Assembly (NCBI GenBank): GCA_900770345.1
Contig: CAAGKF010000073.1
Coordinates: forward strand, 529 to 64,528
DNA length: 64,000 nucleotides
Source of the DNA: Lachnospiraceae bacterium
Lineage (GTDB): Bacteria > Bacillota > Clostridia > Lachnospirales > Lachnospiraceae
Direction: 5' to 3'
Every line of letters begins with the position of its first letter. The first letter of the stretch is position 1. Positions 1 to 64,000 of the stretch are shown here, piece after piece. Position numbers and translations under genes: made by a program. A model generated the notes under the pieces. That model was not told where the DNA came from and made no database searches. It worked only from the letters and a program-made list of their open reading frames with translations.

Positions 1-2099
1 TTTTTCAGCCGGATCCTGATATATTCTCCTTTTATCTCCTTCAGGATCACCGTTTTTCCGTAAACAGGCACCCCATGACATGTATACATTTTTCCGCCTC
101 TGAAGGTTTCCCTGTTCCACACCAGAATGGTCTGCTTCTGTCCTTTTGCTCCGCGGATGTCCCAGGCTGTCACTGTCTGACCGGATACCGGCTCTTTCCT
201 TCCGAACTGAAACACCTCTGCCGGTTCTGCCTCTGTTCCTTCCGCCGCAAAGATTACAGAAAAGGTCATTCTGTCCTCCATTGCACATTCCTTCACCAGT
301 ACATAGGCTTCTGTTTTTTCATTATATCGTTTGGATATTATTCCTCTCTCCGTTTTCAACGGTTCCTGCGAAAATACATTAAGACGCACATCTCCGTTTT
401 TCAGGATCACTCTGCCCGCCTCTTCCCGCACCTGAACCTGATCATCCAGATGAAAATACTCCCGCAGCTGATGCTTTCCCGGGCAGATTATATCCTGCAC
501 CGTAAGCCATACTCCGACGTCCAGCACAAGTACCCTGCGAAGGATCATATAAGGTGTTCCGTCTCTCAAAATCCCGTGAAAAGGCATTTCCATATAGTGA
601 GCATCCTCCTGCTCCCGAAAATAATTTTTCAGATTTTCTCCGAAACCGGCATATGTCCAGGAACCGTCCGGTTCTCCGCCGGACTGCCCGTCGATCACGC
701 ACACATTATGGGCCTGAGGGCTTTTCAGAATGCAGCGCAGCGGCTCATCCTCCCGGTAAGAGTAGCGTCCGCTGTCTATAAGAAAAGGACGTCCTTTATG
801 ATACAGACACAGCTGTGTCTGATCTGCATGACCATGCCCGCTTCCCAGAGGCCCGTTGGTCATCCATGTAAAATCCGCAGTCTCCGTCCAGCTGTTCCGG
901 AGGTACAGATTCCCGCTGTCCTCACAGTACCAGCTGAGCTGCTCCGGAAGCATGGGCTCCAGAGCTTCATAGATCCGTATTCCGGGTGCTCCCAAAAGCC
1001 ACGCACTGGCCATATCCATATGTTCCCCGCCCGCGAAACGATAAACGCCGCCCTGATTCGAAAACAACTCAGCAAGCACCGCTGCCCTCACCATTACGTC
1101 TCTCGTATCTGTGACATCACTGTCGCACTGCGGCAGCTGCATGCGGGCCGGGTCTGAACTGTAAAGCACATGACGGCTCATGACGAGCACTGCTCTGACC
1201 AGCCACCCTTCTCCCTGCTTCCCGCTCTGCTCTGAGTCTTTTTTTCCGACGGCATATTCCGCGCAGGCTACCGGCCGTATTCCGGATTTTTCCGCCTGCA
1301 ACGCGAAAACCAGCAATCCGGCGCATGCATTCAGCACCTCCGCATGATACATAGCCGACTGTTCCCAGTGAGAACCGTCCTCCAGAATCTGAAGCTCCAG
1401 CTGTTCTTTCAGCTCCTTCCAGGCCCATTCCTCCAGGCCGCGTTCCGGAAGAAATTCCCTGAACCAGAGATAACCGGCGCAGACAGCGGCAGTCTGAAGT
1501 ATTCCCCAGTTGCTGAGAGTATATTTCCCGATATATCGCTTCCGCAGGTTTTCAAACTGCCGTCCCATATTTTCCAGTAGTCTTTCCGCTTCCCCACGAT
1601 CCATAAAGCCTGTTCCGATCAGATTGAGCAGCAGGCCGCACCAGTTAAAGCAGCGGATGCCGGTATCGATCGTCCTGGTGGCCTCTGTCCCCTGATCGGT
1701 GATGGGATTTTTCTCTGTCCAGTCAGAAAGATACCAGCGGAGCTTGTCAATGTAATCCGTCTTTCCCGTCAGAGCATACGCCTGCCACAGCTTGGGAAGA
1801 AAATCATGACGGTTCAGCATATATACCCACTCCGGATCACCGTTGGGACTGACTGTCCAGCTGTCCAGTTTCATGAAATAAGGCGTTCTGCAGGGCTCCA
1901 TATCCCATCTGTCCCGAAAGAAAAACGTCTGCTCCATCAGAAGCTCTGCCTGATGAAGCAGCATCTCCTTCTCCTGTCTGCAATATTTTTCTATATATCC
2001 GGAGATCTCCTGATATCCCAGAAAAGACAAGCGGAACTCCAGCCTGCTTTTCAATGCCGCAAAGCGTTCCTCCGGCTGTTCTTTTATCTCCTGTGCCAT
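1..2099 (-). CDS. Heparinase II/III-family polysaccharide lyase, 3' end truncated by the window edge
   Basis: Absent from the ORF track because its stop lies outside the window. Segments read manually in one minus frame from ATG 2099 (alternative 2114): WDMEPC..SPNGDPEWVYMLNRHDFL, GSGHGHADQTQLCLYHKGRPFLIDSGRYSY, and still open at position 3. Follows PTS IID as in streptococcal GAG clusters. Confidence 0.85.
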   Translation of the reverse strand, partial: MAQEIKEQPEERFAALKSRLEFRLSFLGYQEISGYIEKYCRQEKEMLLHQAELLMEQTFFFRDRWDMEPCRTPYFMKLDSWTVSPNGDPEWVYMLNRHDFLPKLWQAYALTGKTDYIDKLRWYLSDWTEKNPITDQGTEATRTIDTGIRCFNWCGLLLNLIGTGFMDRGEAERLLENMGRQFENLRKRYIGKYTLSNWGILQTAAVCAGYLWFREFLPERGLEEWAWKELKEQLELQILEDGSHWEQSAMYHAEVLNACAGLLVFALQAEKSGIRPVACAEYAVGKKDSEQSGKQGEGWLVRAVLVMSRHVLYSSDPARMQLPQCDSDVTDTRDVMVRAAVLAELFSNQGGVYRFAGGEHMDMASAWLLGAPGIRIYEALEPMLPEQLSWYCEDSGNLYLRNSWTETADFTWMTNGPLGSGHGHADQTQLCLYHKGRPFLIDSGRYSYREDEPLRCILKSPQAHNVCVIDGQSGGEPDGSWTYAGFGENLKNYFREQEDAHYMEMPFHGILRDGTPYMILRRVLVLDVGVWLTVQDIICPGKHQLREYFHLDDQVQVREEAGRVILKNGDVRLNVFSQEPLKTERGIISKRYNEKTEAYVLVKECAMEDRMTFSVIFAAEGTEAEPAEVFQFGRKEPVSGQTVTAWDIRGAKGQKQTILVWNRETFRGGKMYTCHGVPVYGKTVILKEIKGEYIRIRLK

Positions 2100-2173
2100 A
2101 CTTATTATTTTCATCTCCTTTGTCCCATCTCCTGTTTCCGTTTTTCCCGTTTATAATCAGATCTTACCAACGG

Positions 2174-2202
2174 AAAAAGCGGAGGCGCCTTTGCACCCCC
2201 GC
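2174..2202 (-). terminator. Intrinsic terminator between PTS IID and the lyase gene
   Basis: Minus strand GCGGGGGTGC-AAAG-GCGCCTCCGC (two G-U pairs) followed by TTTTT. Confidence 0.6.
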
Positions 2203-2208
2203 TCCGGA

Positions 2209-3018
2209 TTATGCGATCAAATGCAGTACGGATAACACAACTCCAAGGATAATGGTCAGTACCACCAGCTTGTAGGTGCTCCATTTCTTTACCTTGATCA
2301 GGTAGAAGATCAATCCTGTAAACAGCACCGGAAGCAGCTTCGGCGCAATGGCGTCCACCATATCCTGAATAGCCACGATTTTCTGCTGGTTATCCGGCAT
2401 ATTCGCCACATACTGGATCGGCGTTGTGATTTTTACAAAATTTACTGCCAGACCGGAAATGACGGTCACACCGATCATACTGGCGATATTGGATATCATT
2501 TCCATCTTCTCGCTTAAGGTTGCAATGATATTGGTACCCAGCTTGTAGCCCCAGAGTCCGGTCAGCACTTTTACAGCCAGAAGAATCGCGTTCATCGCCA
2601 CAAAGAACAGGACCGGCCCCATGATCATACCGTCCTGAGCCAGAGATGCGCCGATCGTCGCAAACAGAGGAGCCAGACAAAACTGAGCCAGGGAATCGCC
2701 GATACCGGCCAGAGGTCCCATCAATGCCATCTTAATGCTGCGGATCTCCTTGGCAGGAGTCTGATTTTCCAGCATTACCAGATGAAGGCTGGTGATAAAG
2801 GGCACAAAATGGATATTGGTGTTGAAGAATTCGATATTCTCCTTCAGTGCTGCCTGCAGCTGGTCATCATCATCCTTATACATCTTGCGCAGTGCCGGGT
2901 AAAGGATATTGGCATAGCCCAGTCCCTGATAGTTTCCGTAGTTAAAGCCGTTCTGCAGGAAATACGCACGAAGGCTTGTCTTGATATAATCACTCTTTTG
3001 CAGTCTGTTAGATGCCAT
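2209..3018 (-). CDS. PTS mannose/fructose/sorbose family IID component
   Basis: FNYGNYQGLGY, EFFNTN, SIKMALMGPLAGIGDS motifs. ATG 3018 overlaps the IIC stop (ORF track start TTG 3030). Confidence 0.93.
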   Translation of the reverse strand: MASNRLQKSDYIKTSLRAYFLQNGFNYGNYQGLGYANILYPALRKMYKDDDDQLQAALKENIEFFNTNIHFVPFITSLHLVMLENQTPAKEIRSIKMALMGPLAGIGDSLAQFCLAPLFATIGASLAQDGMIMGPVLFFVAMNAILLAVKVLTGLWGYKLGTNIIATLSEKMEMISNIASMIGVTVISGLAVNFVKITTPIQYVANMPDNQQKIVAIQDMVDAIAPKLLPVLFTGLIFYLIKVKKWSTYKLVVLTIILGVVLSVLHLIA

Positions 3019-3796
3019 CTTCAAATTCAACCTCCACTTCTTCTACCGAATTGCTTCCGCCCTTGCCTGCATGGAAGAATACCAGCAGCGCAATTGCTGT
3101 TCCAAGTACCGCTACCCCCATAACCGGAAGACTTAAGTATGCGATCGCGATATAACCAAGGAGTACAAAAGGAATCAGTTCCTTCTTTGCCATTACATTC
3201 AAGATCATGGCAAAGCCGATAGCCGGCAGCATCTTTCCTGCCACTCCCAGACCTGTGCTGAGCCATCCCGGGATAAAGGAGATCAGCTTCTGCAGTCCCT
3301 CAGAGCTGAAGGCTCCTCCGAAGCCGATCAGGAAGCCTACCGCCGCAAATACCCAGATGGTAGCATTGGCCGCAATACGGAAAGTTTTGAAATCCTTACG
3401 ATCCAGCGCCTTATAGGCTGTACCGGTAAGTGTAGTTGCAAATGTATAGGTAGCAGTGATAACAAACTGGAATGCCACCGCAAAGGGGAAAGATAATGCC
3501 AGAGCGGATCCTACATCAATACCGGAATCCTTCATTGTGATGGCAATGATGGTGCCCACAATTCCGGGGCCCATAGGGTTAGGCGGTACAGATCCTCCCT
3601 GAGATACGCCGAAGCCCATAAATGCCAGTTCACCTACAGCTCCCATTGCCAGGCCTGTGGGAAGATCTCCCAGGATAATACCCACGCCCGTTGCCATGAT
3701 CAGACAGCGGTTGGTATAAATACCGAACAGCATGCCTGCCAGACAGAATCCGCTCCAAAGACCGATTAACACACATTGAACTAAACTGATCGTCAC
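3008..3796 (-). CDS. PTS mannose/fructose/sorbose family IIC component
   Basis: Hydrophobic; GIILGDLPTGLAMGAVGEL, GGSVPPN, LPAIGFAMIL; GTG start with AGGAGGAG RBS. Confidence 0.93.
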   Translation of the reverse strand: MTISLVQCVLIGLWSGFCLAGMLFGIYTNRCLIMATGVGIILGDLPTGLAMGAVGELAFMGFGVSQGGSVPPNPMGPGIVGTIIAITMKDSGIDVGSALALSFPFAVAFQFVITATYTFATTLTGTAYKALDRKDFKTFRIAANATIWVFAAVGFLIGFGGAFSSEGLQKLISFIPGWLSTGLGVAGKMLPAIGFAMILNVMAKKELIPFVLLGYIAIAYLSLPVMGVAVLGTAIALLVFFHAGKGGSNSVEEVEVEFEDGI

Positions 3797-3809
3797 GACT
3801 GTCTCCTCC

Positions 3810-4301
3810 TTAATCTAAGTATTTGTTCAGATCTACCTTTGCGGCGCCGTCATCGCCGGACGCGGTAGTCTTAGTATTGAACACAATGCCGTACTTATCC
3901 CTGAGCTCCTTTAAAGCTGCCTTGTCCTCAGGTCCCAGGGCAATATATTTGCTGATCTCCTCTTTGCCGGGAGCACGATGGATATTTCCCACGTTGATCT
4001 CCTTTACGGGAACACCGCCCGCCACCAGCTTCAGAGCGTCCTCTGTAGTCTTGCACACAATGAAAATAGACTGCTTCGGTGATGCCTTCATGATCACATC
4101 GCAGGTGTGCTGCACAGAAAAGAAACGCATGGCGATGGATTTGGGCACAACTGCCTTCATCAGCGTCTGCTGCATGGGATCTTCACTGGCGGAATCGTTT
4201 GCCACAATCACCGTATTCACGCCCAGTGCCTTGATCCAAAGCTGTCCCTGTCCGTGGATCAGGCGTTCATCAATTCGAAAAGCTACAATATTTGGTACCA
4301 T
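3810..4301 (-). CDS. PTS mannose/fructose/sorbose family IIB component
   Basis: RIDERLIHGQ phospho-His motif; VANDS; INVGN. Confidence 0.95.
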   Translation of the reverse strand: MVPNIVAFRIDERLIHGQGQLWIKALGVNTVIVANDSASEDPMQQTLMKAVVPKSIAMRFFSVQHTCDVIMKASPKQSIFIVCKTTEDALKLVAGGVPVKEINVGNIHRAPGKEEISKYIALGPEDKAALKELRDKYGIVFNTKTTASGDDGAAKVDLNKYLD

Positions 4302-4349
4302 ACCATATCCTCCTGTTATTTATAATTATTTAAAAATTACTTTTATTGC

Positions 4350-5540
4350 TTACCAATACAGATTCCAGTCTCTGCGGAAACGCATCAGCGCTTCCATATA
4401 ATAATAATCTCCCCATATATTTCCTTCATCCACACCCTTGCCGGAATGCCAGGAATATACTCCGTGATAAAGGACAGGATTTCCCGGCTTTACTTCGCTG
4501 CCTGCATAATTTTCTATAAGAGAGCGAAGAATCCGATGCATCGCAAAACGGTAAACCGTTTTTTCCGGATCAACCTCCGGCAGATATTTCTCCATTTCAT
4601 GAATGCCGCAGACAGCCACAGCCGCTGCCGAAGAGTCGCGGGACTGACCGGAGCCGTCACTGAAGATCAGATCCCAGTAGCACACATCATCTTCCGGAAG
4701 ACGGTTTAAAAAGTAATTTGTCATCCCTTTAAAGAGATTGACGGAAACAGGATTGTGGTTTTCCCTGTAATTCAGCGGAATTCCGTAAACACCCCAGGCC
4801 TGCCCTCTGGCCCATGCAGAATCATCACTGTATCCCTGGCGTGTCACGCCCTTTACCGGATCTCCTGTTTCCGGATCAAAGTAAAAGGTATGAAAGGCGG
4901 ATGCATCATCCCGGATCACGTAATTGCAGGCTTTCTCATAATGACGCTCCGCAGCTGTCCGGTATTTTTGATCTCCGGTAACCTCAGAAGCCCAGTACAG
5001 AAGCGGAATATTCATAAGACAGTCAATGATCAGACGGTAATTATCCTTCGCTCCCAGCTCTCCCCAGGCCTGGATGAAGCCGTCCCTCTCTCTGAATCGT
5101 TCCATCAGCTTATCTGCAGCCAGAATGCCCGCTTTTCTGGCTTTTTCCGATCCTGTCAGTTTATAGCCTGCCACACAGGAAAGAGAATAGAGAAATCCCA
5201 GATCGTGATGGTCCAGCTCAATCCTCTTTTCCACTCTGTTTAAAAAGGAATCCACATTTTCTTCCGCTCTCTGTCTGAAAACCGGATCTCCGGTGTATTC
5301 ATAGCAAAGCCACAGCAGTCCCGTCCAGAATCCATCAGTCCACTCAATATTGTCGATCACTCCGTAAACCTGCTCTTTGGTGGCCGGAGTCGGAAATCTT
5401 TTGCCGAAGTAATCCAGATTTACCCTTGTCTGCTCCACCACATAATCCATCGCCTTTTCCACTTCTTCTTTGGTAAGAAGGGCCGTCTCCAGATATTTTT
5501 CACGGAAACGGATTGGTTCTACCTGAATCGTTTTTATCAT
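4350..5540 (-). CDS. ugl: Unsaturated glucuronyl hydrolase (GH88)
   Basis: WTDGFWTGLLW, DHHDLGFLY, IIDCLMN, WARGQAWG, DSSAAA, IWGDYYY motifs. Confidence 0.93.
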   Translation of the reverse strand: MIKTIQVEPIRFREKYLETALLTKEEVEKAMDYVVEQTRVNLDYFGKRFPTPATKEQVYGVIDNIEWTDGFWTGLLWLCYEYTGDPVFRQRAEENVDSFLNRVEKRIELDHHDLGFLYSLSCVAGYKLTGSEKARKAGILAADKLMERFRERDGFIQAWGELGAKDNYRLIIDCLMNIPLLYWASEVTGDQKYRTAAERHYEKACNYVIRDDASAFHTFYFDPETGDPVKGVTRQGYSDDSAWARGQAWGVYGIPLNYRENHNPVSVNLFKGMTNYFLNRLPEDDVCYWDLIFSDGSGQSRDSSAAAVAVCGIHEMEKYLPEVDPEKTVYRFAMHRILRSLIENYAGSEVKPGNPVLYHGVYSWHSGKGVDEGNIWGDYYYMEALMRFRRDWNLYW

Positions 5541-5565
5541 GATTATCTCCCCATTTTACTGAATC

Positions 5566-6000
5566 CTACAGTCCGCCTTCAAACTGCGGCTCTTCCTCAT
5601 CATTTCCCAGCTGATCAAAGTCCACAACACCATTTGCTCCTGCTGCGGCCGCCATCGATGCCAGATCATCCAGTCCGGCTGCCATTCTGGAAAATACAGC
5701 CTCTACCACCACCGGCATATTTGTTCCGGCGATCAGGCGGATGTGTTTTCCGCTCATTTCCTGCTTTAATGCCGCTGCCGTATTGAACGGTGTTCCTCCC
5801 ACCAAATCTGCCAGGATCAGGATCTCATTCCCTTCCAGAGATTCCACAGCGGCTGTCATAGCCTCCTTCAGATCTGCTGAGCTCTGTCCGGCCTCAAAGT
5901 CCACACATACCACCTGCTCAGGCTTTCCGGCTACCAGCTCCACAGCACTTAAAATTCCGCTTGGAAAATGACCGTGACCCGTAATAACAATTCCTACCAT
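5566..6000 (-). CDS. PTS mannose/fructose/sorbose family IIA component
   Basis: ITGHGHF phospho-His; DLVGGTPFN; GTNMP. Confidence 0.93.
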   Translation of the reverse strand: MVGIVITGHGHFPSGILSAVELVAGKPEQVVCVDFEAGQSSADLKEAMTAAVESLEGNEILILADLVGGTPFNTAAALKQEMSGKHIRLIAGTNMPVVVEAVFSRMAAGLDDLASMAAAAGANGVVDFDQLGNDEEEPQFEGGL

Positions 6001-6021
6001 ACCTGCTCTCCTTTTGTTTTT

Positions 6022-6037
6022 AGTAAACTGATTTACT
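6022..6037. promoter_or_regulatory. Palindromic operator just downstream of the GAG-operon promoter (LacI-family-like)
   Basis: AGTAAA-CTGA-TTTACT dyad lying between the -10 box and the RBS. Confidence 0.65.
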
Positions 6038-6046
6038 TACGAGGTG

Positions 6047-6075
6047 AGTATAGCTAATATGCCAAGAACTGTCAA
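6047..6075 (-). promoter_or_regulatory. SigA promoter of the GAG operon
   Basis: TTGACA(6075-6070)-N17-TATACT(6052-6047), with an AT-rich UP region upstream. Confidence 0.8.
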
Positions 6076-6215
6076 TGGTATTTTTTAAAAAAAGCTTAAT
6101 TTTGTTATATTTATATAATTTATCTTAATTTTATTGTGCACTATGTCTATTTTAATTGTGTGTCATTTATTGAATACGTATGAATTGTTCGTGTTGTATA
6201 TTCAATTCAAAATTC

Positions 6216-6312
6216 AGTAAACATCCACGGTTTACCAGGCTGTGGATCTGTTTACTTTAAAAATGTTTACTCATCATGTTTACTTTATCCGGTTTACTCC
6301 CTCCGTTTAACT
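6216..6312. repeat. Array of GTTTAC(T) motifs
   Basis: GTTTAC at 6230, 6250, 6265, 6278, 6292, variant GTTTAAC at 6305, inverted copy AGTAAAC at 6216. Confidence 0.7.
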
Positions 6313-6362
6313 CCTGCACACAGTGAAATGCCTGCATACTGAGGCTGCTCCCCCACAAAACT

Positions 6363-6405
6363 AAAAATGGAGAATGTACAGTTCAGGAAACCATACATTC
6401 TCCAT
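6363..6405 (-). terminator. Intrinsic terminator after ogt
   Basis: 12-bp inverted repeat ATGGAGAATGTA/TACATTCTCCAT followed by a T run on the minus strand. Confidence 0.7.
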
Positions 6406-6420
6406 CATTTTTCATAACGC
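6402..6420. repeat. Direct repeat copy B flanking the ogt cassette
   Basis: CCATCATTTTTCATAACGC; matches 7023-7039 except for two extra T. Confidence 0.7.
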
Positions 6421-6951
6421 TGTTCCTTTTGCCGGGATAAAAAATTTTCTCATATCATTTCCCTCAAGCCTCAGAAGCGCAGCTTTATTCTTTATTCCTC
6501 CGCCGTAACCTGTCAGATTTCCCTTTGCGCCTACAACCCTGTGGCAGGGAATGATGATACAAATGGGATTCCATCCCACTGCGCCCCCGACAGCCTGGGC
6601 AGACATTCGTTTTATTCCACGGCTTCGGGCAATGATTTTTGAAATATCATTGTACATCAAAGTCCCGCCGAAAGGGATCGTATTCATGACATTCACTACC
6701 TCCTGCCGAAAAGGAGTCAGCTCCTTTATTTTATATTCCGGAGTAAACTCCGGATCTCTTCCGCTGAAATAAATATCAAGCCACCTGACAGTCTCCTCAA
6801 AAACCGGCAGTTCCTTTTCTTCGCAGTCCGTTACATGTTTTGAAACATCTCTTGAACCTTCAAACCACAGACCGGTCAGATACCTGCCGTCGCTGTTCAT
6901 AATCATATTATCAAAACTGTCAGGCGTCCTGTATGTCCATTTATATGTCAT
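6412..6951 (-). CDS. ogt: Methylated-DNA--protein-cysteine S-methyltransferase
   Basis: MTYKWTYRTP start with ACAGGAG RBS; AQAVGGAVGWNP and IPCHRVV active site; own promoter. It is the C-terminal part of the 6412..7323 ORF. Confidence 0.92.
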   Translation of the reverse strand: MTYKWTYRTPDSFDNMIMNSDGRYLTGLWFEGSRDVSKHVTDCEEKELPVFEETVRWLDIYFSGRDPEFTPEYKIKELTPFRQEVVNVMNTIPFGGTLMYNDISKIIARSRGIKRMSAQAVGGAVGWNPICIIIPCHRVVGAKGNLTGYGGGIKNKAALLRLEGNDMRKFFIPAKGTAL

Positions 6952-6987
6952 GGGATCATCTCCTGTAAAAATTGCTTTTCTCTGTTC

Positions 6988-7016
6988 ATTATACACAGAA
7001 TCTGCCGAAAACTCAA
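6988..7016 (-). promoter_or_regulatory. SigA promoter of ogt
   Basis: TTGAGT(7016-7011)-N17-TATAAT(6993-6988). Confidence 0.7.
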
Positions 7017-7022
7017 CGGCCG

Positions 7023-7039
7023 CCATCATTTCATAACGC
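7023..7039. repeat. Direct repeat copy A flanking the ogt cassette
   Basis: CCATCATTTCATAACGC; partner at 6402-6420. Confidence 0.7.
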
Positions 7040-7042
7040 ATC

Positions 7043-7068
7043 TGTGATAGGATAGCATTTTCTACACA
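7043..7068. mobile_element. Putative attachment junction of a skin-like sigK-intervening element (element extends leftward)
   Basis: SigK similarity breaks right after GAAAATG (E-N codons, 7062-7056). Imperfect dyad TGTGATAG(7043-7050)/CTACACA(7062-7068) around the break. No recombinase in the window. Confidence 0.55.
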
Positions 7069-7323
7069 TCTGGCCGCATAGGTCGCCAGTCTGGAGCCTT
7101 TATCCGCGTTAAAGGTATTCACTGCCTTGATGAGGCCGATGGTCCCAACCGAAAGCAGATCCTCCATTTCGTAATCCGAGCCCTGATATTTTTTTACTAC
7201 ATGGGCCACCAGGCGCATATTATGCTCTACCAGCATATTTCTGGCCAGAAGGTCGCCCTCTTTGCAGCGTTCCAGATACTCCTTCTCTTCTCCTGCGGAC
7301 AATGGTTTGGGAAAAGTCTTCAA
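7056..7323 (-). CDS. sigK: 5' half of split sporulation sigma factor SigK (regions 1.2-2; spoIVCB-equivalent)
   Basis: MKTFPKPLS..ARNMLVEHNMRLVAHVVKKY..EDLLSVGTIGLIKAVNTF..KGSRLATYAARCVEN, then diverges from the expected EILM.LR. Regions 3-4 are absent. TTG start. Confidence 0.88.
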
Positions 7324-7326
7324 AGA

Positions 7327-7381
7327 AAGCCACCCTGCATCTTCTTAATTTCATTCTATGCCCGGGTGGCTTGACAGGTGC
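7327..7381 (-). promoter_or_regulatory. Mother-cell (SigE/SigK-type) promoter of sigK embedded in an RBS-covering hairpin
   Basis: -10 CATAGAAT (7360-7353) with GCAC 17 nt upstream; inverted repeat AAGCCACCC(7327-7335)/GGGTGGCTT(7364-7372). Confidence 0.55.
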
Positions 7382-7402
7382 TTTTACTATTTTTATGGCT
7401 AT

Positions 7403-9349
7403 TTAATACGAAACATTTTTCATAGCACCGAACATCTCCTTATTCATCTCCTTATCGATACTGTGATTGTATACCAGTGCCTCATAATCCGCCAGAAGCT
7501 TCCGGTAAGGCGACTCCCGGTCTTTGACCTGGTTCCAGTCAAGAAAGGTGCCTTGGCTGTCGATACAGCCTGCAAAATGAACCACCGGAAGCTGCCCTGA
7601 CATCTGCAGCAGAAAGCTGCTGTAGGGAGACTGATCCAGCCCCGCCCTTTCCAGCACCTGAGAGGAGAGATAAAAGGCACTGAGGCGGCCCAGATCCTGA
7701 GACGGCTGCTCATAGTTGGTCCAGATAAGGAAGGGTGTCTCATACCACACAAGGTGCTCCTCCGGAGATGTCTCATATCTGGTCTTTCCTGTGATCCCGT
7801 CAAAAAAACCGGCTTCCAGGCTGGGGAGATGGTCCCCGAACATAACGATCATAGTCGGCTCTTCGCAGCCCTCAAAATATTCCGTCAGATATTTAAAGGC
7901 CTCATCTGACTCCTTCATCAGAGACAGAAACTGATCAGCCTTGGGATACAGCCCCTCATAGCTGCCTGTCAGGCGGATCTTCTGCCTGAAATTGTCATAG
8001 GTGCCTTCATAGCCGCCATGGTTCTGCATAGTGACATTAAATATAAACAGTTTATCCTCCGGATGCTCCTTCTCCTCCACTGCCTGAATCAGTTTTTCAA
8101 AGTCTCCTCGGTCACTGACATAATGGCGCAGCAGGCTGCTGTCCTTATAATAGCTTTCATCCAGAAACCGGTCAAAGCCCATATTCTCATAGCAGGCCTT
8201 TCTGTTCCAGTTTTCTCCCGGATAAGGATGCATGGCAACCGCCTCGTATCCCTGGGCCTTCAGTGTGCTCACCAGAGAACCGGTCCCGGGACGGACATTA
8301 TAATTGTAGGCAATGGATCCCCAGGGAAGCATCACCATGGAATCCCCCATAAGGAACTCAAACTCCGTATTGCTGGTCATGGCTCCGAATACGGGAACAC
8401 AGAGTTTTCCCCTTACCGTATTTTTCCGGAGGCTGCTGATAAAAGGAAAATATTCCTCGTTGGTCTCAAATTCACCGGCCACCCGGATATCAGCCAGGCT
8501 CTCATTCATAATACAGATCAAATTGACCGGCCGGACAGAAGCGGCGGATGCTGAGGAAGACTCCGCCCCGGAAGCTTCTTTCTCCTTCTGAGCCGGTTCA
8601 TCTTTAACTCCCTGGAAGCTTTCGTATTCTCCGCTTTCCAGCTGCCCGCAGATCCCCTGTACCAGCTCCCGGCTGTAGTTCTCCGGCGGAAGCTTCACCG
8701 CATAAGGCAGAGAAACAGCCGTAGCCAGTACACAGCCGTACTCGCGATAGCTTTCATTTACCGCCCACATTTTGACAGAAAGCCCCATTCCGGGAAGGAT
8801 CAGACCGAAAAATACCAGTCCGAAAACAGAAGCTGCCCCCAGGCTCCCCGCTCCAAAAAGAAGCCGCTTCCGAAGTCCCGTCACCCTGACCGGAAAAAAC
8901 CAGCACAGCACATTCAAGGCAGTAAGCCCCAGAACAGACATTCCCATGGCAAAGGACAGATAGAAGCTGTAATTGCCTGACACAGTCATCGCCGTCTTCA
9001 CAGCCAGTACATCCCAGAACATGGCCGGACGTTCCCTGAAAGACACCACAAAGGTTTCCGCAAAGGCAAATAAAAGCAGGGAAACCGACACTGCCGGAAC
9101 CGCTGCCCTTGTCCTGCCGCAGGCAGCAAAAACCAGAAGATAGAGGACGTAGATCCAGGCCACATTCAAAACTGCCAGTTTCCCGCTTATAGCTCCCAGA
9201 TTTCCTGTCACAAACTCTCCCAGGATATAGGAGCAGACCGCCGCCGCAAGCAGCTGAGCCATTCCCGTTCCAATTTCCCCGTATGTTCCTTTTTCCCTAT
9301 TTCTGACATTCTTTTCGAACATATTTCCATCCCTTTTCTTTCGTATCAC
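7403..9349 (-). CDS. LTA synthase-family / sulfatase-like membrane protein
   Basis: N-terminal TM helices; NLICIMNES, GAMTSNTEFEFL, HPYPGENWNR, TMQNHGGY, FGDHLP. Start uncertain (GTG 9349 or a later ATG). Confidence 0.85.
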   Translation of the reverse strand: MIRKKRDGNMFEKNVRNREKGTYGEIGTGMAQLLAAAVCSYILGEFVTGNLGAISGKLAVLNVAWIYVLYLLVFAACGRTRAAVPAVSVSLLLFAFAETFVVSFRERPAMFWDVLAVKTAMTVSGNYSFYLSFAMGMSVLGLTALNVLCWFFPVRVTGLRKRLLFGAGSLGAASVFGLVFFGLILPGMGLSVKMWAVNESYREYGCVLATAVSLPYAVKLPPENYSRELVQGICGQLESGEYESFQGVKDEPAQKEKEASGAESSSASAASVRPVNLICIMNESLADIRVAGEFETNEEYFPFISSLRKNTVRGKLCVPVFGAMTSNTEFEFLMGDSMVMLPWGSIAYNYNVRPGTGSLVSTLKAQGYEAVAMHPYPGENWNRKACYENMGFDRFLDESYYKDSSLLRHYVSDRGDFEKLIQAVEEKEHPEDKLFIFNVTMQNHGGYEGTYDNFRQKIRLTGSYEGLYPKADQFLSLMKESDEAFKYLTEYFEGCEEPTMIVMFGDHLPSLEAGFFDGITGKTRYETSPEEHLVWYETPFLIWTNYEQPSQDLGRLSAFYLSSQVLERAGLDQSPYSSFLLQMSGQLPVVHFAGCIDSQGTFLDWNQVKDRESPYRKLLADYEALVYNHSIDKEMNKEMFGAMKNVSY

Positions 9350-9393
9350 AAAGCAGCATCCCTATTATACCAAATCTGCTTTATGACGCAAGC

Positions 9394-9435
9394 AAAAAGA
9401 GGCACACGGAAAAAATTTCTCCCGCATGCCTCTTT
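9394..9435 (-). terminator. Terminator after the AICAR transformylase gene
   Basis: AAAGAGGCA...TGCCTCTTT inverted repeat with T runs. Confidence 0.7.
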
Positions 9436-9444
9436 ACTCTTATA

Positions 9445-10623
9445 TTAATGGTGGAACAGACGAATTCCTGTAAATGCCATTACCATGCCGTACTGGTTGC
9501 AGGTATCGATCACCTGATCGTCACGAACGGAGCCGCCGGGCTGTGCCACATACTTTACGCCGCTCTTGAATGCGCGGTCAATATTGTCACCGAAGGGGAA
9601 GAAAGCGTCAGAACCCAGAGCCACATCGGTCAGGCCGTCCAGCCAGGCTCTCTTTTCTTCTTTCGTAAATACCGGAGGCTTTACCTTGAAGGTTTTCTCC
9701 CATCTTCCGTCAGCCAGCACATCCATATAGTCATCACCGATATAAACGTCGATGGCATTATCTCTGTCGGCACGCTTGATGCCGTCCACAAAAGGAAGGT
9801 TCAGTACCTGGGGAGCCTGACGCAGATACCAGTTGTCTGCCTTGCTTCCAGCCAGGCGTGTACAGTGAACTCTGGACTGCTGTCCGGCGCCGATACCGAT
9901 GGCCTGTCCGCCCTTTACATAGCACACGGAGTTGGACTGTGTATACTTCAGAGTGATCAGAGAGATCATCAGGTCAATCGCTGCAGAATCCGGAAGCTCC
10001 TTATTCTCTGTAACAATATTGTTCAACAGATCGCGGTTGATCTCCAGATTGTTGTGTCCCTGCTCAAATACAACGCCGAATACCTGCTTGCGCTCAATTG
10101 CCTCCGGCTCATAATCCGGATCGATCTGGATCACATTGTAGTTTCCGTTTTTCTTGGTCTTTAAGATTTCCAGTGCCTCCGGCTCATATCCGGGAGCGAT
10201 CACGCCGTCAGAAACCTCTCTCTTGATCAGGCGGGCCGTATCGGCATCGCATACGTCAGACAGAGAGATAAAATCGCCGAAGGAAGACATACGATCCGCG
10301 CCTCTTGCCCTTGCGTAAGCGCAGGCCAGCGGAGAAAGCTCGCCCAGATCATCTACCCAGTAGATCTTCTTCAGCACCTCATCCATGGGAAGGCCCACTG
10401 CCGCACCCGCCGGAGATACATGCTTAAAGGAGGTTGCCGCCGGAAGGCCTGTAGCCTTCTTAAGCTCTCTTACAAGCTGCCATCCGTTTAAGGCATCCAT
10501 AAAGTTAATATATCCTGGTCTTCCGCAGAGGACCTTGATAGGAAGCTCCTGATCTCCGTTCATAAAAATCCTGGAAGGCTTCTGATTGGGGTTGCAGCCG
10601 TATTTTAATTCCAGTTCCTTCAT
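9445..10623 (-). CDS. purH: Stand-alone AICAR transformylase (PurH C-terminal domain only)
   Basis: LKYGCNPNQ, SFKHVSPAGAA, KYTQSNSV, GAGQQSRVHCT, SDAFFPFGD, QPGGSVRD, RLFHH; no N-terminal IMPCH domain. Confidence 0.92.
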   Translation of the reverse strand: MKELELKYGCNPNQKPSRIFMNGDQELPIKVLCGRPGYINFMDALNGWQLVRELKKATGLPAATSFKHVSPAGAAVGLPMDEVLKKIYWVDDLGELSPLACAYARARGADRMSSFGDFISLSDVCDADTARLIKREVSDGVIAPGYEPEALEILKTKKNGNYNVIQIDPDYEPEAIERKQVFGVVFEQGHNNLEINRDLLNNIVTENKELPDSAAIDLMISLITLKYTQSNSVCYVKGGQAIGIGAGQQSRVHCTRLAGSKADNWYLRQAPQVLNLPFVDGIKRADRDNAIDVYIGDDYMDVLADGRWEKTFKVKPPVFTKEEKRAWLDGLTDVALGSDAFFPFGDNIDRAFKSGVKYVAQPGGSVRDDQVIDTCNQYGMVMAFTGIRLFHH

Positions 10624-10668
10624 CTTCGTTTCTCTCCTTCGTTTAAATTTATTCCTAGTGCGGTTATA

Positions 10669-11382
10669 TTATTTGTTTTTATTTACGATCCTGGTTTCTG
10701 CCTTTCCGGTGGCAATATCAATAAAGCGCACGAAAAGAGAAACCTTGTTGTCTTCATTCAGGCTGTTCCATACCATATCCGTAAATTCATCGATGGTTCC
10801 CTCGATCTTTACCAGCTTCGGCTCTCCCTCAAAGCTGGGAAGAGGATTGCCGTCATGCATATAGGTGTGGATAAAATGGCCCTCTCCCGGAATCGGATTC
10901 TGATATGCATAAGTAAAACGCAGGCAGGAGGAAGGATCTCCGTGGTTGCTCTTTAAAATGGACATAGCATAGCTGTACAGTCCTTTTTCAATATGCATGA
11001 TGCCGGAAATTCTGGGGGTATAGTTGGGGCCGTCCGGCTCAAATTCACGGCTGCGAAGAGACTGCTCAAAGGTCATCTGATGATCCATCCCCTCATAAAT
11101 GGTATCTGTCTGATCACCGTTGGTAACAATGGTTTTATTTCCCAGAACACGGACCGGCGCATAAATAATCAGGCTGGGGTCCGTAAGCTTCGCGGGATCA
11201 AAGGCCTGGGTACGGATCCCTTCTCCATCCTCCACAAACACACGGTTGCGGCTGTTTTCACTTCTTCCCATAATAAAATAAGCAGTTACTGCCTCAGCGC
11301 CGTCCGCTGTCTCACCGATCACGATACCGCGTCCGGGGTAGGCATTGTTTTTCAGTTCCTGTTCCAGTGACATTACGTTCAT
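10669..11382 (-). CDS. IMP cyclohydrolase-like protein (PurO-type fold)
   Basis: YPGRGIVIG, YFIMGRSENSRNR, TNGDQTD, EPDGPNYTPRISG; ATG 11382 with GGAGG RBS; directly upstream of the transformylase. Confidence 0.85.
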   Translation of the reverse strand: MNVMSLEQELKNNAYPGRGIVIGETADGAEAVTAYFIMGRSENSRNRVFVEDGEGIRTQAFDPAKLTDPSLIIYAPVRVLGNKTIVTNGDQTDTIYEGMDHQMTFEQSLRSREFEPDGPNYTPRISGIMHIEKGLYSYAMSILKSNHGDPSSCLRFTYAYQNPIPGEGHFIHTYMHDGNPLPSFEGEPKLVKIEGTIDEFTDMVWNSLNEDNKVSLFVRFIDIATGKAETRIVNKNK

Positions 11383-11420
11383 AATGGTCCCTCCATTTTT
11401 GAGATAAATTTCGCGGAGTA

Positions 11421-11540
11421 ACAAAAGAGCCGGCCTCCGGGCACACGAAAAATACGCGTGCCCAGGCGGTCGGCTCCTATAACTTTCTTTCTGCTGCGTG
11501 CTCCCTGTGGTTTACCCACTATCCGCCAGTCACACGCTCT
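11421..11540 (-). ncRNA. ZMP/ZTP riboswitch (pfl motif) with terminator expression platform
   Basis: GCGTGTGACTGGCGGATAGTGGGTAAACCACAGGGAGCACGC-linker-GCCGACCGCCTGGGCA; the 3' stem is part of terminator GAGCCG...CGGCTC-TTTT; lies upstream of purH-type genes. Confidence 0.93.
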
Positions 11541-11546
11541 ACAATA

Positions 11547-11575
11547 ACTATATATGTTTTTTCCTAATATTGCAA
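11547..11575 (-). promoter_or_regulatory. SigA promoter of the riboswitch leader
   Basis: TTGCAA-N17-TATAGT. Confidence 0.7.
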
Positions 11576-11621
11576 TAGTTTTTTAGAAGTTTCACTTATG
11601 AGTTTTTCTTATAAACAAAGG

Positions 11622-13004
11622 TCACTCATTGCGGATAGCCGCCAGAGGGCTCAGTCTCATGGCGCGCACAGCCGGCATAAATCCGGCCGCCATTCCTACA
11701 AAAACAGCGAATGCCACCGCCGCTCCGGACAGCCAGACCGGTATCCGGGAAATACTTCCGGCCATTCCCCACATCTGCTCCATATTAACAAAATGATTAA
11801 TGACCATGGAAATACCATAGCTTAAAAGGATCCCGGCCGCGCCTCCCATAAAACCGATAAAGCCGGATTCAATGAGAAACATATTCCGGATATTGCCCAT
11901 ATCACAGCCCAGCACCTTCATAATGCCGATCTCCTTCGTCCGCTCATAAATGGACATCATCATGGTGTTGGCGATACCGATGGCCGCCACAAACAGGGAT
12001 ACGGCTCCGATTCCTCCCAGCACAGCCTGAACCATATTGGACTGCCGACGGGAGCTTTCCAGCCAGTCCATCTGGCTGCTCACCTGAAAGCCCATATCTG
12101 CCAGCTTCGTCTGGACCTGCTGTACGTTTTCCATATCATCCACAAACACCTGGGCACTGTTGTAAACCAGATAATTTAAAGGCTTTCCCTTTTTGTTGAC
12201 AGGCTGACCCGGAATCACCGTCCCCTTTCTGAAAGCTTTGCGCAGCTGGCTCTTTAAGCCGTCGATATCTGTGAAAATATAATAGGAATGGCTGTTCCAG
12301 TCCTGAATGCCGCCTGCCACCATCCCCGTAGCATTAACCATATATTTTTTTGGCGGCTTTACCGAAGCTCCTCCCTCACTGCTGCCGGAAACGCTGTTTC
12401 TGGTTTGAAAATACGCATCCATATCAAAGATCACAAATAAGGGTTTGCCCATGAAATCCACATCCGGAAGCTCCATGGTATCCCAGTAACCCTTTCCCGT
12501 CTTAAAATTGTTAAACTGCTGGATCACCGTATTGCCCACTACCAGTCCCATCTCTCCCGGCTTCGGCAGACGTCCCTCCCCCAGATCGATCTGTTCCAGA
12601 TACGACTGGCTGACTCCCCTCAGACTGAGGTACTGGGCCTCATAAGCTCCCTGCCGTATCACCACATTCATCTCAAGAACAGGAGACACACCTGTCACAT
12701 GAGGGATCCTGGAAAAGCGGGTAATCTCCTCATCCGTAATATAACCGGGGTCCGATGTTTTCCCTCCGCTGTTGACGGCGATCCCGTTTCCGCTGTAACC
12801 GGATCCGGAACGCACCTCGATGGTTGTCAGGCTTCCCCAGGAGGCGATCTGCTCCATAGTCAGCTCATTCAAACCGATTCCCAGAGAAACCATGACCACG
12901 ATAGAGGCCGTACCTATGATCACACCCAGCACTGTAAGAACAGTTCTCAGCTTTCTGCGCCTCAGATTATTGATGCTCATGATCAGAAGATCAGGAAATC
13001 TCAT
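11622..13004 (-). CDS. ABC transporter permease, MacB/FtsX family
   Basis: RTVLTVLGVIIGTASIV; GIANTMMMSIYERTKEIGIMKVLG; likely start ATG 13004 (MRFPDL), overlapping the upstream stop. Confidence 0.9.
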   Translation of the reverse strand: MRFPDLLIMSINNLRRRKLRTVLTVLGVIIGTASIVVMVSLGIGLNELTMEQIASWGSLTTIEVRSGSGYSGNGIAVNSGGKTSDPGYITDEEITRFSRIPHVTGVSPVLEMNVVIRQGAYEAQYLSLRGVSQSYLEQIDLGEGRLPKPGEMGLVVGNTVIQQFNNFKTGKGYWDTMELPDVDFMGKPLFVIFDMDAYFQTRNSVSGSSEGGASVKPPKKYMVNATGMVAGGIQDWNSHSYYIFTDIDGLKSQLRKAFRKGTVIPGQPVNKKGKPLNYLVYNSAQVFVDDMENVQQVQTKLADMGFQVSSQMDWLESSRRQSNMVQAVLGGIGAVSLFVAAIGIANTMMMSIYERTKEIGIMKVLGCDMGNIRNMFLIESGFIGFMGGAAGILLSYGISMVINHFVNMEQMWGMAGSISRIPVWLSGAAVAFAVFVGMAAGFMPAVRAMRLSPLAAIRNE

Positions 13005-14853
13005 CGTCAACATCCTCTTCCTTCGCTTTTCTGCGCTTTTTGCGGATAACAGCAGCCGTGATCCCGCCTCCTGCCAGAAGAAGGACACCTCCTGCCGCCA
13101 GCTTCGGCATCAGAGCGCCCCCTCCGGAGGAAGCTCCTTCCGTTTCCGTGGAATCCGCATCCATTTCCGCATCCCAAACCTCCTCCACCGGCTCCGTCAC
13201 GATCAGAGTAAGCTCCTTCTCCACCGGTTCTGCCGCCGTGCCGTTCTCATCCTCATAGGTGATGAGAACGCGGATCGTACCGTCATCCATAGTAGGAGCA
13301 ATTCCGGTAAGCATGGCATCCACATTTCCCGTCTCTCCCGGCTTAATATTGCCCACATAGGTATCCACCGGCTTAATGGAATCCCCTTCAAACATCACAG
13401 TCACATTGTAGAGAATCACTTTTCCCGTATTATTGATGCCAAACATAACATTGGACTCAGAGCCCACAGTCATATTGTCCGGCATCACATCCATACTGCT
13501 GGTGCTGAGCCTGGCATACTGCTTCACAGGAATGTCTACTATGATTTCCTCCTCGGCATTCTTAAATTCAGGACTGTCATATTTCTCCTTCACAGTAATG
13601 GAGTAAGAGCGCTGATCCACGCCGGCTCTGGCAGTAAATCTGGCCCGGATCTCCTTACTCTGTCCCGGAGTCATGGAATCCACCACCAGAGAGGAGGTCC
13701 CTGATTCCGTTGTAAAAACTGCGCTGTCGGAAACCTTCTCCGATTCCAGCGTAAACAGAATATTGCTGGCAGGCACGGCGACAGAAGCGTTTTTCATATT
13801 CAGGATCAGATCAAACTCATCTCCCGCATAGATCTGCTCCGGCTCCGTACGGTAGCTTTCCACGATCAGCCTGGCCCTTGTACGGTCATTGGCATTGAAT
13901 TCCCGGAGGTCATCCTCATTATCCTTGGACACGATATGTACATAAAAGGTACCCTCCTCCGTGTGCAGATCTCCCTCGGAGCTTAAACGAAAGGTGATTG
14001 TATATTTAATCGGATAATATCCGGTATAGGATTCTTTCCGGATTGCCATGCTGTAGGAAGCCGCCACGGTTTCACCGGAAGAGATCCGCTCAAAAGTCCT
14101 GTCATAATTTCCCTCATTGATCTCAAAAGGAAACTTCTCATCGTCCTCCGAAACGCCCATGCTGATGGTTACATCCTGGGCCGTGGTTTCCCGCTTGTTG
14201 CGGAAGTTAACGCTGAAATCAAGGACGTTGGGGTAAACACCGCGGGGAGTGGACTGGTTTTCACCGATCACAAAATAGTTTCCTTCCTTTTTGTCCTCCT
14301 CATCATCCGCGGAATTGGAAGCGCTGGTGGATATCCACACATTGACATAATCGATCTCTGAGCCTTCCTCCCATTCCAGAAGAATCGGAACGCTGTAATA
14401 GCCCTGAAGCGCGTCCCGGCGGACACGGGCGGACAGGGAAACGCTCTTTACGTTTCCCGCATCGATATTTCCCACACTTTTGGGCAGAAATGTAGTCTCC
14501 ATGATCTCAAAGGGATAATAATCCACCGTATAATCGCTGTCTCCGTCCTCCTCGATCCGCTGAAAATCACTGGTTTCCGCCAGACTTACCTTTACATTTG
14601 TCATATCCTCATCCAAGGCCCGGATCCGGAAGGTAATACTCATAGATTTTCCAATGTTTCCCTTAGGCGACTTGGTGGTAAAGATATAGGCATTGTCACT
14701 GGCATTGGTGTTGTATCCCAGCCGGTAATCACTGGCCAGAGCACAAACCGGGGCCGCAAAGGCCATAAGGACTGCAGCAAATACCGCGGCAGCGCCGCGG
14801 ACAGCTTTCCCCCGGGCCCGCTGCAGACTGTTCCATCTGAACACTCTCATCAT
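12991..14853 (-). CDS. Secreted, C-terminally membrane-anchored Ig-like repeat protein (COG1361/CARDB-like) accessory to the ABC system
   Basis: Signal peptide, repeated beta-rich domains (VGNIDAG, VGNIKPGE), C-terminal TM plus basic tail; start ATG 14853/14850 with GAGGGAG RBS. Confidence 0.75.
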   Translation of the reverse strand: MMRVFRWNSLQRARGKAVRGAAAVFAAVLMAFAAPVCALASDYRLGYNTNASDNAYIFTTKSPKGNIGKSMSITFRIRALDEDMTNVKVSLAETSDFQRIEEDGDSDYTVDYYPFEIMETTFLPKSVGNIDAGNVKSVSLSARVRRDALQGYYSVPILLEWEEGSEIDYVNVWISTSASNSADDEEDKKEGNYFVIGENQSTPRGVYPNVLDFSVNFRNKRETTAQDVTISMGVSEDDEKFPFEINEGNYDRTFERISSGETVAASYSMAIRKESYTGYYPIKYTITFRLSSEGDLHTEEGTFYVHIVSKDNEDDLREFNANDRTRARLIVESYRTEPEQIYAGDEFDLILNMKNASVAVPASNILFTLESEKVSDSAVFTTESGTSSLVVDSMTPGQSKEIRARFTARAGVDQRSYSITVKEKYDSPEFKNAEEEIIVDIPVKQYARLSTSSMDVMPDNMTVGSESNVMFGINNTGKVILYNVTVMFEGDSIKPVDTYVGNIKPGETGNVDAMLTGIAPTMDDGTIRVLITYEDENGTAAEPVEKELTLIVTEPVEEVWDAEMDADSTETEGASSGGGALMPKLAAGGVLLLAGGGITAAVIRKKRRKAKEEDVDDEIS

Positions 14854-14873
14854 CAAACTCTCCCTCACTGTTG

Positions 14874-14963
14874 TTTTTCGTTCTCTTAATTTCCGTCCTA
14901 TTGTTTTCCGTCCGGCTGCTTTCCGTCCGGCTGTTTTCCATTCGGCTGTTTTCCATCCGGCTG
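14874..14963. repeat. Six degenerate 15-bp tandem repeats
   Basis: Unit TTTTCCGTCCGGCTG, four near-perfect and two decayed copies; encodes (QPDGK)n. Confidence 0.85.
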
Positions 14964-15683
14964 TACCGCACTGCTCTCCTCCTCCCACGCCAAACTGCCT
15001 GTCTCAATTCCAACGATCTTTCCGTCTACAATGCGAATTCTTCTGTCGGCATAGGAAGCCAGATGATCATCATGAGTAACCATGACCAGAGTCTGCTGCT
15101 GTTCCTTTACGATTCGCTGCATCAGACGCAGCACCTCCATGGTTGTTCTGGAATCCAGATTCCCCGTGGGTTCGTCGGCAAAGATGATCTGAGGATTCAC
15201 CACCAGAGCTCTGGCGATTCCCACTCTCTGCTGCTGGCCGCCGGACATCTGATTCGGCATGTGTTTTTCCTGATCCTCCACACCCACCAGCTTCATAAAC
15301 TTTCTGGCCCGCTTCAGCCGTTCCGCCCGGGGAATCCCCCTGAAAGACAGAGGCAGAGCCACATTCTCCACCGCATTCATGGTATTTAACAGGTTATAGG
15401 ACTGAAATATAAATCCAATCTTCTCTCTGCGGAACGCAACCAGCTGCTTTTCCGTCATTTTTTCTATATGGACCTTTCCGATCACGATCTCGCCTCTGGT
15501 AGGCTTCTCCAGACCGGCCATCATATTTAACAATGTTGATTTTCCCGAACCGGAAGTACCCACAATTGCCACAAACTCTCCCTTATACAGTTCAAAATCA
15601 ACACCATTTAAAGCTTTGACCTTTGTCTCACCCACGCGGTATATCTTATAAAGATTCTTTACCTGTATAACTGTCTCCGACAT
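14898..15683 (-). CDS. ABC transporter ATP-binding protein (LolD/MacB type)
   Basis: GTSGSGKST, MSGGQQQRV, FADEPTGNLD, MVTHD. Confidence 0.95.
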   Translation of the reverse strand: MSETVIQVKNLYKIYRVGETKVKALNGVDFELYKGEFVAIVGTSGSGKSTLLNMMAGLEKPTRGEIVIGKVHIEKMTEKQLVAFRREKIGFIFQSYNLLNTMNAVENVALPLSFRGIPRAERLKRARKFMKLVGVEDQEKHMPNQMSGGQQQRVGIARALVVNPQIIFADEPTGNLDSRTTMEVLRLMQRIVKEQQQTLVMVTHDDHLASYADRRIRIVDGKIVGIETGSLAWEEESSAVQPDGKQPNGKQPDGKQPDGKQ

Positions 15684-16015
15684 TTTCCGCCTCCGCCTCT
15701 GCTCTCAGCAGACAAAAGACACTGAAAGCACTTTCGTCCAGTATATCACATAAGCCCCAAAGGAGCCTCCTGTTTTTCCTTAAGGTTCTTTAATAATTCC
15801 TTACAGTCCTGCCGTCCGTACTGTTACAGATTCTTGCAAAAATCTTTTTGCAAAAAAGACAAAAACAGCTTGACTTATGAAACATTCTATGTAAAAATAT
15901 GACGAGGCACAAATCAGTGCCATATCTGGCTGGTCCGGCTATCGCACTGGTAGAGTGTGAACTATTTCCCAAAATCAATAAAACTAATAATTTCATAAAG
16001 GCAAAGGAGAATCCC

Positions 16016-16939
16016 ATGAGACATTTATTGAATCCCTTAGACTTCTCTGTGGAAGAAATTGATGACCTTCTGGCCCTTGCAAGAGATATTGAGCAGAATC
16101 TTCCGAAATATGCTCATGTCTGCGACGGCAAAAAGCTGGCCACTCTTTTCTACGAACCCAGTACCAGAACCCGCTTAAGCTTTGAAGCGGCTATGATGAA
16201 TCTGGGAGGTAATGTATTAGGCTTTTCATCTGCCAATTCCAGTTCTGCTGCCAAGGGCGAGAGCGTAGCTGACACAATTCGAATGATTTCCTGCTATGCA
16301 GATATCTGCGCAATGCGTCATCCCAAGGAAGGCGCCGCTTTTGTAGCTGCTCAGAAGGCTCAGATCCCTGTAATCAATGCAGGCGACGGCGGCCATCAGC
16401 ATCCTACTCAGACACTCACCGACCTTATGACCATTCGTTCCATGAAGGGACGTCTTGACAATCTGGTGATCGGTCTCTGCGGCGATCTGAAATTCGGACG
16501 CACCGTTCATTCCCTGATCAATGCCATGGTCCGTTATCCCAATATCAAGTTCATTCTGATCTCCCCGCCTGAGCTGCGCATCCCGGATAATATCCGTGAA
16601 GACGTGCTGATGGCAAATAACATCCCCTTCGAGGAAGTAGGAAATCTGGACGACGCGCTGGGACAGCTGGATATCCTCTATATGACCCGTGTACAGAAGG
16701 AGCGTTTCTTCAACGAGGAGGATTATGTTCGTCTGAAGGACTGCTACATCCTGAATAAGAAGAAAATGAAACTGGCAAAGAAGGATATGTATGTTCTCCA
16801 TCCTCTTCCACGTGTAAATGAAATTTCCGTAGAGGTAGATGACGATCCGAGAGCTGCTTATTTCAAACAGGCTCAATACGGCGTTTACGTGCGTATGGCC
16901 TTGATCATGACATTACTGGAGGTGCCGAAGCCATGTTAA
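16016..16939 (+). CDS. pyrB: Aspartate carbamoyltransferase catalytic subunit
   Basis: [32 protein letters not shown] 16016 with AAGGAG RBS. Confidence 0.97.
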
Positions 16940-17364
16940 ATATCAGCGGATTAAAGGAAGGAATCGTTCTTGACCACATTGAGGCAGGCAAGAGCCTGGA
17001 TATCTACTATCATCTGGGACTGGACAAGCTGGACTGCCAGGTAGCGATTATCAAAAACGCACGCAGCAACAAAATGGGCCGCAAGGACATCATCAAAATT
17101 GAAGGCGGTCTGGATACGGTGGACCTGGATATTCTGGGATATATTGATCACAACATCACCGTAAACATTATCCGTGACGACAAGATCGTCGAGAAAAAGG
17201 CTCTGAAGCTCCCGAAGAAGCTCACCAATGTGATCCAGTGCAAGAATCCCCGCTGCATCACTTCCATCGAGCAGGAGCTTCCCCACATCTTCTATCTGGC
17301 CGACGCCAAAAAAGAAACCTACCGCTGCCAGTACTGCGATGAAAAGTACAGCGAGTACAAATAA
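16933..17364 (+). CDS. pyrI: Aspartate carbamoyltransferase regulatory subunit
   Basis: GIVLDHI, KDIIKIE, Zn ligands CKNPRC and CQYC. Confidence 0.95.
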
Positions 17365-17374
17365 AAACGGTATT

Positions 17375-17425
17375 AAAAAGGACCGGTGCTCCGCAGAGCA
17401 ATGTCTGCGGAACACCGGCCTTTCT
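17375..17425. terminator. Bidirectional terminator between convergent pyrI and the glyoxalase gene
   Basis: AAAAAGGACCGGTGCTCCGCAGA...TCTGCGGAACACCGGCCTTT. Confidence 0.8.
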
Positions 17426-17439
17426 ATATATCTGTCTGT

Positions 17440-17808
17440 TTATTTTCTCTCCGGCACGATCTCGATCCAGTATCCGTCAGGGTCGCTGATAAAGTAAATC
17501 CCCATACCCGGATTCTCATAGCAGACACAGCCCATTTCCTGATGCTTCTTGTGCAGAGCATCAAAATCATCTACATGAAACGCCAGGTGGAATTCACATT
17601 CACCCAGGTTATACGGCTCCGTTCTGTCGCGCAGCCAGGTAAGCTCCAGTGTAAAACCGGTCACTCCGTCGCCCAGATATACCAGCTTAAAAGAACCGTC
17701 AGAAGCATCCTTCTCACGCACCGGCTCCAGACCCAGGGCATCCTTGTAGAACTTCAGACTCTTTTCCAGATCAAGCACATTAAAATTAAAATGATTAAAT
17801 GTAATCAC
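17440..17808 (-). CDS. VOC/glyoxalase family protein (lactoylglutathione lyase-like)
   Basis: NHFNFNVLDLEKSLKFY, LELTW, HLAFHVDD, FISDPDGYWIE; GTG start. Confidence 0.88.
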   Translation of the reverse strand: MITFNHFNFNVLDLEKSLKFYKDALGLEPVREKDASDGSFKLVYLGDGVTGFTLELTWLRDRTEPYNLGECEFHLAFHVDDFDALHKKHQEMGCVCYENPGMGIYFISDPDGYWIEIVPERK

Positions 17809-17843
17809 GTCTTATTCTCCTTTTATATTACCCTCAGCTGCAA

Positions 17844-19133
17844 TCATTTTTTCGGGATCAGAACCTCTGTGCCGCCCATGTAAGGACGCAGAACCTCCGG
17901 GATCCTTACGCTTCCGTCTGCCTGCAGATTGTTCTCAAGGAAAGCGATCAGCATACGCGGCGGAGCAACTACGGTGTTGTTCAGTGTATGAGCCAGATAT
18001 TTGCTTCCGTCCTCGCCCTGAACGCGGATCTTTAAGCGGCGGGCCTGCGCATCTCCCAGATTGGAGCAGCTTCCCACCTCAAAATACTTCTTCTGTCTCG
18101 GAGACCATGCCTCAACGTCACAGGACTTCACTTTCAGGTCTGCTAGATCACCGGAGCAGCACTCCAGAGTGCGGACCGGAATATCCATGGAACGGAACAG
18201 ATCAACGGTGTTCTGCCACAGCTTGTCATACCACATGGGACTCTCTTCCGGCTTGCAGACAACGATCATCTCCTGCTTTTCAAACTGATGGATACGGTAT
18301 ACGCCTCTCTCCTCGATGCCGTGAGCACCCTTCTCCTTGCGGAAGCACGGAGAATAGCTGGTCAGTGTCTGAGGAAGCTGTGCCTCCGGTGTAATCGTAT
18401 CAATAAATTTACCGATCATGGAATGCTCGCTGGTACCGATCAGATACAGATCCTCTCCTTCGATCTTGTACATCATGGCATCCATCTCAGCAAAGCTCAT
18501 AACGCCTGTAACAACATTGCTGCGGATCATGAAAGGCGGAACGCAGTAAGTAAAGCCGCGGCCTATCATAAAATCTCTTGCATAGGCGATCACTGCGGAA
18601 TGAAGTCTGGCAATATCACCCATCAGATAGTAAAAGCCATTTCCCGCTACTCTTCTGGCAGCCTCCAGATCAATGCCGTTGAAACGCTCCATAATATCGG
18701 TATGATACGGGATCTCAAAATCAGGCACTGCCGGCTCGCCGAAACGTTCAATCTCAACATTCTCGCTGTCATCCTTGCCGATGGGCACGCTGGGATCGAT
18801 GATATTTGGAATAGTCATCATGATCTTTAAGATTTTTTCAGACAGCTGTCCCTCTTTCTCTTCCAGTTCAGCCAGTCTTGCGGAATTGGCGCTTACCTGC
18901 TTTTTAACCTCTTCTGCCTCTTCCTTCTTTCCCTGTCCCATCAGCTTTCCGATCTCCTTGGAAAGCTTGTTGCGGCTGGCACGCAGATCATCGGCTTCCT
19001 TCTGGGTTGCGCGGCTCTCCGCGTCAAGAGCGATCACTTCGTCAACCAGCGGCAGCTTGCTGTCCTGGAATTTATTCTTAATATTCTGCTTGACAATATC
19101 CGGATTTTCTCTTACAAACTTTAAATCTAACAT
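17844..19133 (-). CDS. serS: Serine--tRNA ligase
   Basis: MLDLKFVREN, LIGTSEH, FRKEKG, HQFEKQE, EVGSCSN, HTLNNT; ATG 19133 with AGGAGG RBS. Confidence 0.97.
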   Translation of the reverse strand: MLDLKFVRENPDIVKQNIKNKFQDSKLPLVDEVIALDAESRATQKEADDLRASRNKLSKEIGKLMGQGKKEEAEEVKKQVSANSARLAELEEKEGQLSEKILKIMMTIPNIIDPSVPIGKDDSENVEIERFGEPAVPDFEIPYHTDIMERFNGIDLEAARRVAGNGFYYLMGDIARLHSAVIAYARDFMIGRGFTYCVPPFMIRSNVVTGVMSFAEMDAMMYKIEGEDLYLIGTSEHSMIGKFIDTITPEAQLPQTLTSYSPCFRKEKGAHGIEERGVYRIHQFEKQEMIVVCKPEESPMWYDKLWQNTVDLFRSMDIPVRTLECCSGDLADLKVKSCDVEAWSPRQKKYFEVGSCSNLGDAQARRLKIRVQGEDGSKYLAHTLNNTVVAPPRMLIAFLENNLQADGSVRIPEVLRPYMGGTEVLIPKK

Positions 19134-19285
19134 GATATTCCTCCTGGGTTTCCTTTCTTCTTCCGTCCCCTCTGTCAGGGACAAATATGGATACTGTTAA
19201 AGAGTATATACCATTTTTCCCGGAAAGAAAAGACTTTTTTGCTTTTTCTTTGCTGCTCCCCCTTTGGCCGGCAGGGTATTTTCCG

Positions 19286-20173
19286 CTATATTTTTTCTAA
19301 CTCAGCCAGAACTTTTTTCAATTCCTCTTTTCCCTGGTCATTGACGGGCTTCACAGGCAGAATGGGATCTCCCACCTCAAATCCCTGTATTTCCAGGCAG
19401 GCCTTGATGCAGGAAGCCAGATTATATTTCTGAAACACCCGATTGATATCCCAGAGCTTTCCCTGATACGTCAAAGCTTCCTCCCATTTTCCGTCCCTGC
19501 ACAGCTGGTACAGGTGTACACTCTGACGCGGTATCACACAGGCGGGACCGGCCATCCATCCCACCCCTCCCAGCATCATCACAAAAACAGGAATGTGAGC
19601 CGAAGCGCTGAAGATTTTCAGCCTGTCTCCCAGACGCCGCCGGATTGAAAGCAAATTACCGGTAACTCCCGTAGCATCTTTATAATATTGGATGTTAGGC
19701 TCCAGACAAAGCGACTCCAATGTATCAATTCCCAGATCAAATTTCATATATTTGGGATTATTATACAATACGACAGGGCAATTTACGCTGCGGGCTACGC
19801 TTCTGTAATAGTCCTCCACCTCTCCGGGCTTCACAGGGAAGTACACATTAAGAATGCTTAAAATTCCGTCCGCTCCCATGGCTTCCAGCTCTTTTGCCTG
19901 ACTGCATGCCTCCAGAGTATTAGAGGAGGCTACTCCGGCCACCACAGGAACCCGGCCTCTGTTTTCGTCCAGAACGATTTCAACGATCCTCTTTTTCTGT
20001 TCCCAGGTCAGATAATAAAATTCTCCCGTGCTGCCTAACGGTGTCAGACCCTGAACCCCGCAGCTAATCAGATGTGAAACCAGCCTGCGCAGAGGCTTTT
20101 CCAGCACTTCTCCGTCTTTTCCAACCGGCGAGACAATATACGGATAAATTCCTTCAAATGTCTTTTCTCCCAT
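19286..20173 (-). CDS. Dihydrodipicolinate synthase (DapA/NAL) family aldolase, substrate unknown
   Basis: LGSTGEF, VLYNNP, YYKDATG (Schiff-base Lys). Confidence 0.85.
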   Translation of the reverse strand: MGEKTFEGIYPYIVSPVGKDGEVLEKPLRRLVSHLISCGVQGLTPLGSTGEFYYLTWEQKKRIVEIVLDENRGRVPVVAGVASSNTLEACSQAKELEAMGADGILSILNVYFPVKPGEVEDYYRSVARSVNCPVVLYNNPKYMKFDLGIDTLESLCLEPNIQYYKDATGVTGNLLSIRRRLGDRLKIFSASAHIPVFVMMLGGVGWMAGPACVIPRQSVHLYQLCRDGKWEEALTYQGKLWDINRVFQKYNLASCIKACLEIQGFEVGDPILPVKPVNDQGKEELKKVLAELEKI

Positions 20174-20234
20174 ATCTTTCCCTCTTAATGCAGTTATTCT
20201 TCTAAAGTTATCTTCTGCAGTTATTTTTCTGTAT

Positions 20235-21086
20235 TTATTCTTCCCTCTTCACCGCGTTCATCAGCCTGCCCAGCAATTCCTCAAAGCAGACACCGTTCTG
20301 AACAGGAATATTCCGTTCTTCCGTTCTGGCAATGCACTCCTTTACAAAGGAGGCAGCCAGACCTACCGCATCCTTAAGCTCCCAGCCGCGGACGGCTCCG
20401 CCGGCCACAACAGAGGAAAACACATCTCCTGTTCCGGGCCGTTCCCTGCCCACACGCCTGCGTCTCAAAAGAACGATATCCTTTCCCTTCTCCGCTACCG
20501 CATTCACCAGATAAGAGCCCTGAGATATGCCCGTGATCACAACAGCCTCCGGTCCCAGGCGGTGGATCTCTTCCGCAAGCTCAGCCAGTTTTTCCCTGCT
20601 CCAGCCCTCCTTCCGATAGGGACGCCCGGTCAGGATACAGGCTTCCGTCAGATTGGGAGTGACAATATCCCCCAGAGACACCAGCTCCTTCATCCGGCTG
20701 CACATGGCATCCGTATAGGTGGCATAGGTCTTTCCGTGGTCCCCCATAATAGGGTCGATAATGACCTTCGTCTCCGGTGTTTTAAACTCCCGGATCATGT
20801 TCATAACGATCTCGATCTGCTTTTCCGACCCCAGAAACCCGGTAATGATACCGTCAAAGGTCAGCTTCAGCTCCCTCCATTTTTCAAGATAAGACGGCAT
20901 CTTATCCGTATAATCATCAAAAAAGAACACCGGAAATCCCGTGTGGTTGGACAGGATGGCGGTAGGAACCGGACAGCACTGCAGTTTCATGGCAGACAGG
21001 ATGGGAAGCGCCACTGTCAGCGAACAGCGTCCGTATCCCGACAGATCATTGATCATGGCAATTTTTTTCTGATGGTACTGTGACAT
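20235..21086 (-). CDS. pdxK: Pyridoxal/pyridoxamine kinase
   Basis: NDLSGYGRCSL, LSNHTG, DPIMGDHG, TPNLTEA, GTGDVF. Confidence 0.85.
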   Translation of the reverse strand: MSQYHQKKIAMINDLSGYGRCSLTVALPILSAMKLQCCPVPTAILSNHTGFPVFFFDDYTDKMPSYLEKWRELKLTFDGIITGFLGSEKQIEIVMNMIREFKTPETKVIIDPIMGDHGKTYATYTDAMCSRMKELVSLGDIVTPNLTEACILTGRPYRKEGWSREKLAELAEEIHRLGPEAVVITGISQGSYLVNAVAEKGKDIVLLRRRRVGRERPGTGDVFSSVVAGGAVRGWELKDAVGLAASFVKECIARTEERNIPVQNGVCFEELLGRLMNAVKREE

Positions 21087-21133
21087 TATCATTCTCCTTC
21101 TCCGGTTTGAATATTTTCAGACAGTCCGGTTTG

Positions 21134-21784
21134 TCAGTCGTGGGATTCCACAACGATCAGCACTCCGTCCTCAAACGTAATGACACCCTCTTCCTCAATA
21201 AGTTCATTGCTGATACAAAGGCTGGTGCCGATCTCAATATCCCTGTCTGTCAGAGGATATTTGAAGCCTTTCAACGTAATGCCCTTCACCTCCTGGGTAA
21301 GGGGCAGAAAGGAGATGTATTTCCCCCACATCTTTTTTGCAGGGAAATGATATTCTCCGTCGATCATGTACAGACGGTTCTGAGGATCCACAATGGCTGC
21401 ATGAACCCCTTTCTGCAGACACGGATACAGGAGATGAATATTTCCCAGCATATGATCCAGACGTCCTCCGGTAGCTCCCAGGATCACGATCCTGCCGCAG
21501 CCGCAGGCAAGAGCCCTTTTTATAGCCAGCTCCGTATCTGTATCATCCTTTTCCGGCTGATGGACCTCCCAGATAATATGCTCCTTCCGGCGGTAATAAG
21601 CCACCAGCTCCGGCTTTGCGGTATCAAAATCTCCTACTATGATATCCGGCTCCAGCTTCAGGGACCTGGCCGCCTCAAGACCTCCGTCCACTGCAATAAT
21701 CCGGTCAAATTTCTCACCTGCAATATAAGAACCGGCGAACTTAAGATCGATTGTTCCGCCGGTTATAATCAGACATGCTTTCAT
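21134..21784 (-). CDS. thiN: Thiamine diphosphokinase
   Basis: AVDGG, VGDFDT, EKDDTDTELA, GGRLDHMLGN, CISNE; follows rpe; start MKACLI. Confidence 0.92.
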   Translation of the reverse strand: MKACLIITGGTIDLKFAGSYIAGEKFDRIIAVDGGLEAARSLKLEPDIIVGDFDTAKPELVAYYRRKEHIIWEVHQPEKDDTDTELAIKRALACGCGRIVILGATGGRLDHMLGNIHLLYPCLQKGVHAAIVDPQNRLYMIDGEYHFPAKKMWGKYISFLPLTQEVKGITLKGFKYPLTDRDIEIGTSLCISNELIEEEGVITFEDGVLIVVESHD

Positions 21785-21788
21785 GTAC

Positions 21789-22469
21789 TCACCTCTTTGG
21801 CGTTTCTGCCTCCCAGGCTTCAAAGGCCTGCATAAATTCCCTTGTGCGGGCAGCCGGATCCGTACCGAATACAGCGGAGCCTGCTACAAATACATTGGCT
21901 CCCGCATCCCGCATTTCCTTTACATTGGCAATGGAAACACCGCCGTCCACCTGGATATCCAGGGAAAGTCCCCTCTCATCTGCCATTTTCCGGAGGGCCT
22001 TCACCTTGTCCACCGTATAGGGAATCAGCTTCTGGCCGCCAAAGCCGGGATTTACTGTCATAATCAGGGCCATATCCAGCTGACCCAGGATGCATTCCAG
22101 CACAGACACCGGAGTTGCGGGATTGAGCGCCACACCGGCCCGGCAGCCCGCCTCTTTTATCTGATTTACTACCCGGTCAAGATGAGTACAGGCCTCCGCA
22201 TGGACTGTAATAATATCCGCTCCGCATTTTCTGATATCCTCGATGTAGCGTCCTGGTTCTTCCACCATCATATGAACATCAAATACCCGGTCCGTACAGG
22301 CTCTCAGGCTTTTTATAAGCGGCATCCCGAAGGAAATGCTGGGCACAAAGCATCCGTCCATCACATCCAGATGAACATACTCCGCTCCCGCATCTGAAAT
22401 TTCTCTTAACTGCTGTCCCAGCCTGCCGAAATCAGCAGCCAGAACAGACGGCGCCAGCTTGTAATACAT
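21789..22469 (-). CDS. rpe: Ribulose-phosphate 3-epimerase
   Basis: HLDVMDGCFVP, DVHMM, MTVNPGFGGQ, QVDGG. Confidence 0.96.
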   Translation of the reverse strand: MYYKLAPSVLAADFGRLGQQLREISDAGAEYVHLDVMDGCFVPSISFGMPLIKSLRACTDRVFDVHMMVEEPGRYIEDIRKCGADIITVHAEACTHLDRVVNQIKEAGCRAGVALNPATPVSVLECILGQLDMALIMTVNPGFGGQKLIPYTVDKVKALRKMADERGLSLDIQVDGGVSIANVKEMRDAGANVFVAGSAVFGTDPAARTREFMQAFEAWEAETPKR

Positions 22470-22470
22470 A

Positions 22471-23349
22471 TCAATATCTCCTTTTGTTCTTCAGTTCTTC
22501 ATAAATCAGACGATAATTGTCATAACGGCTGCGGCTGATCTCGCCCCGTTCCAGAGCCGCTTTCACACCGCACACCTTCTCTCCCACATGAACACAGCCC
22601 AGAAATCTGCACTCTTCCTCATAAGGCGCAAACTCCGGGAAATAATCCTTCAGATCTCCGGCCTCCATTTCCGGTGTAAACATGGAGCTGAAGCCCGGCG
22701 TATCCATCATGTAGGTGTTCTCCTCCACCAGAAACAGCTCTGAATGGCGGGTGGTATGCTTTCCTCTCTCAATCTTTCTGCTGATGTCGCCGGTCTCCAT
22801 GGCTGCCCCTGGCTGAATGCAGTTTGTCAAAGAAGATTTGCCCACGCCGGAGGGTCCGGCCAGAACCGTGGTCTTTCCCCGCAGAAGCTCCTTCACTTCA
22901 GTAACGCCCGTATCCTCATAGGTACTGATAAACATGACGCGGTACCCTGCCTTCTCATAGGTCAGGCGATATTTTTCCTTCATCGCCTCATCTCCCAGCT
23001 CTGTTTTATTAAAACAGATGATCACCGGCACCTCCTGCAGCTCCATCATCACCAGAAAACGGTCCAGCAGGTTCAGATTGGGATCCGGATGCGTCAGCGC
23101 AAACACCACCAGCGCCTGATCCACATTGGCCACAGCCGGGCGTATCAGCGCATTGCGCCGGGGAAGGATGACGTCGATGCTGCCTTCCGCCCCATCTTCA
23201 TCCAGAACAGTGAACTCCACATCATCTCCCACCAGGGGCTTTATCTTCCTGTTGCGGAACACTCCCTTTGCCTTACACTCATACACGCGGCTGCTGCCGT
23301 CATTCACATAATAAAAACCTGCTATACCTTTGATTATCTTTCCTGTCAT
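22471..23349 (-). CDS. rsgA: Ribosome small subunit-dependent GTPase A
   Basis: GPSGVGKSS, RGKHTTR, DTPGF, C-terminal Zn site CRFLGCVH..C. Confidence 0.96.
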   Translation of the reverse strand: MTGKIIKGIAGFYYVNDGSSRVYECKAKGVFRNRKIKPLVGDDVEFTVLDEDGAEGSIDVILPRRNALIRPAVANVDQALVVFALTHPDPNLNLLDRFLVMMELQEVPVIICFNKTELGDEAMKEKYRLTYEKAGYRVMFISTYEDTGVTEVKELLRGKTTVLAGPSGVGKSSLTNCIQPGAAMETGDISRKIERGKHTTRHSELFLVEENTYMMDTPGFSSMFTPEMEAGDLKDYFPEFAPYEEECRFLGCVHVGEKVCGVKAALERGEISRSRYDNYRLIYEELKNKRRY

Positions 23350-23358
23350 ATGCTCCTC

Positions 23359-25551
23359 TTATCCTACCGGGAAAAATGTAACGGGATAGGATGCGATCAC
23401 CTTCAGATTATCCGCATCCACCACTTCCACCGTTCCGCTGTCCACACCGTAGGCGCCCTTGATCCTCGGGATCACCACCGGCACATCCTGGGCTCCCACT
23501 ACCAGGCGGGCGCTCATAAGAGTGGTGTATACATCCTTGTCATCAATGGTCTGCTTTAAGCGCACCATGACGCGGACACTGCTGGTCTGGGAAGCAGGCC
23601 CGATATAATTGCTCAGGGAGCATGTTGTGTCAATAGAACTGATATAGTATTCTCCCTCCCCCGCTGTCTGGGTCTGAGCGCTGTTTCCGCTGATCACATA
23701 ATCCACCGCGGACTGGGGCGCCAGCATGCTGCCCGGTTCCGCTGACTGCCTGATGATCTGCCCCTCCGGCACTGTTTCGCTTGTTTCGTAGCTTATATTT
23801 CCGGCTGTCAGTCCGGCTGCCGCCAGAAGAGCGTCTGCCGCAGCCTTATCCCTGCCGCGCAGATCCGGAACCTTGCCCGTTATATTGGCCGGGCCGCTGC
23901 TGACTGTCAGCTCTACCGTTTCTCCCACTCTTGCTATCTGAGGACTGAATCGGATCACTTTTCCTTTGACTGCCGTATCGCTGAACTCTTCCTTTACATC
24001 CACCGTAAAATTTTCTTTCAGTAAAGCCTCAGCCTCTTCTCTTGTCATCTGCAGCAGATTCAGTGCCTGAAGATCGATGCGGTCACTTCCCTTGCTGACA
24101 GTTACATCCACAGTGCTCCATTTGTCCACAGCAGTTCCTTCCGCCGTGGCCTGAGCCATTACCTGGCCCGCAGGATAATTCTCCGAATACTCCTCTCCTG
24201 CCACATGCATCACAAGAGCGCTTTCTTTTAATTTTGCCTCGGCCATATCCTGAGGAAGTCCCAGAACTCTGGGCATATATACCTGCTTATCGGAAATAGT
24301 GACCTCCACCTCCGGCGCCGCGTTTTCTACCGCTGCGGCTGTTGTATCCCTGATCTGACTGGCTCCGGCCTTAAACAGCCCTGTAAGTCTGGTAAATACG
24401 AACAGCACCACGATCACCACCACCACAGCGGCAATGATGCCGATGGCTGTGATGATACGCTCAAACTGCGTGCTTACATCACCGCCGTCTTCCGGCCGGC
24501 GGCCGCTCCTGCTTTTAACAGGCAGAGGCTTTTTCTTCGGCCGGCGGCGAAGGGACATCTGTTCCCCTTCCCTCTCCTCCACAGCATCTTTTTCCCCGGA
24601 AAGTCCGCCTCCCTCCGTTTCACGCAGGCTCTTCCTGGCCTCCTGAAGATTGCTCAGCTCTTCCCTGGAAATATGGCGGGTATCTCCCAGATTCTCCTCT
24701 TCCTCCGGTTCCTCCTCATAAATATCACAATCCGGATCCACCAGCACACGGCGCAGATCGGCGATCACCTCATTCATGGAAGAATATCGGCTGTCCGGCC
24801 GTTTCTGTGTACATTTCAATATAATCTGCTCCAGGCCAAAGGAAACCTCGGGATTGTACTCCGCCGGAGGCACCACCGGTTCCTCCAGATGAGCAAGGGC
24901 CACCGCTACCGTATTGTCCCCTTCAAAGGGTACACGGCCCGTTACCATCTCATACATGGTAACACCGAAGGAATAGATATCGCTTCTCTCATCACAATAC
25001 CCGCCTCTGGCCTGTTCCGGTGAGATATAGTGAACAGAGCCTACGGCAGTCGCATTGACTGTCTGGGTGGAGACTGCCCTGGCGATGCCGAAATCAGCCA
25101 CCTTTACCTTACCCTCTCTGGATATGATCATATTCTGAGGCTTGATATCACGATGGATAATGTGCTGCTCATGAGCAGCCGCAATGCCGGAGCCCACCTG
25201 AATGGCAATACCGATGGCCTCCCGGTTTTCCAGATGTCCTTTCTTCTCTATGTAGCTTTTCAGGGTAATGCCCTCGATCAGCTCCATGACAATATAATGG
25301 AGATCTCCCTCATTGACAACATCGTAAACACTTACGATATTGGGATGAGACAGGCTGGCCGCCGACTGGGCCTCCATCTTAAATTTACTGACAAAACTCT
25401 CATCGGAAGCAAATTCTTCCTTCAATACCTTGATAGCTACCAGACGGTTCAGAGTGTGGCACTGAGCCTTATACACCACAGACATACCGCCGGAGCCGAT
25501 GCGTTCCAGTATCTCATATCTGTTCTGAAGGTAGGTTCCCGGATTTAGCAT
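23359..25551 (-). CDS. pknB: PASTA-domain Ser/Thr protein kinase (PrkC/Stk1)
   Basis: IGSGGMSVVY, HRDIKPQN, DFGIA, TM helix, three PASTA-like repeats. Confidence 0.95.
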   Translation of the reverse strand: MLNPGTYLQNRYEILERIGSGGMSVVYKAQCHTLNRLVAIKVLKEEFASDESFVSKFKMEAQSAASLSHPNIVSVYDVVNEGDLHYIVMELIEGITLKSYIEKKGHLENREAIGIAIQVGSGIAAAHEQHIIHRDIKPQNMIISREGKVKVADFGIARAVSTQTVNATAVGSVHYISPEQARGGYCDERSDIYSFGVTMYEMVTGRVPFEGDNTVAVALAHLEEPVVPPAEYNPEVSFGLEQIILKCTQKRPDSRYSSMNEVIADLRRVLVDPDCDIYEEEPEEEENLGDTRHISREELSNLQEARKSLRETEGGGLSGEKDAVEEREGEQMSLRRRPKKKPLPVKSRSGRRPEDGGDVSTQFERIITAIGIIAAVVVVIVVLFVFTRLTGLFKAGASQIRDTTAAAVENAAPEVEVTISDKQVYMPRVLGLPQDMAEAKLKESALVMHVAGEEYSENYPAGQVMAQATAEGTAVDKWSTVDVTVSKGSDRIDLQALNLLQMTREEAEALLKENFTVDVKEEFSDTAVKGKVIRFSPQIARVGETVELTVSSGPANITGKVPDLRGRDKAAADALLAAAGLTAGNISYETSETVPEGQIIRQSAEPGSMLAPQSAVDYVISGNSAQTQTAGEGEYYISSIDTTCSLSNYIGPASQTSSVRVMVRLKQTIDDKDVYTTLMSARLVVGAQDVPVVIPRIKGAYGVDSGTVEVVDADNLKVIASYPVTFFPVG

Positions 25552-26294
25552 GAGCCGACCTCCTTCCCTGCGGATACCAGTACCACGGCAATATTGTCCA
25601 TACCGCCCTGGATGTTGGCCTCACGGATCAGAGCGGTCGCCTTATCCTTCAGGGAACCGTCTCCTGTAACGATGCTGCAGATAGAAGCGTCATCCACCAT
25701 ATTGGTGAGACCGTCGGAACAAAGAAGAATATAATCCCCTTCCTCCACTTCCAGCTCAAAGAAATCCGGCTCCACATCTCTGCCGATGCCCATGGCCCTG
25801 GTAATGATGTTCTTGTGGGCATAATAATCCCTGCTTCCCCGGCTCATCTGTCCCAGAGCGATCATCTCCTCCACGTAGGAATGATCCCGGGTCACCTGCC
25901 GGATATTCCCATGATGGATCAGATAAAGGCGGCTGTCCCCCACGTTTGCCACATAGAGGGTTTCATCCTCGATTACCGCGGCCACCAGCGTGCATCCCAT
26001 TCCCCTTAATTCTGTATTTTTCAGAGACTCCTCATAAAGCCCCGCATTGACCTCTGCAATTCCCTGTTTCAGCTGCCTTACCGGCGAGCCGTCACAGAGA
26101 CGGTTTAAGTAGATCACCAGGTTTTCCACCGCATACCTGGACGCGTAATCTCCGGCCTGATGACCTCCCATTCCATCTGCTACCAGAAACAGATTGGGCA
26201 GTGTTCCTACCTTTTCCGGTGAAGAATAGATGTAGTCCTGATTCATGTACCTGACCCTTCCGGTGTCCGTAAGTGCATATGCTTCCAACCTCAT
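25545..26294 (-). CDS. stp: PP2C-type Ser/Thr phosphatase (Stp1/PrpC)
   Basis: NQD, VADGMGGH, NVGDSR, CSDGL, GGMDN. Confidence 0.95.
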   Translation of the reverse strand: MRLEAYALTDTGRVRYMNQDYIYSSPEKVGTLPNLFLVADGMGGHQAGDYASRYAVENLVIYLNRLCDGSPVRQLKQGIAEVNAGLYEESLKNTELRGMGCTLVAAVIEDETLYVANVGDSRLYLIHHGNIRQVTRDHSYVEEMIALGQMSRGSRDYYAHKNIITRAMGIGRDVEPDFFELEVEEGDYILLCSDGLTNMVDDASICSIVTGDGSLKDKATALIREANIQGGMDNIAVVLVSAGKEVGSC

Positions 26295-27352
26295 CCCTCT
26301 CCTTCCATATAGCTTTTCCTGAGCTGGCCGCAGGCTCCGCCTATATCGCGTCCCATCTCTCTTCTAATTGTAACGGCTATTCCTTTTTTTTCAAGAAGAT
26401 TCTTAAATTGTCCAATGGTCTTTTTTCCCGACTGAACGTAATCCCGCTCCTTGATGGGATTCACCGGGATCAGGTTCACATGGCCGTGCTGATCACCAAT
26501 CAGCTTCGCCAGAGCCGCCGCTTCCTCCAGGTTGTCATTGACTCCCTGTACCAGGCTGTATTCAAAGGTCAGCCTGCGCCCTGTCTTTTCAAAATAATAA
26601 TGGCAGGCATCCAGCACATCCGCCAGCCTGTAGCTGTTGGCGACTGGCATCAGCGTCTTTCTCACCTCATCATTGGGAGCATGGAGCGACAGAGCAAGGG
26701 TTACCTGAAGTCCCTCCTCCGCGAATTTCCGGATGCCGGGCACAATGCCGCAGGTAGACACTGTCAGGTTTCTCTGACTGATATTCAGTCCCTTCTCATG
26801 GGAGATCAGACGCAGAAAGCGCACCACATTGTCATAATTATCCATAGGTTCCCCGGAACCCATAACCACCACATTGGAAACGCGTTCTCCGGTGATGGTC
26901 TGGATCCGGTAGATCTGATCCAGCATTTCGGAGGCTCTTAAGTTCCGTTCCAGTCCGTCCAGCGTGGAAGCGCAGAAGCGGCAGCCCATACGGCAGCCTG
27001 CCTGGGATGAGATGCAGACCGAATTCCCGTGATGATACTGCATCCACACGCTCTCGATAACATTGCCGTCCTCCAGACCAAAAAGGTACTTACGGGTGCC
27101 GTCGATCTGTGAGATCCGCTCTCCCACCACCTTTAAGGCCGTAAGACTGTAGTTTTCCTTCAGTTTTTCCCGCAGCCCCTTTGACAGGCTGCTCATATCC
27201 TCAAAGTCCGTGACCAGTTTCACATGGATCCAGTCGTAAAGCTGCTTTGCCCTGAAAGATTTCTCTCCCAGGGCTGCCATTTCTTCCGTGACCTCTTCCA
27301 GTGTCATGGACTTTATATCTTTTTTTCCGTTATGGTCTGTTAAATCCAACAT
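26291..27352 (-). CDS. rlmN: 23S rRNA m2A2503 methyltransferase (radical SAM)
   Basis: CRMGCRFC, MGSGEP, GACGQL. Confidence 0.96.
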   Translation of the reverse strand: MLDLTDHNGKKDIKSMTLEEVTEEMAALGEKSFRAKQLYDWIHVKLVTDFEDMSSLSKGLREKLKENYSLTALKVVGERISQIDGTRKYLFGLEDGNVIESVWMQYHHGNSVCISSQAGCRMGCRFCASTLDGLERNLRASEMLDQIYRIQTITGERVSNVVVMGSGEPMDNYDNVVRFLRLISHEKGLNISQRNLTVSTCGIVPGIRKFAEEGLQVTLALSLHAPNDEVRKTLMPVANSYRLADVLDACHYYFEKTGRRLTFEYSLVQGVNDNLEEAAALAKLIGDQHGHVNLIPVNPIKERDYVQSGKKTIGQFKNLLEKKGIAVTIRREMGRDIGGACGQLRKSYMEGEG

Positions 27353-27373
27353 AAAGGCATTGCTCCCTTATTT

Positions 27374-28744
27374 TTAATTACCGCACTGCTGTCTGCGGCG
27401 GAACATACTGATAAAAAAGCCGTCAAAAGGATCCCGCCCGGGAAGAAACTGAACATAGCCCTCCTTCAGGGTATCGGAAGAAAAGGCGGGAATCGGAAGC
27501 CCCTCCGGCACACGCTCCGTCATATCCACCGGATCAAAGGGAAAATTATCCCGGAACCAGGCGGCGTTCTCCTCATTTTCCATCCGGTCAATGGTACATG
27601 TGCTGTAAATCAGCAGTCCTCCGGGCTTTACATACCGCCACACTGCTGACAGGATTTCCCTCTGAAGCTCCGCCAGACTTTTAAGCTTCTCTTCCGTCAT
27701 ATTATACTTGATGTCCGGTTTTTTCCCAATAATGCCCAAGCCGGAGCAGGGAAGGTCGGCAATCAGGATATCCGCCTTTTCCTCAGAGGCCTCATCAAAT
27801 TCCAGCGCATCCATGACCCTGGCCTTTATGTTGACAGCACCGCAGCGCGCCATATTCTCCTCAATGAGGGCGACCTTCTGTTCCGTCAGATCTCTGGCCT
27901 CCACCATACCGGTGCCTGCCAGCTTGTCCGCCAGATGAAGGCTTTTTCCTCCCGGCGCCGCACAGACATCTATGATATAGCTCCCCTTCTCCGGTGCGGC
28001 AAACTCTCCCACCAGAGCAGAACTTGGATCCTGTACCTGGATCCAGCCCCTTAAAAAGGCTTCCAGCCCCTCCAGTGTATCATAGCCGGAAAGAGCCGCC
28101 ATGGTTTCAGAACCGTTCAAAAGGCATACCTTCGCCTGGTTTTTCTCCAGAGAAGCAAGGATCTCCTCCTTTGAGGCGAGATTCCGGTTAAAGCGGATCC
28201 ATGTGGGACTTTCCTCTAAAAAGGAAGCGCATATGGCCGAAGCTGTCTCTTCGCCCCAGTCCTCCTTCCACCTGTCATAGATCCACTGAGGAATGCTGTA
28301 TTTTAAAGAGGGGGTATCAAAGGAAAGCTTATCCTTCTCTCTTGAAATCGTCCGCAGCACACCGTTTACAAAGCCCTTCAGTCCCTGGAACCGGCGCTTC
28401 ACCGCCAGCTTTACCGCCTCATTGCAGACCGCAGAATCCGGCACCCGGTCCATATACAGGATCTGATATACACTCATCCTGAGAAGATTGCGTATAAGAG
28501 GCTTCATCTTTTCTGTTTTCGTTTTGGAATAAAGATTAATCACATAGTCGATCTGAAGCCTGTATTCCAGCGTTCCCTCCGCCGCGCGGGTGATAAAAGC
28601 CCGGTCCGCCTTGCTCAGATACTGGTATTTGTAAAGAGCCTGATTTAAAACCAAATGGACGAAGCTGCCTTTTTCCAGCACCTCCGTCAATATATCCAGC
28701 ACAATCTCTCTGTTTTCAAGTCCTCTGTCCGTCACAGCAGCCAT
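27374..28744 (-). CDS. rsmB: 16S rRNA m5C967 methyltransferase
   Basis: NusB-like N-terminus, DVCAAPGGKS, DLPCSGLG, YSTCT. Confidence 0.95.
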   Translation of the reverse strand: MAAVTDRGLENREIVLDILTEVLEKGSFVHLVLNQALYKYQYLSKADRAFITRAAEGTLEYRLQIDYVINLYSKTKTEKMKPLIRNLLRMSVYQILYMDRVPDSAVCNEAVKLAVKRRFQGLKGFVNGVLRTISREKDKLSFDTPSLKYSIPQWIYDRWKEDWGEETASAICASFLEESPTWIRFNRNLASKEEILASLEKNQAKVCLLNGSETMAALSGYDTLEGLEAFLRGWIQVQDPSSALVGEFAAPEKGSYIIDVCAAPGGKSLHLADKLAGTGMVEARDLTEQKVALIEENMARCGAVNIKARVMDALEFDEASEEKADILIADLPCSGLGIIGKKPDIKYNMTEEKLKSLAELQREILSAVWRYVKPGGLLIYSTCTIDRMENEENAAWFRDNFPFDPVDMTERVPEGLPIPAFSSDTLKEGYVQFLPGRDPFDGFFISMFRRRQQCGN

Positions 28745-28802
28745 GGTCTCATCCTCCCGATCTCAAGGTTTCCTGTCCGGGGCGGTGTCCCGCCCCGCTG
28801 TC

Positions 28803-29507
28803 TCAGTCACGCCTTCTGTTTCCGAACAGCAGCACAAGACGCAGAAGCTGCAGAAGAGAGGCGGCAGCCGCGGCCACATAGGTAAGAGCGGCAGCGCCCA
28901 GTACACTTCTTGTCTGACTTACCTCCTGCCCCACAAGAATCCCGTTGGCATCCAGCAAAGTCACCGCACGGTGAGAGGCATTGTACTCTACCGGCAGCGT
29001 CACCACCTGAAACAGCACAGCCAGGGAAAACATCAGAATTCCCAAACTCACCAGAGATGAACCTCCCAGCAGCAAACCGATGATGATTAACGGCCAGGAA
29101 AGCTTCGATCCGAAATTTGCTACGGGAACAAGTGCCGCACGGATACGTAAGGGAGCGTAATCCCCCGCATCCTGCATGGCATGGCCGCACTCATGGGCCG
29201 CCACACCGATAGCGGCGATCGAAGAAGATCCGTAAACAGAATCCGACAGATTCACCGTTTTCGTTCTCGGATCATAATGATCCGTCAGATTTCCGGCCAC
29301 ATGGCGGATCTGTACATCATAAATTCCCTGGGAATTTAAAAGCTGTCTGGCCGCCTCCGCTCCTGTCATGCCGCATCTGCTTCGCACACCGGAATACCGG
29401 GCATAGGTGGAATTCAATTTGGCGGAAGCCATCATGGAAATAACCACACCGATAAGGATCAGAAAATAGGTAGGGTCAAAATAATACCCCATTGGATAAT
29501 ATCCCAT
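28803..29507 (-). CDS. Membrane zinc metallopeptidase (YugP-like)
   Basis: LTDHYDP, AAHECGHAMQ (HExxH), TLPVEYNAS. Confidence 0.9.
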   Translation of the reverse strand: MGYYPMGYYFDPTYFLILIGVVISMMASAKLNSTYARYSGVRSRCGMTGAEAARQLLNSQGIYDVQIRHVAGNLTDHYDPRTKTVNLSDSVYGSSSIAAIGVAAHECGHAMQDAGDYAPLRIRAALVPVANFGSKLSWPLIIIGLLLGGSSLVSLGILMFSLAVLFQVVTLPVEYNASHRAVTLLDANGILVGQEVSQTRSVLGAAALTYVAAAAASLLQLLRLVLLFGNRRRD

Positions 29508-29510
29508 GTA

Positions 29511-30464
29511 TTACTCACTCACTTTCTTTGTAAAAACATCGCCCTCCGCAACGGGATATCCCCGCAGAAAGGCTTCCACATCCATACGTTTCTTTCCTTC
29601 GATCTGAAGCTCTCTGATTGAAAGAAGGCCGTCACCGCAGGCAGCTGCCAGAGTATGCTTATCACAGATCACCACCTGACCGGGAAGGGCTGAGGCCAAA
29701 GCTTCCTCCTTCGGAAGAACACAGCCAGACCAGATCTTGATCGTTTTCCCTTTCCAGCAGGTATAAGCACTGGGCCAGGGATTTAACCCTCGGATCAGCC
29801 GCTCAATAGCAGCCGCCGGCATCGTCCAGTCGATATCTCCCAGAGACTTTGTCAGCATCTTCGCATAGCAGGTCCCCTCCTCCGTCTGGGGAACAGGGGT
29901 CAGGCTGCCCTCCTCCAGCTTTTTTAAAGTGGAAAGGATCAAACTGCCGCCGGCCAGGCTCAGCTTGTCGTGCAGACTGCCGCCGGTCTCATTCTCCTCA
30001 ATGGGGACAACTGCCTTTTCCAGCATATCACCGGTATCCAGACCCATGTCCATCATCATGGTGGTAACGCCTGTCTCCTTCTCTCCGTCGATCACAGCCC
30101 ACTGAATAGGCGCCGCTCCCCTGTATTTCGGAAGGAGGGACGCATGGATATTGACACAGCCGTAAACCGGAAGCTCCAGAATCGCCCTGGGAAGGATCTG
30201 GCCAAAGGCGATCACTACGATGACCTCCGGAGACAGCTCCTTCAGAATTCCGATAAATTCCGGATCACGAACCTTTACCGGCTGATATACAGGGATCCCG
30301 TATTCCAGTGCTTTGAGCTTCACCGGCGTCATCTGTACCTCTTTTCCTCTGCCCTTCGGCTTGTCAGGCTGCGTCACCACAGCCGCCACCTGATGGCCGG
30401 CCTCCACCAGCGCTTCTAAAGCCGGAACGGAAAAATCCGGCGTTCCCATAAATACGATACGCAT
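29511..30464 (-). CDS. fmt: Methionyl-tRNA formyltransferase
   Basis: MRIVFMGTPDF, NIHASLLPKYRGAAP; real start ATG 30464. Confidence 0.96.
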   Translation of the reverse strand: MRIVFMGTPDFSVPALEALVEAGHQVAAVVTQPDKPKGRGKEVQMTPVKLKALEYGIPVYQPVKVRDPEFIGILKELSPEVIVVIAFGQILPRAILELPVYGCVNIHASLLPKYRGAAPIQWAVIDGEKETGVTTMMMDMGLDTGDMLEKAVVPIEENETGGSLHDKLSLAGGSLILSTLKKLEEGSLTPVPQTEEGTCYAKMLTKSLGDIDWTMPAAAIERLIRGLNPWPSAYTCWKGKTIKIWSGCVLPKEEALASALPGQVVICDKHTLAAACGDGLLSIRELQIEGKKRMDVEAFLRGYPVAEGDVFTKKVSE

Positions 30465-30522
30465 CTGTAACTCATCTCCTCTGCTTTTTTCCGCCTGCAC
30501 TGCAGAACGGAAATCCTGTTTT

Positions 30523-31011
30523 CTACTCTTCCGGAGCTTCCTCTTCCTCCGATTCCACATCCACCAGCTCGCCCTCTACCAGCTCCACATAAAGCTGGCC
30601 GTCAAGATGCGCGCACTCATGGCAGATGGCCCTTGCCAGAAGCCCCTCTCCTGTCAGCTCGTACTCCTCCATGTTCTCATTGAACGCGCGGACAGTGACC
30701 TTTTCCGGTCTTGTAACGATACCGGATTTTCCGGGAACACTGAGACATCCTTCATAACCGGTCTGAGAACCCTCCTGAGAAATAATCTCAGGATTGATCA
30801 GCACATACTGATTTCCGTCCTCCACATCGATCACCACGATCCGCTTCAGGATTCCCACCTGCGGAGCGGCAAGGCCCACACCGTTAGCCTCATACATCGT
30901 CTCAAACATATCCCCGATCAGTGCCAGTGTACGGTCGGTCATCTCCTTCACCGGCTTGCACTTTTTATTCAATACTTCATCACCAATTACTCTAACCTGA
31001 CGAACTGCCAT
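30523..31011 (-). CDS. def: Peptide deformylase
   Basis: GVGLAAPQVG, EGCLS, HECAHLDG. Confidence 0.96.
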   Translation of the reverse strand: MAVRQVRVIGDEVLNKKCKPVKEMTDRTLALIGDMFETMYEANGVGLAAPQVGILKRIVVIDVEDGNQYVLINPEIISQEGSQTGYEGCLSVPGKSGIVTRPEKVTVRAFNENMEEYELTGEGLLARAICHECAHLDGQLYVELVEGELVDVESEEEEAPEE

Positions 31012-31030
31012 TGTATCTGTTCTCCTTTTC

Positions 31031-33280
31031 TTAAGCCAGATCATACTGCACATTCAGCCCCTGAAGATGCCCCGCATCCTGAAGGCGCTGTTCTGCCATT
31101 CTCCTAATCTGTATCAGTATATCATAATTTTCCAGCTTTATATATAAAATTTTTCTATAAATATCATTAACTTTGTATACAGGCGCGTTTACAGGCCCGA
31201 TCATCTGAGGATCCGCCGCAAGAGTACCCCTGTATTCGCCGATCCACTGCACCAGGGCTTCTCCGGCCCGTTCCAGAATTTCTTCCGAGGAGCAGGACAG
31301 CCGTATCGTCAGCAGCCCCACTGCCGGAGGATAGCCGAGAAGACGGCGGTAGGCCATCTCCTGCCGGTAAAAGGCGTCATAATCCTGGACGGCCGCCGAC
31401 TGAATGCTGTAATGATCCGGCTGGTAGGTCTGAATCACCACATTTCCCGCCAGGTCTCCTCTGCCCGCCCGGCCGGCAGCCTGGGTCAAAAGCTGAAAGG
31501 TCTCCTCACTGCAGCGGTAATCGGAAGCGTACAGGGACAGATCCGCCGCAAGAGCACCCACCAGAGTTACTCTCGGAAAGTCGTGACCCTTAACGATCAT
31601 CTGGGTTCCGATCAGGATATCGGCCTCTCCCCGTGCAAAAGAAGAAAGGATCTCCTGATGCCCCCCCTTTCTGGAGGTGGTATCCAGATCCATCCGCAGG
31701 ATCCTGGCCTGAGGAAACATCCGGGCCGTCATGACCTCGATCTTCTGGGTTCCCGTGCCGAAGGGCGCGATATAAGGAGAACCGCAGGAAGGACAGCGTT
31801 CAGGCTGTCGTATGGTATAGCCGCAGTAATGACACATCATCCGCCCGTCCCGATGGAGGGTCAGCGTCACATCACAGTGGGGACATTTAAACGCTTCCCC
31901 GCAGGAACGGCAGGAAACAAAATTGGCATAGCCTCTGCGGTTGATAAACAGCATCACCTGCTCACGCTTTGCCAGACGTTCCTCCATCAGCTCTTTTAAT
32001 CTGCGGCTGAAAATAGTCCTGTTTCCCGCCTTCAGTTCCTCTCTCAGATCCACGATCTCCACCTTCGGCAGCCTGGCATCGGACCTTGCGCGCTCCCTTA
32101 AAGTAAAAAGGCCGTACTCTCCCTTCAGCGCCTTTGTATAGGATTCCAGGGAAGGTGTTGCAGATCCAAGGAGCAGGCTGGCTCCGCAGAGCCCGGCCCT
32201 CCAGGCTGCCGTTTCCCTGGCGTCATATCTGGGAGACAGCTCACTCTTATAGGAATTCTCATGCTCCTCGTCGATGATGATCAGACCCAGCCGGGAGAAA
32301 GGCGCAAAAAGGGCCGATCTTGGCCCGATAATAATATCAATATCTCCCGTTCTGGCCCTCTCATACTGATCGTAGCGCTCTCCCGCGGACATACGGGAAT
32401 TCAGAACGGACACGCGGTCCCCAAACCTGCTGTAAAAACGCATCACTGTCTGGAAGGTCAGGGATATTTCCGGTATCAGGACAATGACCTGACTGCCGGA
32501 CTGCAGCACATGGGAAATCAGCTCCATGTAGACCTCTGTCTTTCCGCTGCCGGTAATTCCGTGAAGGAGATAGGTTCTGCGGATTCCCCGGTCATACTCT
32601 CCCAGTATGGCATCCGCGATACTGCGCTGGGCCGGATTGAGACAGATATCCTTCTCAAAGCCGGCCCCCTCTGCCAGACGTTTCATATCAAGCAGCGGGT
32701 TCCTGTATTTCTCCGTCACCTCGACCGCTATCACGCCCTTTTCTTCCAGCGGCTTGAAAGCCGCCGCCGTCAGATTCAGCCGGCCCGTGGCCTCCTCATA
32801 AGGGATCACCCGGCATTCCTTCAGTGCGTACAGCAGCCTCAGCCGGGCGCTGTATTTTCTTTTTTCCGCTTCCCCAATCACAGCCTCCAGCTCCTTCTCA
32901 TCCAGAAGCAGACGGATTCTCCGTCTGGGCGCCTCCTTTACCTTCTGCTTTACGGGAAGCACCGTTTTTAAGGCCTGATTCATGGTAGAACCGTAGCGCT
33001 CCTTCATCCACCACGCCAGACGGATCAGCTGAGACTGTGCCGTAACGCTTTCCTTAACCACACCGCTGATCTCCTTCAGCTTATCCCTGTCATATTCAGC
33101 CCGATCCGTCAGCTCCACCACATACCCTTTGCGCTGACGGTTTCCGGCGCCGAAGGGAATATACACCTGCACTCCCGCCTCGATCTGTCCCGTCAGACGC
33201 TCCGGCACTCTGTACTGAAAGGTCCTGTCCACACTCTCATGAGAAATATCTATAATAATGTTGGCATACAGCTGACTCAC
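31031..33280 (-). CDS. priA: Primosomal protein N'
   Basis: GITGSGKT, DEEH, four CxxC pairs, GRAGR. Confidence 0.97.
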   Translation of the reverse strand: MSQLYANIIIDISHESVDRTFQYRVPERLTGQIEAGVQVYIPFGAGNRQRKGYVVELTDRAEYDRDKLKEISGVVKESVTAQSQLIRLAWWMKERYGSTMNQALKTVLPVKQKVKEAPRRRIRLLLDEKELEAVIGEAEKRKYSARLRLLYALKECRVIPYEEATGRLNLTAAAFKPLEEKGVIAVEVTEKYRNPLLDMKRLAEGAGFEKDICLNPAQRSIADAILGEYDRGIRRTYLLHGITGSGKTEVYMELISHVLQSGSQVIVLIPEISLTFQTVMRFYSRFGDRVSVLNSRMSAGERYDQYERARTGDIDIIIGPRSALFAPFSRLGLIIIDEEHENSYKSELSPRYDARETAAWRAGLCGASLLLGSATPSLESYTKALKGEYGLFTLRERARSDARLPKVEIVDLREELKAGNRTIFSRRLKELMEERLAKREQVMLFINRRGYANFVSCRSCGEAFKCPHCDVTLTLHRDGRMMCHYCGYTIRQPERCPSCGSPYIAPFGTGTQKIEVMTARMFPQARILRMDLDTTSRKGGHQEILSSFARGEADILIGTQMIVKGHDFPRVTLVGALAADLSLYASDYRCSEETFQLLTQAAGRAGRGDLAGNVVIQTYQPDHYSIQSAAVQDYDAFYRQEMAYRRLLGYPPAVGLLTIRLSCSSEEILERAGEALVQWIGEYRGTLAADPQMIGPVNAPVYKVNDIYRKILYIKLENYDILIQIRRMAEQRLQDAGHLQGLNVQYDLA

Positions 33281-33334
33281 GATGCTTTTCCTCCGATCAG
33301 AACACTGCTTCCCTGAAATAATGCTGACGTGTCT

Positions 33335-33363
33335 AGTATAGCCGATTTCAGACGGGATTGCAA
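33335..33363 (-). promoter_or_regulatory. SigA promoter of the priA operon
   Basis: TTGCAA-N17-TATACT. Confidence 0.7.
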
Positions 33364-33392
33364 TTTGATACGGCCTGCTTTCAAAAATAACT

Positions 33393-33425
33393 AAAAAAGT
33401 TCAGCAAAATACGCTGAACTTTTTA
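33393..33425. terminator. Intrinsic terminator after the sugar ABC permeases
   Basis: AAAAAAGTTCAGC-loop-GCTGAACTTTTT. Confidence 0.85.
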
Positions 33426-33452
33426 TAAACAATATGATCAGATTCTGCTTTT

Positions 33453-34298
33453 TTATCCCTTCAGGCCCGAGGTACTGATGCCTTCCACCAGATATTTCTG
33501 GAAGAAAATAAAGATCAGAACGGAAGGCAGAATCGACAGGCTGGCCATGGCGAACATGGCGCCGTAGTCGGAGGATGAACCGGGATCACAGAAAAGCTTC
33601 AGCGCCAGGCTCACGGGATACATGGCGGATTTGCTGATGTAGAGCAGGGCAGAAAGGAAATCGTCCCATCTCCACATAAAGGAAAAGATGCAGGCCGTCA
33701 CGATAGCCGGTTTGATCAGCGGCACCATGATCCTGGTGAAAATGCCGGTGTAGGAGCAGCCGTCAATCTTTGCGGCCTCATCCAGCTCTGTCGGGATACC
33801 GCCGATAAAGTTGGACATCAGATATACGAAGAAGCCCTGGATCGCAAAGAAATAGGGAACAGTAAGGGGAAGGTAGGTTCCTACCCAGCCCAGCTTCTGA
33901 TACCAGAGATACTGAGGGATCATCAGCACCTGTGCCGGAAGCATCATGGACAGAAGCATTGCGGAAAACAGCAGGTTTTTTCCTCTGAATTTGAATCTGG
34001 CAAAGCCGTAGGCCACAACAGCGGAGGAGATCACAGTTCCAACCGTGCCCACAATAGCGATAAAGAAAGAGTTCTTAAAAAAGGTGGCAAAGGACACCTT
34101 GGCAAAGCCCTTCCAGCCGTTTACATAGTTTTCTGTTACAAATTTCTCCGGAATCAGACTTCCGGCTGTTGTAAAGATTGTACTGGTCTCCTTAAAAGAG
34201 CTCATAACCATCCAGATCAGAGGATAGATCATGATAAGACCGACAATAAAAACAAGTACATGATAAAGGATGCCCTGTGCGATTCTCTTTTCTTTCAC
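33453..34298 (-). CDS. Carbohydrate ABC transporter permease (MalG-like)
   Basis: ELDEAAKIDG EAA loop; GLKG C-terminus. Confidence 0.93.
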   Translation of the reverse strand: MKEKRIAQGILYHVLVFIVGLIMIYPLIWMVMSSFKETSTIFTTAGSLIPEKFVTENYVNGWKGFAKVSFATFFKNSFFIAIVGTVGTVISSAVVAYGFARFKFRGKNLLFSAMLLSMMLPAQVLMIPQYLWYQKLGWVGTYLPLTVPYFFAIQGFFVYLMSNFIGGIPTELDEAAKIDGCSYTGIFTRIMVPLIKPAIVTACIFSFMWRWDDFLSALLYISKSAMYPVSLALKLFCDPGSSSDYGAMFAMASLSILPSVLIFIFFQKYLVEGISTSGLKG

Positions 34299-34300
34299 GA

Positions 34301-35194
34301 TTACAGACCTCCTTCATATACCCAAAATCGCTTGGTTGCAAATAAAAACAGCGTTACAAGGCCGATCAGAGCAAGCATTACCCATGCCATCGCCGCACCG
34401 TAGCCCGTATTGTAGAATTCAAAGGACTGCTGATACATATACACCGTATAGAGCAGAGTGGAATTCATCGGCTTGCCCTGGGTGATAATGTAGCACTGAG
34501 TGAACGCCAGGAAACCGTTGATCATCTGCATTACCAGGTTGAAAAAGATGGTCGGTGTAAGCAGAGGCAGGGTGATCTTAAAGAACTTGGATACAGGACC
34601 CGCTCCGTCCACCATAGCCGCCTCATACAGAGATGCCGGTATCTGCTTTAAGGAAGACAGAAAGATCAGCATGGAGGAACCAAACTGCCAAACGGCCAGC
34701 AAAATAAGGATCCAGATAGCTGTCTTCGTATTTCCCAGCCAGGAGAAGCTTGTCTTGATGCCGATCACCCCCAGAAGCTTATTGATCACGCCGTCCATGG
34801 CAAACATTCTCTTCCAGAGGATGGCAACTGCTACGGAGCCTCCGATAATGGAGGGAAGATAGTAGGCCGCTCTGTAAAACCCGGACATTCTGGAATTGCG
34901 CAGCAGCAGAAGGGCTACGATCAGCGCAAACAGAAGTTTTAAGGGCACCGATACAAAAGCAAAGAAAAATGTCACTCCGATGGATTTCAGAAAGGTTCCG
35001 TCAGCCATCATGTTCTGAAAATTCTTCAGCCCCGTAAACACAGGCGGCGACAGAATATTATAGCTGCAGAAGGAATAGTACAGCGAAATTCCCATGGGAA
35101 CGATCATAAACATCAGAAACCCCAGAGTAAAGGGAAGGGTAAAAATAATTCCCGCTGTGCTCTCCTTATTCATCATATTTTTTAAGGTTTTCAT
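34301..35194 (-). CDS. Carbohydrate ABC transporter permease (MalF-like)
   Basis: LYEAAMVDGA EAA loop; ITLPLLTP. Confidence 0.93.
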   Translation of the reverse strand: MKTLKNMMNKESTAGIIFTLPFTLGFLMFMIVPMGISLYYSFCSYNILSPPVFTGLKNFQNMMADGTFLKSIGVTFFFAFVSVPLKLLFALIVALLLLRNSRMSGFYRAAYYLPSIIGGSVAVAILWKRMFAMDGVINKLLGVIGIKTSFSWLGNTKTAIWILILLAVWQFGSSMLIFLSSLKQIPASLYEAAMVDGAGPVSKFFKITLPLLTPTIFFNLVMQMINGFLAFTQCYIITQGKPMNSTLLYTVYMYQQSFEFYNTGYGAAMAWVMLALIGLVTLFLFATKRFWVYEGGL

Positions 35195-35271
35195 GCTAAT
35201 CCTCCGATTTTTTTAAGTCGGCCCGCTCAACGGCGGGTGTCCATAAAACAGTAATTCCTTTGATCTTCCTG

Positions 35272-35300
35272 TTGTGCATTCGCTGCCGTTCAGATATAAT
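35272..35300 (+). promoter_or_regulatory. SigA promoter of the nucleoside hydrolase gene
   Basis: TTGTGC-N17-TATAAT. Confidence 0.6.
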
Positions 35301-35326
35301 ATATACATAACAGCAACTTTTGTCGA
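35298..35326 (-). promoter_or_regulatory. Candidate opposite-facing SigA promoter pointing at the permeases
   Basis: TCGACA(35326-35321)-N17-TATATT(35303-35298). Confidence 0.45.
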
Positions 35327-35368
35327 TTCTGATTTCGAAGAGAATAACAGAGTTCAAGGAGGCACTGT

Positions 35369-36331
35369 ATGAAAAATTTGTCAGAAAAAAGAAAATTTAT
35401 CATTGACACGGATACCGCTTCCGACGATGCGGCGGCCATTATGATGGCGGCACTGTCGGACAGCATTGAACTGCTGGGGGTTACCGCCGTCAGCGGCAAC
35501 GTGGATGTCAGGCAGGCGGGATTAAACGCGCTTCAGACACTGGAAGTCTGCGGCAGGGGAGATGTGCCGGTATACCTTGGCGCAAAGCGTCCGCTTTTCC
35601 ATGAGCGCAAAGCAACCATCAGCGTCCACGGAAAAGATGGCATGGGTGACAGAGATATCATCCACCCGGTCGGAACTGTACAGCAGATGCGGGCAGTGGA
35701 TTTTATTCTTGACACGGTAAAAAAATACCCCGGCGAGGTGGAAATAGCGGTTTTGGGCCCTGCTACCAACATCGCACTGGCAGTGCTTATTGACCGTGAG
35801 ACCATGAAAAACGTAAAACGGATATGGTCTATGGGTACACCTGGTTTCGGGCCTGGAAATGCAACTCCCATTTCGGAATTCAATGTTTTTATCGACGCAG
35901 AAGCTTATGCAGTGATGCTGGACAGCGGATCTCCGATCACCATTGCCGGCTTCGATCTCTGTACGGGGAATATTGGGCTGGACCGGTATGAATTGTCCTA
36001 TCTCGAGTCCGGAAGTCCGGTAGCAAAATTCCTGACCCAGGCGACCAGCGTGATTTTGCAGTTCAATATAGACACCCGCGGAGTCCACATGGTGGATTTA
36101 CCCGATGCAGTAGCCATGGCGGCAGCGCTGTGGCCCGACTTCGTAAAACAGAGTGTCCGCTGCCATTGCCACTGCTGCACAGAAAACAGCGAAGTATACG
36201 GCCAGGTCATTTTCTTCCAGGAAGGCAAAACCTACGAGGCGATGCCGGGCGCAAAAAAAATAAATGCCGACGTTATCACCGTCGTGGACAGCGATCTGTT
36301 TACCGAACGATTTATGGATCTGATACGGTAA
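35369..36331 (+). CDS. Nucleoside hydrolase (IU-NH family)
   Basis: IIDTDTASDDA (DxDxxxDD), VSGN, VHGKDG, LGPATN, GNATPISEFN; AAGGAGG RBS. Confidence 0.92.
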   Translation: MKNLSEKRKFIIDTDTASDDAAAIMMAALSDSIELLGVTAVSGNVDVRQAGLNALQTLEVCGRGDVPVYLGAKRPLFHERKATISVHGKDGMGDRDIIHPVGTVQQMRAVDFILDTVKKYPGEVEIAVLGPATNIALAVLIDRETMKNVKRIWSMGTPGFGPGNATPISEFNVFIDAEAYAVMLDSGSPITIAGFDLCTGNIGLDRYELSYLESGSPVAKFLTQATSVILQFNIDTRGVHMVDLPDAVAMAAALWPDFVKQSVRCHCHCCTENSEVYGQVIFFQEGKTYEAMPGAKKINADVITVVDSDLFTERFMDLIR

Positions 36332-36364
36332 TCTGACGGCGGCTCATAAGAAAGCGGGCGGATC

Positions 36365-36404
36365 GAGACGCTGTCTGTAAGCTCTCGCTGCCAGACAGCG
36401 TCTC
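36365..36404. other. Strong stem-loop without U-tract downstream of the solute-binding protein gene (likely mRNA stabiliser)
   Basis: 13-bp perfect inverted repeat GAGACGCTGTCTG/CAGACAGCGTCTC. Confidence 0.6.
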
Positions 36405-36457
36405 AAGGCACCCCGGACTTTCTCTTCATTAAAGTCACCGGAGACAGTTTCTCCTGA

Positions 36458-37843
36458 TTACTTGGAAGCCATAATGGAATTGCCCTGCTCATACAGCTGA
36501 GTACCGGCATCCTCTGCCGTCATCTCACCGTAGCACACCTGCTCTTCCATCTTGTTCAGAAGGTCATTTACCTCGCTGGAGCCGTTGGCTGCCGGAGGAT
36601 TGATCTGAGAAGATACGGGCTCTACCACATCATAAACAAACTTGATAACCTGCTGGCTGTTCTCATCCATGTTGGGAGAAATTGCCTCTGCTACTTCACT
36701 GGACAGCGGGATTCCGCGCTCGCCCAACAGGATATTGTTGCACTCTACGGAGTTGGTAATAAAGTCCAGAACCTTTGCGGCCTCTTCCGGATTCTTGGAA
36801 TCAGCTGTAATTGCAAAGAACTGGCTGGGCTTCAGGTAATCAGACTTTGCGGGATCCTTGGACGGCCAGGTGGTAATGCCGATCTCCATGCCCTCCGGAG
36901 CCGCGTTCTTCATTGCGGTAAACTGATTGGAGTAGTTAAATGCGCACCAGGACATAGTCTCCGGGCTGGAGCCGTATACCATAGGATCCTGCTCTACGGA
37001 ACCGATGGTCCTCTCGGCAAATACGGAAGGATCCAGATGCCAGCCGTCCTTGATGCCGTCCTCATAAAGCTTTAAGTACTCGATGTAAGGAGCCGCAGAA
37101 TCGCCGCCCAGCTTACCGTCCTGGAACATTACAATATCGTCAGCTCTCAGATAATACTCAATAAAATTCTCGCCGTTGTTGTAGGCAATATTTGTCTTGT
37201 AACCTGTTTTTTCATTAACCTCCTTGCAGAGAGCAATGAACTCATCCATGGTCATATTGTCTTTTACGGTAATACCGTTCTCATCCAGCAGAGTCTTATT
37301 GTAAAGAAGAGCCGGAGTATTGATTCCGTTGCAGATAGCGTAAAGTCCGTCGCCTACCTTTCCTGAATTCAGAACATCCTGGTTGCAGTTTGCGGTGTCG
37401 ATCACACCGCTTTCAATATAAGGTGTCAGATCTACCAGCAGATTGTTCTCTACATACTGATTGATGTACTTGTAGTCCATCTGAACGATATCAGGCATGG
37501 AATGTCCTGCTGCCGCTGTTGCCAGCTTGTTCCAGTAATCAGCCCATTCGGAGAACTGGCCGTCAAAGGTTATACCCGGGTTCTGCTCAGAATACAGATC
37601 CAGGATCTGCTGGGTGCGCTCATTTCTGGTCTGGTTCCCCCACCATGCCATCACAAGCTCTGCGGAACCGCTGCTGCCCTCGCTGGACTGTGCGGAGCCC
37701 TCTGCCTTTTCCCCTGCTGTCTCAGCCGCCTGTGCAGCTGCTTTCGTTGCTGCTTCTGTGGCCGCCTCCTGTTTGGATCCGCAGCCTGCCAGTGATGTCA
37801 CTGCCAGTGCCACTGCCAGCGCAGCTGTTAATTTTTTCTTCAT
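36458..37843 (-). CDS. Carbohydrate ABC transporter solute-binding lipoprotein
   Basis: Lipobox LAGC, Ala/Glu linker, MAWWGN, PDIVQMD. Confidence 0.92.
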   Translation of the reverse strand: MKKKLTAALAVALAVTSLAGCGSKQEAATEAATKAAAQAAETAGEKAEGSAQSSEGSSGSAELVMAWWGNQTRNERTQQILDLYSEQNPGITFDGQFSEWADYWNKLATAAAGHSMPDIVQMDYKYINQYVENNLLVDLTPYIESGVIDTANCNQDVLNSGKVGDGLYAICNGINTPALLYNKTLLDENGITVKDNMTMDEFIALCKEVNEKTGYKTNIAYNNGENFIEYYLRADDIVMFQDGKLGGDSAAPYIEYLKLYEDGIKDGWHLDPSVFAERTIGSVEQDPMVYGSSPETMSWCAFNYSNQFTAMKNAAPEGMEIGITTWPSKDPAKSDYLKPSQFFAITADSKNPEEAAKVLDFITNSVECNNILLGERGIPLSSEVAEAISPNMDENSQQVIKFVYDVVEPVSSQINPPAANGSSEVNDLLNKMEEQVCYGEMTAEDAGTQLYEQGNSIMASK

Positions 37844-37909
37844 AAAACCTTACCTCCTCGTAATGTTGATAAACGAATTATAGCATTTCCCAATTTCAGG
37901 GCGTGATAG

Positions 37910-38839
37910 TTAAAACAGACTTGTTCGTTTAAAAAACAGACCTGCGGCATTTTCATAGCAGATCTTTTTCTTTTCCTCACCGGTAAGCTGCGGGCTTTCC
38001 AGAATATAATCCGTCAGATGGCGATAGGAATCCTCCTTTAAGACAGAGGGAAAATCGGATCCGTACATCAGTTTCTCCGTTCCCGCGATCTCCATTCCCA
38101 GCTTCAGATAGTGCAGTGCGTTGGGATAGGGGTATTCATCAGGACGGCAGTTGTGAGGCATGGCGGCCAGATCAAACCATACATTGGGCAGTGCCAGCTG
38201 CTTTAATCCCCAGGCAAGCTTGTCCTCATCCTTCATGGAAACTGCAAGCAGATGACAGACGACAAATTTCATCTGCGGGTGATTCAATATCACTCTGCGC
38301 AGAGCCTCCACCTGCCAGCTTTCGCTTCCGCACTTTCCGATATCAATCACGAAAATCAGACCGTGCTCATCGGCATAATCATATTCCTTCTCCATGAGCT
38401 CCCCGTCCAGCGGCAGCGTAGCATGGCTGCTCATCAGACCGGAACCTGTGCTGACCTCAAACTTTACAACAGGAAATCCCAGATCTTCAAAAAGATGGCG
38501 GCGGATATCCTTATAATTCCGGCAGAAGGGATCATAGGAAGCCGCTCCCACCAAACGGTCCGGATATTTCTTTACAGCATCCCAGGTATAAAGATTTTGG
38601 AAACCGAAATAATTTCCCTGGAGCAGAACTGCTTTTTCTACTTCATTTTCATCCATCATGGCAATCAGATCCTCCGGCGTTACCTGACCGCAGGCATACT
38701 CCGGGGGCAGCATCTGAAACTCTTCCCCGGAAGCGTATCTGGCTCTTCCGTTTCCCGCAAATCTCAGCTCACCGCCGGCTCCCGTGCCCGCTATATACTG
38801 TACAATATGTGCATGTGCATCAATAATTTTCATGATCAT
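37910..38839 (-). CDS. Amidohydrolase-2 family metallohydrolase
   Basis: IIDAHAH, VVCHL, MYGSDFP. Confidence 0.85.
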   Translation of the reverse strand: MIMKIIDAHAHIVQYIAGTGAGGELRFAGNGRARYASGEEFQMLPPEYACGQVTPEDLIAMMDENEVEKAVLLQGNYFGFQNLYTWDAVKKYPDRLVGAASYDPFCRNYKDIRRHLFEDLGFPVVKFEVSTGSGLMSSHATLPLDGELMEKEYDYADEHGLIFVIDIGKCGSESWQVEALRRVILNHPQMKFVVCHLLAVSMKDEDKLAWGLKQLALPNVWFDLAAMPHNCRPDEYPYPNALHYLKLGMEIAGTEKLMYGSDFPSVLKEDSYRHLTDYILESPQLTGEEKKKICYENAAGLFFKRTSLF

Positions 38840-39005
38840 ACTCCTCCTTCTTCTCTTTTTTTATTGTAATATCCGAACTGCAAAATAGATATGAAATAAA
38901 CCGGCATCTTTCTTCAAAAAACTGACTTGTTTTTCTGATGCGATTGCATTCTTTGCCAAATTTCTTATAATTAATTGTAATATTAAAAGAAAGGCATCCT
39001 TTTTC

Positions 39006-40784
39006 ATGAAACATAAATTGAAACAGATCCCGGGAAAACTGCGCAAAAGGTACGCAGACAGCTCTCTGCGCTATAAACTGATCGCCATCGCTTTGTTTAA
39101 CAGCATCACCATCACCATATGCGCGCTGTTCGGCTACCGGCTGTACACGTCCGCCTACGAACACCTTCTGTTCAAGGCCACAGCAGGCAATCTGTCCCTT
39201 ACTTCTTATAAAATATCGGAACAGCTTGAAAATATGGAATCTCTTTCCTCCCTGGTCATCTCCTCCTCTGTAATCCAGGCTTCTCTGAGCCGGCTGATGG
39301 ATTCGGACGATGTGCTGGTACGGTCAGAGAATCATAAGATCTTAAACTCGGCACTTCAGGACTACTATACCTCCTTTCGTTTAAACGGGATCGCTTACCT
39401 GGCTCTGTACAACAGTCAGTTTACTAACTGCACCAACTGGGCGCTTCTTAATAAAACCAATCCGGAGCTTCTGTCCGCAGCCAGAGAAAACGGAATCCGC
39501 CGCCAGGGCGCGGTCACCTGGACCTACTACTCCCGCAATGACTACATGTGTTTAAGCCGTGATGTCCGCCGGATCAAAAATATGTCTCTGGATTCCATCG
39601 GCGAGCTGGTGATCGGAGTGGATATGAACGCCGTGGTGACAGAGGCCACCCGGTCGCTGTCCATGTACCAGGATCTGAACTTCATCCTTACGGACAGTCA
39701 GAACAGACTGATCTATGCTTCCGACAGTCTCTCCGACGAGGATGCCATGTTTTTTCTGTCCAGAATGCAGGATCCCTACGAGACCATTTCCTATAACGGC
39801 CATGACTACTTTGCCGTATGGGGCACGCTTCCCAATTACCAGTACAAATACATTACGCTGGCACCCTTTGATGAGATATCAGATTCCCTGCGCCTGTCCC
39901 TGCGGATTACGGCCCTCTTCTTCATCGCCGGCTTTGCCCTGATCCTGTTTTTATCCAACTGGCTGATCCGTGTGATCATGAAGCAGTTCAACGCGCTCAT
40001 CGACAAGATGGAGGCCTTCACAAACAATGAGCTGGTGCTGCCTGATGAGGAAGACCGCTACAGCTCCCAGAAGGATGAGATCGGCACCCTGCACCGCCAG
40101 TTCAATCTGATGGCCCGGCGGATCCAGAACCTGATCCAGGTAAACTATGTAAATGAGATCCTGACAAAAGAGGCTCAGCTCAAAGCTCTGAAGTCTCAGA
40201 TCAATCCTCATTTCCTCTACAACACCCTGGAAACCATCAACTGGAGAGCAAAGGCTGTGGGAAACGACACCATTTCCCTGATGGCGGAATCCCTGGGGAC
40301 GCTGCTGAGGGCTTCCCTTTCCAACAAGAAATCCCTTGTAACCCTGTCCTATGAGCTGGAGCTGGCAAAGTCTTACATGACCATCCAGAAGATCCGCTTC
40401 GAAGACCGGCTGGCCTACGAAACGGATATAGACGCTTCTCTCCTTTCCGGTTCCATCCCACCGCTGACGATTCAGCCTCTGGTGGAAAATGCCATTCATT
40501 ACGGTATGGAAGAGATGACAGAGGTCTGTCACATCTATGTGGACGCGCGCCCAAAGGAGGGACTGATGTGCATCACTGTCCGGAATGAAGGCTCCTATTT
40601 TGAGGACAATCTTCTGGAAAAGCTGCGGACGGAGGAAAAAGCCCCAAACGGCTTCGGGATCGGTCTTTTAAACATTGATCAGCGCATCCGGCTGCTGTTC
40701 GGCGATTCTTACGGACTGACCCTGTCCAACGAAAATGGTTTTGCCACAGCTTCCATTATCTTACCTTTTCAGACAGAGGAGTAA
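39006..40784 (+). CDS. YesM-type sensor histidine kinase
   Basis: Two TM segments, HAMP (DEIG), LKSQINPHFLYNTLE, QPLVENAI, GIGL. Confidence 0.93.
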   Translation: MKHKLKQIPGKLRKRYADSSLRYKLIAIALFNSITITICALFGYRLYTSAYEHLLFKATAGNLSLTSYKISEQLENMESLSSLVISSSVIQASLSRLMDSDDVLVRSENHKILNSALQDYYTSFRLNGIAYLALYNSQFTNCTNWALLNKTNPELLSAARENGIRRQGAVTWTYYSRNDYMCLSRDVRRIKNMSLDSIGELVIGVDMNAVVTEATRSLSMYQDLNFILTDSQNRLIYASDSLSDEDAMFFLSRMQDPYETISYNGHDYFAVWGTLPNYQYKYITLAPFDEISDSLRLSLRITALFFIAGFALILFLSNWLIRVIMKQFNALIDKMEAFTNNELVLPDEEDRYSSQKDEIGTLHRQFNLMARRIQNLIQVNYVNEILTKEAQLKALKSQINPHFLYNTLETINWRAKAVGNDTISLMAESLGTLLRASLSNKKSLVTLSYELELAKSYMTIQKIRFEDRLAYETDIDASLLSGSIPPLTIQPLVENAIHYGMEEMTEVCHIYVDARPKEGLMCITVRNEGSYFEDNLLEKLRTEEKAPNGFGIGLLNIDQRIRLLFGDSYGLTLSNENGFATASIILPFQTEE

Positions 40785-40790
40785 ATTTAA

Positions 40791-42308
40791 ATGCTGAAAT
40801 TACTGATTGCAGACGACGAACGTATTATTCGTGAAACCATATCCACCATCATCGACTGGAAAAAATACGATATCGAGGTGACGGGCCTCTGCTCCAACGG
40901 CATCGAGGCCTATGATATGATCCTGGACGAATCCCCGGATATCGTCCTTACCGATATCCGTATGCCGGGTATGAGCGGCCTGGAGCTGATCAAAAAAATC
41001 AGCCAGACGGATCTTCATACTCAGTTTATCATCCTCTCAGGCTACGGCGAATTCGAGTATGCCAAAGAAGCCATGAAATACGGCGTGCGCCATTATATCT
41101 TAAAGCCCTGCAATGAGCTGCAGATCCTGGACTGTGTCAACCAGTGCAAAAAGGATTACAGCCAGCTTCTGACAGACCGCAACATGCGAAAACAGCAGTT
41201 CCAGCTCCAGAGCGGCATGCTCCACAATGTCATATCCTCCATCCTCAATGACCGCCTGTGCCAGAGCTGTTCCCTGGAGGAGATCCTGCCCAAATATGAA
41301 CAGTATATTGACTTTCATTTTACGTCCTACCGGCTGTTCTACATCTATTTTCTGGAGTATGAAAGCCTGCCGGAATTTCTGGAGCTTTTAAAGTCCTACC
41401 GGGACCGTTACCTGCCCCAGGTGATCATCTACGGAGCCTATGTAAACCATACGCTGCTGCTGTTTCTGCAGGATATCGGAAGCCATTTAAACGGCCTGGA
41501 ACAGTTCATTTCCCGGATCCGGCTTTCCGGTCAGAAGATCGAAACGGAATTTGAATCCTGCTCCTACTCCTCCTTAAAGGAGCTGCTGGCCGTAGTTCTG
41601 GAAAAGCTGAAGCGTTTCAGCATGATCTACTACATCAATGATTTCCATATCACCTTCACCTGCAATTACAATACCTTCATCTCCCGCATCCAGGCTCTCT
41701 ACGAGGATATCCGGGGCGGGGACACAGAAAAGCTGCAGCAGGTGGCGGAGCTTCTGGACGGCATCAACAATGTGGAATTTTTAAAACAGCTGGCCGGAAG
41801 TCTTTTCCTGAAGCTGACCGCCGATCTGCCTTCCCTCTCCACCTTTGAACTGGCAGAGTGGCTGCTGGAGCTGGACAGGGAGGCAGACCCGGTGGATCTG
41901 AAAAATATGATCATCCAGAAGCTCCTTACCTTTTTAAATACGGTACAGGCAGAAGCTCCCGTCAGCTCCATGACCCAGCAGATCTATAATTATGTGGAGG
42001 AGAATCTTCAGGATTCCAACCTGACCTTAAAATATATTGCGGAAAACCATCTGTTTATGAACGTGGATTATGTCAGCAAGAAATTCTATAAAGAAACTGG
42101 GCAGAAATTTTCCCAGTATCTTACAAAAATGCGGATCAAGCGGGCCAAGAAACTGATCGCCGAAAACAGCCAGGAGGCGATCAAGGTCATCGCCGAGCAG
42201 GTGGGCTGCGGCAACAATCCCCAGTATTTTTCCCAGCTTTTTAAAAAGCAGACAGGCATGACACCCACTGATTATATCAGTACGTTAAACAGCCGCCCCG
42301 CGCAGTAA
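40791..42308 (+). CDS. YesN-type response regulator (receiver + AraC HTH)
   Basis: IADDE, TDIRMP, C-terminal IAEQVG..QYFSQLFKKQTGMTP. Confidence 0.93.
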   Translation: MLKLLIADDERIIRETISTIIDWKKYDIEVTGLCSNGIEAYDMILDESPDIVLTDIRMPGMSGLELIKKISQTDLHTQFIILSGYGEFEYAKEAMKYGVRHYILKPCNELQILDCVNQCKKDYSQLLTDRNMRKQQFQLQSGMLHNVISSILNDRLCQSCSLEEILPKYEQYIDFHFTSYRLFYIYFLEYESLPEFLELLKSYRDRYLPQVIIYGAYVNHTLLLFLQDIGSHLNGLEQFISRIRLSGQKIETEFESCSYSSLKELLAVVLEKLKRFSMIYYINDFHITFTCNYNTFISRIQALYEDIRGGDTEKLQQVAELLDGINNVEFLKQLAGSLFLKLTADLPSLSTFELAEWLLELDREADPVDLKNMIIQKLLTFLNTVQAEAPVSSMTQQIYNYVEENLQDSNLTLKYIAENHLFMNVDYVSKKFYKETGQKFSQYLTKMRIKRAKKLIAENSQEAIKVIAEQVGCGNNPQYFSQLFKKQTGMTPTDYISTLNSRPAQ

Positions 42309-42328
42309 ACACTGCGGGGACGGCTGTT
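42288..42328. terminator. Stem-loop between the convergent response regulator and MATE genes
   Basis: AACAGCCGCCCCGCGCAGT-AAAC-ACTGCGGGGACGGCTGTT. Confidence 0.65.
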
Positions 42329-42351
42329 CCCGTTTCCGGTGTCATTTTCTT

Positions 42352-43674
42352 TTATTTTACAGCCACCGCTCTCTTTTCAAATCCCCGGAATCTGCCGGCA
42401 AAAACGACCGCACGGAAAAACCAGTCTATAAACATGCCATACCATACTCCCAGAATTCCGATATCCCACACGCATACAAACAGGTAGGCAAAGCCGATCC
42501 GGAAGGCCCACATGGAAAATACCGAAATCAGCATGGTGAATTTGGCGTCCATAGAGGCCCGCAGCGCATGAGGGATAACAAAGGCCACCGGCCATATAAT
42601 CATGGCCGCGCTGTGAGCCCGGATCAGTCCCTGAGCCATAACGGCGGCTTCTGCAGACAGATTGTAGATGCTGACAAAAAATCCCGCTCCAAGGGCCATG
42701 GAAGTGCTGAGCACTGCCAGGATCCCGTAATCCAGTGCTACCAGCAATTTTGTGTATTTTTTGGCCTCCTTCATCCTTCCGGCTCCCACACACTGACCCA
42801 CAATGGTAATAAGCCCCAGTCCCAGCGCGTTTCCGGGAAGGTACAGGATCGTCACCAGATTGCTGGCCACTGCATAACTGGCAATGGAAGCAGTGCCCAG
42901 GGACGATACCAGACTCTGAAGTGAGATCTTTCCAAACTGGAAAATACCGCTTTCCAGCCCCGCCGGAACTCCGATGGACAGAATATTTTTTATCATTCTC
43001 CCCTCCGGCGCCAGATCCTTCAAGCTGCTGATGCGGATCGTATTGTTCCGGTTCTGGATCAGAACCAGCATCATGCCTGCTGCGATCATACGGCTTATGA
43101 GGGTGGGAACCGCCACGCCGGCCACTCCCATTTTCAGGCCGAAAACGCAGACGGCATTACCCGCCACATTGATTCCGTTCATGATGAAGGAGGTAAACAT
43201 GGACACCCTGGAATTTCCCATGGAACGAAACAGAGCCGTACAGGCGTTATACAAGCCGATAAAGGGATAGGATAAGGCAGTGATCCAGAAGTAGATCTGC
43301 GCATTATCCATGACCGCCTGCTCCACCTTTCCGAAGATAGCTCCGAGAAGATGACGGTTTCCCAGAAGCGCGACCGCCGTAATTCCCAGAGACAGCGCCA
43401 GTGTGGACGTTACCAGCTGCCCTGCCGCCTTTCCGGCATTTTCCGGCTGCTGTTTTCCCAGATACTGGGCAGATATTACGGCTCCTCCCGTTGCCAGCGC
43501 CCCCATGATCTGAATAATAAGAATGCTGATCGAATCAACCAGTGCCACCCCCGAAACAGCCGTTTCCCCTACGGCCGCTACCATAGCTACATCCACCATT
43601 CCCACCAGCACCGTCATCACCTGTTCGATGATCAGCGGTGCCAGCAGCTTGATCAGCTGTTTTCTGGTAAACAT
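42352..43674 (-). CDS. MATE family efflux transporter
   Basis: Multi-TM; LVGMVDVAMV, FRSMGNS, GVAGVAVPT. Confidence 0.9.
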   Translation of the reverse strand: MFTRKQLIKLLAPLIIEQVMTVLVGMVDVAMVAAVGETAVSGVALVDSISILIIQIMGALATGGAVISAQYLGKQQPENAGKAAGQLVTSTLALSLGITAVALLGNRHLLGAIFGKVEQAVMDNAQIYFWITALSYPFIGLYNACTALFRSMGNSRVSMFTSFIMNGINVAGNAVCVFGLKMGVAGVAVPTLISRMIAAGMMLVLIQNRNNTIRISSLKDLAPEGRMIKNILSIGVPAGLESGIFQFGKISLQSLVSSLGTASIASYAVASNLVTILYLPGNALGLGLITIVGQCVGAGRMKEAKKYTKLLVALDYGILAVLSTSMALGAGFFVSIYNLSAEAAVMAQGLIRAHSAAMIIWPVAFVIPHALRASMDAKFTMLISVFSMWAFRIGFAYLFVCVWDIGILGVWYGMFIDWFFRAVVFAGRFRGFEKRAVAVK

Positions 43675-43695
43675 TTGTATCTGTCCTCTTTCCTC

Positions 43696-45033
43696 TTATA
43701 AAATCTCGTAATTTCCCTGGCCCAGAGCCCTGGTGCAGGAACCAAAAAACAGCCCCGCCACACGGATCAGGTCGCAGGTATCATAAATTCCCGCCGTTTC
43801 ATAGGGAGAATGCATCGCCAGCTGCGGAAGTCCGATATCCACCGTATTTAATGAAACATGGGCGTTGGACAGATTTCCAAGAGTAGAACCGCCAGCAATA
43901 TCGGAGCGGTTGGCAAAGGTCTGATAAGAAACCCCCGCCCTCCTGCACAGCGTTTTAAACAGGGCCGCCGATACGGCATCTGTAGTATACTTCTGATTGG
44001 CGTTGTATTTTATGACGATCCCCTGATTCATATAGGGCCGGTTGGTGGGATCCGCCTTATCCGACTTATTGGGATGGACTGCATGGGCATTGTCCGCCGA
44101 GATCATAAAGCTTGAGGCAAGTGCCATCAGATATTCTTCCTCACTGCGGCCTGCCGCCTGATTGATCCGGCGCAGGGTATCCTCCAGAAATGTGGAATCC
44201 GCTCCCTGTTTTGTGAGACTTCCCACCTCTTCATTGTCAAATACGGCATGAACGGGAACACACTCCGGATGACTGCCCGTTAAAAAGCCCTTCAGAGACG
44301 CAAAAGCACACTGCAGATCATCCAGACGGCCGCAGGATACAAACTCCTCCGAACCTCCCCAGATGCTTCCCGGCATTCTGTTGTACAGAAACAGGTCATG
44401 GCTCAGAATATCCTCCGCCTTCACCCCGGCGCTTTCCGCCACTGTTCTCAGGAAGGTTCCCTTGTCCTCTGCTCCTCCGTAGAGAGGAAGCATATCCACC
44501 TGGGGATTATATTTGTATCCGTCATTGACCTCCCGGTTCATATGGATCGCTAGATTGGGAATCATCACCAGATCCCGATCCACCTTCACCAGCCTGGAGA
44601 TCAGACGTCCGTTCTCCTCCACCACAAGTCTTCCTGCCACAGAAAGCGGACGGTCAAACCAGGGAGCACACAGCATGCCTCCGTATTTTTCCACATTCAG
44701 TCTGATGTACTGTCCCTCCGACTCCATTTCCGGATTCTCCTTGATCTTAAAGGTGGGCGAATCACTGTGGCTGGAAAGAATATGGAAGCTGTTAAACTTC
44801 CCGGAAGGCAGGCGGAAAGCGATCAGAGAGGACTGGTTTCTCACCACATAATAGTTTCCCCCTTCTTTCAGCTTCCAGGCTTCCTCCTCGCGAAGCTCTT
44901 CAAAGCCCTCCCTTTCCAGGATCTGTGCCATATTGGCCACAGCATGGAAACAGGTGGGACTCTTCTCCAGAAAATCAATTAATTCCTCTGCCACTGAACG
45001 GCAGGCAGCTCTGTCTCTGTCCATATGTTGCAA
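43696..45033 (-). CDS. M18 family aminopeptidase
   Basis: SPTCFHAV, HSDSP, RLDDL, DNEEVGS, SADNAHAVHP, AMHS. Confidence 0.93.
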   Translation of the reverse strand: MQHMDRDRAACRSVAEELIDFLEKSPTCFHAVANMAQILEREGFEELREEEAWKLKEGGNYYVVRNQSSLIAFRLPSGKFNSFHILSSHSDSPTFKIKENPEMESEGQYIRLNVEKYGGMLCAPWFDRPLSVAGRLVVEENGRLISRLVKVDRDLVMIPNLAIHMNREVNDGYKYNPQVDMLPLYGGAEDKGTFLRTVAESAGVKAEDILSHDLFLYNRMPGSIWGGSEEFVSCGRLDDLQCAFASLKGFLTGSHPECVPVHAVFDNEEVGSLTKQGADSTFLEDTLRRINQAAGRSEEEYLMALASSFMISADNAHAVHPNKSDKADPTNRPYMNQGIVIKYNANQKYTTDAVSAALFKTLCRRAGVSYQTFANRSDIAGGSTLGNLSNAHVSLNTVDIGLPQLAMHSPYETAGIYDTCDLIRVAGLFFGSCTRALGQGNYEIL

Positions 45034-45113
45034 TTATCTCCTTTCCAGTCTGTTGTTCTCACTGTACCCCCAGAGAACAGAGGGATACCCGTTTTATCCG
45101 CTGAGAGTAACGT

Positions 45114-46544
45114 TTATTTATCCTTCAGATGATTTACTGCCTGGGAAAGCTTCATGCTGTTGGAACCCTTAAACAGCACGCAGTCCCCTTCCCTCAGATT
45201 CCGATCCAGCCACTTGTTGACTTCTTCCAGACTGTCACAGTATATCGGAGCCCGAAGAGAATCCCCCTCTTCCATTCCCCGACCGATCTCTCTCGCCAGC
45301 TCTCCCAGCAGAACCACCTGATCCGCCGGATGAGCCCTCAGATAGGCACCGATCTCATAATGAAATCCGGGTGAATCCGGTCCCAGCTCCTTCATATCAG
45401 CCAGAACCGCGATCTTCCGACTGCTGCCCTCAATAGAGTTCAGCACCTCCAGACCTGCCTTCATGGAGGCCGGACTGGCATTGTAGCTGTCATCGATCAC
45501 CTGGATCCCCTTTATCTGAAACATCTGCTGGCGCCCTCTGTAGCCTTCAAACTCCGCCAGCTTTGCTGCAGCCCTGTCCATGGAGATCCCGTATGTATGA
45601 GCCACCGCCAGAGCAGCCAGAGCATTGCTGACCATATGCCGTCCCATTACACGTAGCCGCACAGATGTCCTCTCCTCCTTATGAACAGCTGTAAATACAG
45701 GGTAGCCGTTTTCCAGATGCAGGTTCTCTCCCCGGTAATCACAGTTCTCTTCCAGACCGTAAAACACAGTCCGGCGGCCGTCCTCCGGCCTTACCTGACT
45801 CAGCAGGGGATCATCCCCGTTTAAAAACAGGCATCCGCCAGGATCCATACCGTCCTGAATATGCAGCTTTTCCTTTAAAATGTTTTCCTGAGAGCCCAAC
45901 TGCTCAATATGGGCAACGCCGATGTTGGTCATAACGGCACAGCTTACCCGGGCCACCCGGGCAATTCTGGTCATCTCCCCCGGCTCACTCATGCCCAGCT
46001 CAATGACGCCGATCCCCGCGTCCTCCGGTATCTCAGAAATGGTAATGGGAACGCCCACCTGACTGTTGCTGTTTCCCGGCGTTTTATATACATTGTAACC
46101 GGCGCTCAGTGCGGCAGCCACCATCTCCCTGGTGGTAGTCTTTCCCACACTCCCCGTAATTCCCACAAGAGGCAGTGACAGGCGTCCTCTCAAAAAGCTT
46201 CCGAAGGCCTGAAGAGCGGCTTTTGTATCTTCCACCTGAATCCAGGCAGCTTTCAGAGCCTTCTCACCGGCCTCTGCATCTTCTCCCGCCTGAATCCGTA
46301 CAGCCTCCCTCACCTCTTCCTCTGTGTGATGGCGGCTGGTAAATACGGTGCAGGCTCCCTGCTTTACAGCCTGACAGATAAAGGAATGGGCATCCACCCT
46401 CTCTCCTATGACAGGTACAAACAGATCGTCACCCTTCATATTCCTGGAATCCAGACTGATATGCCGGATGGGCGTGTCTGCAGAACCCAGAAGTATTCTT
46501 CCTCCCGATGCTTTTGCTGCATCTGCTGCTGTGATATGTTCCAT
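45114..46544 (-). CDS. murF: UDP-MurNAc-tripeptide--D-Ala-D-Ala ligase
   Basis: ITGSVGKTTT, ELGMS, DDSYNASP, KGS. Confidence 0.94.
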   Translation of the reverse strand: MEHITAADAAKASGGRILLGSADTPIRHISLDSRNMKGDDLFVPVIGERVDAHSFICQAVKQGACTVFTSRHHTEEEVREAVRIQAGEDAEAGEKALKAAWIQVEDTKAALQAFGSFLRGRLSLPLVGITGSVGKTTTREMVAAALSAGYNVYKTPGNSNSQVGVPITISEIPEDAGIGVIELGMSEPGEMTRIARVARVSCAVMTNIGVAHIEQLGSQENILKEKLHIQDGMDPGGCLFLNGDDPLLSQVRPEDGRRTVFYGLEENCDYRGENLHLENGYPVFTAVHKEERTSVRLRVMGRHMVSNALAALAVAHTYGISMDRAAAKLAEFEGYRGRQQMFQIKGIQVIDDSYNASPASMKAGLEVLNSIEGSSRKIAVLADMKELGPDSPGFHYEIGAYLRAHPADQVVLLGELAREIGRGMEEGDSLRAPIYCDSLEEVNKWLDRNLREGDCVLFKGSNSMKLSQAVNHLKDK

Positions 46545-46546
46545 GA

Positions 46547-48097
46547 TCAGCCTTCAACCTCCAGTTTCTTTACAACCTCTTCAATGACCTCCCGGTCCAG
46601 GAAATGATGACGGACTCCATTAATCTCCTGATAATCCTCATGGCCCTTTCCGATCACTGCCACCATATCTCCCGGCTGGGCATGAACAATACTGTACTCT
46701 ATGGCTTCCCGACGGTCCGGAATCTCAATAAATGCTCCGCCGGTCTTCTCAATACTGCCGCGGATATCGGCGATGATATCCTCCACCTTCTCGTAACGGG
46801 AGTTATCCGCAGTCAGGATGCACAGGTCTGCCATCCTGCCGCCGATGTCTCCCATGGAATAGCGCCGGTCTTTTGAGCGGTTTCCTCCGCAGCCAAAAAC
46901 ACATACCAGCCTCTTCGGATGATACCGGCGCAGAGTCGAGAGAAGGCTTTCCATGCTGACTGCATTGTGGGCATAATCCACAATCACGGTGCAGCGGGCG
47001 GAGGTATAAACGATCTCCATCCTGCCGTTGACCCGGATATGCTCCAGCGCATGACTGATACGCTCTTCAGGAAGCCTCAGAAAACTGCACAGACTGACTG
47101 CAGCCAGCGCATTGCTCACGTTAAAGAGGCCCGGAATGCCCAGACGTACCTTCATCGCACAGCGGCCGGACAGTTCAAACTCCGTCCCCACAAAATCCGG
47201 CTCGGAAATATAGCGTATGCCAGATGCCTGAAAGTCAGCTGCTCTTTCCTGGCGTCCTGCATCCCAAGCTGCATCTGAAGCCGTGCCTGCATCATCCACA
47301 CGATACGTATAAAGCTCACAGGAAGCATCTTTGACAATCTCCTCAAAGTGGCTGTCATCCCTGTTTACCAGACCCACACGGCACATGCTTAAAAGACGGG
47401 ATTTGCAGTAAAGGTACTCCTCAAAATCCGCATGCTCATCGGGACCGATGTGATCCGGAGAGATATTGGTAAAAATGCCGTAATCAAAGAAAATGCCGTC
47501 TACCCGGTGCATTTTGATGCCCTGGGAGGAAACCTCCATAATGGCATGCGTACAGCCGGCCTCGGCCATTTTCGCAAAGGACCGGTGCAGCTCATAGGAT
47601 TCCGGCGTTGTATTCATAGTAGGAGTGACCTGATCACCGATCACCGTTCCTGTGGTTCCGATGAGACCTGTTTTGCAGCCTGACGCCTCCAGAATAGCCT
47701 TGATCATGTGGGTGGTAGTGGTTTTGCCCTTGGTTCCCGTGACACCGATCATCACCATCTTTCCGGCAGGATAGCCGAAACGTGCCGCAGACAGAAGAGC
47801 CAGGCCTCTCCGCCCGTCAGACGTCTTAAGAACAGTCACCTCTGCAAGCTCTTCCTCCGGCAGACCGGAAGCGGCAAGCTCTTCTGTGATGTCCCGTTCC
47901 GTAAGCAGAACTCTTACTCCGGCTTTCAGTACATCGGGCACAAATCTGTGGGAATCCACCCGGGTTCCCGCCATACAAATAAACAGAGCGCCGGGAATCG
48001 CCTTTCTGGAGTCATAAACCACCTCACTGACCTCTGCATCCAGACTCCCCTGAACCAGCTCATAATCCAGCTCTGTCAACCAATCCTTTAATACCAT
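46547..48097 (-). CDS. murE: UDP-MurNAc-L-Ala-D-Glu--diaminopimelate ligase
   Basis: GTKGKTTT, TTPES, MEVSS, DYAHN, DNSR, GKGHEDYQ. Confidence 0.94.
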   Translation of the reverse strand: MVLKDWLTELDYELVQGSLDAEVSEVVYDSRKAIPGALFICMAGTRVDSHRFVPDVLKAGVRVLLTERDITEELAASGLPEEELAEVTVLKTSDGRRGLALLSAARFGYPAGKMVMIGVTGTKGKTTTTHMIKAILEASGCKTGLIGTTGTVIGDQVTPTMNTTPESYELHRSFAKMAEAGCTHAIMEVSSQGIKMHRVDGIFFDYGIFTNISPDHIGPDEHADFEEYLYCKSRLLSMCRVGLVNRDDSHFEEIVKDASCELYTYRVDDAGTASDAAWDAGRQERAADFQASGIRYISEPDFVGTEFELSGRCAMKVRLGIPGLFNVSNALAAVSLCSFLRLPEERISHALEHIRVNGRMEIVYTSARCTVIVDYAHNAVSMESLLSTLRRYHPKRLVCVFGCGGNRSKDRRYSMGDIGGRMADLCILTADNSRYEKVEDIIADIRGSIEKTGGAFIEIPDRREAIEYSIVHAQPGDMVAVIGKGHEDYQEINGVRHHFLDREVIEEVVKKLEVEG

Positions 48098-48232
48098 ATG
48101 TTATCCTTTCTCCAACTGGTCTCTGCCGCATATAAGACTCTGTTTTCGCGGCAGTCAGCAGACGGCGGCCCGAAGGCCGCCGTCCCTCTTCTTTCATGCA
48201 GTCCGGCAAAAGGCCGGAAGCACATTCTCTTT

Positions 48233-49903
48233 TCAGAACAGTCCGGTAATGCGTCCGCTGGCATCCACATCAATATTCTCGGCAGCCGGTTTCTTCGGAA
48301 GTCCCGGCATGGTCATGATGGAGCCCGTAAGAGCTACCACAAAGCCTGCGCCCGCGGAAACATAGGCGTCTCTCACATTGATGGTAAAACCGGAGGGACG
48401 TCCCAGCTTTGTCTGATCGTCAGACAGGGAATACTGAGTCTTGGCCATGCAGACAGGCAGATTTCCGAAGCCCATTTCCTCAATGCGCTTCAATGCCTTG
48501 GAGGCAGCCGGTGTATAAGAAACGTCATCAGCACCGTAGATCTCAGTGGCGATGGTCTTTATCTTATCCTTTAATGCCATCTCATCCGGATAGAGCACAT
48601 GGAAGCCGCTGGGCTTGCGCTCCAGAGTATTCAATACCTTCTCTGCCAGAGCGATTCCGCCCTCGCCGCCCTTTGCCCATACCTCGGACAGGGCGAATTC
48701 ACAGCCTCTCTCCTCACAGAAACGCTTGATATAAGCATATTCTGCCGGTGTATCGGTTATGAAGGAATTCAGCGTTACAACTACGGGAACATCATATTTC
48801 TGGATATTCTCAATGTGCTTCTCCAGATTGACGATACCTCTCTTTAATGCCTCCAGATTTTCCTCTGAAAGCTGATCCTTGGGCACTCCGCCATTGTACT
48901 TTAAGGCTCTTACGGTAGCTACCAGAACTACAGCATCCGGCTTCAGCCCAGCCATACGGCACTTGATATCCAGGAATTTCTCTGCACCCAGGTCCGCGCC
49001 GAAGCCGGCCTCTGTTACCACGATATCGCAGAGCTTTAAGGCTGTTCTCGTCGCTCTCACGCTGTTGCAGCCGTGAGCGATGTTGGCGAAGGGGCCTCCG
49101 TGCACCAGAGCACCCGTATGCTCCAGCGTCTGGATCAGATTTGGCTTTAAGGCATCCTTTAAAAGAGCAGCCATGGAGCCGGTAGCGTGAAGGTCATCGG
49201 CAGTTACAGGCTCTCCCGCAAAATTGTAGGCAACAATGATCCTGCCCAGGCGGGCCTTCAGATCCTCCATATTGTCTGCCAGACACAAAATGGCCATGAT
49301 CTCGGAGGCTACTGTAATAACAAAGTGATCCTCTCTCACCATACCGTCTGCCTTGGCTCCCAGACCAATGACAATATTTCTCAGAGCACGGTCATTCATA
49401 TCCTCACAGCGTTTCCAGAGTACCTGTCTGGGGTCGATCCCCAGAGCATTGCCCTGCTGGATATGGTTGTCAAGAAGAGCTGCCAGCAGATTGTTGGCAG
49501 ACGTGATCGCATGAAAATCACCGGTAAAATGAAGGTTTAAATCCTCCATAGGAACTACCTGGGCATAGCCGCCGCCGGCAGCGCCGCCCTTGATGCCGAA
49601 GCAGGGCCCTAAAGAAGGTTCACGAAGCGCAATGATCGCGTTCTTTCCCATCCTTCCGAAGGCCTCTCCCAGACCTACTGTAGTTGTTGTCTTTCCCTCA
49701 CCTGCCGGAGTCGGGTTGATGGCTGTCACCAGAACCAGCTTGCCGTCCGGTCTGTCCTTGATTTTTTCCCACAGCTCATCGGTCAGCTTCGCTTTATACT
49801 TTCCGTAAAGCTCCAGATCATCCTCTTCGATTCCGTAAGCCGCAGCCACCTCTTTGATCGGCTGCATTACCGCCTCCTGAGCGATCTCAATATCTGATTT
49901 CAT
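48233..49903 (-). CDS. fhs: Formate--tetrahydrofolate ligase
   Basis: [42 protein letters not shown]. Confidence 0.97.
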
Positions 49904-49942
49904 GAGTCTCATCCTCCTTGTATTTTATATGAAGGGCCAATA

Positions 49943-52900
49943 TTACCGGCCCTGTTCCAGCATTTCTTCAAACTGCTCCATACTCATAAGCACTTTTCTG
50001 GGCTTGGTTCCTTCCTCCTCACCCACGACGCCGGCCTCCGCCAGCTGGTCCATAATACGGGCAGCCCTGTTAAAGCCGATCTTAAACATTCTCTGGAGCA
50101 TGCCGATGGATGCCTTGTCCTTTTCTATGATAAACTGTCCCGCCTGAACAAAATATTCATCGCGGCTGGACGAACCGGAACCGCTGTCAGAGGAAGCGCC
50201 GGCAAGGCGGCTCTCCACCTCAGGACTGTAGTCTGCGGACATTCCCTGCTCCGTCAGGAATTCTACCACGCGGCCCACCTCTTCATCCGAGACAAAGGCC
50301 CCCTGAACACGCTGAGGCTTCGGAAAGCCTGCCGGATAAAAGAGCATATCGCCCTTTCCCAGAAGCTTTTCCGCACCGTTCATATCGATAATGGTCCTGG
50401 AATCCACGCCGGAGGAAACCGCAAAGGCGATCCGGGACGGCACATTGGCCTTGATCAGTCCGGTGATAACGTTGACGGACGGTCTCTGGGTAGCGATCAC
50501 AAGATGAATGCCTGCCGCACGGGCCAGCTGAGCCAGACGGCAGATCGCATCCTCCACCTCACCGGGCGCCACCATCATCAGGTCTGCCAGCTCGTCGATA
50601 ATGATGACGATCTGCGGCAGCTTCACCGGCTTTTTCTCATCCTCGATATCTCCCAGCTTCTCAACCCGCTCGTTGTATCCCTTCACATCTCTCACATTGC
50701 ATTCCGCAAATTTCTTGTAGCGGTCCATCATCTCCGCCACAGCCCAGTTGAGAGCTCCGGAGGCCTTCTTGGGATCGGTTACCACCGGTATCAGCAGATG
50801 AGGAATGCCGTTGTACACGCTCAGCTCCACCACCTTGGGGTCCACCATGATCAGCCGCACATCATCCGGTTTGGATTTAAAAATAATGCTCATAATCAGA
50901 GTATTGATGCAGACCGATTTTCCGGAGCCGGTAGCTCCGGCGATCAGCAGATGAGGCATCTTGGCGATATCCGTCACCACCACCTGACCGCCGATATCCT
51001 TTCCTACAGCAAAGGCCAGACGGGATTTGTGGTTTATAAATGCCTCCGATTCCAGAAGCTCTCTCAGATATACCGTATTATTCTCCTTATTGGGAACCTC
51101 TATGCCTACGGCGGATTTCCCCGGTATGGGCGCTTCGATCCGGATATCTGCTGCTGCAAGGCTCAGCTTGATATCATCCGCCAGCGTCACGATCTTGCTG
51201 ACCTTTACTCCCTGCTCGGGCAAAAGCTCATAGCGGGTAACAGAAGGGCCGCAGCTGATATTGGTCACTGTCACACCCACACCGAAATTATGAAGTGTCT
51301 GCTGCAGCTTGATAGCCGTAGCCTTGTATTCATCCTGAGAAAAACCGCCTGCAGGCCTTGCAGGCTTTTTAAGAAGGGAAACCGGCGGAAATACATATTC
51401 TTTCTTTACGGCCTCTTCCTTCTCCTTTATCTCTTCCGCTACGGAAACCTCATTATCCGCAGCAGCCTCGCTGCGCTTCTTTTCGATCTTCTTCTGAAGC
51501 AGCTCCGTTTCCGTCTCTATCACCTTGCCGGAAGCGGTCACCACCCTTTTCGGCTCCTCAGGCACAAATACACTGTCATAATTGATCCCCTGCTCCGAGG
51601 GATCATTCCTGTATGCAGTATTGATGCCGGCATTGCCGCCGTATGTATCATCGATTCGGGCATCCCATTTGTTCTCCTGCTCATCGGAAGGTTCCTGAAC
51701 AAACAGCGGATCGGACGCCGAAGCTTTCCCGGGCGCAGATACTGTTTTGGAAACCGGAGGTGTTTCAGATGCTGTAGCTGTTTCGGAAGCCACCTCCTCC
51801 CAGGGCACCTCCTCATCCTTCTTTCCCGACACCGGAAGGGAAGCTGTCCTTAAATCTTCCTCAAAGCTTACCGGCCCGGACATCTCCATCTCCTCCAGGG
51901 TGCGGCTGTCACGGCTGGCCCGTATGGTCACATACTCCTCGCCGTCATGGACGCCGTCCTCATCCTCAAAGGTCATGCCGGTTACCACTGCCCTGCTGTC
52001 AGGACGCCGGTGCTTTTCAATGGACCGGGCAAGGGCGCCGGGATCGTCCTCCCCGTTTTCGTCCTTCGCATCCCATGAAGACTCCGCATCGTATCCCGGC
52101 GGCAGGCTGATATTTCCGCGGAACTGGTTCTGAAGCTCCTCATCCTCTTCCTGTTTTTTACCCGGTATTTTATCCGGTATTCTATCCCTTTTCCGCAGAT
52201 CCTTCTCCGGGATCTTACCTGTTCCTTCCTCCGGGATCTGCTCCAGCTCCGCCCCGAACTCCCGGTCAAATTCTTCTTCGTCATATTCCGCGGGAGCCGA
52301 TAATCTGGTTGCCTCCAGATCGACGCCCCGGACCTTCTGTTCTTCCCGCAGACGCCGGCGCTCTTCCGTTTTCTGGGCATGAACCTCTCTGCGCCGGTCT
52401 ATGTCCTCCCTGGCGTACTGATAGGCACGGTCTCCGCCCTTTCTCACCGCAGATATGAAGGAACGCTCCGTTATGCACACCATACAGATAATAAAAAGCA
52501 CAATCAATACCAGATAGGCTCCCGCCCGTCCCACTGCCATGATCAGAAGAGACGCCAGAACACCTCCCAGCCAGCCTCCTCCTGCTCCGTTTAACGAGGA
52601 ACGGAGATAAAACTGCGACCAGCCGGCCTCCTCCGGAGTTCCGCCGAAAAGCAGATGCAGAAATCCGCAGATCACAGGCACCAGTGCAATAACAGCAGCC
52701 AGCTTGACAACGGCCAGAACATTCCCCTGGTTGGAAAGATGAAAACAGGTGCCCACAAACAGCAGCACCGGAACCAGATATCCCAGCATTCCAAACACAC
52801 CCAGCTGTACACTGCGCAGGGCCTCACCCACAAAACCGCAGAGACGGAAATTGCTCAGAAAAAGAAGAATGGCAACAGCAAAAGAGCAGATAATGACAAC

Positions 52901-53092
52901 TTCTGCTCTCATAAATCCCGTATTCTGTTCTTCCGGAATTTCCGGTTCCTTTGCCGCCCGCCCCCTGGAAGAGGTTCCTCCCCGGGAGGATGTATTGCTT
53001 TTAGAGGATGTACCGCTTTGGGACGATGTACTCCCCTTGGGTCTTCCCGGCTTTTTTGCACCGCTCTGCTGTCTCTTATTTGAATCAGCCAC
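49943..53092 (-). CDS. ftsK: DNA translocase FtsK/SpoIIIE
   Basis: N-terminal TM domain, long acidic linker, AGATGSGKS, IDELADLM, gamma domain IGFNRAARI. Confidence 0.96.
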   Translation of the reverse strand: MADSNKRQQSGAKKPGRPKGSTSSQSGTSSKSNTSSRGGTSSRGRAAKEPEIPEEQNTGFMRAEVVIICSFAVAILLFLSNFRLCGFVGEALRSVQLGVFGMLGYLVPVLLFVGTCFHLSNQGNVLAVVKLAAVIALVPVICGFLHLLFGGTPEEAGWSQFYLRSSLNGAGGGWLGGVLASLLIMAVGRAGAYLVLIVLFIICMVCITERSFISAVRKGGDRAYQYAREDIDRRREVHAQKTEERRRLREEQKVRGVDLEATRLSAPAEYDEEEFDREFGAELEQIPEEGTGKIPEKDLRKRDRIPDKIPGKKQEEDEELQNQFRGNISLPPGYDAESSWDAKDENGEDDPGALARSIEKHRRPDSRAVVTGMTFEDEDGVHDGEEYVTIRASRDSRTLEEMEMSGPVSFEEDLRTASLPVSGKKDEEVPWEEVASETATASETPPVSKTVSAPGKASASDPLFVQEPSDEQENKWDARIDDTYGGNAGINTAYRNDPSEQGINYDSVFVPEEPKRVVTASGKVIETETELLQKKIEKKRSEAAADNEVSVAEEIKEKEEAVKKEYVFPPVSLLKKPARPAGGFSQDEYKATAIKLQQTLHNFGVGVTVTNISCGPSVTRYELLPEQGVKVSKIVTLADDIKLSLAAADIRIEAPIPGKSAVGIEVPNKENNTVYLRELLESEAFINHKSRLAFAVGKDIGGQVVVTDIAKMPHLLIAGATGSGKSVCINTLIMSIIFKSKPDDVRLIMVDPKVVELSVYNGIPHLLIPVVTDPKKASGALNWAVAEMMDRYKKFAECNVRDVKGYNERVEKLGDIEDEKKPVKLPQIVIIIDELADLMMVAPGEVEDAICRLAQLARAAGIHLVIATQRPSVNVITGLIKANVPSRIAFAVSSGVDSRTIIDMNGAEKLLGKGDMLFYPAGFPKPQRVQGAFVSDEEVGRVVEFLTEQGMSADYSPEVESRLAGASSDSGSGSSSRDEYFVQAGQFIIEKDKASIGMLQRMFKIGFNRAARIMDQLAEAGVVGEEEGTKPRKVLMSMEQFEEMLEQGR

Positions 53093-53197
53093 AACTACTG
53101 CCTCCTGTCGATCACTTACAAGCGAAGGCTCCTTTCATTTCCTGAAATTGAGCCCAGTAGTAAATAGTATACAAAAATTCCAGGGGAATTGCAAGCT

Positions 53198-53917
53198 TTA
53201 CCTGCCGCGCCTTCCAACACGTCTCTCCTCGTCGATCATCTCATACAATTTATTCAGGGCATCCCGTATGCCTCCCACCTCATTGATCAGTCCCGCGTCC
53301 ACCGCTTCTTTTCCCACCAGTACGGTTCCCAGGTCCCTGGTCAGCATCTTTGTATTGTGCATCAGCTCCCTCAGCTGATCGTAGGCAATAGCCGCATGAC
53401 CGGAGACAAAGGACAGAATCCTGTCCTGGATCATTTCAAAATATTCATAGGTCTGGGCCGTTCCTATGACCATGCCTGTCATGCGCACCGGATGGATCAT
53501 CATGGTGCCGGAGGGCACAATAAAGGAATAATCCGCGGAAACAGCCAGGGGAACTCCGATGGAATGGCTGCCGCCCAGAACCAGAGACACCGTAGGCAGG
53601 CTCAGAGAGGCGATCATCTCCGCAATGGCAAGACCTGCGTCCACATCACCGCCGGAGGTATTGAGGATCACCAGCATTCCCTCCACGCTGTCATCATCCT
53701 CGATCTGCGCCAGCTTCGGCAGAACATGATCATATTTTGTGGTCTTGCTGCTGCCTGAGGCATTTTCATGTCCCTCCACCTCCCCGATGATCGTCAGCAG
53801 GTGAATCTTTCTGTGACGGTCATTTTCCTCCAGCGTGGCCTGCCCGTATTCCCGTACTCCGTCATCCTCTTTTTCCTCAATTTCCTGCTCCAGTTTTTTT
53901 GCTTCATCCTGCTTCAC
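53198..53917 (-). CDS. tepA: ClpP-like translocation-enhancing protein TepA
   Basis: IIGEVEGH, KTTKYDH, NTSGGDVDAG, LGGSHSIGVP, IHPVR; upstream of ftsK as in B. subtilis; GTG 53917 with AGGGAGG RBS. Confidence 0.85.
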   Translation of the reverse strand: MKQDEAKKLEQEIEEKEDDGVREYGQATLEENDRHRKIHLLTIIGEVEGHENASGSSKTTKYDHVLPKLAQIEDDDSVEGMLVILNTSGGDVDAGLAIAEMIASLSLPTVSLVLGGSHSIGVPLAVSADYSFIVPSGTMMIHPVRMTGMVIGTAQTYEYFEMIQDRILSFVSGHAAIAYDQLRELMHNTKMLTRDLGTVLVGKEAVDAGLINEVGGIRDALNKLYEMIDEERRVGRRGR

Positions 53918-54017
53918 AGTCAAAACCTCCCTTTCCGGCCTATCTGATTTTTCAATTGCTGAAAGCTTTTTCAAGCTTCTCACAGCATAGTCTGTACCGA
54001 AAAAGTCTGATTATACG

Positions 54018-54075
54018 AAAAAAGCGCCGAGAAAACCTTCTGCCTGTACAGGCAGCTTTCCCAAGCGCTTTTTCT
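54018..54075. terminator. Terminator after the NlpC/P60 gene
   Basis: AAAAAGCGC...CTGCCTGTACAGGCAG...GCGCTTTTT. Confidence 0.7.
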
Positions 54076-54144
54076 CATAACGTTTCTTTTATTTATCTTA
54101 TTTTTCTGTTTTTATAGCATTCTTCCGCAGCTTTCTCATATCCC

Positions 54145-55782
54145 CTAATCTCCCAGCACATTCCGGATCGCCACCGGTGTACGGTAATTCCATGTGGAGA
54201 TCTTGATTCCGCTGCGCCTGCTGGCCGCGTGAACGATCTGGCCGTTTCCGATATACATGGCCACATGGTTGATGGTGCCGCCGCTGTTGGCGTAGAAGAT
54301 CAGATCTCCCGGCCTCATGGTCGCGGAAGTCACCTTCTTGCCCATCTTGGCCTGAGAGCCGGAATAATGGGGAAGAGATACACCGAACTGCTGCATAACC
54401 TTCATGGTAAATCCGGAACAGTCTGCGCCCTTTGTCAGACTGGTCCCGCCCCATACGTAAGGATTGCCCACAAACTGAAGGGCATAATTTACAATCTTGG
54501 AACGGCGGGAAGCAGCGTTATTGGCAGCCTCCTCGGCAGGTGAAAACTTAATGGCCTCGTTTAAAGCATAGCGAACCTCCACATTGTTGTCTCTGGTGGA
54601 GATAAATGCCTTGTCGGCCTCGCCTCCGTCCTCCTCATCCGCACTGTCCAGATCGATCTGCACCCAGCCGTCCAGCTGCTCCACTACTCCGTAGCGCTCG
54701 TCCTTTATAATCTGGGTCCAGATCTTGGCATCCGTGCTGGGCTCCGTACGGACATTCAGCACATCCGTCTTGATAATGGCCTTCAATGTGGCCGTCTGCA
54801 TGGCAATGTCCCTGGCCTCAGCTCCGGTAGCCGTATACTGGGGATCCGCGGAAATATAACCTACAATAGGACCTGATTTGATCTTATACCAGCCGTCCAG
54901 CGTCTCCAGAATCTCGCCGGCCGCCTTGCTGGTCATCTTTCCGATGATCTTGCCGTCGGACTTCGGTTCCTGCCGGACATTCAGATAATTATTCACCTTG
55001 GAGATCACCAGATTATCATACTGATTGATAGCCATGGCCTTCATATCCAGCTTTCTTCCCTCATCAAGAGAATACGCAATATCCGCGTAATCAGCGGAAA
55101 TGTATCCGTCGTCGATCTGGATCCAGCCGTCCTCCTGTCCCAGAACTGCATAGCGCTCATCCTTCAGCGCCTGACCCACCACATTTCCCGGATCAAGCAC
55201 CGGTTCCTGGCGGATATTCAGATTATCAGCGGTAACCGTAGCTCTCAGCCTCACCAACCCTCTGGCCAGCTCTCTGGCTTCATCACCGGTTACAAGATAC
55301 TGACTGCTGATATAGCCGTCCACACCTCCGGAGGTAATATGGGTCCAGTCGCCTTCCTCTCCCAGAACCTCGCAGGCTCCGTCTCCTGATATCTTTCCGA
55401 TGATCTTGCCGTCCGTACCGGGAGTCTCGCGGATATTCACATAGCCGGAAACCTGCACGATTCCCAGATTGCTGTAGGAATTCACGACAGCTTCGATCTC
55501 CTCTGCCTCCCTCGCCGCAGCTGCCTCCTCCGGTGAGGGGATCTCCACCTCTTCCTGAGAAGATGCGGCTTCCGTCTGTTCCTTGGCAGGGGCCGGCGCG
55601 GCCGCTCTCTCCGGCCAGGCTTTCAGTGCCGTTCTGACGCCAAGAATGATGATTCCCGCCAGAAGCACTACTGCCAGACCGGCAACCAGATATCTGGGAT
55701 CAAATCTCTGATTTCGTTTTCTTCTGGCCTTGTTCAGCCTGGACAGATAATCTTTATGATCAAGCATTTCTCTCGTCTCCAA
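54145..55782 (-). CDS. Membrane-anchored SH3b-repeat NlpC/P60 (C40) peptidoglycan endopeptidase
   Basis: N-terminal TM, four SH3b-like repeats (VNIR/LNIR/LNVR/LNVR), PYVWGG, DCSGF, HVAMY. Confidence 0.9.
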   Translation of the reverse strand: METREMLDHKDYLSRLNKARRKRNQRFDPRYLVAGLAVVLLAGIIILGVRTALKAWPERAAAPAPAKEQTEAASSQEEVEIPSPEEAAAAREAEEIEAVVNSYSNLGIVQVSGYVNIRETPGTDGKIIGKISGDGACEVLGEEGDWTHITSGGVDGYISSQYLVTGDEARELARGLVRLRATVTADNLNIRQEPVLDPGNVVGQALKDERYAVLGQEDGWIQIDDGYISADYADIAYSLDEGRKLDMKAMAINQYDNLVISKVNNYLNVRQEPKSDGKIIGKMTSKAAGEILETLDGWYKIKSGPIVGYISADPQYTATGAEARDIAMQTATLKAIIKTDVLNVRTEPSTDAKIWTQIIKDERYGVVEQLDGWVQIDLDSADEEDGGEADKAFISTRDNNVEVRYALNEAIKFSPAEEAANNAASRRSKIVNYALQFVGNPYVWGGTSLTKGADCSGFTMKVMQQFGVSLPHYSGSQAKMGKKVTSATMRPGDLIFYANSGGTINHVAMYIGNGQIVHAASRRSGIKISTWNYRTPVAIRNVLGD

Positions 55783-55952
55783 ATTCTATTCCGCCGCATT
55801 TTCTCCGGCTTATTTCCTGCGTATACTCATATAGCGTCCAGTATAGCATAAAACACCCTATGAAAATGTGAAATATTTCTTAAAATTTCGACAATTCACA
55901 ACGCAGGATCAATCCAGACGGTTACTCTTAAGTATCCTAATTTCTAATTATC

Positions 55953-56750
55953 CTATTTCGCCAGCATCATACGGTCATTGGCAAATTCTTCTCCGCTGGC
56001 CTCGGCAAACTTGCGAAGCAGGTCGTCCACCGTCAGCTTCTTCTTCTCCTCGCCTGCCACATCATAAATAATATTGCCGTTATTCATCATAATCAGACGG
56101 TTTCCGATCTGAATGGCATCCTTCATATTGTGAGTTACCATAAGGGCTGTCAGCTTCTGTTCCTCCACGATCTCAGTGGTAAGATCCAGCACCTTTCTTG
56201 CAGTCTGGGGATCCAGAGCCGCCGTGTGCTCATCCAAAAGCAGCAGCTTCGGCTTCTTCAGGGTTGCCATCAGAAGGGTCAGCGCCTGTCTCTGCCCGCC
56301 GGAAAGCAGTCCGACCTTGGAGGTCAGACGCTCCTCCAGGCCCAGACCCAGCCTCACCAGCAGGTCGCGGTACAGCTTGCGTTCGGTGGCCATAATACCG
56401 GGCTTTAATGTGCGCTTTCCGCCGCGGCGCAGTGCCAGTGCCAGATTTTCTTCGATGCCCATAGTCGGCACGGTTCCATTCATGGGATCCTGAAAAACAC
56501 GGCCTAAAAACGCGGCTCTTTTATATTCCGGAAGCTTCGTTACATCCTTGCCGTCAATCAGGATCTGTCCTTCATCCACCGGCCACACACCGGCAATGGC
56601 ATTGAGCATGGTGGATTTTCCGGCGCCGTTTCCTCCGATGATGGTGACGAAATCACCCTCATTTAACGTCAGGCTCAGGCCTTTTAATGCCTTCTTTTCA
56701 TTTACTGTTCCTTTATTAAAGGTCTTTGCAATATTTTTGATCTCCAGCAT
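55953..56750 (-). CDS. ABC transporter ATP-binding protein
   Basis: GGNGAGKST, LSGGQRQ, LDEHTAALDP. Confidence 0.93.
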   Translation of the reverse strand: MLEIKNIAKTFNKGTVNEKKALKGLSLTLNEGDFVTIIGGNGAGKSTMLNAIAGVWPVDEGQILIDGKDVTKLPEYKRAAFLGRVFQDPMNGTVPTMGIEENLALALRRGGKRTLKPGIMATERKLYRDLLVRLGLGLEERLTSKVGLLSGGQRQALTLLMATLKKPKLLLLDEHTAALDPQTARKVLDLTTEIVEEQKLTALMVTHNMKDAIQIGNRLIMMNNGNIIYDVAGEEKKKLTVDDLLRKFAEASGEEFANDRMMLAK

Positions 56751-56756
56751 GATTCC

Positions 56757-57662
56757 TTACCCCCTTTTTGCCGCATTTGAAAAATATCTGCTCTTCCAGG
56801 TAGGAATTGCAAGGAATACTGCCACTACGGCTGCCGAAAGAAGCTTTAAAAGATCGGTATCAATACCCATCCAGATAACGATCTGAAGCACCAGATAATA
56901 AATGATGGAACCGAAGGCCACACCCAAAAGACGCAGGCCGAAGTTATGGAATATCCTTCCGAAAATAGCCTCACCGATGATGACGGCAGCCAGACCGATT
57001 ACAATCGCGCCCCGTCCCATGTTGATGTCGGCAAAGCCCTGATACTGAGACAGCAGCGCTCCCGAAAAAGCAACCAGGCCATTGGAGAGCATCAGTCCAA
57101 GCACGCGGTTGAAATCCGTGTTGATACCCTGGGCGCGCGCCATCTTGTCATTGCCGCCGGTCGCTCTTAAGGAGCAGCCCAGCTCTGTTCCGAAAAACCA
57201 GTAAAGGATCGCAACCATTACTACAATAATTACTGCCACCAGCAGGATTGTATTTTTAAGGAAAGGTACATTTTTGATAAAACGCAGAGAGATCAGAAGA
57301 TCATACTTGTCCACGTTGATCGCCTGGTTCGCCTTTCCCATTATTTTCAAATTTACAGACCACAGCCCCAGCTGTGTAAGGATACCGGACAAAATTGCCG
57401 GAATTCCCATAAATGTATGCAGGATACCGGTTGAAAGACCGGAAAGCATACCTGCAATCAATGCGCCGAACATGGATACCCATACGTTGTGTCCGCTCAG
57501 CATCATCATAATGCAGACTGCGCCGCCGGTACACATGGAACCATCCACCGTAAGATCCGCGATATCCAGGATCCGATATGTAATATAAACTCCGATCGCC
57601 ATGATTCCCCAGACAAGTCCCTGGGCCACTGCACCCGGCAGAGCATTTAATAAACTCAGCAT
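56757..57662 (-). CDS. ABC transporter permease (BPD_transp_2 type)
   Basis: ADLTVDGS, LRATG, GAIVIGLAAVIIGE. Confidence 0.9.
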   Translation of the reverse strand: MLSLLNALPGAVAQGLVWGIMAIGVYITYRILDIADLTVDGSMCTGGAVCIMMMLSGHNVWVSMFGALIAGMLSGLSTGILHTFMGIPAILSGILTQLGLWSVNLKIMGKANQAINVDKYDLLISLRFIKNVPFLKNTILLVAVIIVVMVAILYWFFGTELGCSLRATGGNDKMARAQGINTDFNRVLGLMLSNGLVAFSGALLSQYQGFADINMGRGAIVIGLAAVIIGEAIFGRIFHNFGLRLLGVAFGSIIYYLVLQIVIWMGIDTDLLKLLSAAVVAVFLAIPTWKSRYFSNAAKRG

Positions 57663-57714
57663 AATTTCTTCTCCTTAGCCTATTTCCATTCCATTACATA
57701 GGGTGATTCTGCAA

Positions 57715-57752
57715 AAGGACAGCGAGAAAGGTCTTGTCCAGTCTCGCTGCCT
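57715..57752 (-). terminator. Stem-loop / partial terminator after the SBP gene
   Basis: CAGCGAGA...TCTCGCTG inverted repeat followed by CCTTTT on the minus strand. Confidence 0.5.
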
Positions 57753-57791
57753 GTCTTAATTTCTGTAAAATTATCGTAATATCTCAGACGA

Positions 57792-58853
57792 TTACTCCTC
57801 GATAGCTACATAGTCATCCGGTACTGTAACACCCAGAGCCTCACAGATAGCCGTATTGTACTTCTTGGTAAACTGCGGAGCGTACTCAATCGGCATCTCA
57901 GAAATATTGGACTCGCCTGTCAGGATCTTTGCTGCCATCTTGCCGGTAGCAACACCCAGATCATAGTAGCTGATAGACAGAGTAGCAACGCCGCATCCGG
58001 AGCAGATGCCTTCCTCGCCCGCGATCACAGGAACACCTGCAGGCTGGCAGATATTGTTTACGATCTCGGTATTGGCGGCAACCGTGTTGTCCGTAGGAAC
58101 GTAGATCACATCGCTGGCCTCCGCAGCCTTGGTTGCGATCGTGGAAAGGTCATTGGAATCAGAGAATGCGTAGTACTCGCAGGTATATCCCAGTTTTTCC
58201 AGAGCAGCCTTAACCGTATCTACCTGATACTGGGAATTTGCCTCTGCGGAGCAGTACAGAAGACCAACATTCTTTGCATCCGGGAACAGCTCATGAAGCA
58301 TTGCTGCCTGCTCATCCAGAGGAGCCAGATCAGAGGTACCGGAAATATTTCCGCCTACAGTTCCGTCAAAATCATCAATGCCGAGAGCAACGCCGTACTC
58401 GGTAACAGAGGTTCCCAGAACAGGGATCTCATTGGTTCCTGCCTGTGCAGCCTGCAGTGCAGGAGTCGCATTTGCCAGGATCAGATCTACATTGGAGGAA
58501 ACAAAGCTGTTGATAATAGTAGAGCAGGTGTTGGAATCACCCTGGGCATTCTGCTCATCAAAGGTAACGGCATCACCCAGCTCTTCTGTCAGCGCATCCT
58601 TAAAGCCCTGTGTGGCCGCATCCAGCGCAACATGCTGTACCAGCTGGCAGATGCCGACTGTATAGGTCTTTCCGTCAGCAGCCTCTGCAGCAGTCTCCTC
58701 TGCTTTTGCTTCCGTTGTCTCTGCAGCTGCTTCGGTAGATGCAGCTGTTGTTGCTGCTGCTGTTGTCTCTGCAGGCTTGCTGCCGCAGGCTGTCATGGAC
58801 AGAGCCATCACGCCGGCCAGAGCGAGAGACAGAAGCTTAGATGTCTTTTTCAT
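57792..58853 (-). CDS. ABC substrate-binding lipoprotein (TrpX-like, putative aromatic amino acid uptake)
   Basis: Lipobox MTAC, QLVQHVALDAA, NAQGD, PTDNT; start MKKTSK. Confidence 0.85.
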   Translation of the reverse strand: MKKTSKLLSLALAGVMALSMTACGSKPAETTAAATTAASTEAAAETTEAKAEETAAEAADGKTYTVGICQLVQHVALDAATQGFKDALTEELGDAVTFDEQNAQGDSNTCSTIINSFVSSNVDLILANATPALQAAQAGTNEIPVLGTSVTEYGVALGIDDFDGTVGGNISGTSDLAPLDEQAAMLHELFPDAKNVGLLYCSAEANSQYQVDTVKAALEKLGYTCEYYAFSDSNDLSTIATKAAEASDVIYVPTDNTVAANTEIVNNICQPAGVPVIAGEEGICSGCGVATLSISYYDLGVATGKMAAKILTGESNISEMPIEYAPQFTKKYNTAICEALGVTVPDDYVAIEE

Positions 58854-58906
58854 AATAAAATCTCCCTCTTTCAAACAGTGATATTATCCTTCGCAGGATT
58901 TATATT

Positions 58907-58935
58907 ATCATACTACAAAAAAATATCCCCGTCAA
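58907..58935 (-). promoter_or_regulatory. SigA promoter of the ABC importer
   Basis: TTGACG-N17-TATGAT. Confidence 0.75.
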
Positions 58936-59005
58936 TTTCATTACTTTGAAATCAAAAAAATTTAAAGTGGTAAAGTGTATTTTTTTCAGTACAATCCGTG
59001 CATAT

Positions 59006-60400
59006 CTACTGTTCTCTCATGGGAATGCTTACCACAAACTCAGATCCTTTCTCCAGCTCGGATGTGACCCGGATGGTGCCGTGATAAAAATTCACGATGT
59101 GCTTTACAATGGAAAGTCCCAGTCCCGTTCCGCCCTGTTTCCGGCTGCGCCCCTTATCCACACGGTAAAACCGTTCAAAGATCCGGTCCAGACTTTCGGA
59201 AGGAATGCCCATGCCGTTATCCTTCACCCGGATCATCATATTTCCGTCCTGTTCACGGATATTGACCCAGACCTGACCTCCGGGATGATTATATTTTACC
59301 GCATTGCTGATCAGGTTGGACAAAAGCTCCTTCATCTGCTGCACATTCGCCCTCAGGCAGAGCGGCTGGCAGTCCACATGGATAAATACCTGGCTGACAG
59401 CAGCCGCTGGCTTCAGGCTTTCAATGATATCCTCAAGCAGAACGCTGATGCGCACATCGGTTTTTACCACCTCCGCGTCCTTGGCCTCCAGCCTTGATAT
59501 CATCAGGATGTCATTGATCAGGCCAGTCATATTGACGGCCTCCTTCTTGATGCGGCCCGCGAAATCCTGCTTCATGGCCTCATCCTGGATCATCCCGCTC
59601 TCCAGAAGCTCCGCGTAGCCCTGGATGGAGGTAATGGGCGTCTTCAGCTCGTGGGAGGCATTGCTGAAAAATTCCTGGCGTATCTGCTTCTCCTTCTCAA
59701 TCTGACTCAGATACTCCTTCACATTCTGTGACATTTTCATGGTAGTCTCGGAAATCACATTCAGTTCGGGATAGCGGCACCGCTCAAAATGCAGCTCCGT
59801 ATAATCCCCCTTGACTTTTAACATTTCTTTTGAAATGTCGCTTAAAGGCTTTGTGATGGTGGATACAAACCGCTCTGACACAACCACAGAACAGATCAGT
59901 GCCGCCATAAAGCTTACCAGAGCCGCCGGCAGCAGCATGGGCAGGTACTCCTGCATGCCCGAATAAGGGACCGCGATGCGCAGCACCATATCCGCATACT
60001 CCGAACGGCATGCCACATACAGCATCGTGATCTTAAGCGTACTGGAATACCTTCTGGCAAAGCCTTCCCCGCCGGCAATGGCATCCTGTATCTCTTCCCG
60101 GCTCAGATGATTGTCCAGGCTTTCCGCCCGGGCATCCGTATCCGCCACCACTGTTCCGTCCGTCCGAACCAGCGTCACCCTGCTGGAATCTCTGTTTGTA
60201 AACTGCTTCAGGCGCTCCATCTGGTCTGCCAGATCCCCGTCATATTCCAGCACGCTGTCGATGGAACGGACCGTATAGATCATCTCTTCCCTGGTCCGTT
60301 TCAGAATGATATCGCTGCTGGCAATGTAAAAGATCACGCTGTTAATGCACAGCGCTGTCAGAAGCATAAGTATGAATCTCTGCAGTATGGCTTTGCGCAT
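59006..60400 (-). CDS. PhoR-like sensor histidine kinase
   Basis: Two TM, DNHLSREEI sensor motif, NASHELKTP, FERFYRVDKGRS, GGTGLGL. Confidence 0.9.
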   Translation of the reverse strand: MRKAILQRFILMLLTALCINSVIFYIASSDIILKRTREEMIYTVRSIDSVLEYDGDLADQMERLKQFTNRDSSRVTLVRTDGTVVADTDARAESLDNHLSREEIQDAIAGGEGFARRYSSTLKITMLYVACRSEYADMVLRIAVPYSGMQEYLPMLLPAALVSFMAALICSVVVSERFVSTITKPLSDISKEMLKVKGDYTELHFERCRYPELNVISETTMKMSQNVKEYLSQIEKEKQIRQEFFSNASHELKTPITSIQGYAELLESGMIQDEAMKQDFAGRIKKEAVNMTGLINDILMISRLEAKDAEVVKTDVRISVLLEDIIESLKPAAAVSQVFIHVDCQPLCLRANVQQMKELLSNLISNAVKYNHPGGQVWVNIREQDGNMMIRVKDNGMGIPSESLDRIFERFYRVDKGRSRKQGGTGLGLSIVKHIVNFYHGTIRVTSELEKGSEFVVSIPMREQ

Positions 60401-60418
60401 AGTTGCCTCCCGGTCCTT

Positions 60419-61105
60419 TTAATTTTCCGGCCTGATCAGACGATATCCCACGCCGCGCACCGTCTTGATGCAGGCTCCGCCTTCCTCCCCCAGCTTCTGA
60501 CGCAGGGTACGGATATGCATGTCCAGCGTTCTGGTCTCTCCGTCGTACTCATAGCCCCAGACCTGATTCAGAAGCTCGTCCCGGGTCACAACACGGGACT
60601 GGTTCTCCAGCAGATAAACCAGAAGCTCAAATTCCTTTAATGTCAGCTCCGGCCTATTTCCAAAGCTGGTAACCTCCCGGATCTTTTTATTTACTGAAAT
60701 GCCCTGATAACTCAGCACATCTCTGTCATCCTCGCGCTTTGCTCTGCGCAGCAGGCTGCGTATGCGCGCCGACAGTTCCAGGACTCCGAAAGGCTTTACC
60801 ATGTAGTCGTCCGCACCGCAGTCCAGCCCCACGACCTTGTCCAGCTCCTTTTCCTTTGCGGTAAGAAGCATAATGGGCAGGTCACCTGCACAGCTGCTCT
60901 GCCGGATCTGCTTGATGGCGGTAATACCGTCCATTCCCGGAAGCATCCAGTCAAAAATAACCAGAGACGGTTTTTCCTCCTCGATCCGCGCCAGTCCTTC
61001 TTCCGCGGTTTCAAAGCCCTCCGCCTCGTAACCAAAGCCCTCCAGAGCGATTTTTAAAAGATTCCGGATATTTTCATCATCTTCTACAATATAAATCTTA
61101 TCCAT
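60419..61105 (-). CDS. PhoP/PhoB-like OmpR-family response regulator
   Basis: VEDD, DWMLPGMDG, GADDY, RTLDMHIRTLRQKL, TVRGVGY. Confidence 0.92.
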   Translation of the reverse strand: MDKIYIVEDDENIRNLLKIALEGFGYEAEGFETAEEGLARIEEEKPSLVIFDWMLPGMDGITAIKQIRQSSCAGDLPIMLLTAKEKELDKVVGLDCGADDYMVKPFGVLELSARIRSLLRRAKREDDRDVLSYQGISVNKKIREVTSFGNRPELTLKEFELLVYLLENQSRVVTRDELLNQVWGYEYDGETRTLDMHIRTLRQKLGEEGGACIKTVRGVGYRLIRPEN

Positions 61106-61196
61106 ATTGTTAATGTCCTGCCTTTCTCAGCTTATCCCCATAATATTTTTCCCGGCCTCAGCAGGCAAAGAGACACTCCTTTGTCCGCCAAGGGTA

Positions 61197-61257
61197 TGTA
61201 AACAGCATACCAAATGCAGGTAAATTCCGCCCCATTATAATGTAAAGTTTATGTAAA
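61197..61257 (-). promoter_or_regulatory. Pho-box-like direct repeats upstream of the response regulator
   Basis: TTTACA at 61257, 61246 and 61202, and TTTACC at 61224, all on an 11-bp grid; TGG-TATGCT extended -10 at 61209-61204. Confidence 0.55.
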
Positions 61258-61258
61258 A

Positions 61259-62254
61259 TTATAGAATATCTTTATAAACCCGCAGCACATTTTTATAAAA
61301 TACGTCTTCGATCTCGGAAGAGGTAAAGCCCGCATTCCGCATAGCCCTTTCCAGCATGGGAAGACAGGATGCATCCTTCATCTCCAGCTGACAGGTAATG
61401 CCGTCAAAATCAGAACCCAGCCCCATACACTGGACGCCTCCAATGTTTTTTATGTACTTCATATGCTCTACCATATCGGAGATCCTGCTGAGATTTTCCT
61501 CCCCTGGTTTACTGTCACGCAGAAAACCGGCAAAATAATTGATCCCCATGACGCCGCCCCGTTCGGAAAGCTTCCGGATCATCTCATCTGTCAGATTCCT
61601 GGGATGGGATGCCAGTGCCCTGGCATTGGAATGGCTGGCCACAAAAGGCCTGGTGGTATGGGCAAACACATCCCAGATGCCTGCATCATTTAAATGAGAG
61701 ATATCGATGATCATTCCCAGCCGTTCCATCTCCTCCACAAAACGGATACCTGTGGCTGTCAGGCCATTTTCCGTATCCGGCACGCTGCAGAAGCTTCCGT
61801 CAGCCGCCTTTATCCGCCTGTTCGGGAAGGCCAGTTCATTTGGATAGTTCCATGTCAGCGTCATCATGCGGACGCCAAGACGGTAAAACACACGCAAAAA
61901 CTCCAGACTGCCCTGGCAGGCGCCGCCCTCCTCAATAGTCAGAAGCGCCGACATCTTCCCTGCCTTCCAGTTCTCCTCGATCTCCTTCCAGCAGGTAACC
62001 ATTCCGATCCTGTCCCGGTTTGCATCCATTTCCCGGTAAAAACAGTCCAGAAGCTTCATACAGTATTCAAAGGGCCGCTCTCCCGCCCGTTCCAGATTCA
62101 CAAAAAGAGCAAAATTCTGAATGCCGTAATCTCCCGCTTTCATCTTGTTCAGGTCTATCATCAGATCATTTTCCAAAAGAGAACCCTGCTCCCCGGCCTC
62201 CTGACGGTTATAGAGTCTCAAAACCGTATCACAATGCATATCAATTACTTTCAT
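61259..62254 (-). CDS. Membrane dipeptidase family (M19) peptidase
   Basis: DMHCD, LTIEEG, TLTWN, DISH, ASHSN, GLGSDFDG. Confidence 0.93.
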   Translation of the reverse strand: MKVIDMHCDTVLRLYNRQEAGEQGSLLENDLMIDLNKMKAGDYGIQNFALFVNLERAGERPFEYCMKLLDCFYREMDANRDRIGMVTCWKEIEENWKAGKMSALLTIEEGGACQGSLEFLRVFYRLGVRMMTLTWNYPNELAFPNRRIKAADGSFCSVPDTENGLTATGIRFVEEMERLGMIIDISHLNDAGIWDVFAHTTRPFVASHSNARALASHPRNLTDEMIRKLSERGGVMGINYFAGFLRDSKPGEENLSRISDMVEHMKYIKNIGGVQCMGLGSDFDGITCQLEMKDASCLPMLERAMRNAGFTSSEIEDVFYKNVLRVYKDIL

Positions 62255-62320
62255 GGAAATCTCCCTCTTCCTTCTGTGGTTTTGCAGCAGTCATCCGCCG
62301 CATCTTTTATTCCCAACACA

Positions 62321-62349
62321 AGTCTATACGCAATCCATCCATCTGTCAA
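62321..62349 (-). promoter_or_regulatory. SigA promoter of the dipeptidase gene
   Basis: TTGACA-N17-TAGACT. Confidence 0.65.
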
Positions 62350-62393
62350 TCTTGGTTTTTTTTACGTAATTTTAACAAAAAGCTACAATTTTA

Positions 62394-62423
62394 TTGAAAG
62401 AAAGTAATGCACAGTGCTATAAT
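62394..62423 (+). promoter_or_regulatory. SigA promoter of the DUF1576-like gene
   Basis: TTGAAA-N18-TATAAT with TGn extension. Confidence 0.65.
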
Positions 62424-62482
62424 ATTTTCAAATTACAGCGCAGAAATTTCGATAATAAAGCTGAATATCGGGGGAATGGAGT

Positions 62483-63925
62483 ATGAAAAAAAAATCGGTA
62501 ACCAACAGTCAGATCATCAACGGCGTCGCTCTGGGTTTTTCCTGCTTTTTTCTGGCAGCCGCCCTGGCAGCAGCTTTTTACGCCGATGAGTGGGGATCCA
62601 TCCTTTCCAGCTGGTATCTGATCCTGATCTCCCCCTGTCCTCTTGTGACCGATTATTTTTCCATCGGCAGCCTGGCCAGCTCCTTTCTCAACGCCGGAGC
62701 CTGCGGTTTGGTCTGCGCTCTTTTCATGATATGCTTAAAGGGCGAATCCCATGCCAATACCATGGCCGGATATTTCCTGGTAGTTGCACACTGCTTTTAC
62801 GGTCTGAATTTTTTAAATATGTGGCCCTGCCTTCTGGCGCCCTTTATATATCTGCACCACAAAAAGCTGGATTTTAAGAACAACCTTCACGTCTGCATGT
62901 TCGCCACCTCCTTCGGTCCCTTTATCAGCGAATTTCTGTTCCGCTACACCCAGGGAGCTGACTTTGTATTCGGTCATGCCAATCTCACTCTTTCCGGCGT
63001 GGTGCTGGCTCTGCTCTTCAGTCTGATGCTTGGATATGTCATCCCGGCTATCCTCCCCGGAGCCAAAGCCTGGCATAAAGGCTATAATCTCTACAACGGA
63101 GGACTGGCCTTCGGCCTGTTCGGATTTTTCCTCTATAACTTTATGTACAAAACCATGGGGATCCTGTCCCCCGGCAGACTGGTCTATGACAATCCGGTAT
63201 ATGTTAATCACGGCCACTCCTACCGGCTTTTTGCCACAGTTTTTTTTCTGATACTGTTCGGCAGCTGCATCCTCATCGGCTATATCCTGAACGGAAGGTC
63301 CTTTAAAGGCTACCGCAACCTGCTAAAGGATACAGGATATGCCAGCAATTTCGCAGAACGCTACGGCATGCCCCTGTGCCTGGTGAATATCGGCTGCTGC
63401 GGCCTGCTTTTTCTTGCTTATCTCCAGCTGATCATAACCTTCACTCTGGGCGCCGGCTTTACAGGCCCCACCATAGGCGTGGTTCTGGCTGCTCTCACCT
63501 TCACCGCCATCGGCCAGCACCCGAAGAATATCTGGCCTATCATGGCGGGCTACCAGCTTTTGTATTTTGTCACGATTCTTCTCTGCCACATCAACGGCCG
63601 TGAACTGACCTGGTCTATTTCCACCCAGGGTTATATCAACGGCGTGGCCTTCGCCACCGGCCTCTGTCCCATCGTAGGACGCTACGGGATCCGGGCAGGC
63701 ATGGCAGCCGGATTTATGTGTGCCTCCATGTGCACTGCCACCAGCGCGCTTCACGGCGGCTTCGTTCTTTACAACGGCGGCTTTACCGCAGGCATCACAG
63801 CCATGATCCTGCTGCCCATTCTGGAGCACTACGTTCCTCAGGTCCGCACGGAAATGAAGCGGATCAATCTGCGCGCCATGATCACGCTGGAGGAGGATAA
63901 TCCTCCGGTTAAGAAGGACAAATGA
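62483..63925 (+). CDS. Polytopic membrane protein, DUF1576-like (internally duplicated)
   Basis: LVTDYF, paired motifs FATSFGP/FATGLCP and HKGYNLYNGG/HGGFVLYNGG. Confidence 0.75.
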   Translation: MKKKSVTNSQIINGVALGFSCFFLAAALAAAFYADEWGSILSSWYLILISPCPLVTDYFSIGSLASSFLNAGACGLVCALFMICLKGESHANTMAGYFLVVAHCFYGLNFLNMWPCLLAPFIYLHHKKLDFKNNLHVCMFATSFGPFISEFLFRYTQGADFVFGHANLTLSGVVLALLFSLMLGYVIPAILPGAKAWHKGYNLYNGGLAFGLFGFFLYNFMYKTMGILSPGRLVYDNPVYVNHGHSYRLFATVFFLILFGSCILIGYILNGRSFKGYRNLLKDTGYASNFAERYGMPLCLVNIGCCGLLFLAYLQLIITFTLGAGFTGPTIGVVLAALTFTAIGQHPKNIWPIMAGYQLLYFVTILLCHINGRELTWSISTQGYINGVAFATGLCPIVGRYGIRAGMAAGFMCASMCTATSALHGGFVLYNGGFTAGITAMILLPILEHYVPQVRTEMKRINLRAMITLEEDNPPVKKDK

Positions 63926-64000
63926 TTTAAGGGTTTTTTCACTGTTATCACTGCCAAAAACGGAGCTGCTGCTCCGACAGCTTTCTCAGCCGCCGGAACA

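Follow-up and report, generated by a model that had tools for sequence, protein, structure and literature searches.

The window analyzed here is a 64,000-nucleotide stretch of a Lachnospiraceae genome (C73:529-64528 of the 404-contig assembly G000), and on its minus strand it carries the 5' half of sigK (7056..7323). The open reading frame that begins with a TTG codon at 7323 has its best match in the SigK models (TIGR02846, E 1.8e-43). Residues 1-90 comprise regions 1.2-2.4 with no pro-sequence, and the similarity to SigK ends at A-R-C-V-E-N. A promoter of the mother-cell type, AC-N17-CATAGAAT, lies on the host side of the gene (7353..7381, minus strand, with the -10 element at 7360-7353) and is similar to the sigmaK promoter that PMC3789822 describes for sigK of C. 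difficile. Promoter, ribosome-binding site and start are preserved ahead of intact sigK in all seven relatives examined, and these seven genes have the identical TTG start and no upstream frame for a pro-peptide. The first-pass annotation had described a clean N-terminal half of SigK, with these three signals in place, whose match stops at ...ARCVEN, and had placed the break at the site interrupted by the skin element of B. subtilis. All of this was upheld: the break falls at the core AAATG (7060-7056), in the same codons as that of B. subtilis skin according to the attB sequences in the supplements of PMC6957869 and PMC10745906.

Two marks of the pro-sigmaK processing system (SpoIVFB/BofA) are missing here: SigK has no pro-sequence, and a search of the assembly for BofA found none. 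As the intact sigK genes of relatives also lack the pro-sequence, the element is not needed as a substitute for pro-peptide control.

On the element side of the att core (7056..7060, minus strand) lies the attL arm (7031..7055, minus strand), which matches at 21 of 25 bases the consensus for the recombinase family, defined here as the best 80 of 569 relatives in GTDB genomes. The imperfect dyad that had been noted around the break, centered on the AA dinucleotide of the core, is weak at this end alone, where no center tested pairs more than 10 of 30 positions. It becomes a strong inverted repeat around that dinucleotide when the two ends of the element are set side by side, and 11 of the 12 arm positions are then paired. 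No recombinase or phage gene is found inside this end (window 1-7055), as had been reported.

The 3' half of sigK was located by searching the whole assembly with the SigK model. It lies on a second contig (C284:13204-12831), immediately behind a second copy of the AAATG core (attR, C284:13209-13205), and is followed by galE. Adjoining it is a gene for a large serine recombinase of 555-563 aa (C284 14871 or 14895-13204, the start being given two ways), the stop codon of which lies on the core. The protein has resolvase, recombinase and zinc ribbon domains (PF00239, PF07508 and PF13408), and its YSRKS motif and zinc-ribbon cysteines are invariant columns of the alignment. Of the three fates previously considered for the enzyme (a location at the far end, action in trans, or loss), the first is therefore the correct one. 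The two contigs share 222 bp (98.6%, 3 mismatches), at the end of C284 and the start of C73, within a lacI-type gene, and this overlap is bridged by an independent contig (L102; 97.7% over 7.8 kb). The closed element measures 12,465 bp; its excision would yield a circle of that size, and the sigK halves joined at the core form an in-frame gene of 213 aa. There is no full-length sigK elsewhere in the assembly, the full-length match on C218 being sigE, and a further sequence on C164 that fits the attR motif was rejected, being a ribosome-binding site with a start codon. When metagenomes were scanned with the terminal 22 bases of the 5' half, one contig was returned, which carries another organism's intact sigK. 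None of the genes of the closed element is a phage structural, replication or lysis gene, nor is any relaxase or transfer gene present in the 12,465 bp. With the core repeated at the other end and the halves rejoining in frame, the proposal that the window holds one att end of an element is borne out, and the att-bounded element is almost certainly real.

The empty-site comparison was made with relatives from the genus, rather than with conspecific strains. Among 24 such genomes, sigK is intact in 21, split in one and not found in two, and the order sulfatase-sigK-galE, which is identical in the host, is kept wherever both flanks could be seen. The one split genome (G006) is interrupted at the same site by a 5.6-kb element with GH3 cargo. 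Its recombinase is 60% and its sigK 3' half 70% identical to those of the host, identities that suggest independent acquisition of the two elements; the recombinase tree was run in quick mode and is not part of this argument.

If the integration is genuine, the element might nevertheless be stranded, i.e., no longer excisable and kept for its cargo by a host that does not sporulate. In the attR arm, 17 of 25 bases agree with the consensus, as against a family median of 21, and only 4 of the 44 distinct family arms are this low. The inner 13 bases of the attR arm are nearly intact (12/13), and its outer motif is degenerate (3/8), which could lower excision. On the other side, four other arms of the family lack the outer motif to the same degree. 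Not only sigK but also spoIIID and, apparently, sigG are interrupted, and sigF and the 5' half of sigG were not found in the assembly (96% complete, with a contamination score of 7%), in which spo0A, spoIVA and sigE are present. The missing sigF, however, is part of an absent 11-kb block with valS, a folC-like gene, spoIIAA-spoIIAB-sigF and spoVAA/AB that is present in four relatives, and the loss of valS and neighboring genes along with sigF looks like an assembly gap. The genome's sole close copy of the GH88 locus lies in the element, a further point in favor of stranding. Against a stranded element, no stops or frameshifts occur in either sigK half, the promoter, the recombinase or the small gene described below, the sigK halves are up to 93% identical to intact relatives, and the element in spoIIID also closes in frame. 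A stranded element is therefore unlikely, and the sigK element is probably still excised in this host.

The element contains a 67-codon open reading frame that diverges from the recombinase gene (C284:15099-15302, plus strand, promoter at 14981-15008). With an iterated profile, homologues were detected in 26 of the 80 recombinase loci and additionally in G006, G028 and G038. Within the fetched DNA, 13 of the 80 loci form closed elements (3.6-9.8 kb); the small ORF is present in all 13, and no other gene besides the recombinase recurs in all of them. When the profile was searched alone, it matched in 10 of 300 family genomes, two of the matches being repeats of loci in the training alignment, and in 10 of 10 cases a sigK 5' half lay within 3 kb. 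In the genus, the ORF occurs in 2 of 37 genomes, both with split sigK (the state of sigK was examined in part of the 37). Single changes among the homologues show a coding-type bias (597 synonymous versus 467 non-synonymous). The predicted protein is basic (pI 9.8; family median 9.2) and is modeled confidently as a two-helix hairpin (pLDDT 90), a shape too plain for a fold to be assigned. No informative match was found in Pfam, NCBIfam, PHROGs, PDB sequences or Foldseek/PDB; three unnamed Bacillota clusters in the ESM Atlas match at 0.89-0.90, and there is one weak phage match. As no curated family, structure or fold matches the protein, its role is argued from context.

The pattern ATA-N15-18-CATA lies upstream of 19 of 29 copies of the small ORF, as against 3.2% of random windows, and in 17 of those 19 the spacer contains the motif RRACAR; the pattern was picked post hoc from these sequences, and the loci are related rather than independent. 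The conserved spacer motif GGACAA may be a SpoIIID site, by the B. subtilis consensus. ATA-N16-CATA is the sigmaE pattern in PMC3789822, and CD1234 of C. difficile is described in PMC5025042 as sigmaE- and SpoIIID-dependent. The SpoIIID box of the C. difficile type described there is found just downstream of the -10 element here, not upstream as for CD1234, and the promoter lies 90 nt upstream of the ORF, compared with about 24 nt in most relatives.

The codon found 5-7 bases behind the Shine-Dalgarno sequence is ATC in 16 of the 29 copies, ATT in five, ATA in one and ATG, GTG or CTG in five; of the remaining two, one has GTG at 10 bases and one was not assigned. As starts were chosen by their Shine-Dalgarno match, this tally is partly circular. 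Databases place the start at an in-frame GTG three codons earlier, which coincides with the end of the Shine-Dalgarno sequence; in L059, however, a stop comes after that GTG, and in L015 the GTG lies in another frame. A non-ATG start, apparently ATC or ATT, is thus rather likely, and the small ORF itself is likely to encode the directionality factor of the recombinase.

The element might instead be excised without the small ORF acting in this way; i.e., the ORF could be a regulator or a mobilization accessory, or excision could be leaky and extend beyond the mother cell. No likeness of the protein in sequence or fold to a known factor was found, directionality factors are diverse according to PMC5025042, and the yin element was found excised at all time points in the data described in PMC10747680. 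The size of the protein, its basic pI, its strict co-occurrence with the recombinase and a split sigK, and its sigmaE-like promoter speak against these possibilities, as does the fact that no other gene is found in all closed elements, and we regard them as improbable.

The mechanism proposed for a complete, phage-free, skin-type element in the sole sigK gene, excised with the aid of the small ORF, would run as follows; as a whole, this account has good probability. In growing cells the recombinase alone would be unable to recombine attL with attR. The element would therefore stay in place, and its cargo would be read from sigma70-type promoters and provide uptake and cleavage of glycosaminoglycan disaccharides, DNA repair and efflux. 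After septation, sigmaE, probably with SpoIIID, would transcribe the 67-aa ORF in the mother cell; the weak ATC start behind a strong Shine-Dalgarno sequence would keep the product scarce. As a directionality factor, this protein would lead the recombinase to cut at the AA of the core, whereupon the element would leave as a circle and the rejoined gene would give a SigK that lacks a pro-sequence and is directly active. The spore would retain the element. That excision would occur during sporulation is suggested by C. difficile and B. subtilis. Between hosts, the element would move by means of its own recombinase and swap cargo freely.

The cargo in the window lies on the minus strand. Nearest the break is a gene for an Ogt-type methylated-DNA-protein-cysteine methyltransferase (6412..6951, 179 aa), which has its own ribosome-binding site, an ATG at 6951 and, upstream but within the element, a sigma70-type promoter-like site (6988..7016, 10/12); a terminator-like stem follows it (6406-6366). 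The sugar operon begins with a near-consensus sigma70 promoter (6047..6075, 11/12). These sites were identified by consensus match only, with eight sites found against 3.6 expected in shuffled sequence. The operon encodes a mannose-family PTS EIIA (5566..6000), a GH88 unsaturated glucuronyl hydrolase (4350..5540), the PTS components EIIB (3810-4301), EIIC (3008-3796) and EIID (2209-3030), which together occupy 2209..4301, and a heparinase II/III-like lyase of 705 aa that ends just beyond the window (1..2114). Beyond the window, the element continues with a LacI regulator that spans the C73/C284 overlap, a MATE gene (C284 ~17300-15897) and a cytidylate-kinase-like gene (C284 15900-15322). The order EIIA, GH88, EIIB-D, lyase, LacI is shared by all seven genus loci fetched, with 46-92% identity, and GH88 is matched at 75-80% in 15 of 36 other genus genomes; at that threshold, the only copy in the host genome is the one in the element. 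The same gene classes (PTS, unsaturated glucuronyl hydrolase and lyase) make up the streptococcal glycosaminoglycan cluster described in PMC6837340, the PTS of which imports the unsaturated hyaluronan disaccharide. Unlike that cluster, the element contains no isomerase or reductase genes; the genome does have a KduI-family gene, outside the element. By this analogy, the substrate of the cargo may be a disaccharide of the glycosaminoglycan type.

The frame of the sigK 5' half stays open past the break, which the first-pass annotation had overlooked, and runs into ogt to give a read-through of 303 codons (window 6412-7323). This single frame, which links sigma region 2 to a whole Ogt protein, could be taken as a selected 303-aa fusion and the point of the arrangement. 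It is best seen as chance, since the other attL sites caught (11 locus records, some of them duplicates) read through just 9-44 codons; moreover, ogt has its own ribosome-binding site, ATG and promoter-like site, an in-frame, stop-free gap of 35 codons has a chance of about 6% by our own arithmetic, and the ogt copy in L102 is partial. A selected fusion is accordingly highly improbable. An artifact of assembly or binning, in which the halves stem from separate strains or were joined chimerically, is scarcely credible despite the 404 contigs, the contamination score and the three overlap mismatches, given family-typical att arms at both ends, host flanks ordered as in relatives and an independent contig that spans the overlap.

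The same contig illustrates how the cargo of the sigK element may travel. In L102 (7929-15819), 7.8 kb of this cargo lie, at 97.7% identity, directly behind another recombinase of the family (72%). The recombinase end, the att site and the start of ogt are gone at a short shared sequence. The contig is labeled Ca. Caccovicinus, a different genus, and has no sigK half; however it was binned, it shows exchange of cargo between elements. The cargo was not found on plasmids in PLSDB, where the best cover was 7%.

Similar mobility is seen across the recombinase family. The hosts of the best 80 of 569 relatives belong to the Lachnospiraceae, Oscillospiraceae, Christensenellaceae and Holdemania. In 75 of these 80 loci a sigK 3' half that starts at the same residue lies downstream, and the att arm is strongly conserved. 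Recombinases that are 88-92% alike are found in hosts with sigK halves only 40-55% alike (e.g., 92% for the recombinases and 46% for the sigK halves of a Holdemania and an Acetatifactor locus), and such near-identity of the recombinases alongside divergent host sigK points to recent transfer. The cargo of the closed elements varies and, in a scan of 49 selected proteins, includes ABC transporters, reductases, AAA proteins and a pilin-like gene; one related closed element (L094) has a MobA/MobL gene. A few close relatives lie on IMG/VR contigs that end at a sigK 3' half, so phage-borne members of the family may exist.

Several further loci were observed in the course of this survey. A sigK element of the same kind at L016:5990-10012 (G028) carries a polyamine (spermidine) synthesis operon. 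At L017 (G038:C63) and L188 the same sigK site is occupied, with the recombinase reversed beside the 5' half and a homologue of the small ORF present. At L037:11818, L101:5046 and L049, recombinases of the family have an att arm followed by DNA other than sigK, or no arm was found; these may be secondary integration sites. Viral loci L199-L232 (recombinase identity 36-37%; e.g., L199:5003-5269 and 5992-7575) were considered as skins of the B. subtilis or C. difficile type and rejected: the L199-type loci are low in GC, prophage-like and without sigK nearby, and so offer no comparison with Skr or CD1234. Their target gene is not sigK. They contain a remotely similar small ORF (E about 0.04 with the profile), which in L199 is preceded by the same ATA-GGACAA-...-CATA promoter.

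Two other sporulation genes of the host genome were found in pieces. The gene spoIIID is split by a closed element of 3,951 bp with the core GTACAT (G000:C189:10203-11483 and C191:1-3063; L178, L177), which has its own serine recombinase and Schlafen/AlbA-domain cargo; the halves rejoin in frame to encode 92 aa. This element has a distinct 73-aa ORF with a conserved promoter of the CATAG(T/A) type (mother-cell type). Of 300 family genomes, 17 have this ORF, and in one of these it lies close to a spoIIID half, by a weak match. In addition, a sigG 3' half lies directly behind a third large serine recombinase (G000:C119:10852-12845, L176), which is 52% identical to that of a closed 2.5-kb sigG element with the same break in G179 (L175); sigG is thus probably interrupted in this genome as well. 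In G089 (L174), a sigG 3' half has no adjoining recombinase.

If the factor of the sigK element needs SpoIIID, as in C. difficile, the spoIIID and sigK excisions would occur in series. The combined picture, in which mobile phage-free skins, factors throttled by ATC or ATT starts, serial excision from spoIIID and then sigK, and a third excision from sigG all hold, is tentative and has the odds against it. Were it true, sigmaE would trigger excision of the 3.95-kb spoIIID element first, and the rebuilt SpoIIID would then activate the sigK element's factor; two DNA excisions would thus replace pro-sigmaK processing as the late mother-cell timer. The third element would have to leave sigG in the forespore, and widespread, recently mobile skins would ferry metabolic cargo between genera of gut Clostridia.

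The host adds one more case to the well-known skin elements, and interruption of sigK is textbook material. One of the nearest known counterparts of the element is skinCd of C. difficile 630 (recombinase CD1231, directionality factor CD1234), which is described in PMC5025042 as similar in size (14.6 kb), with the recombinase directly upstream of the 3' part of sigK, a SigK without a pro-sequence and a small gene inside the element under a sigmaE-type promoter. In contrast, skinCd is prophage-like and occupies a different site in sigK (PMC5025042, PMC3442830), and CD1234, compared by its description, is acidic (72 aa, pI 5.5), whereas the candidate factor is basic (67 aa, pI 9.8). The skin of B. 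subtilis 168 (SpoIVCA, Skr) interrupts the same E-N-E codons, its core AATGA shares four bases with AAATG, and a long inverted repeat likewise spans attP (supplements of PMC6957869 and PMC10745906). That skin, however, is a 48-kb defective prophage with unrelated element-side arms, its recombinase gene adjoins the 5' fragment and points the other way, and the SigK has a pro-sequence; Skr overlaps the start of the recombinase gene, whereas the candidate factor is a separate, divergent gene. Variable cargo without phage genes is likewise a feature of two elements of B. cereus, gin in gerE (GirC/GirX) and the 22-kb sigK island of biovar anthracis, and their small directionality factor is unannotated in some genomes, as described in PMC5595907 and PMC10745906. 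They occupy another target gene or site, and the cargo of the B. cereus sigK island consists of restriction-modification and DNA-metabolism genes, not a sugar utilization locus. A survey of 15 Firmicutes genomes (bioRxiv 10.1101/2022.02.25.481979) describes skins that range from 2.6 to 48 kb and usually have the recombinase immediately ahead of the 3' fragment, and a split spoIIID in Ruminiclostridium cellulolyticum, which also appears in its skin-figure legend. In the survey's account only the recombinase is common to all its elements, whereas the family described here has a second, small common gene. Openly searchable literature yielded nothing on this family under sigG-intervening elements, gut gene-intervening elements or non-canonical factor starts.

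The new parts are a well-supported candidate directionality factor, cargo for glycan use that is mobile, and perhaps a cascade of excisions. Homology is a poor guide to directionality factors, and the small ORF provides a concrete candidate for a large recombinase family that uses a single conserved site in many spore formers of the gut. The cargo is evidence that sigK, as a safe-harbor site, carries and exchanges genes for the utilization of host glycans between gut genera. With spoIIID and sigK, and probably sigG, interrupted in one genome, the order of developmental DNA rearrangements becomes testable.
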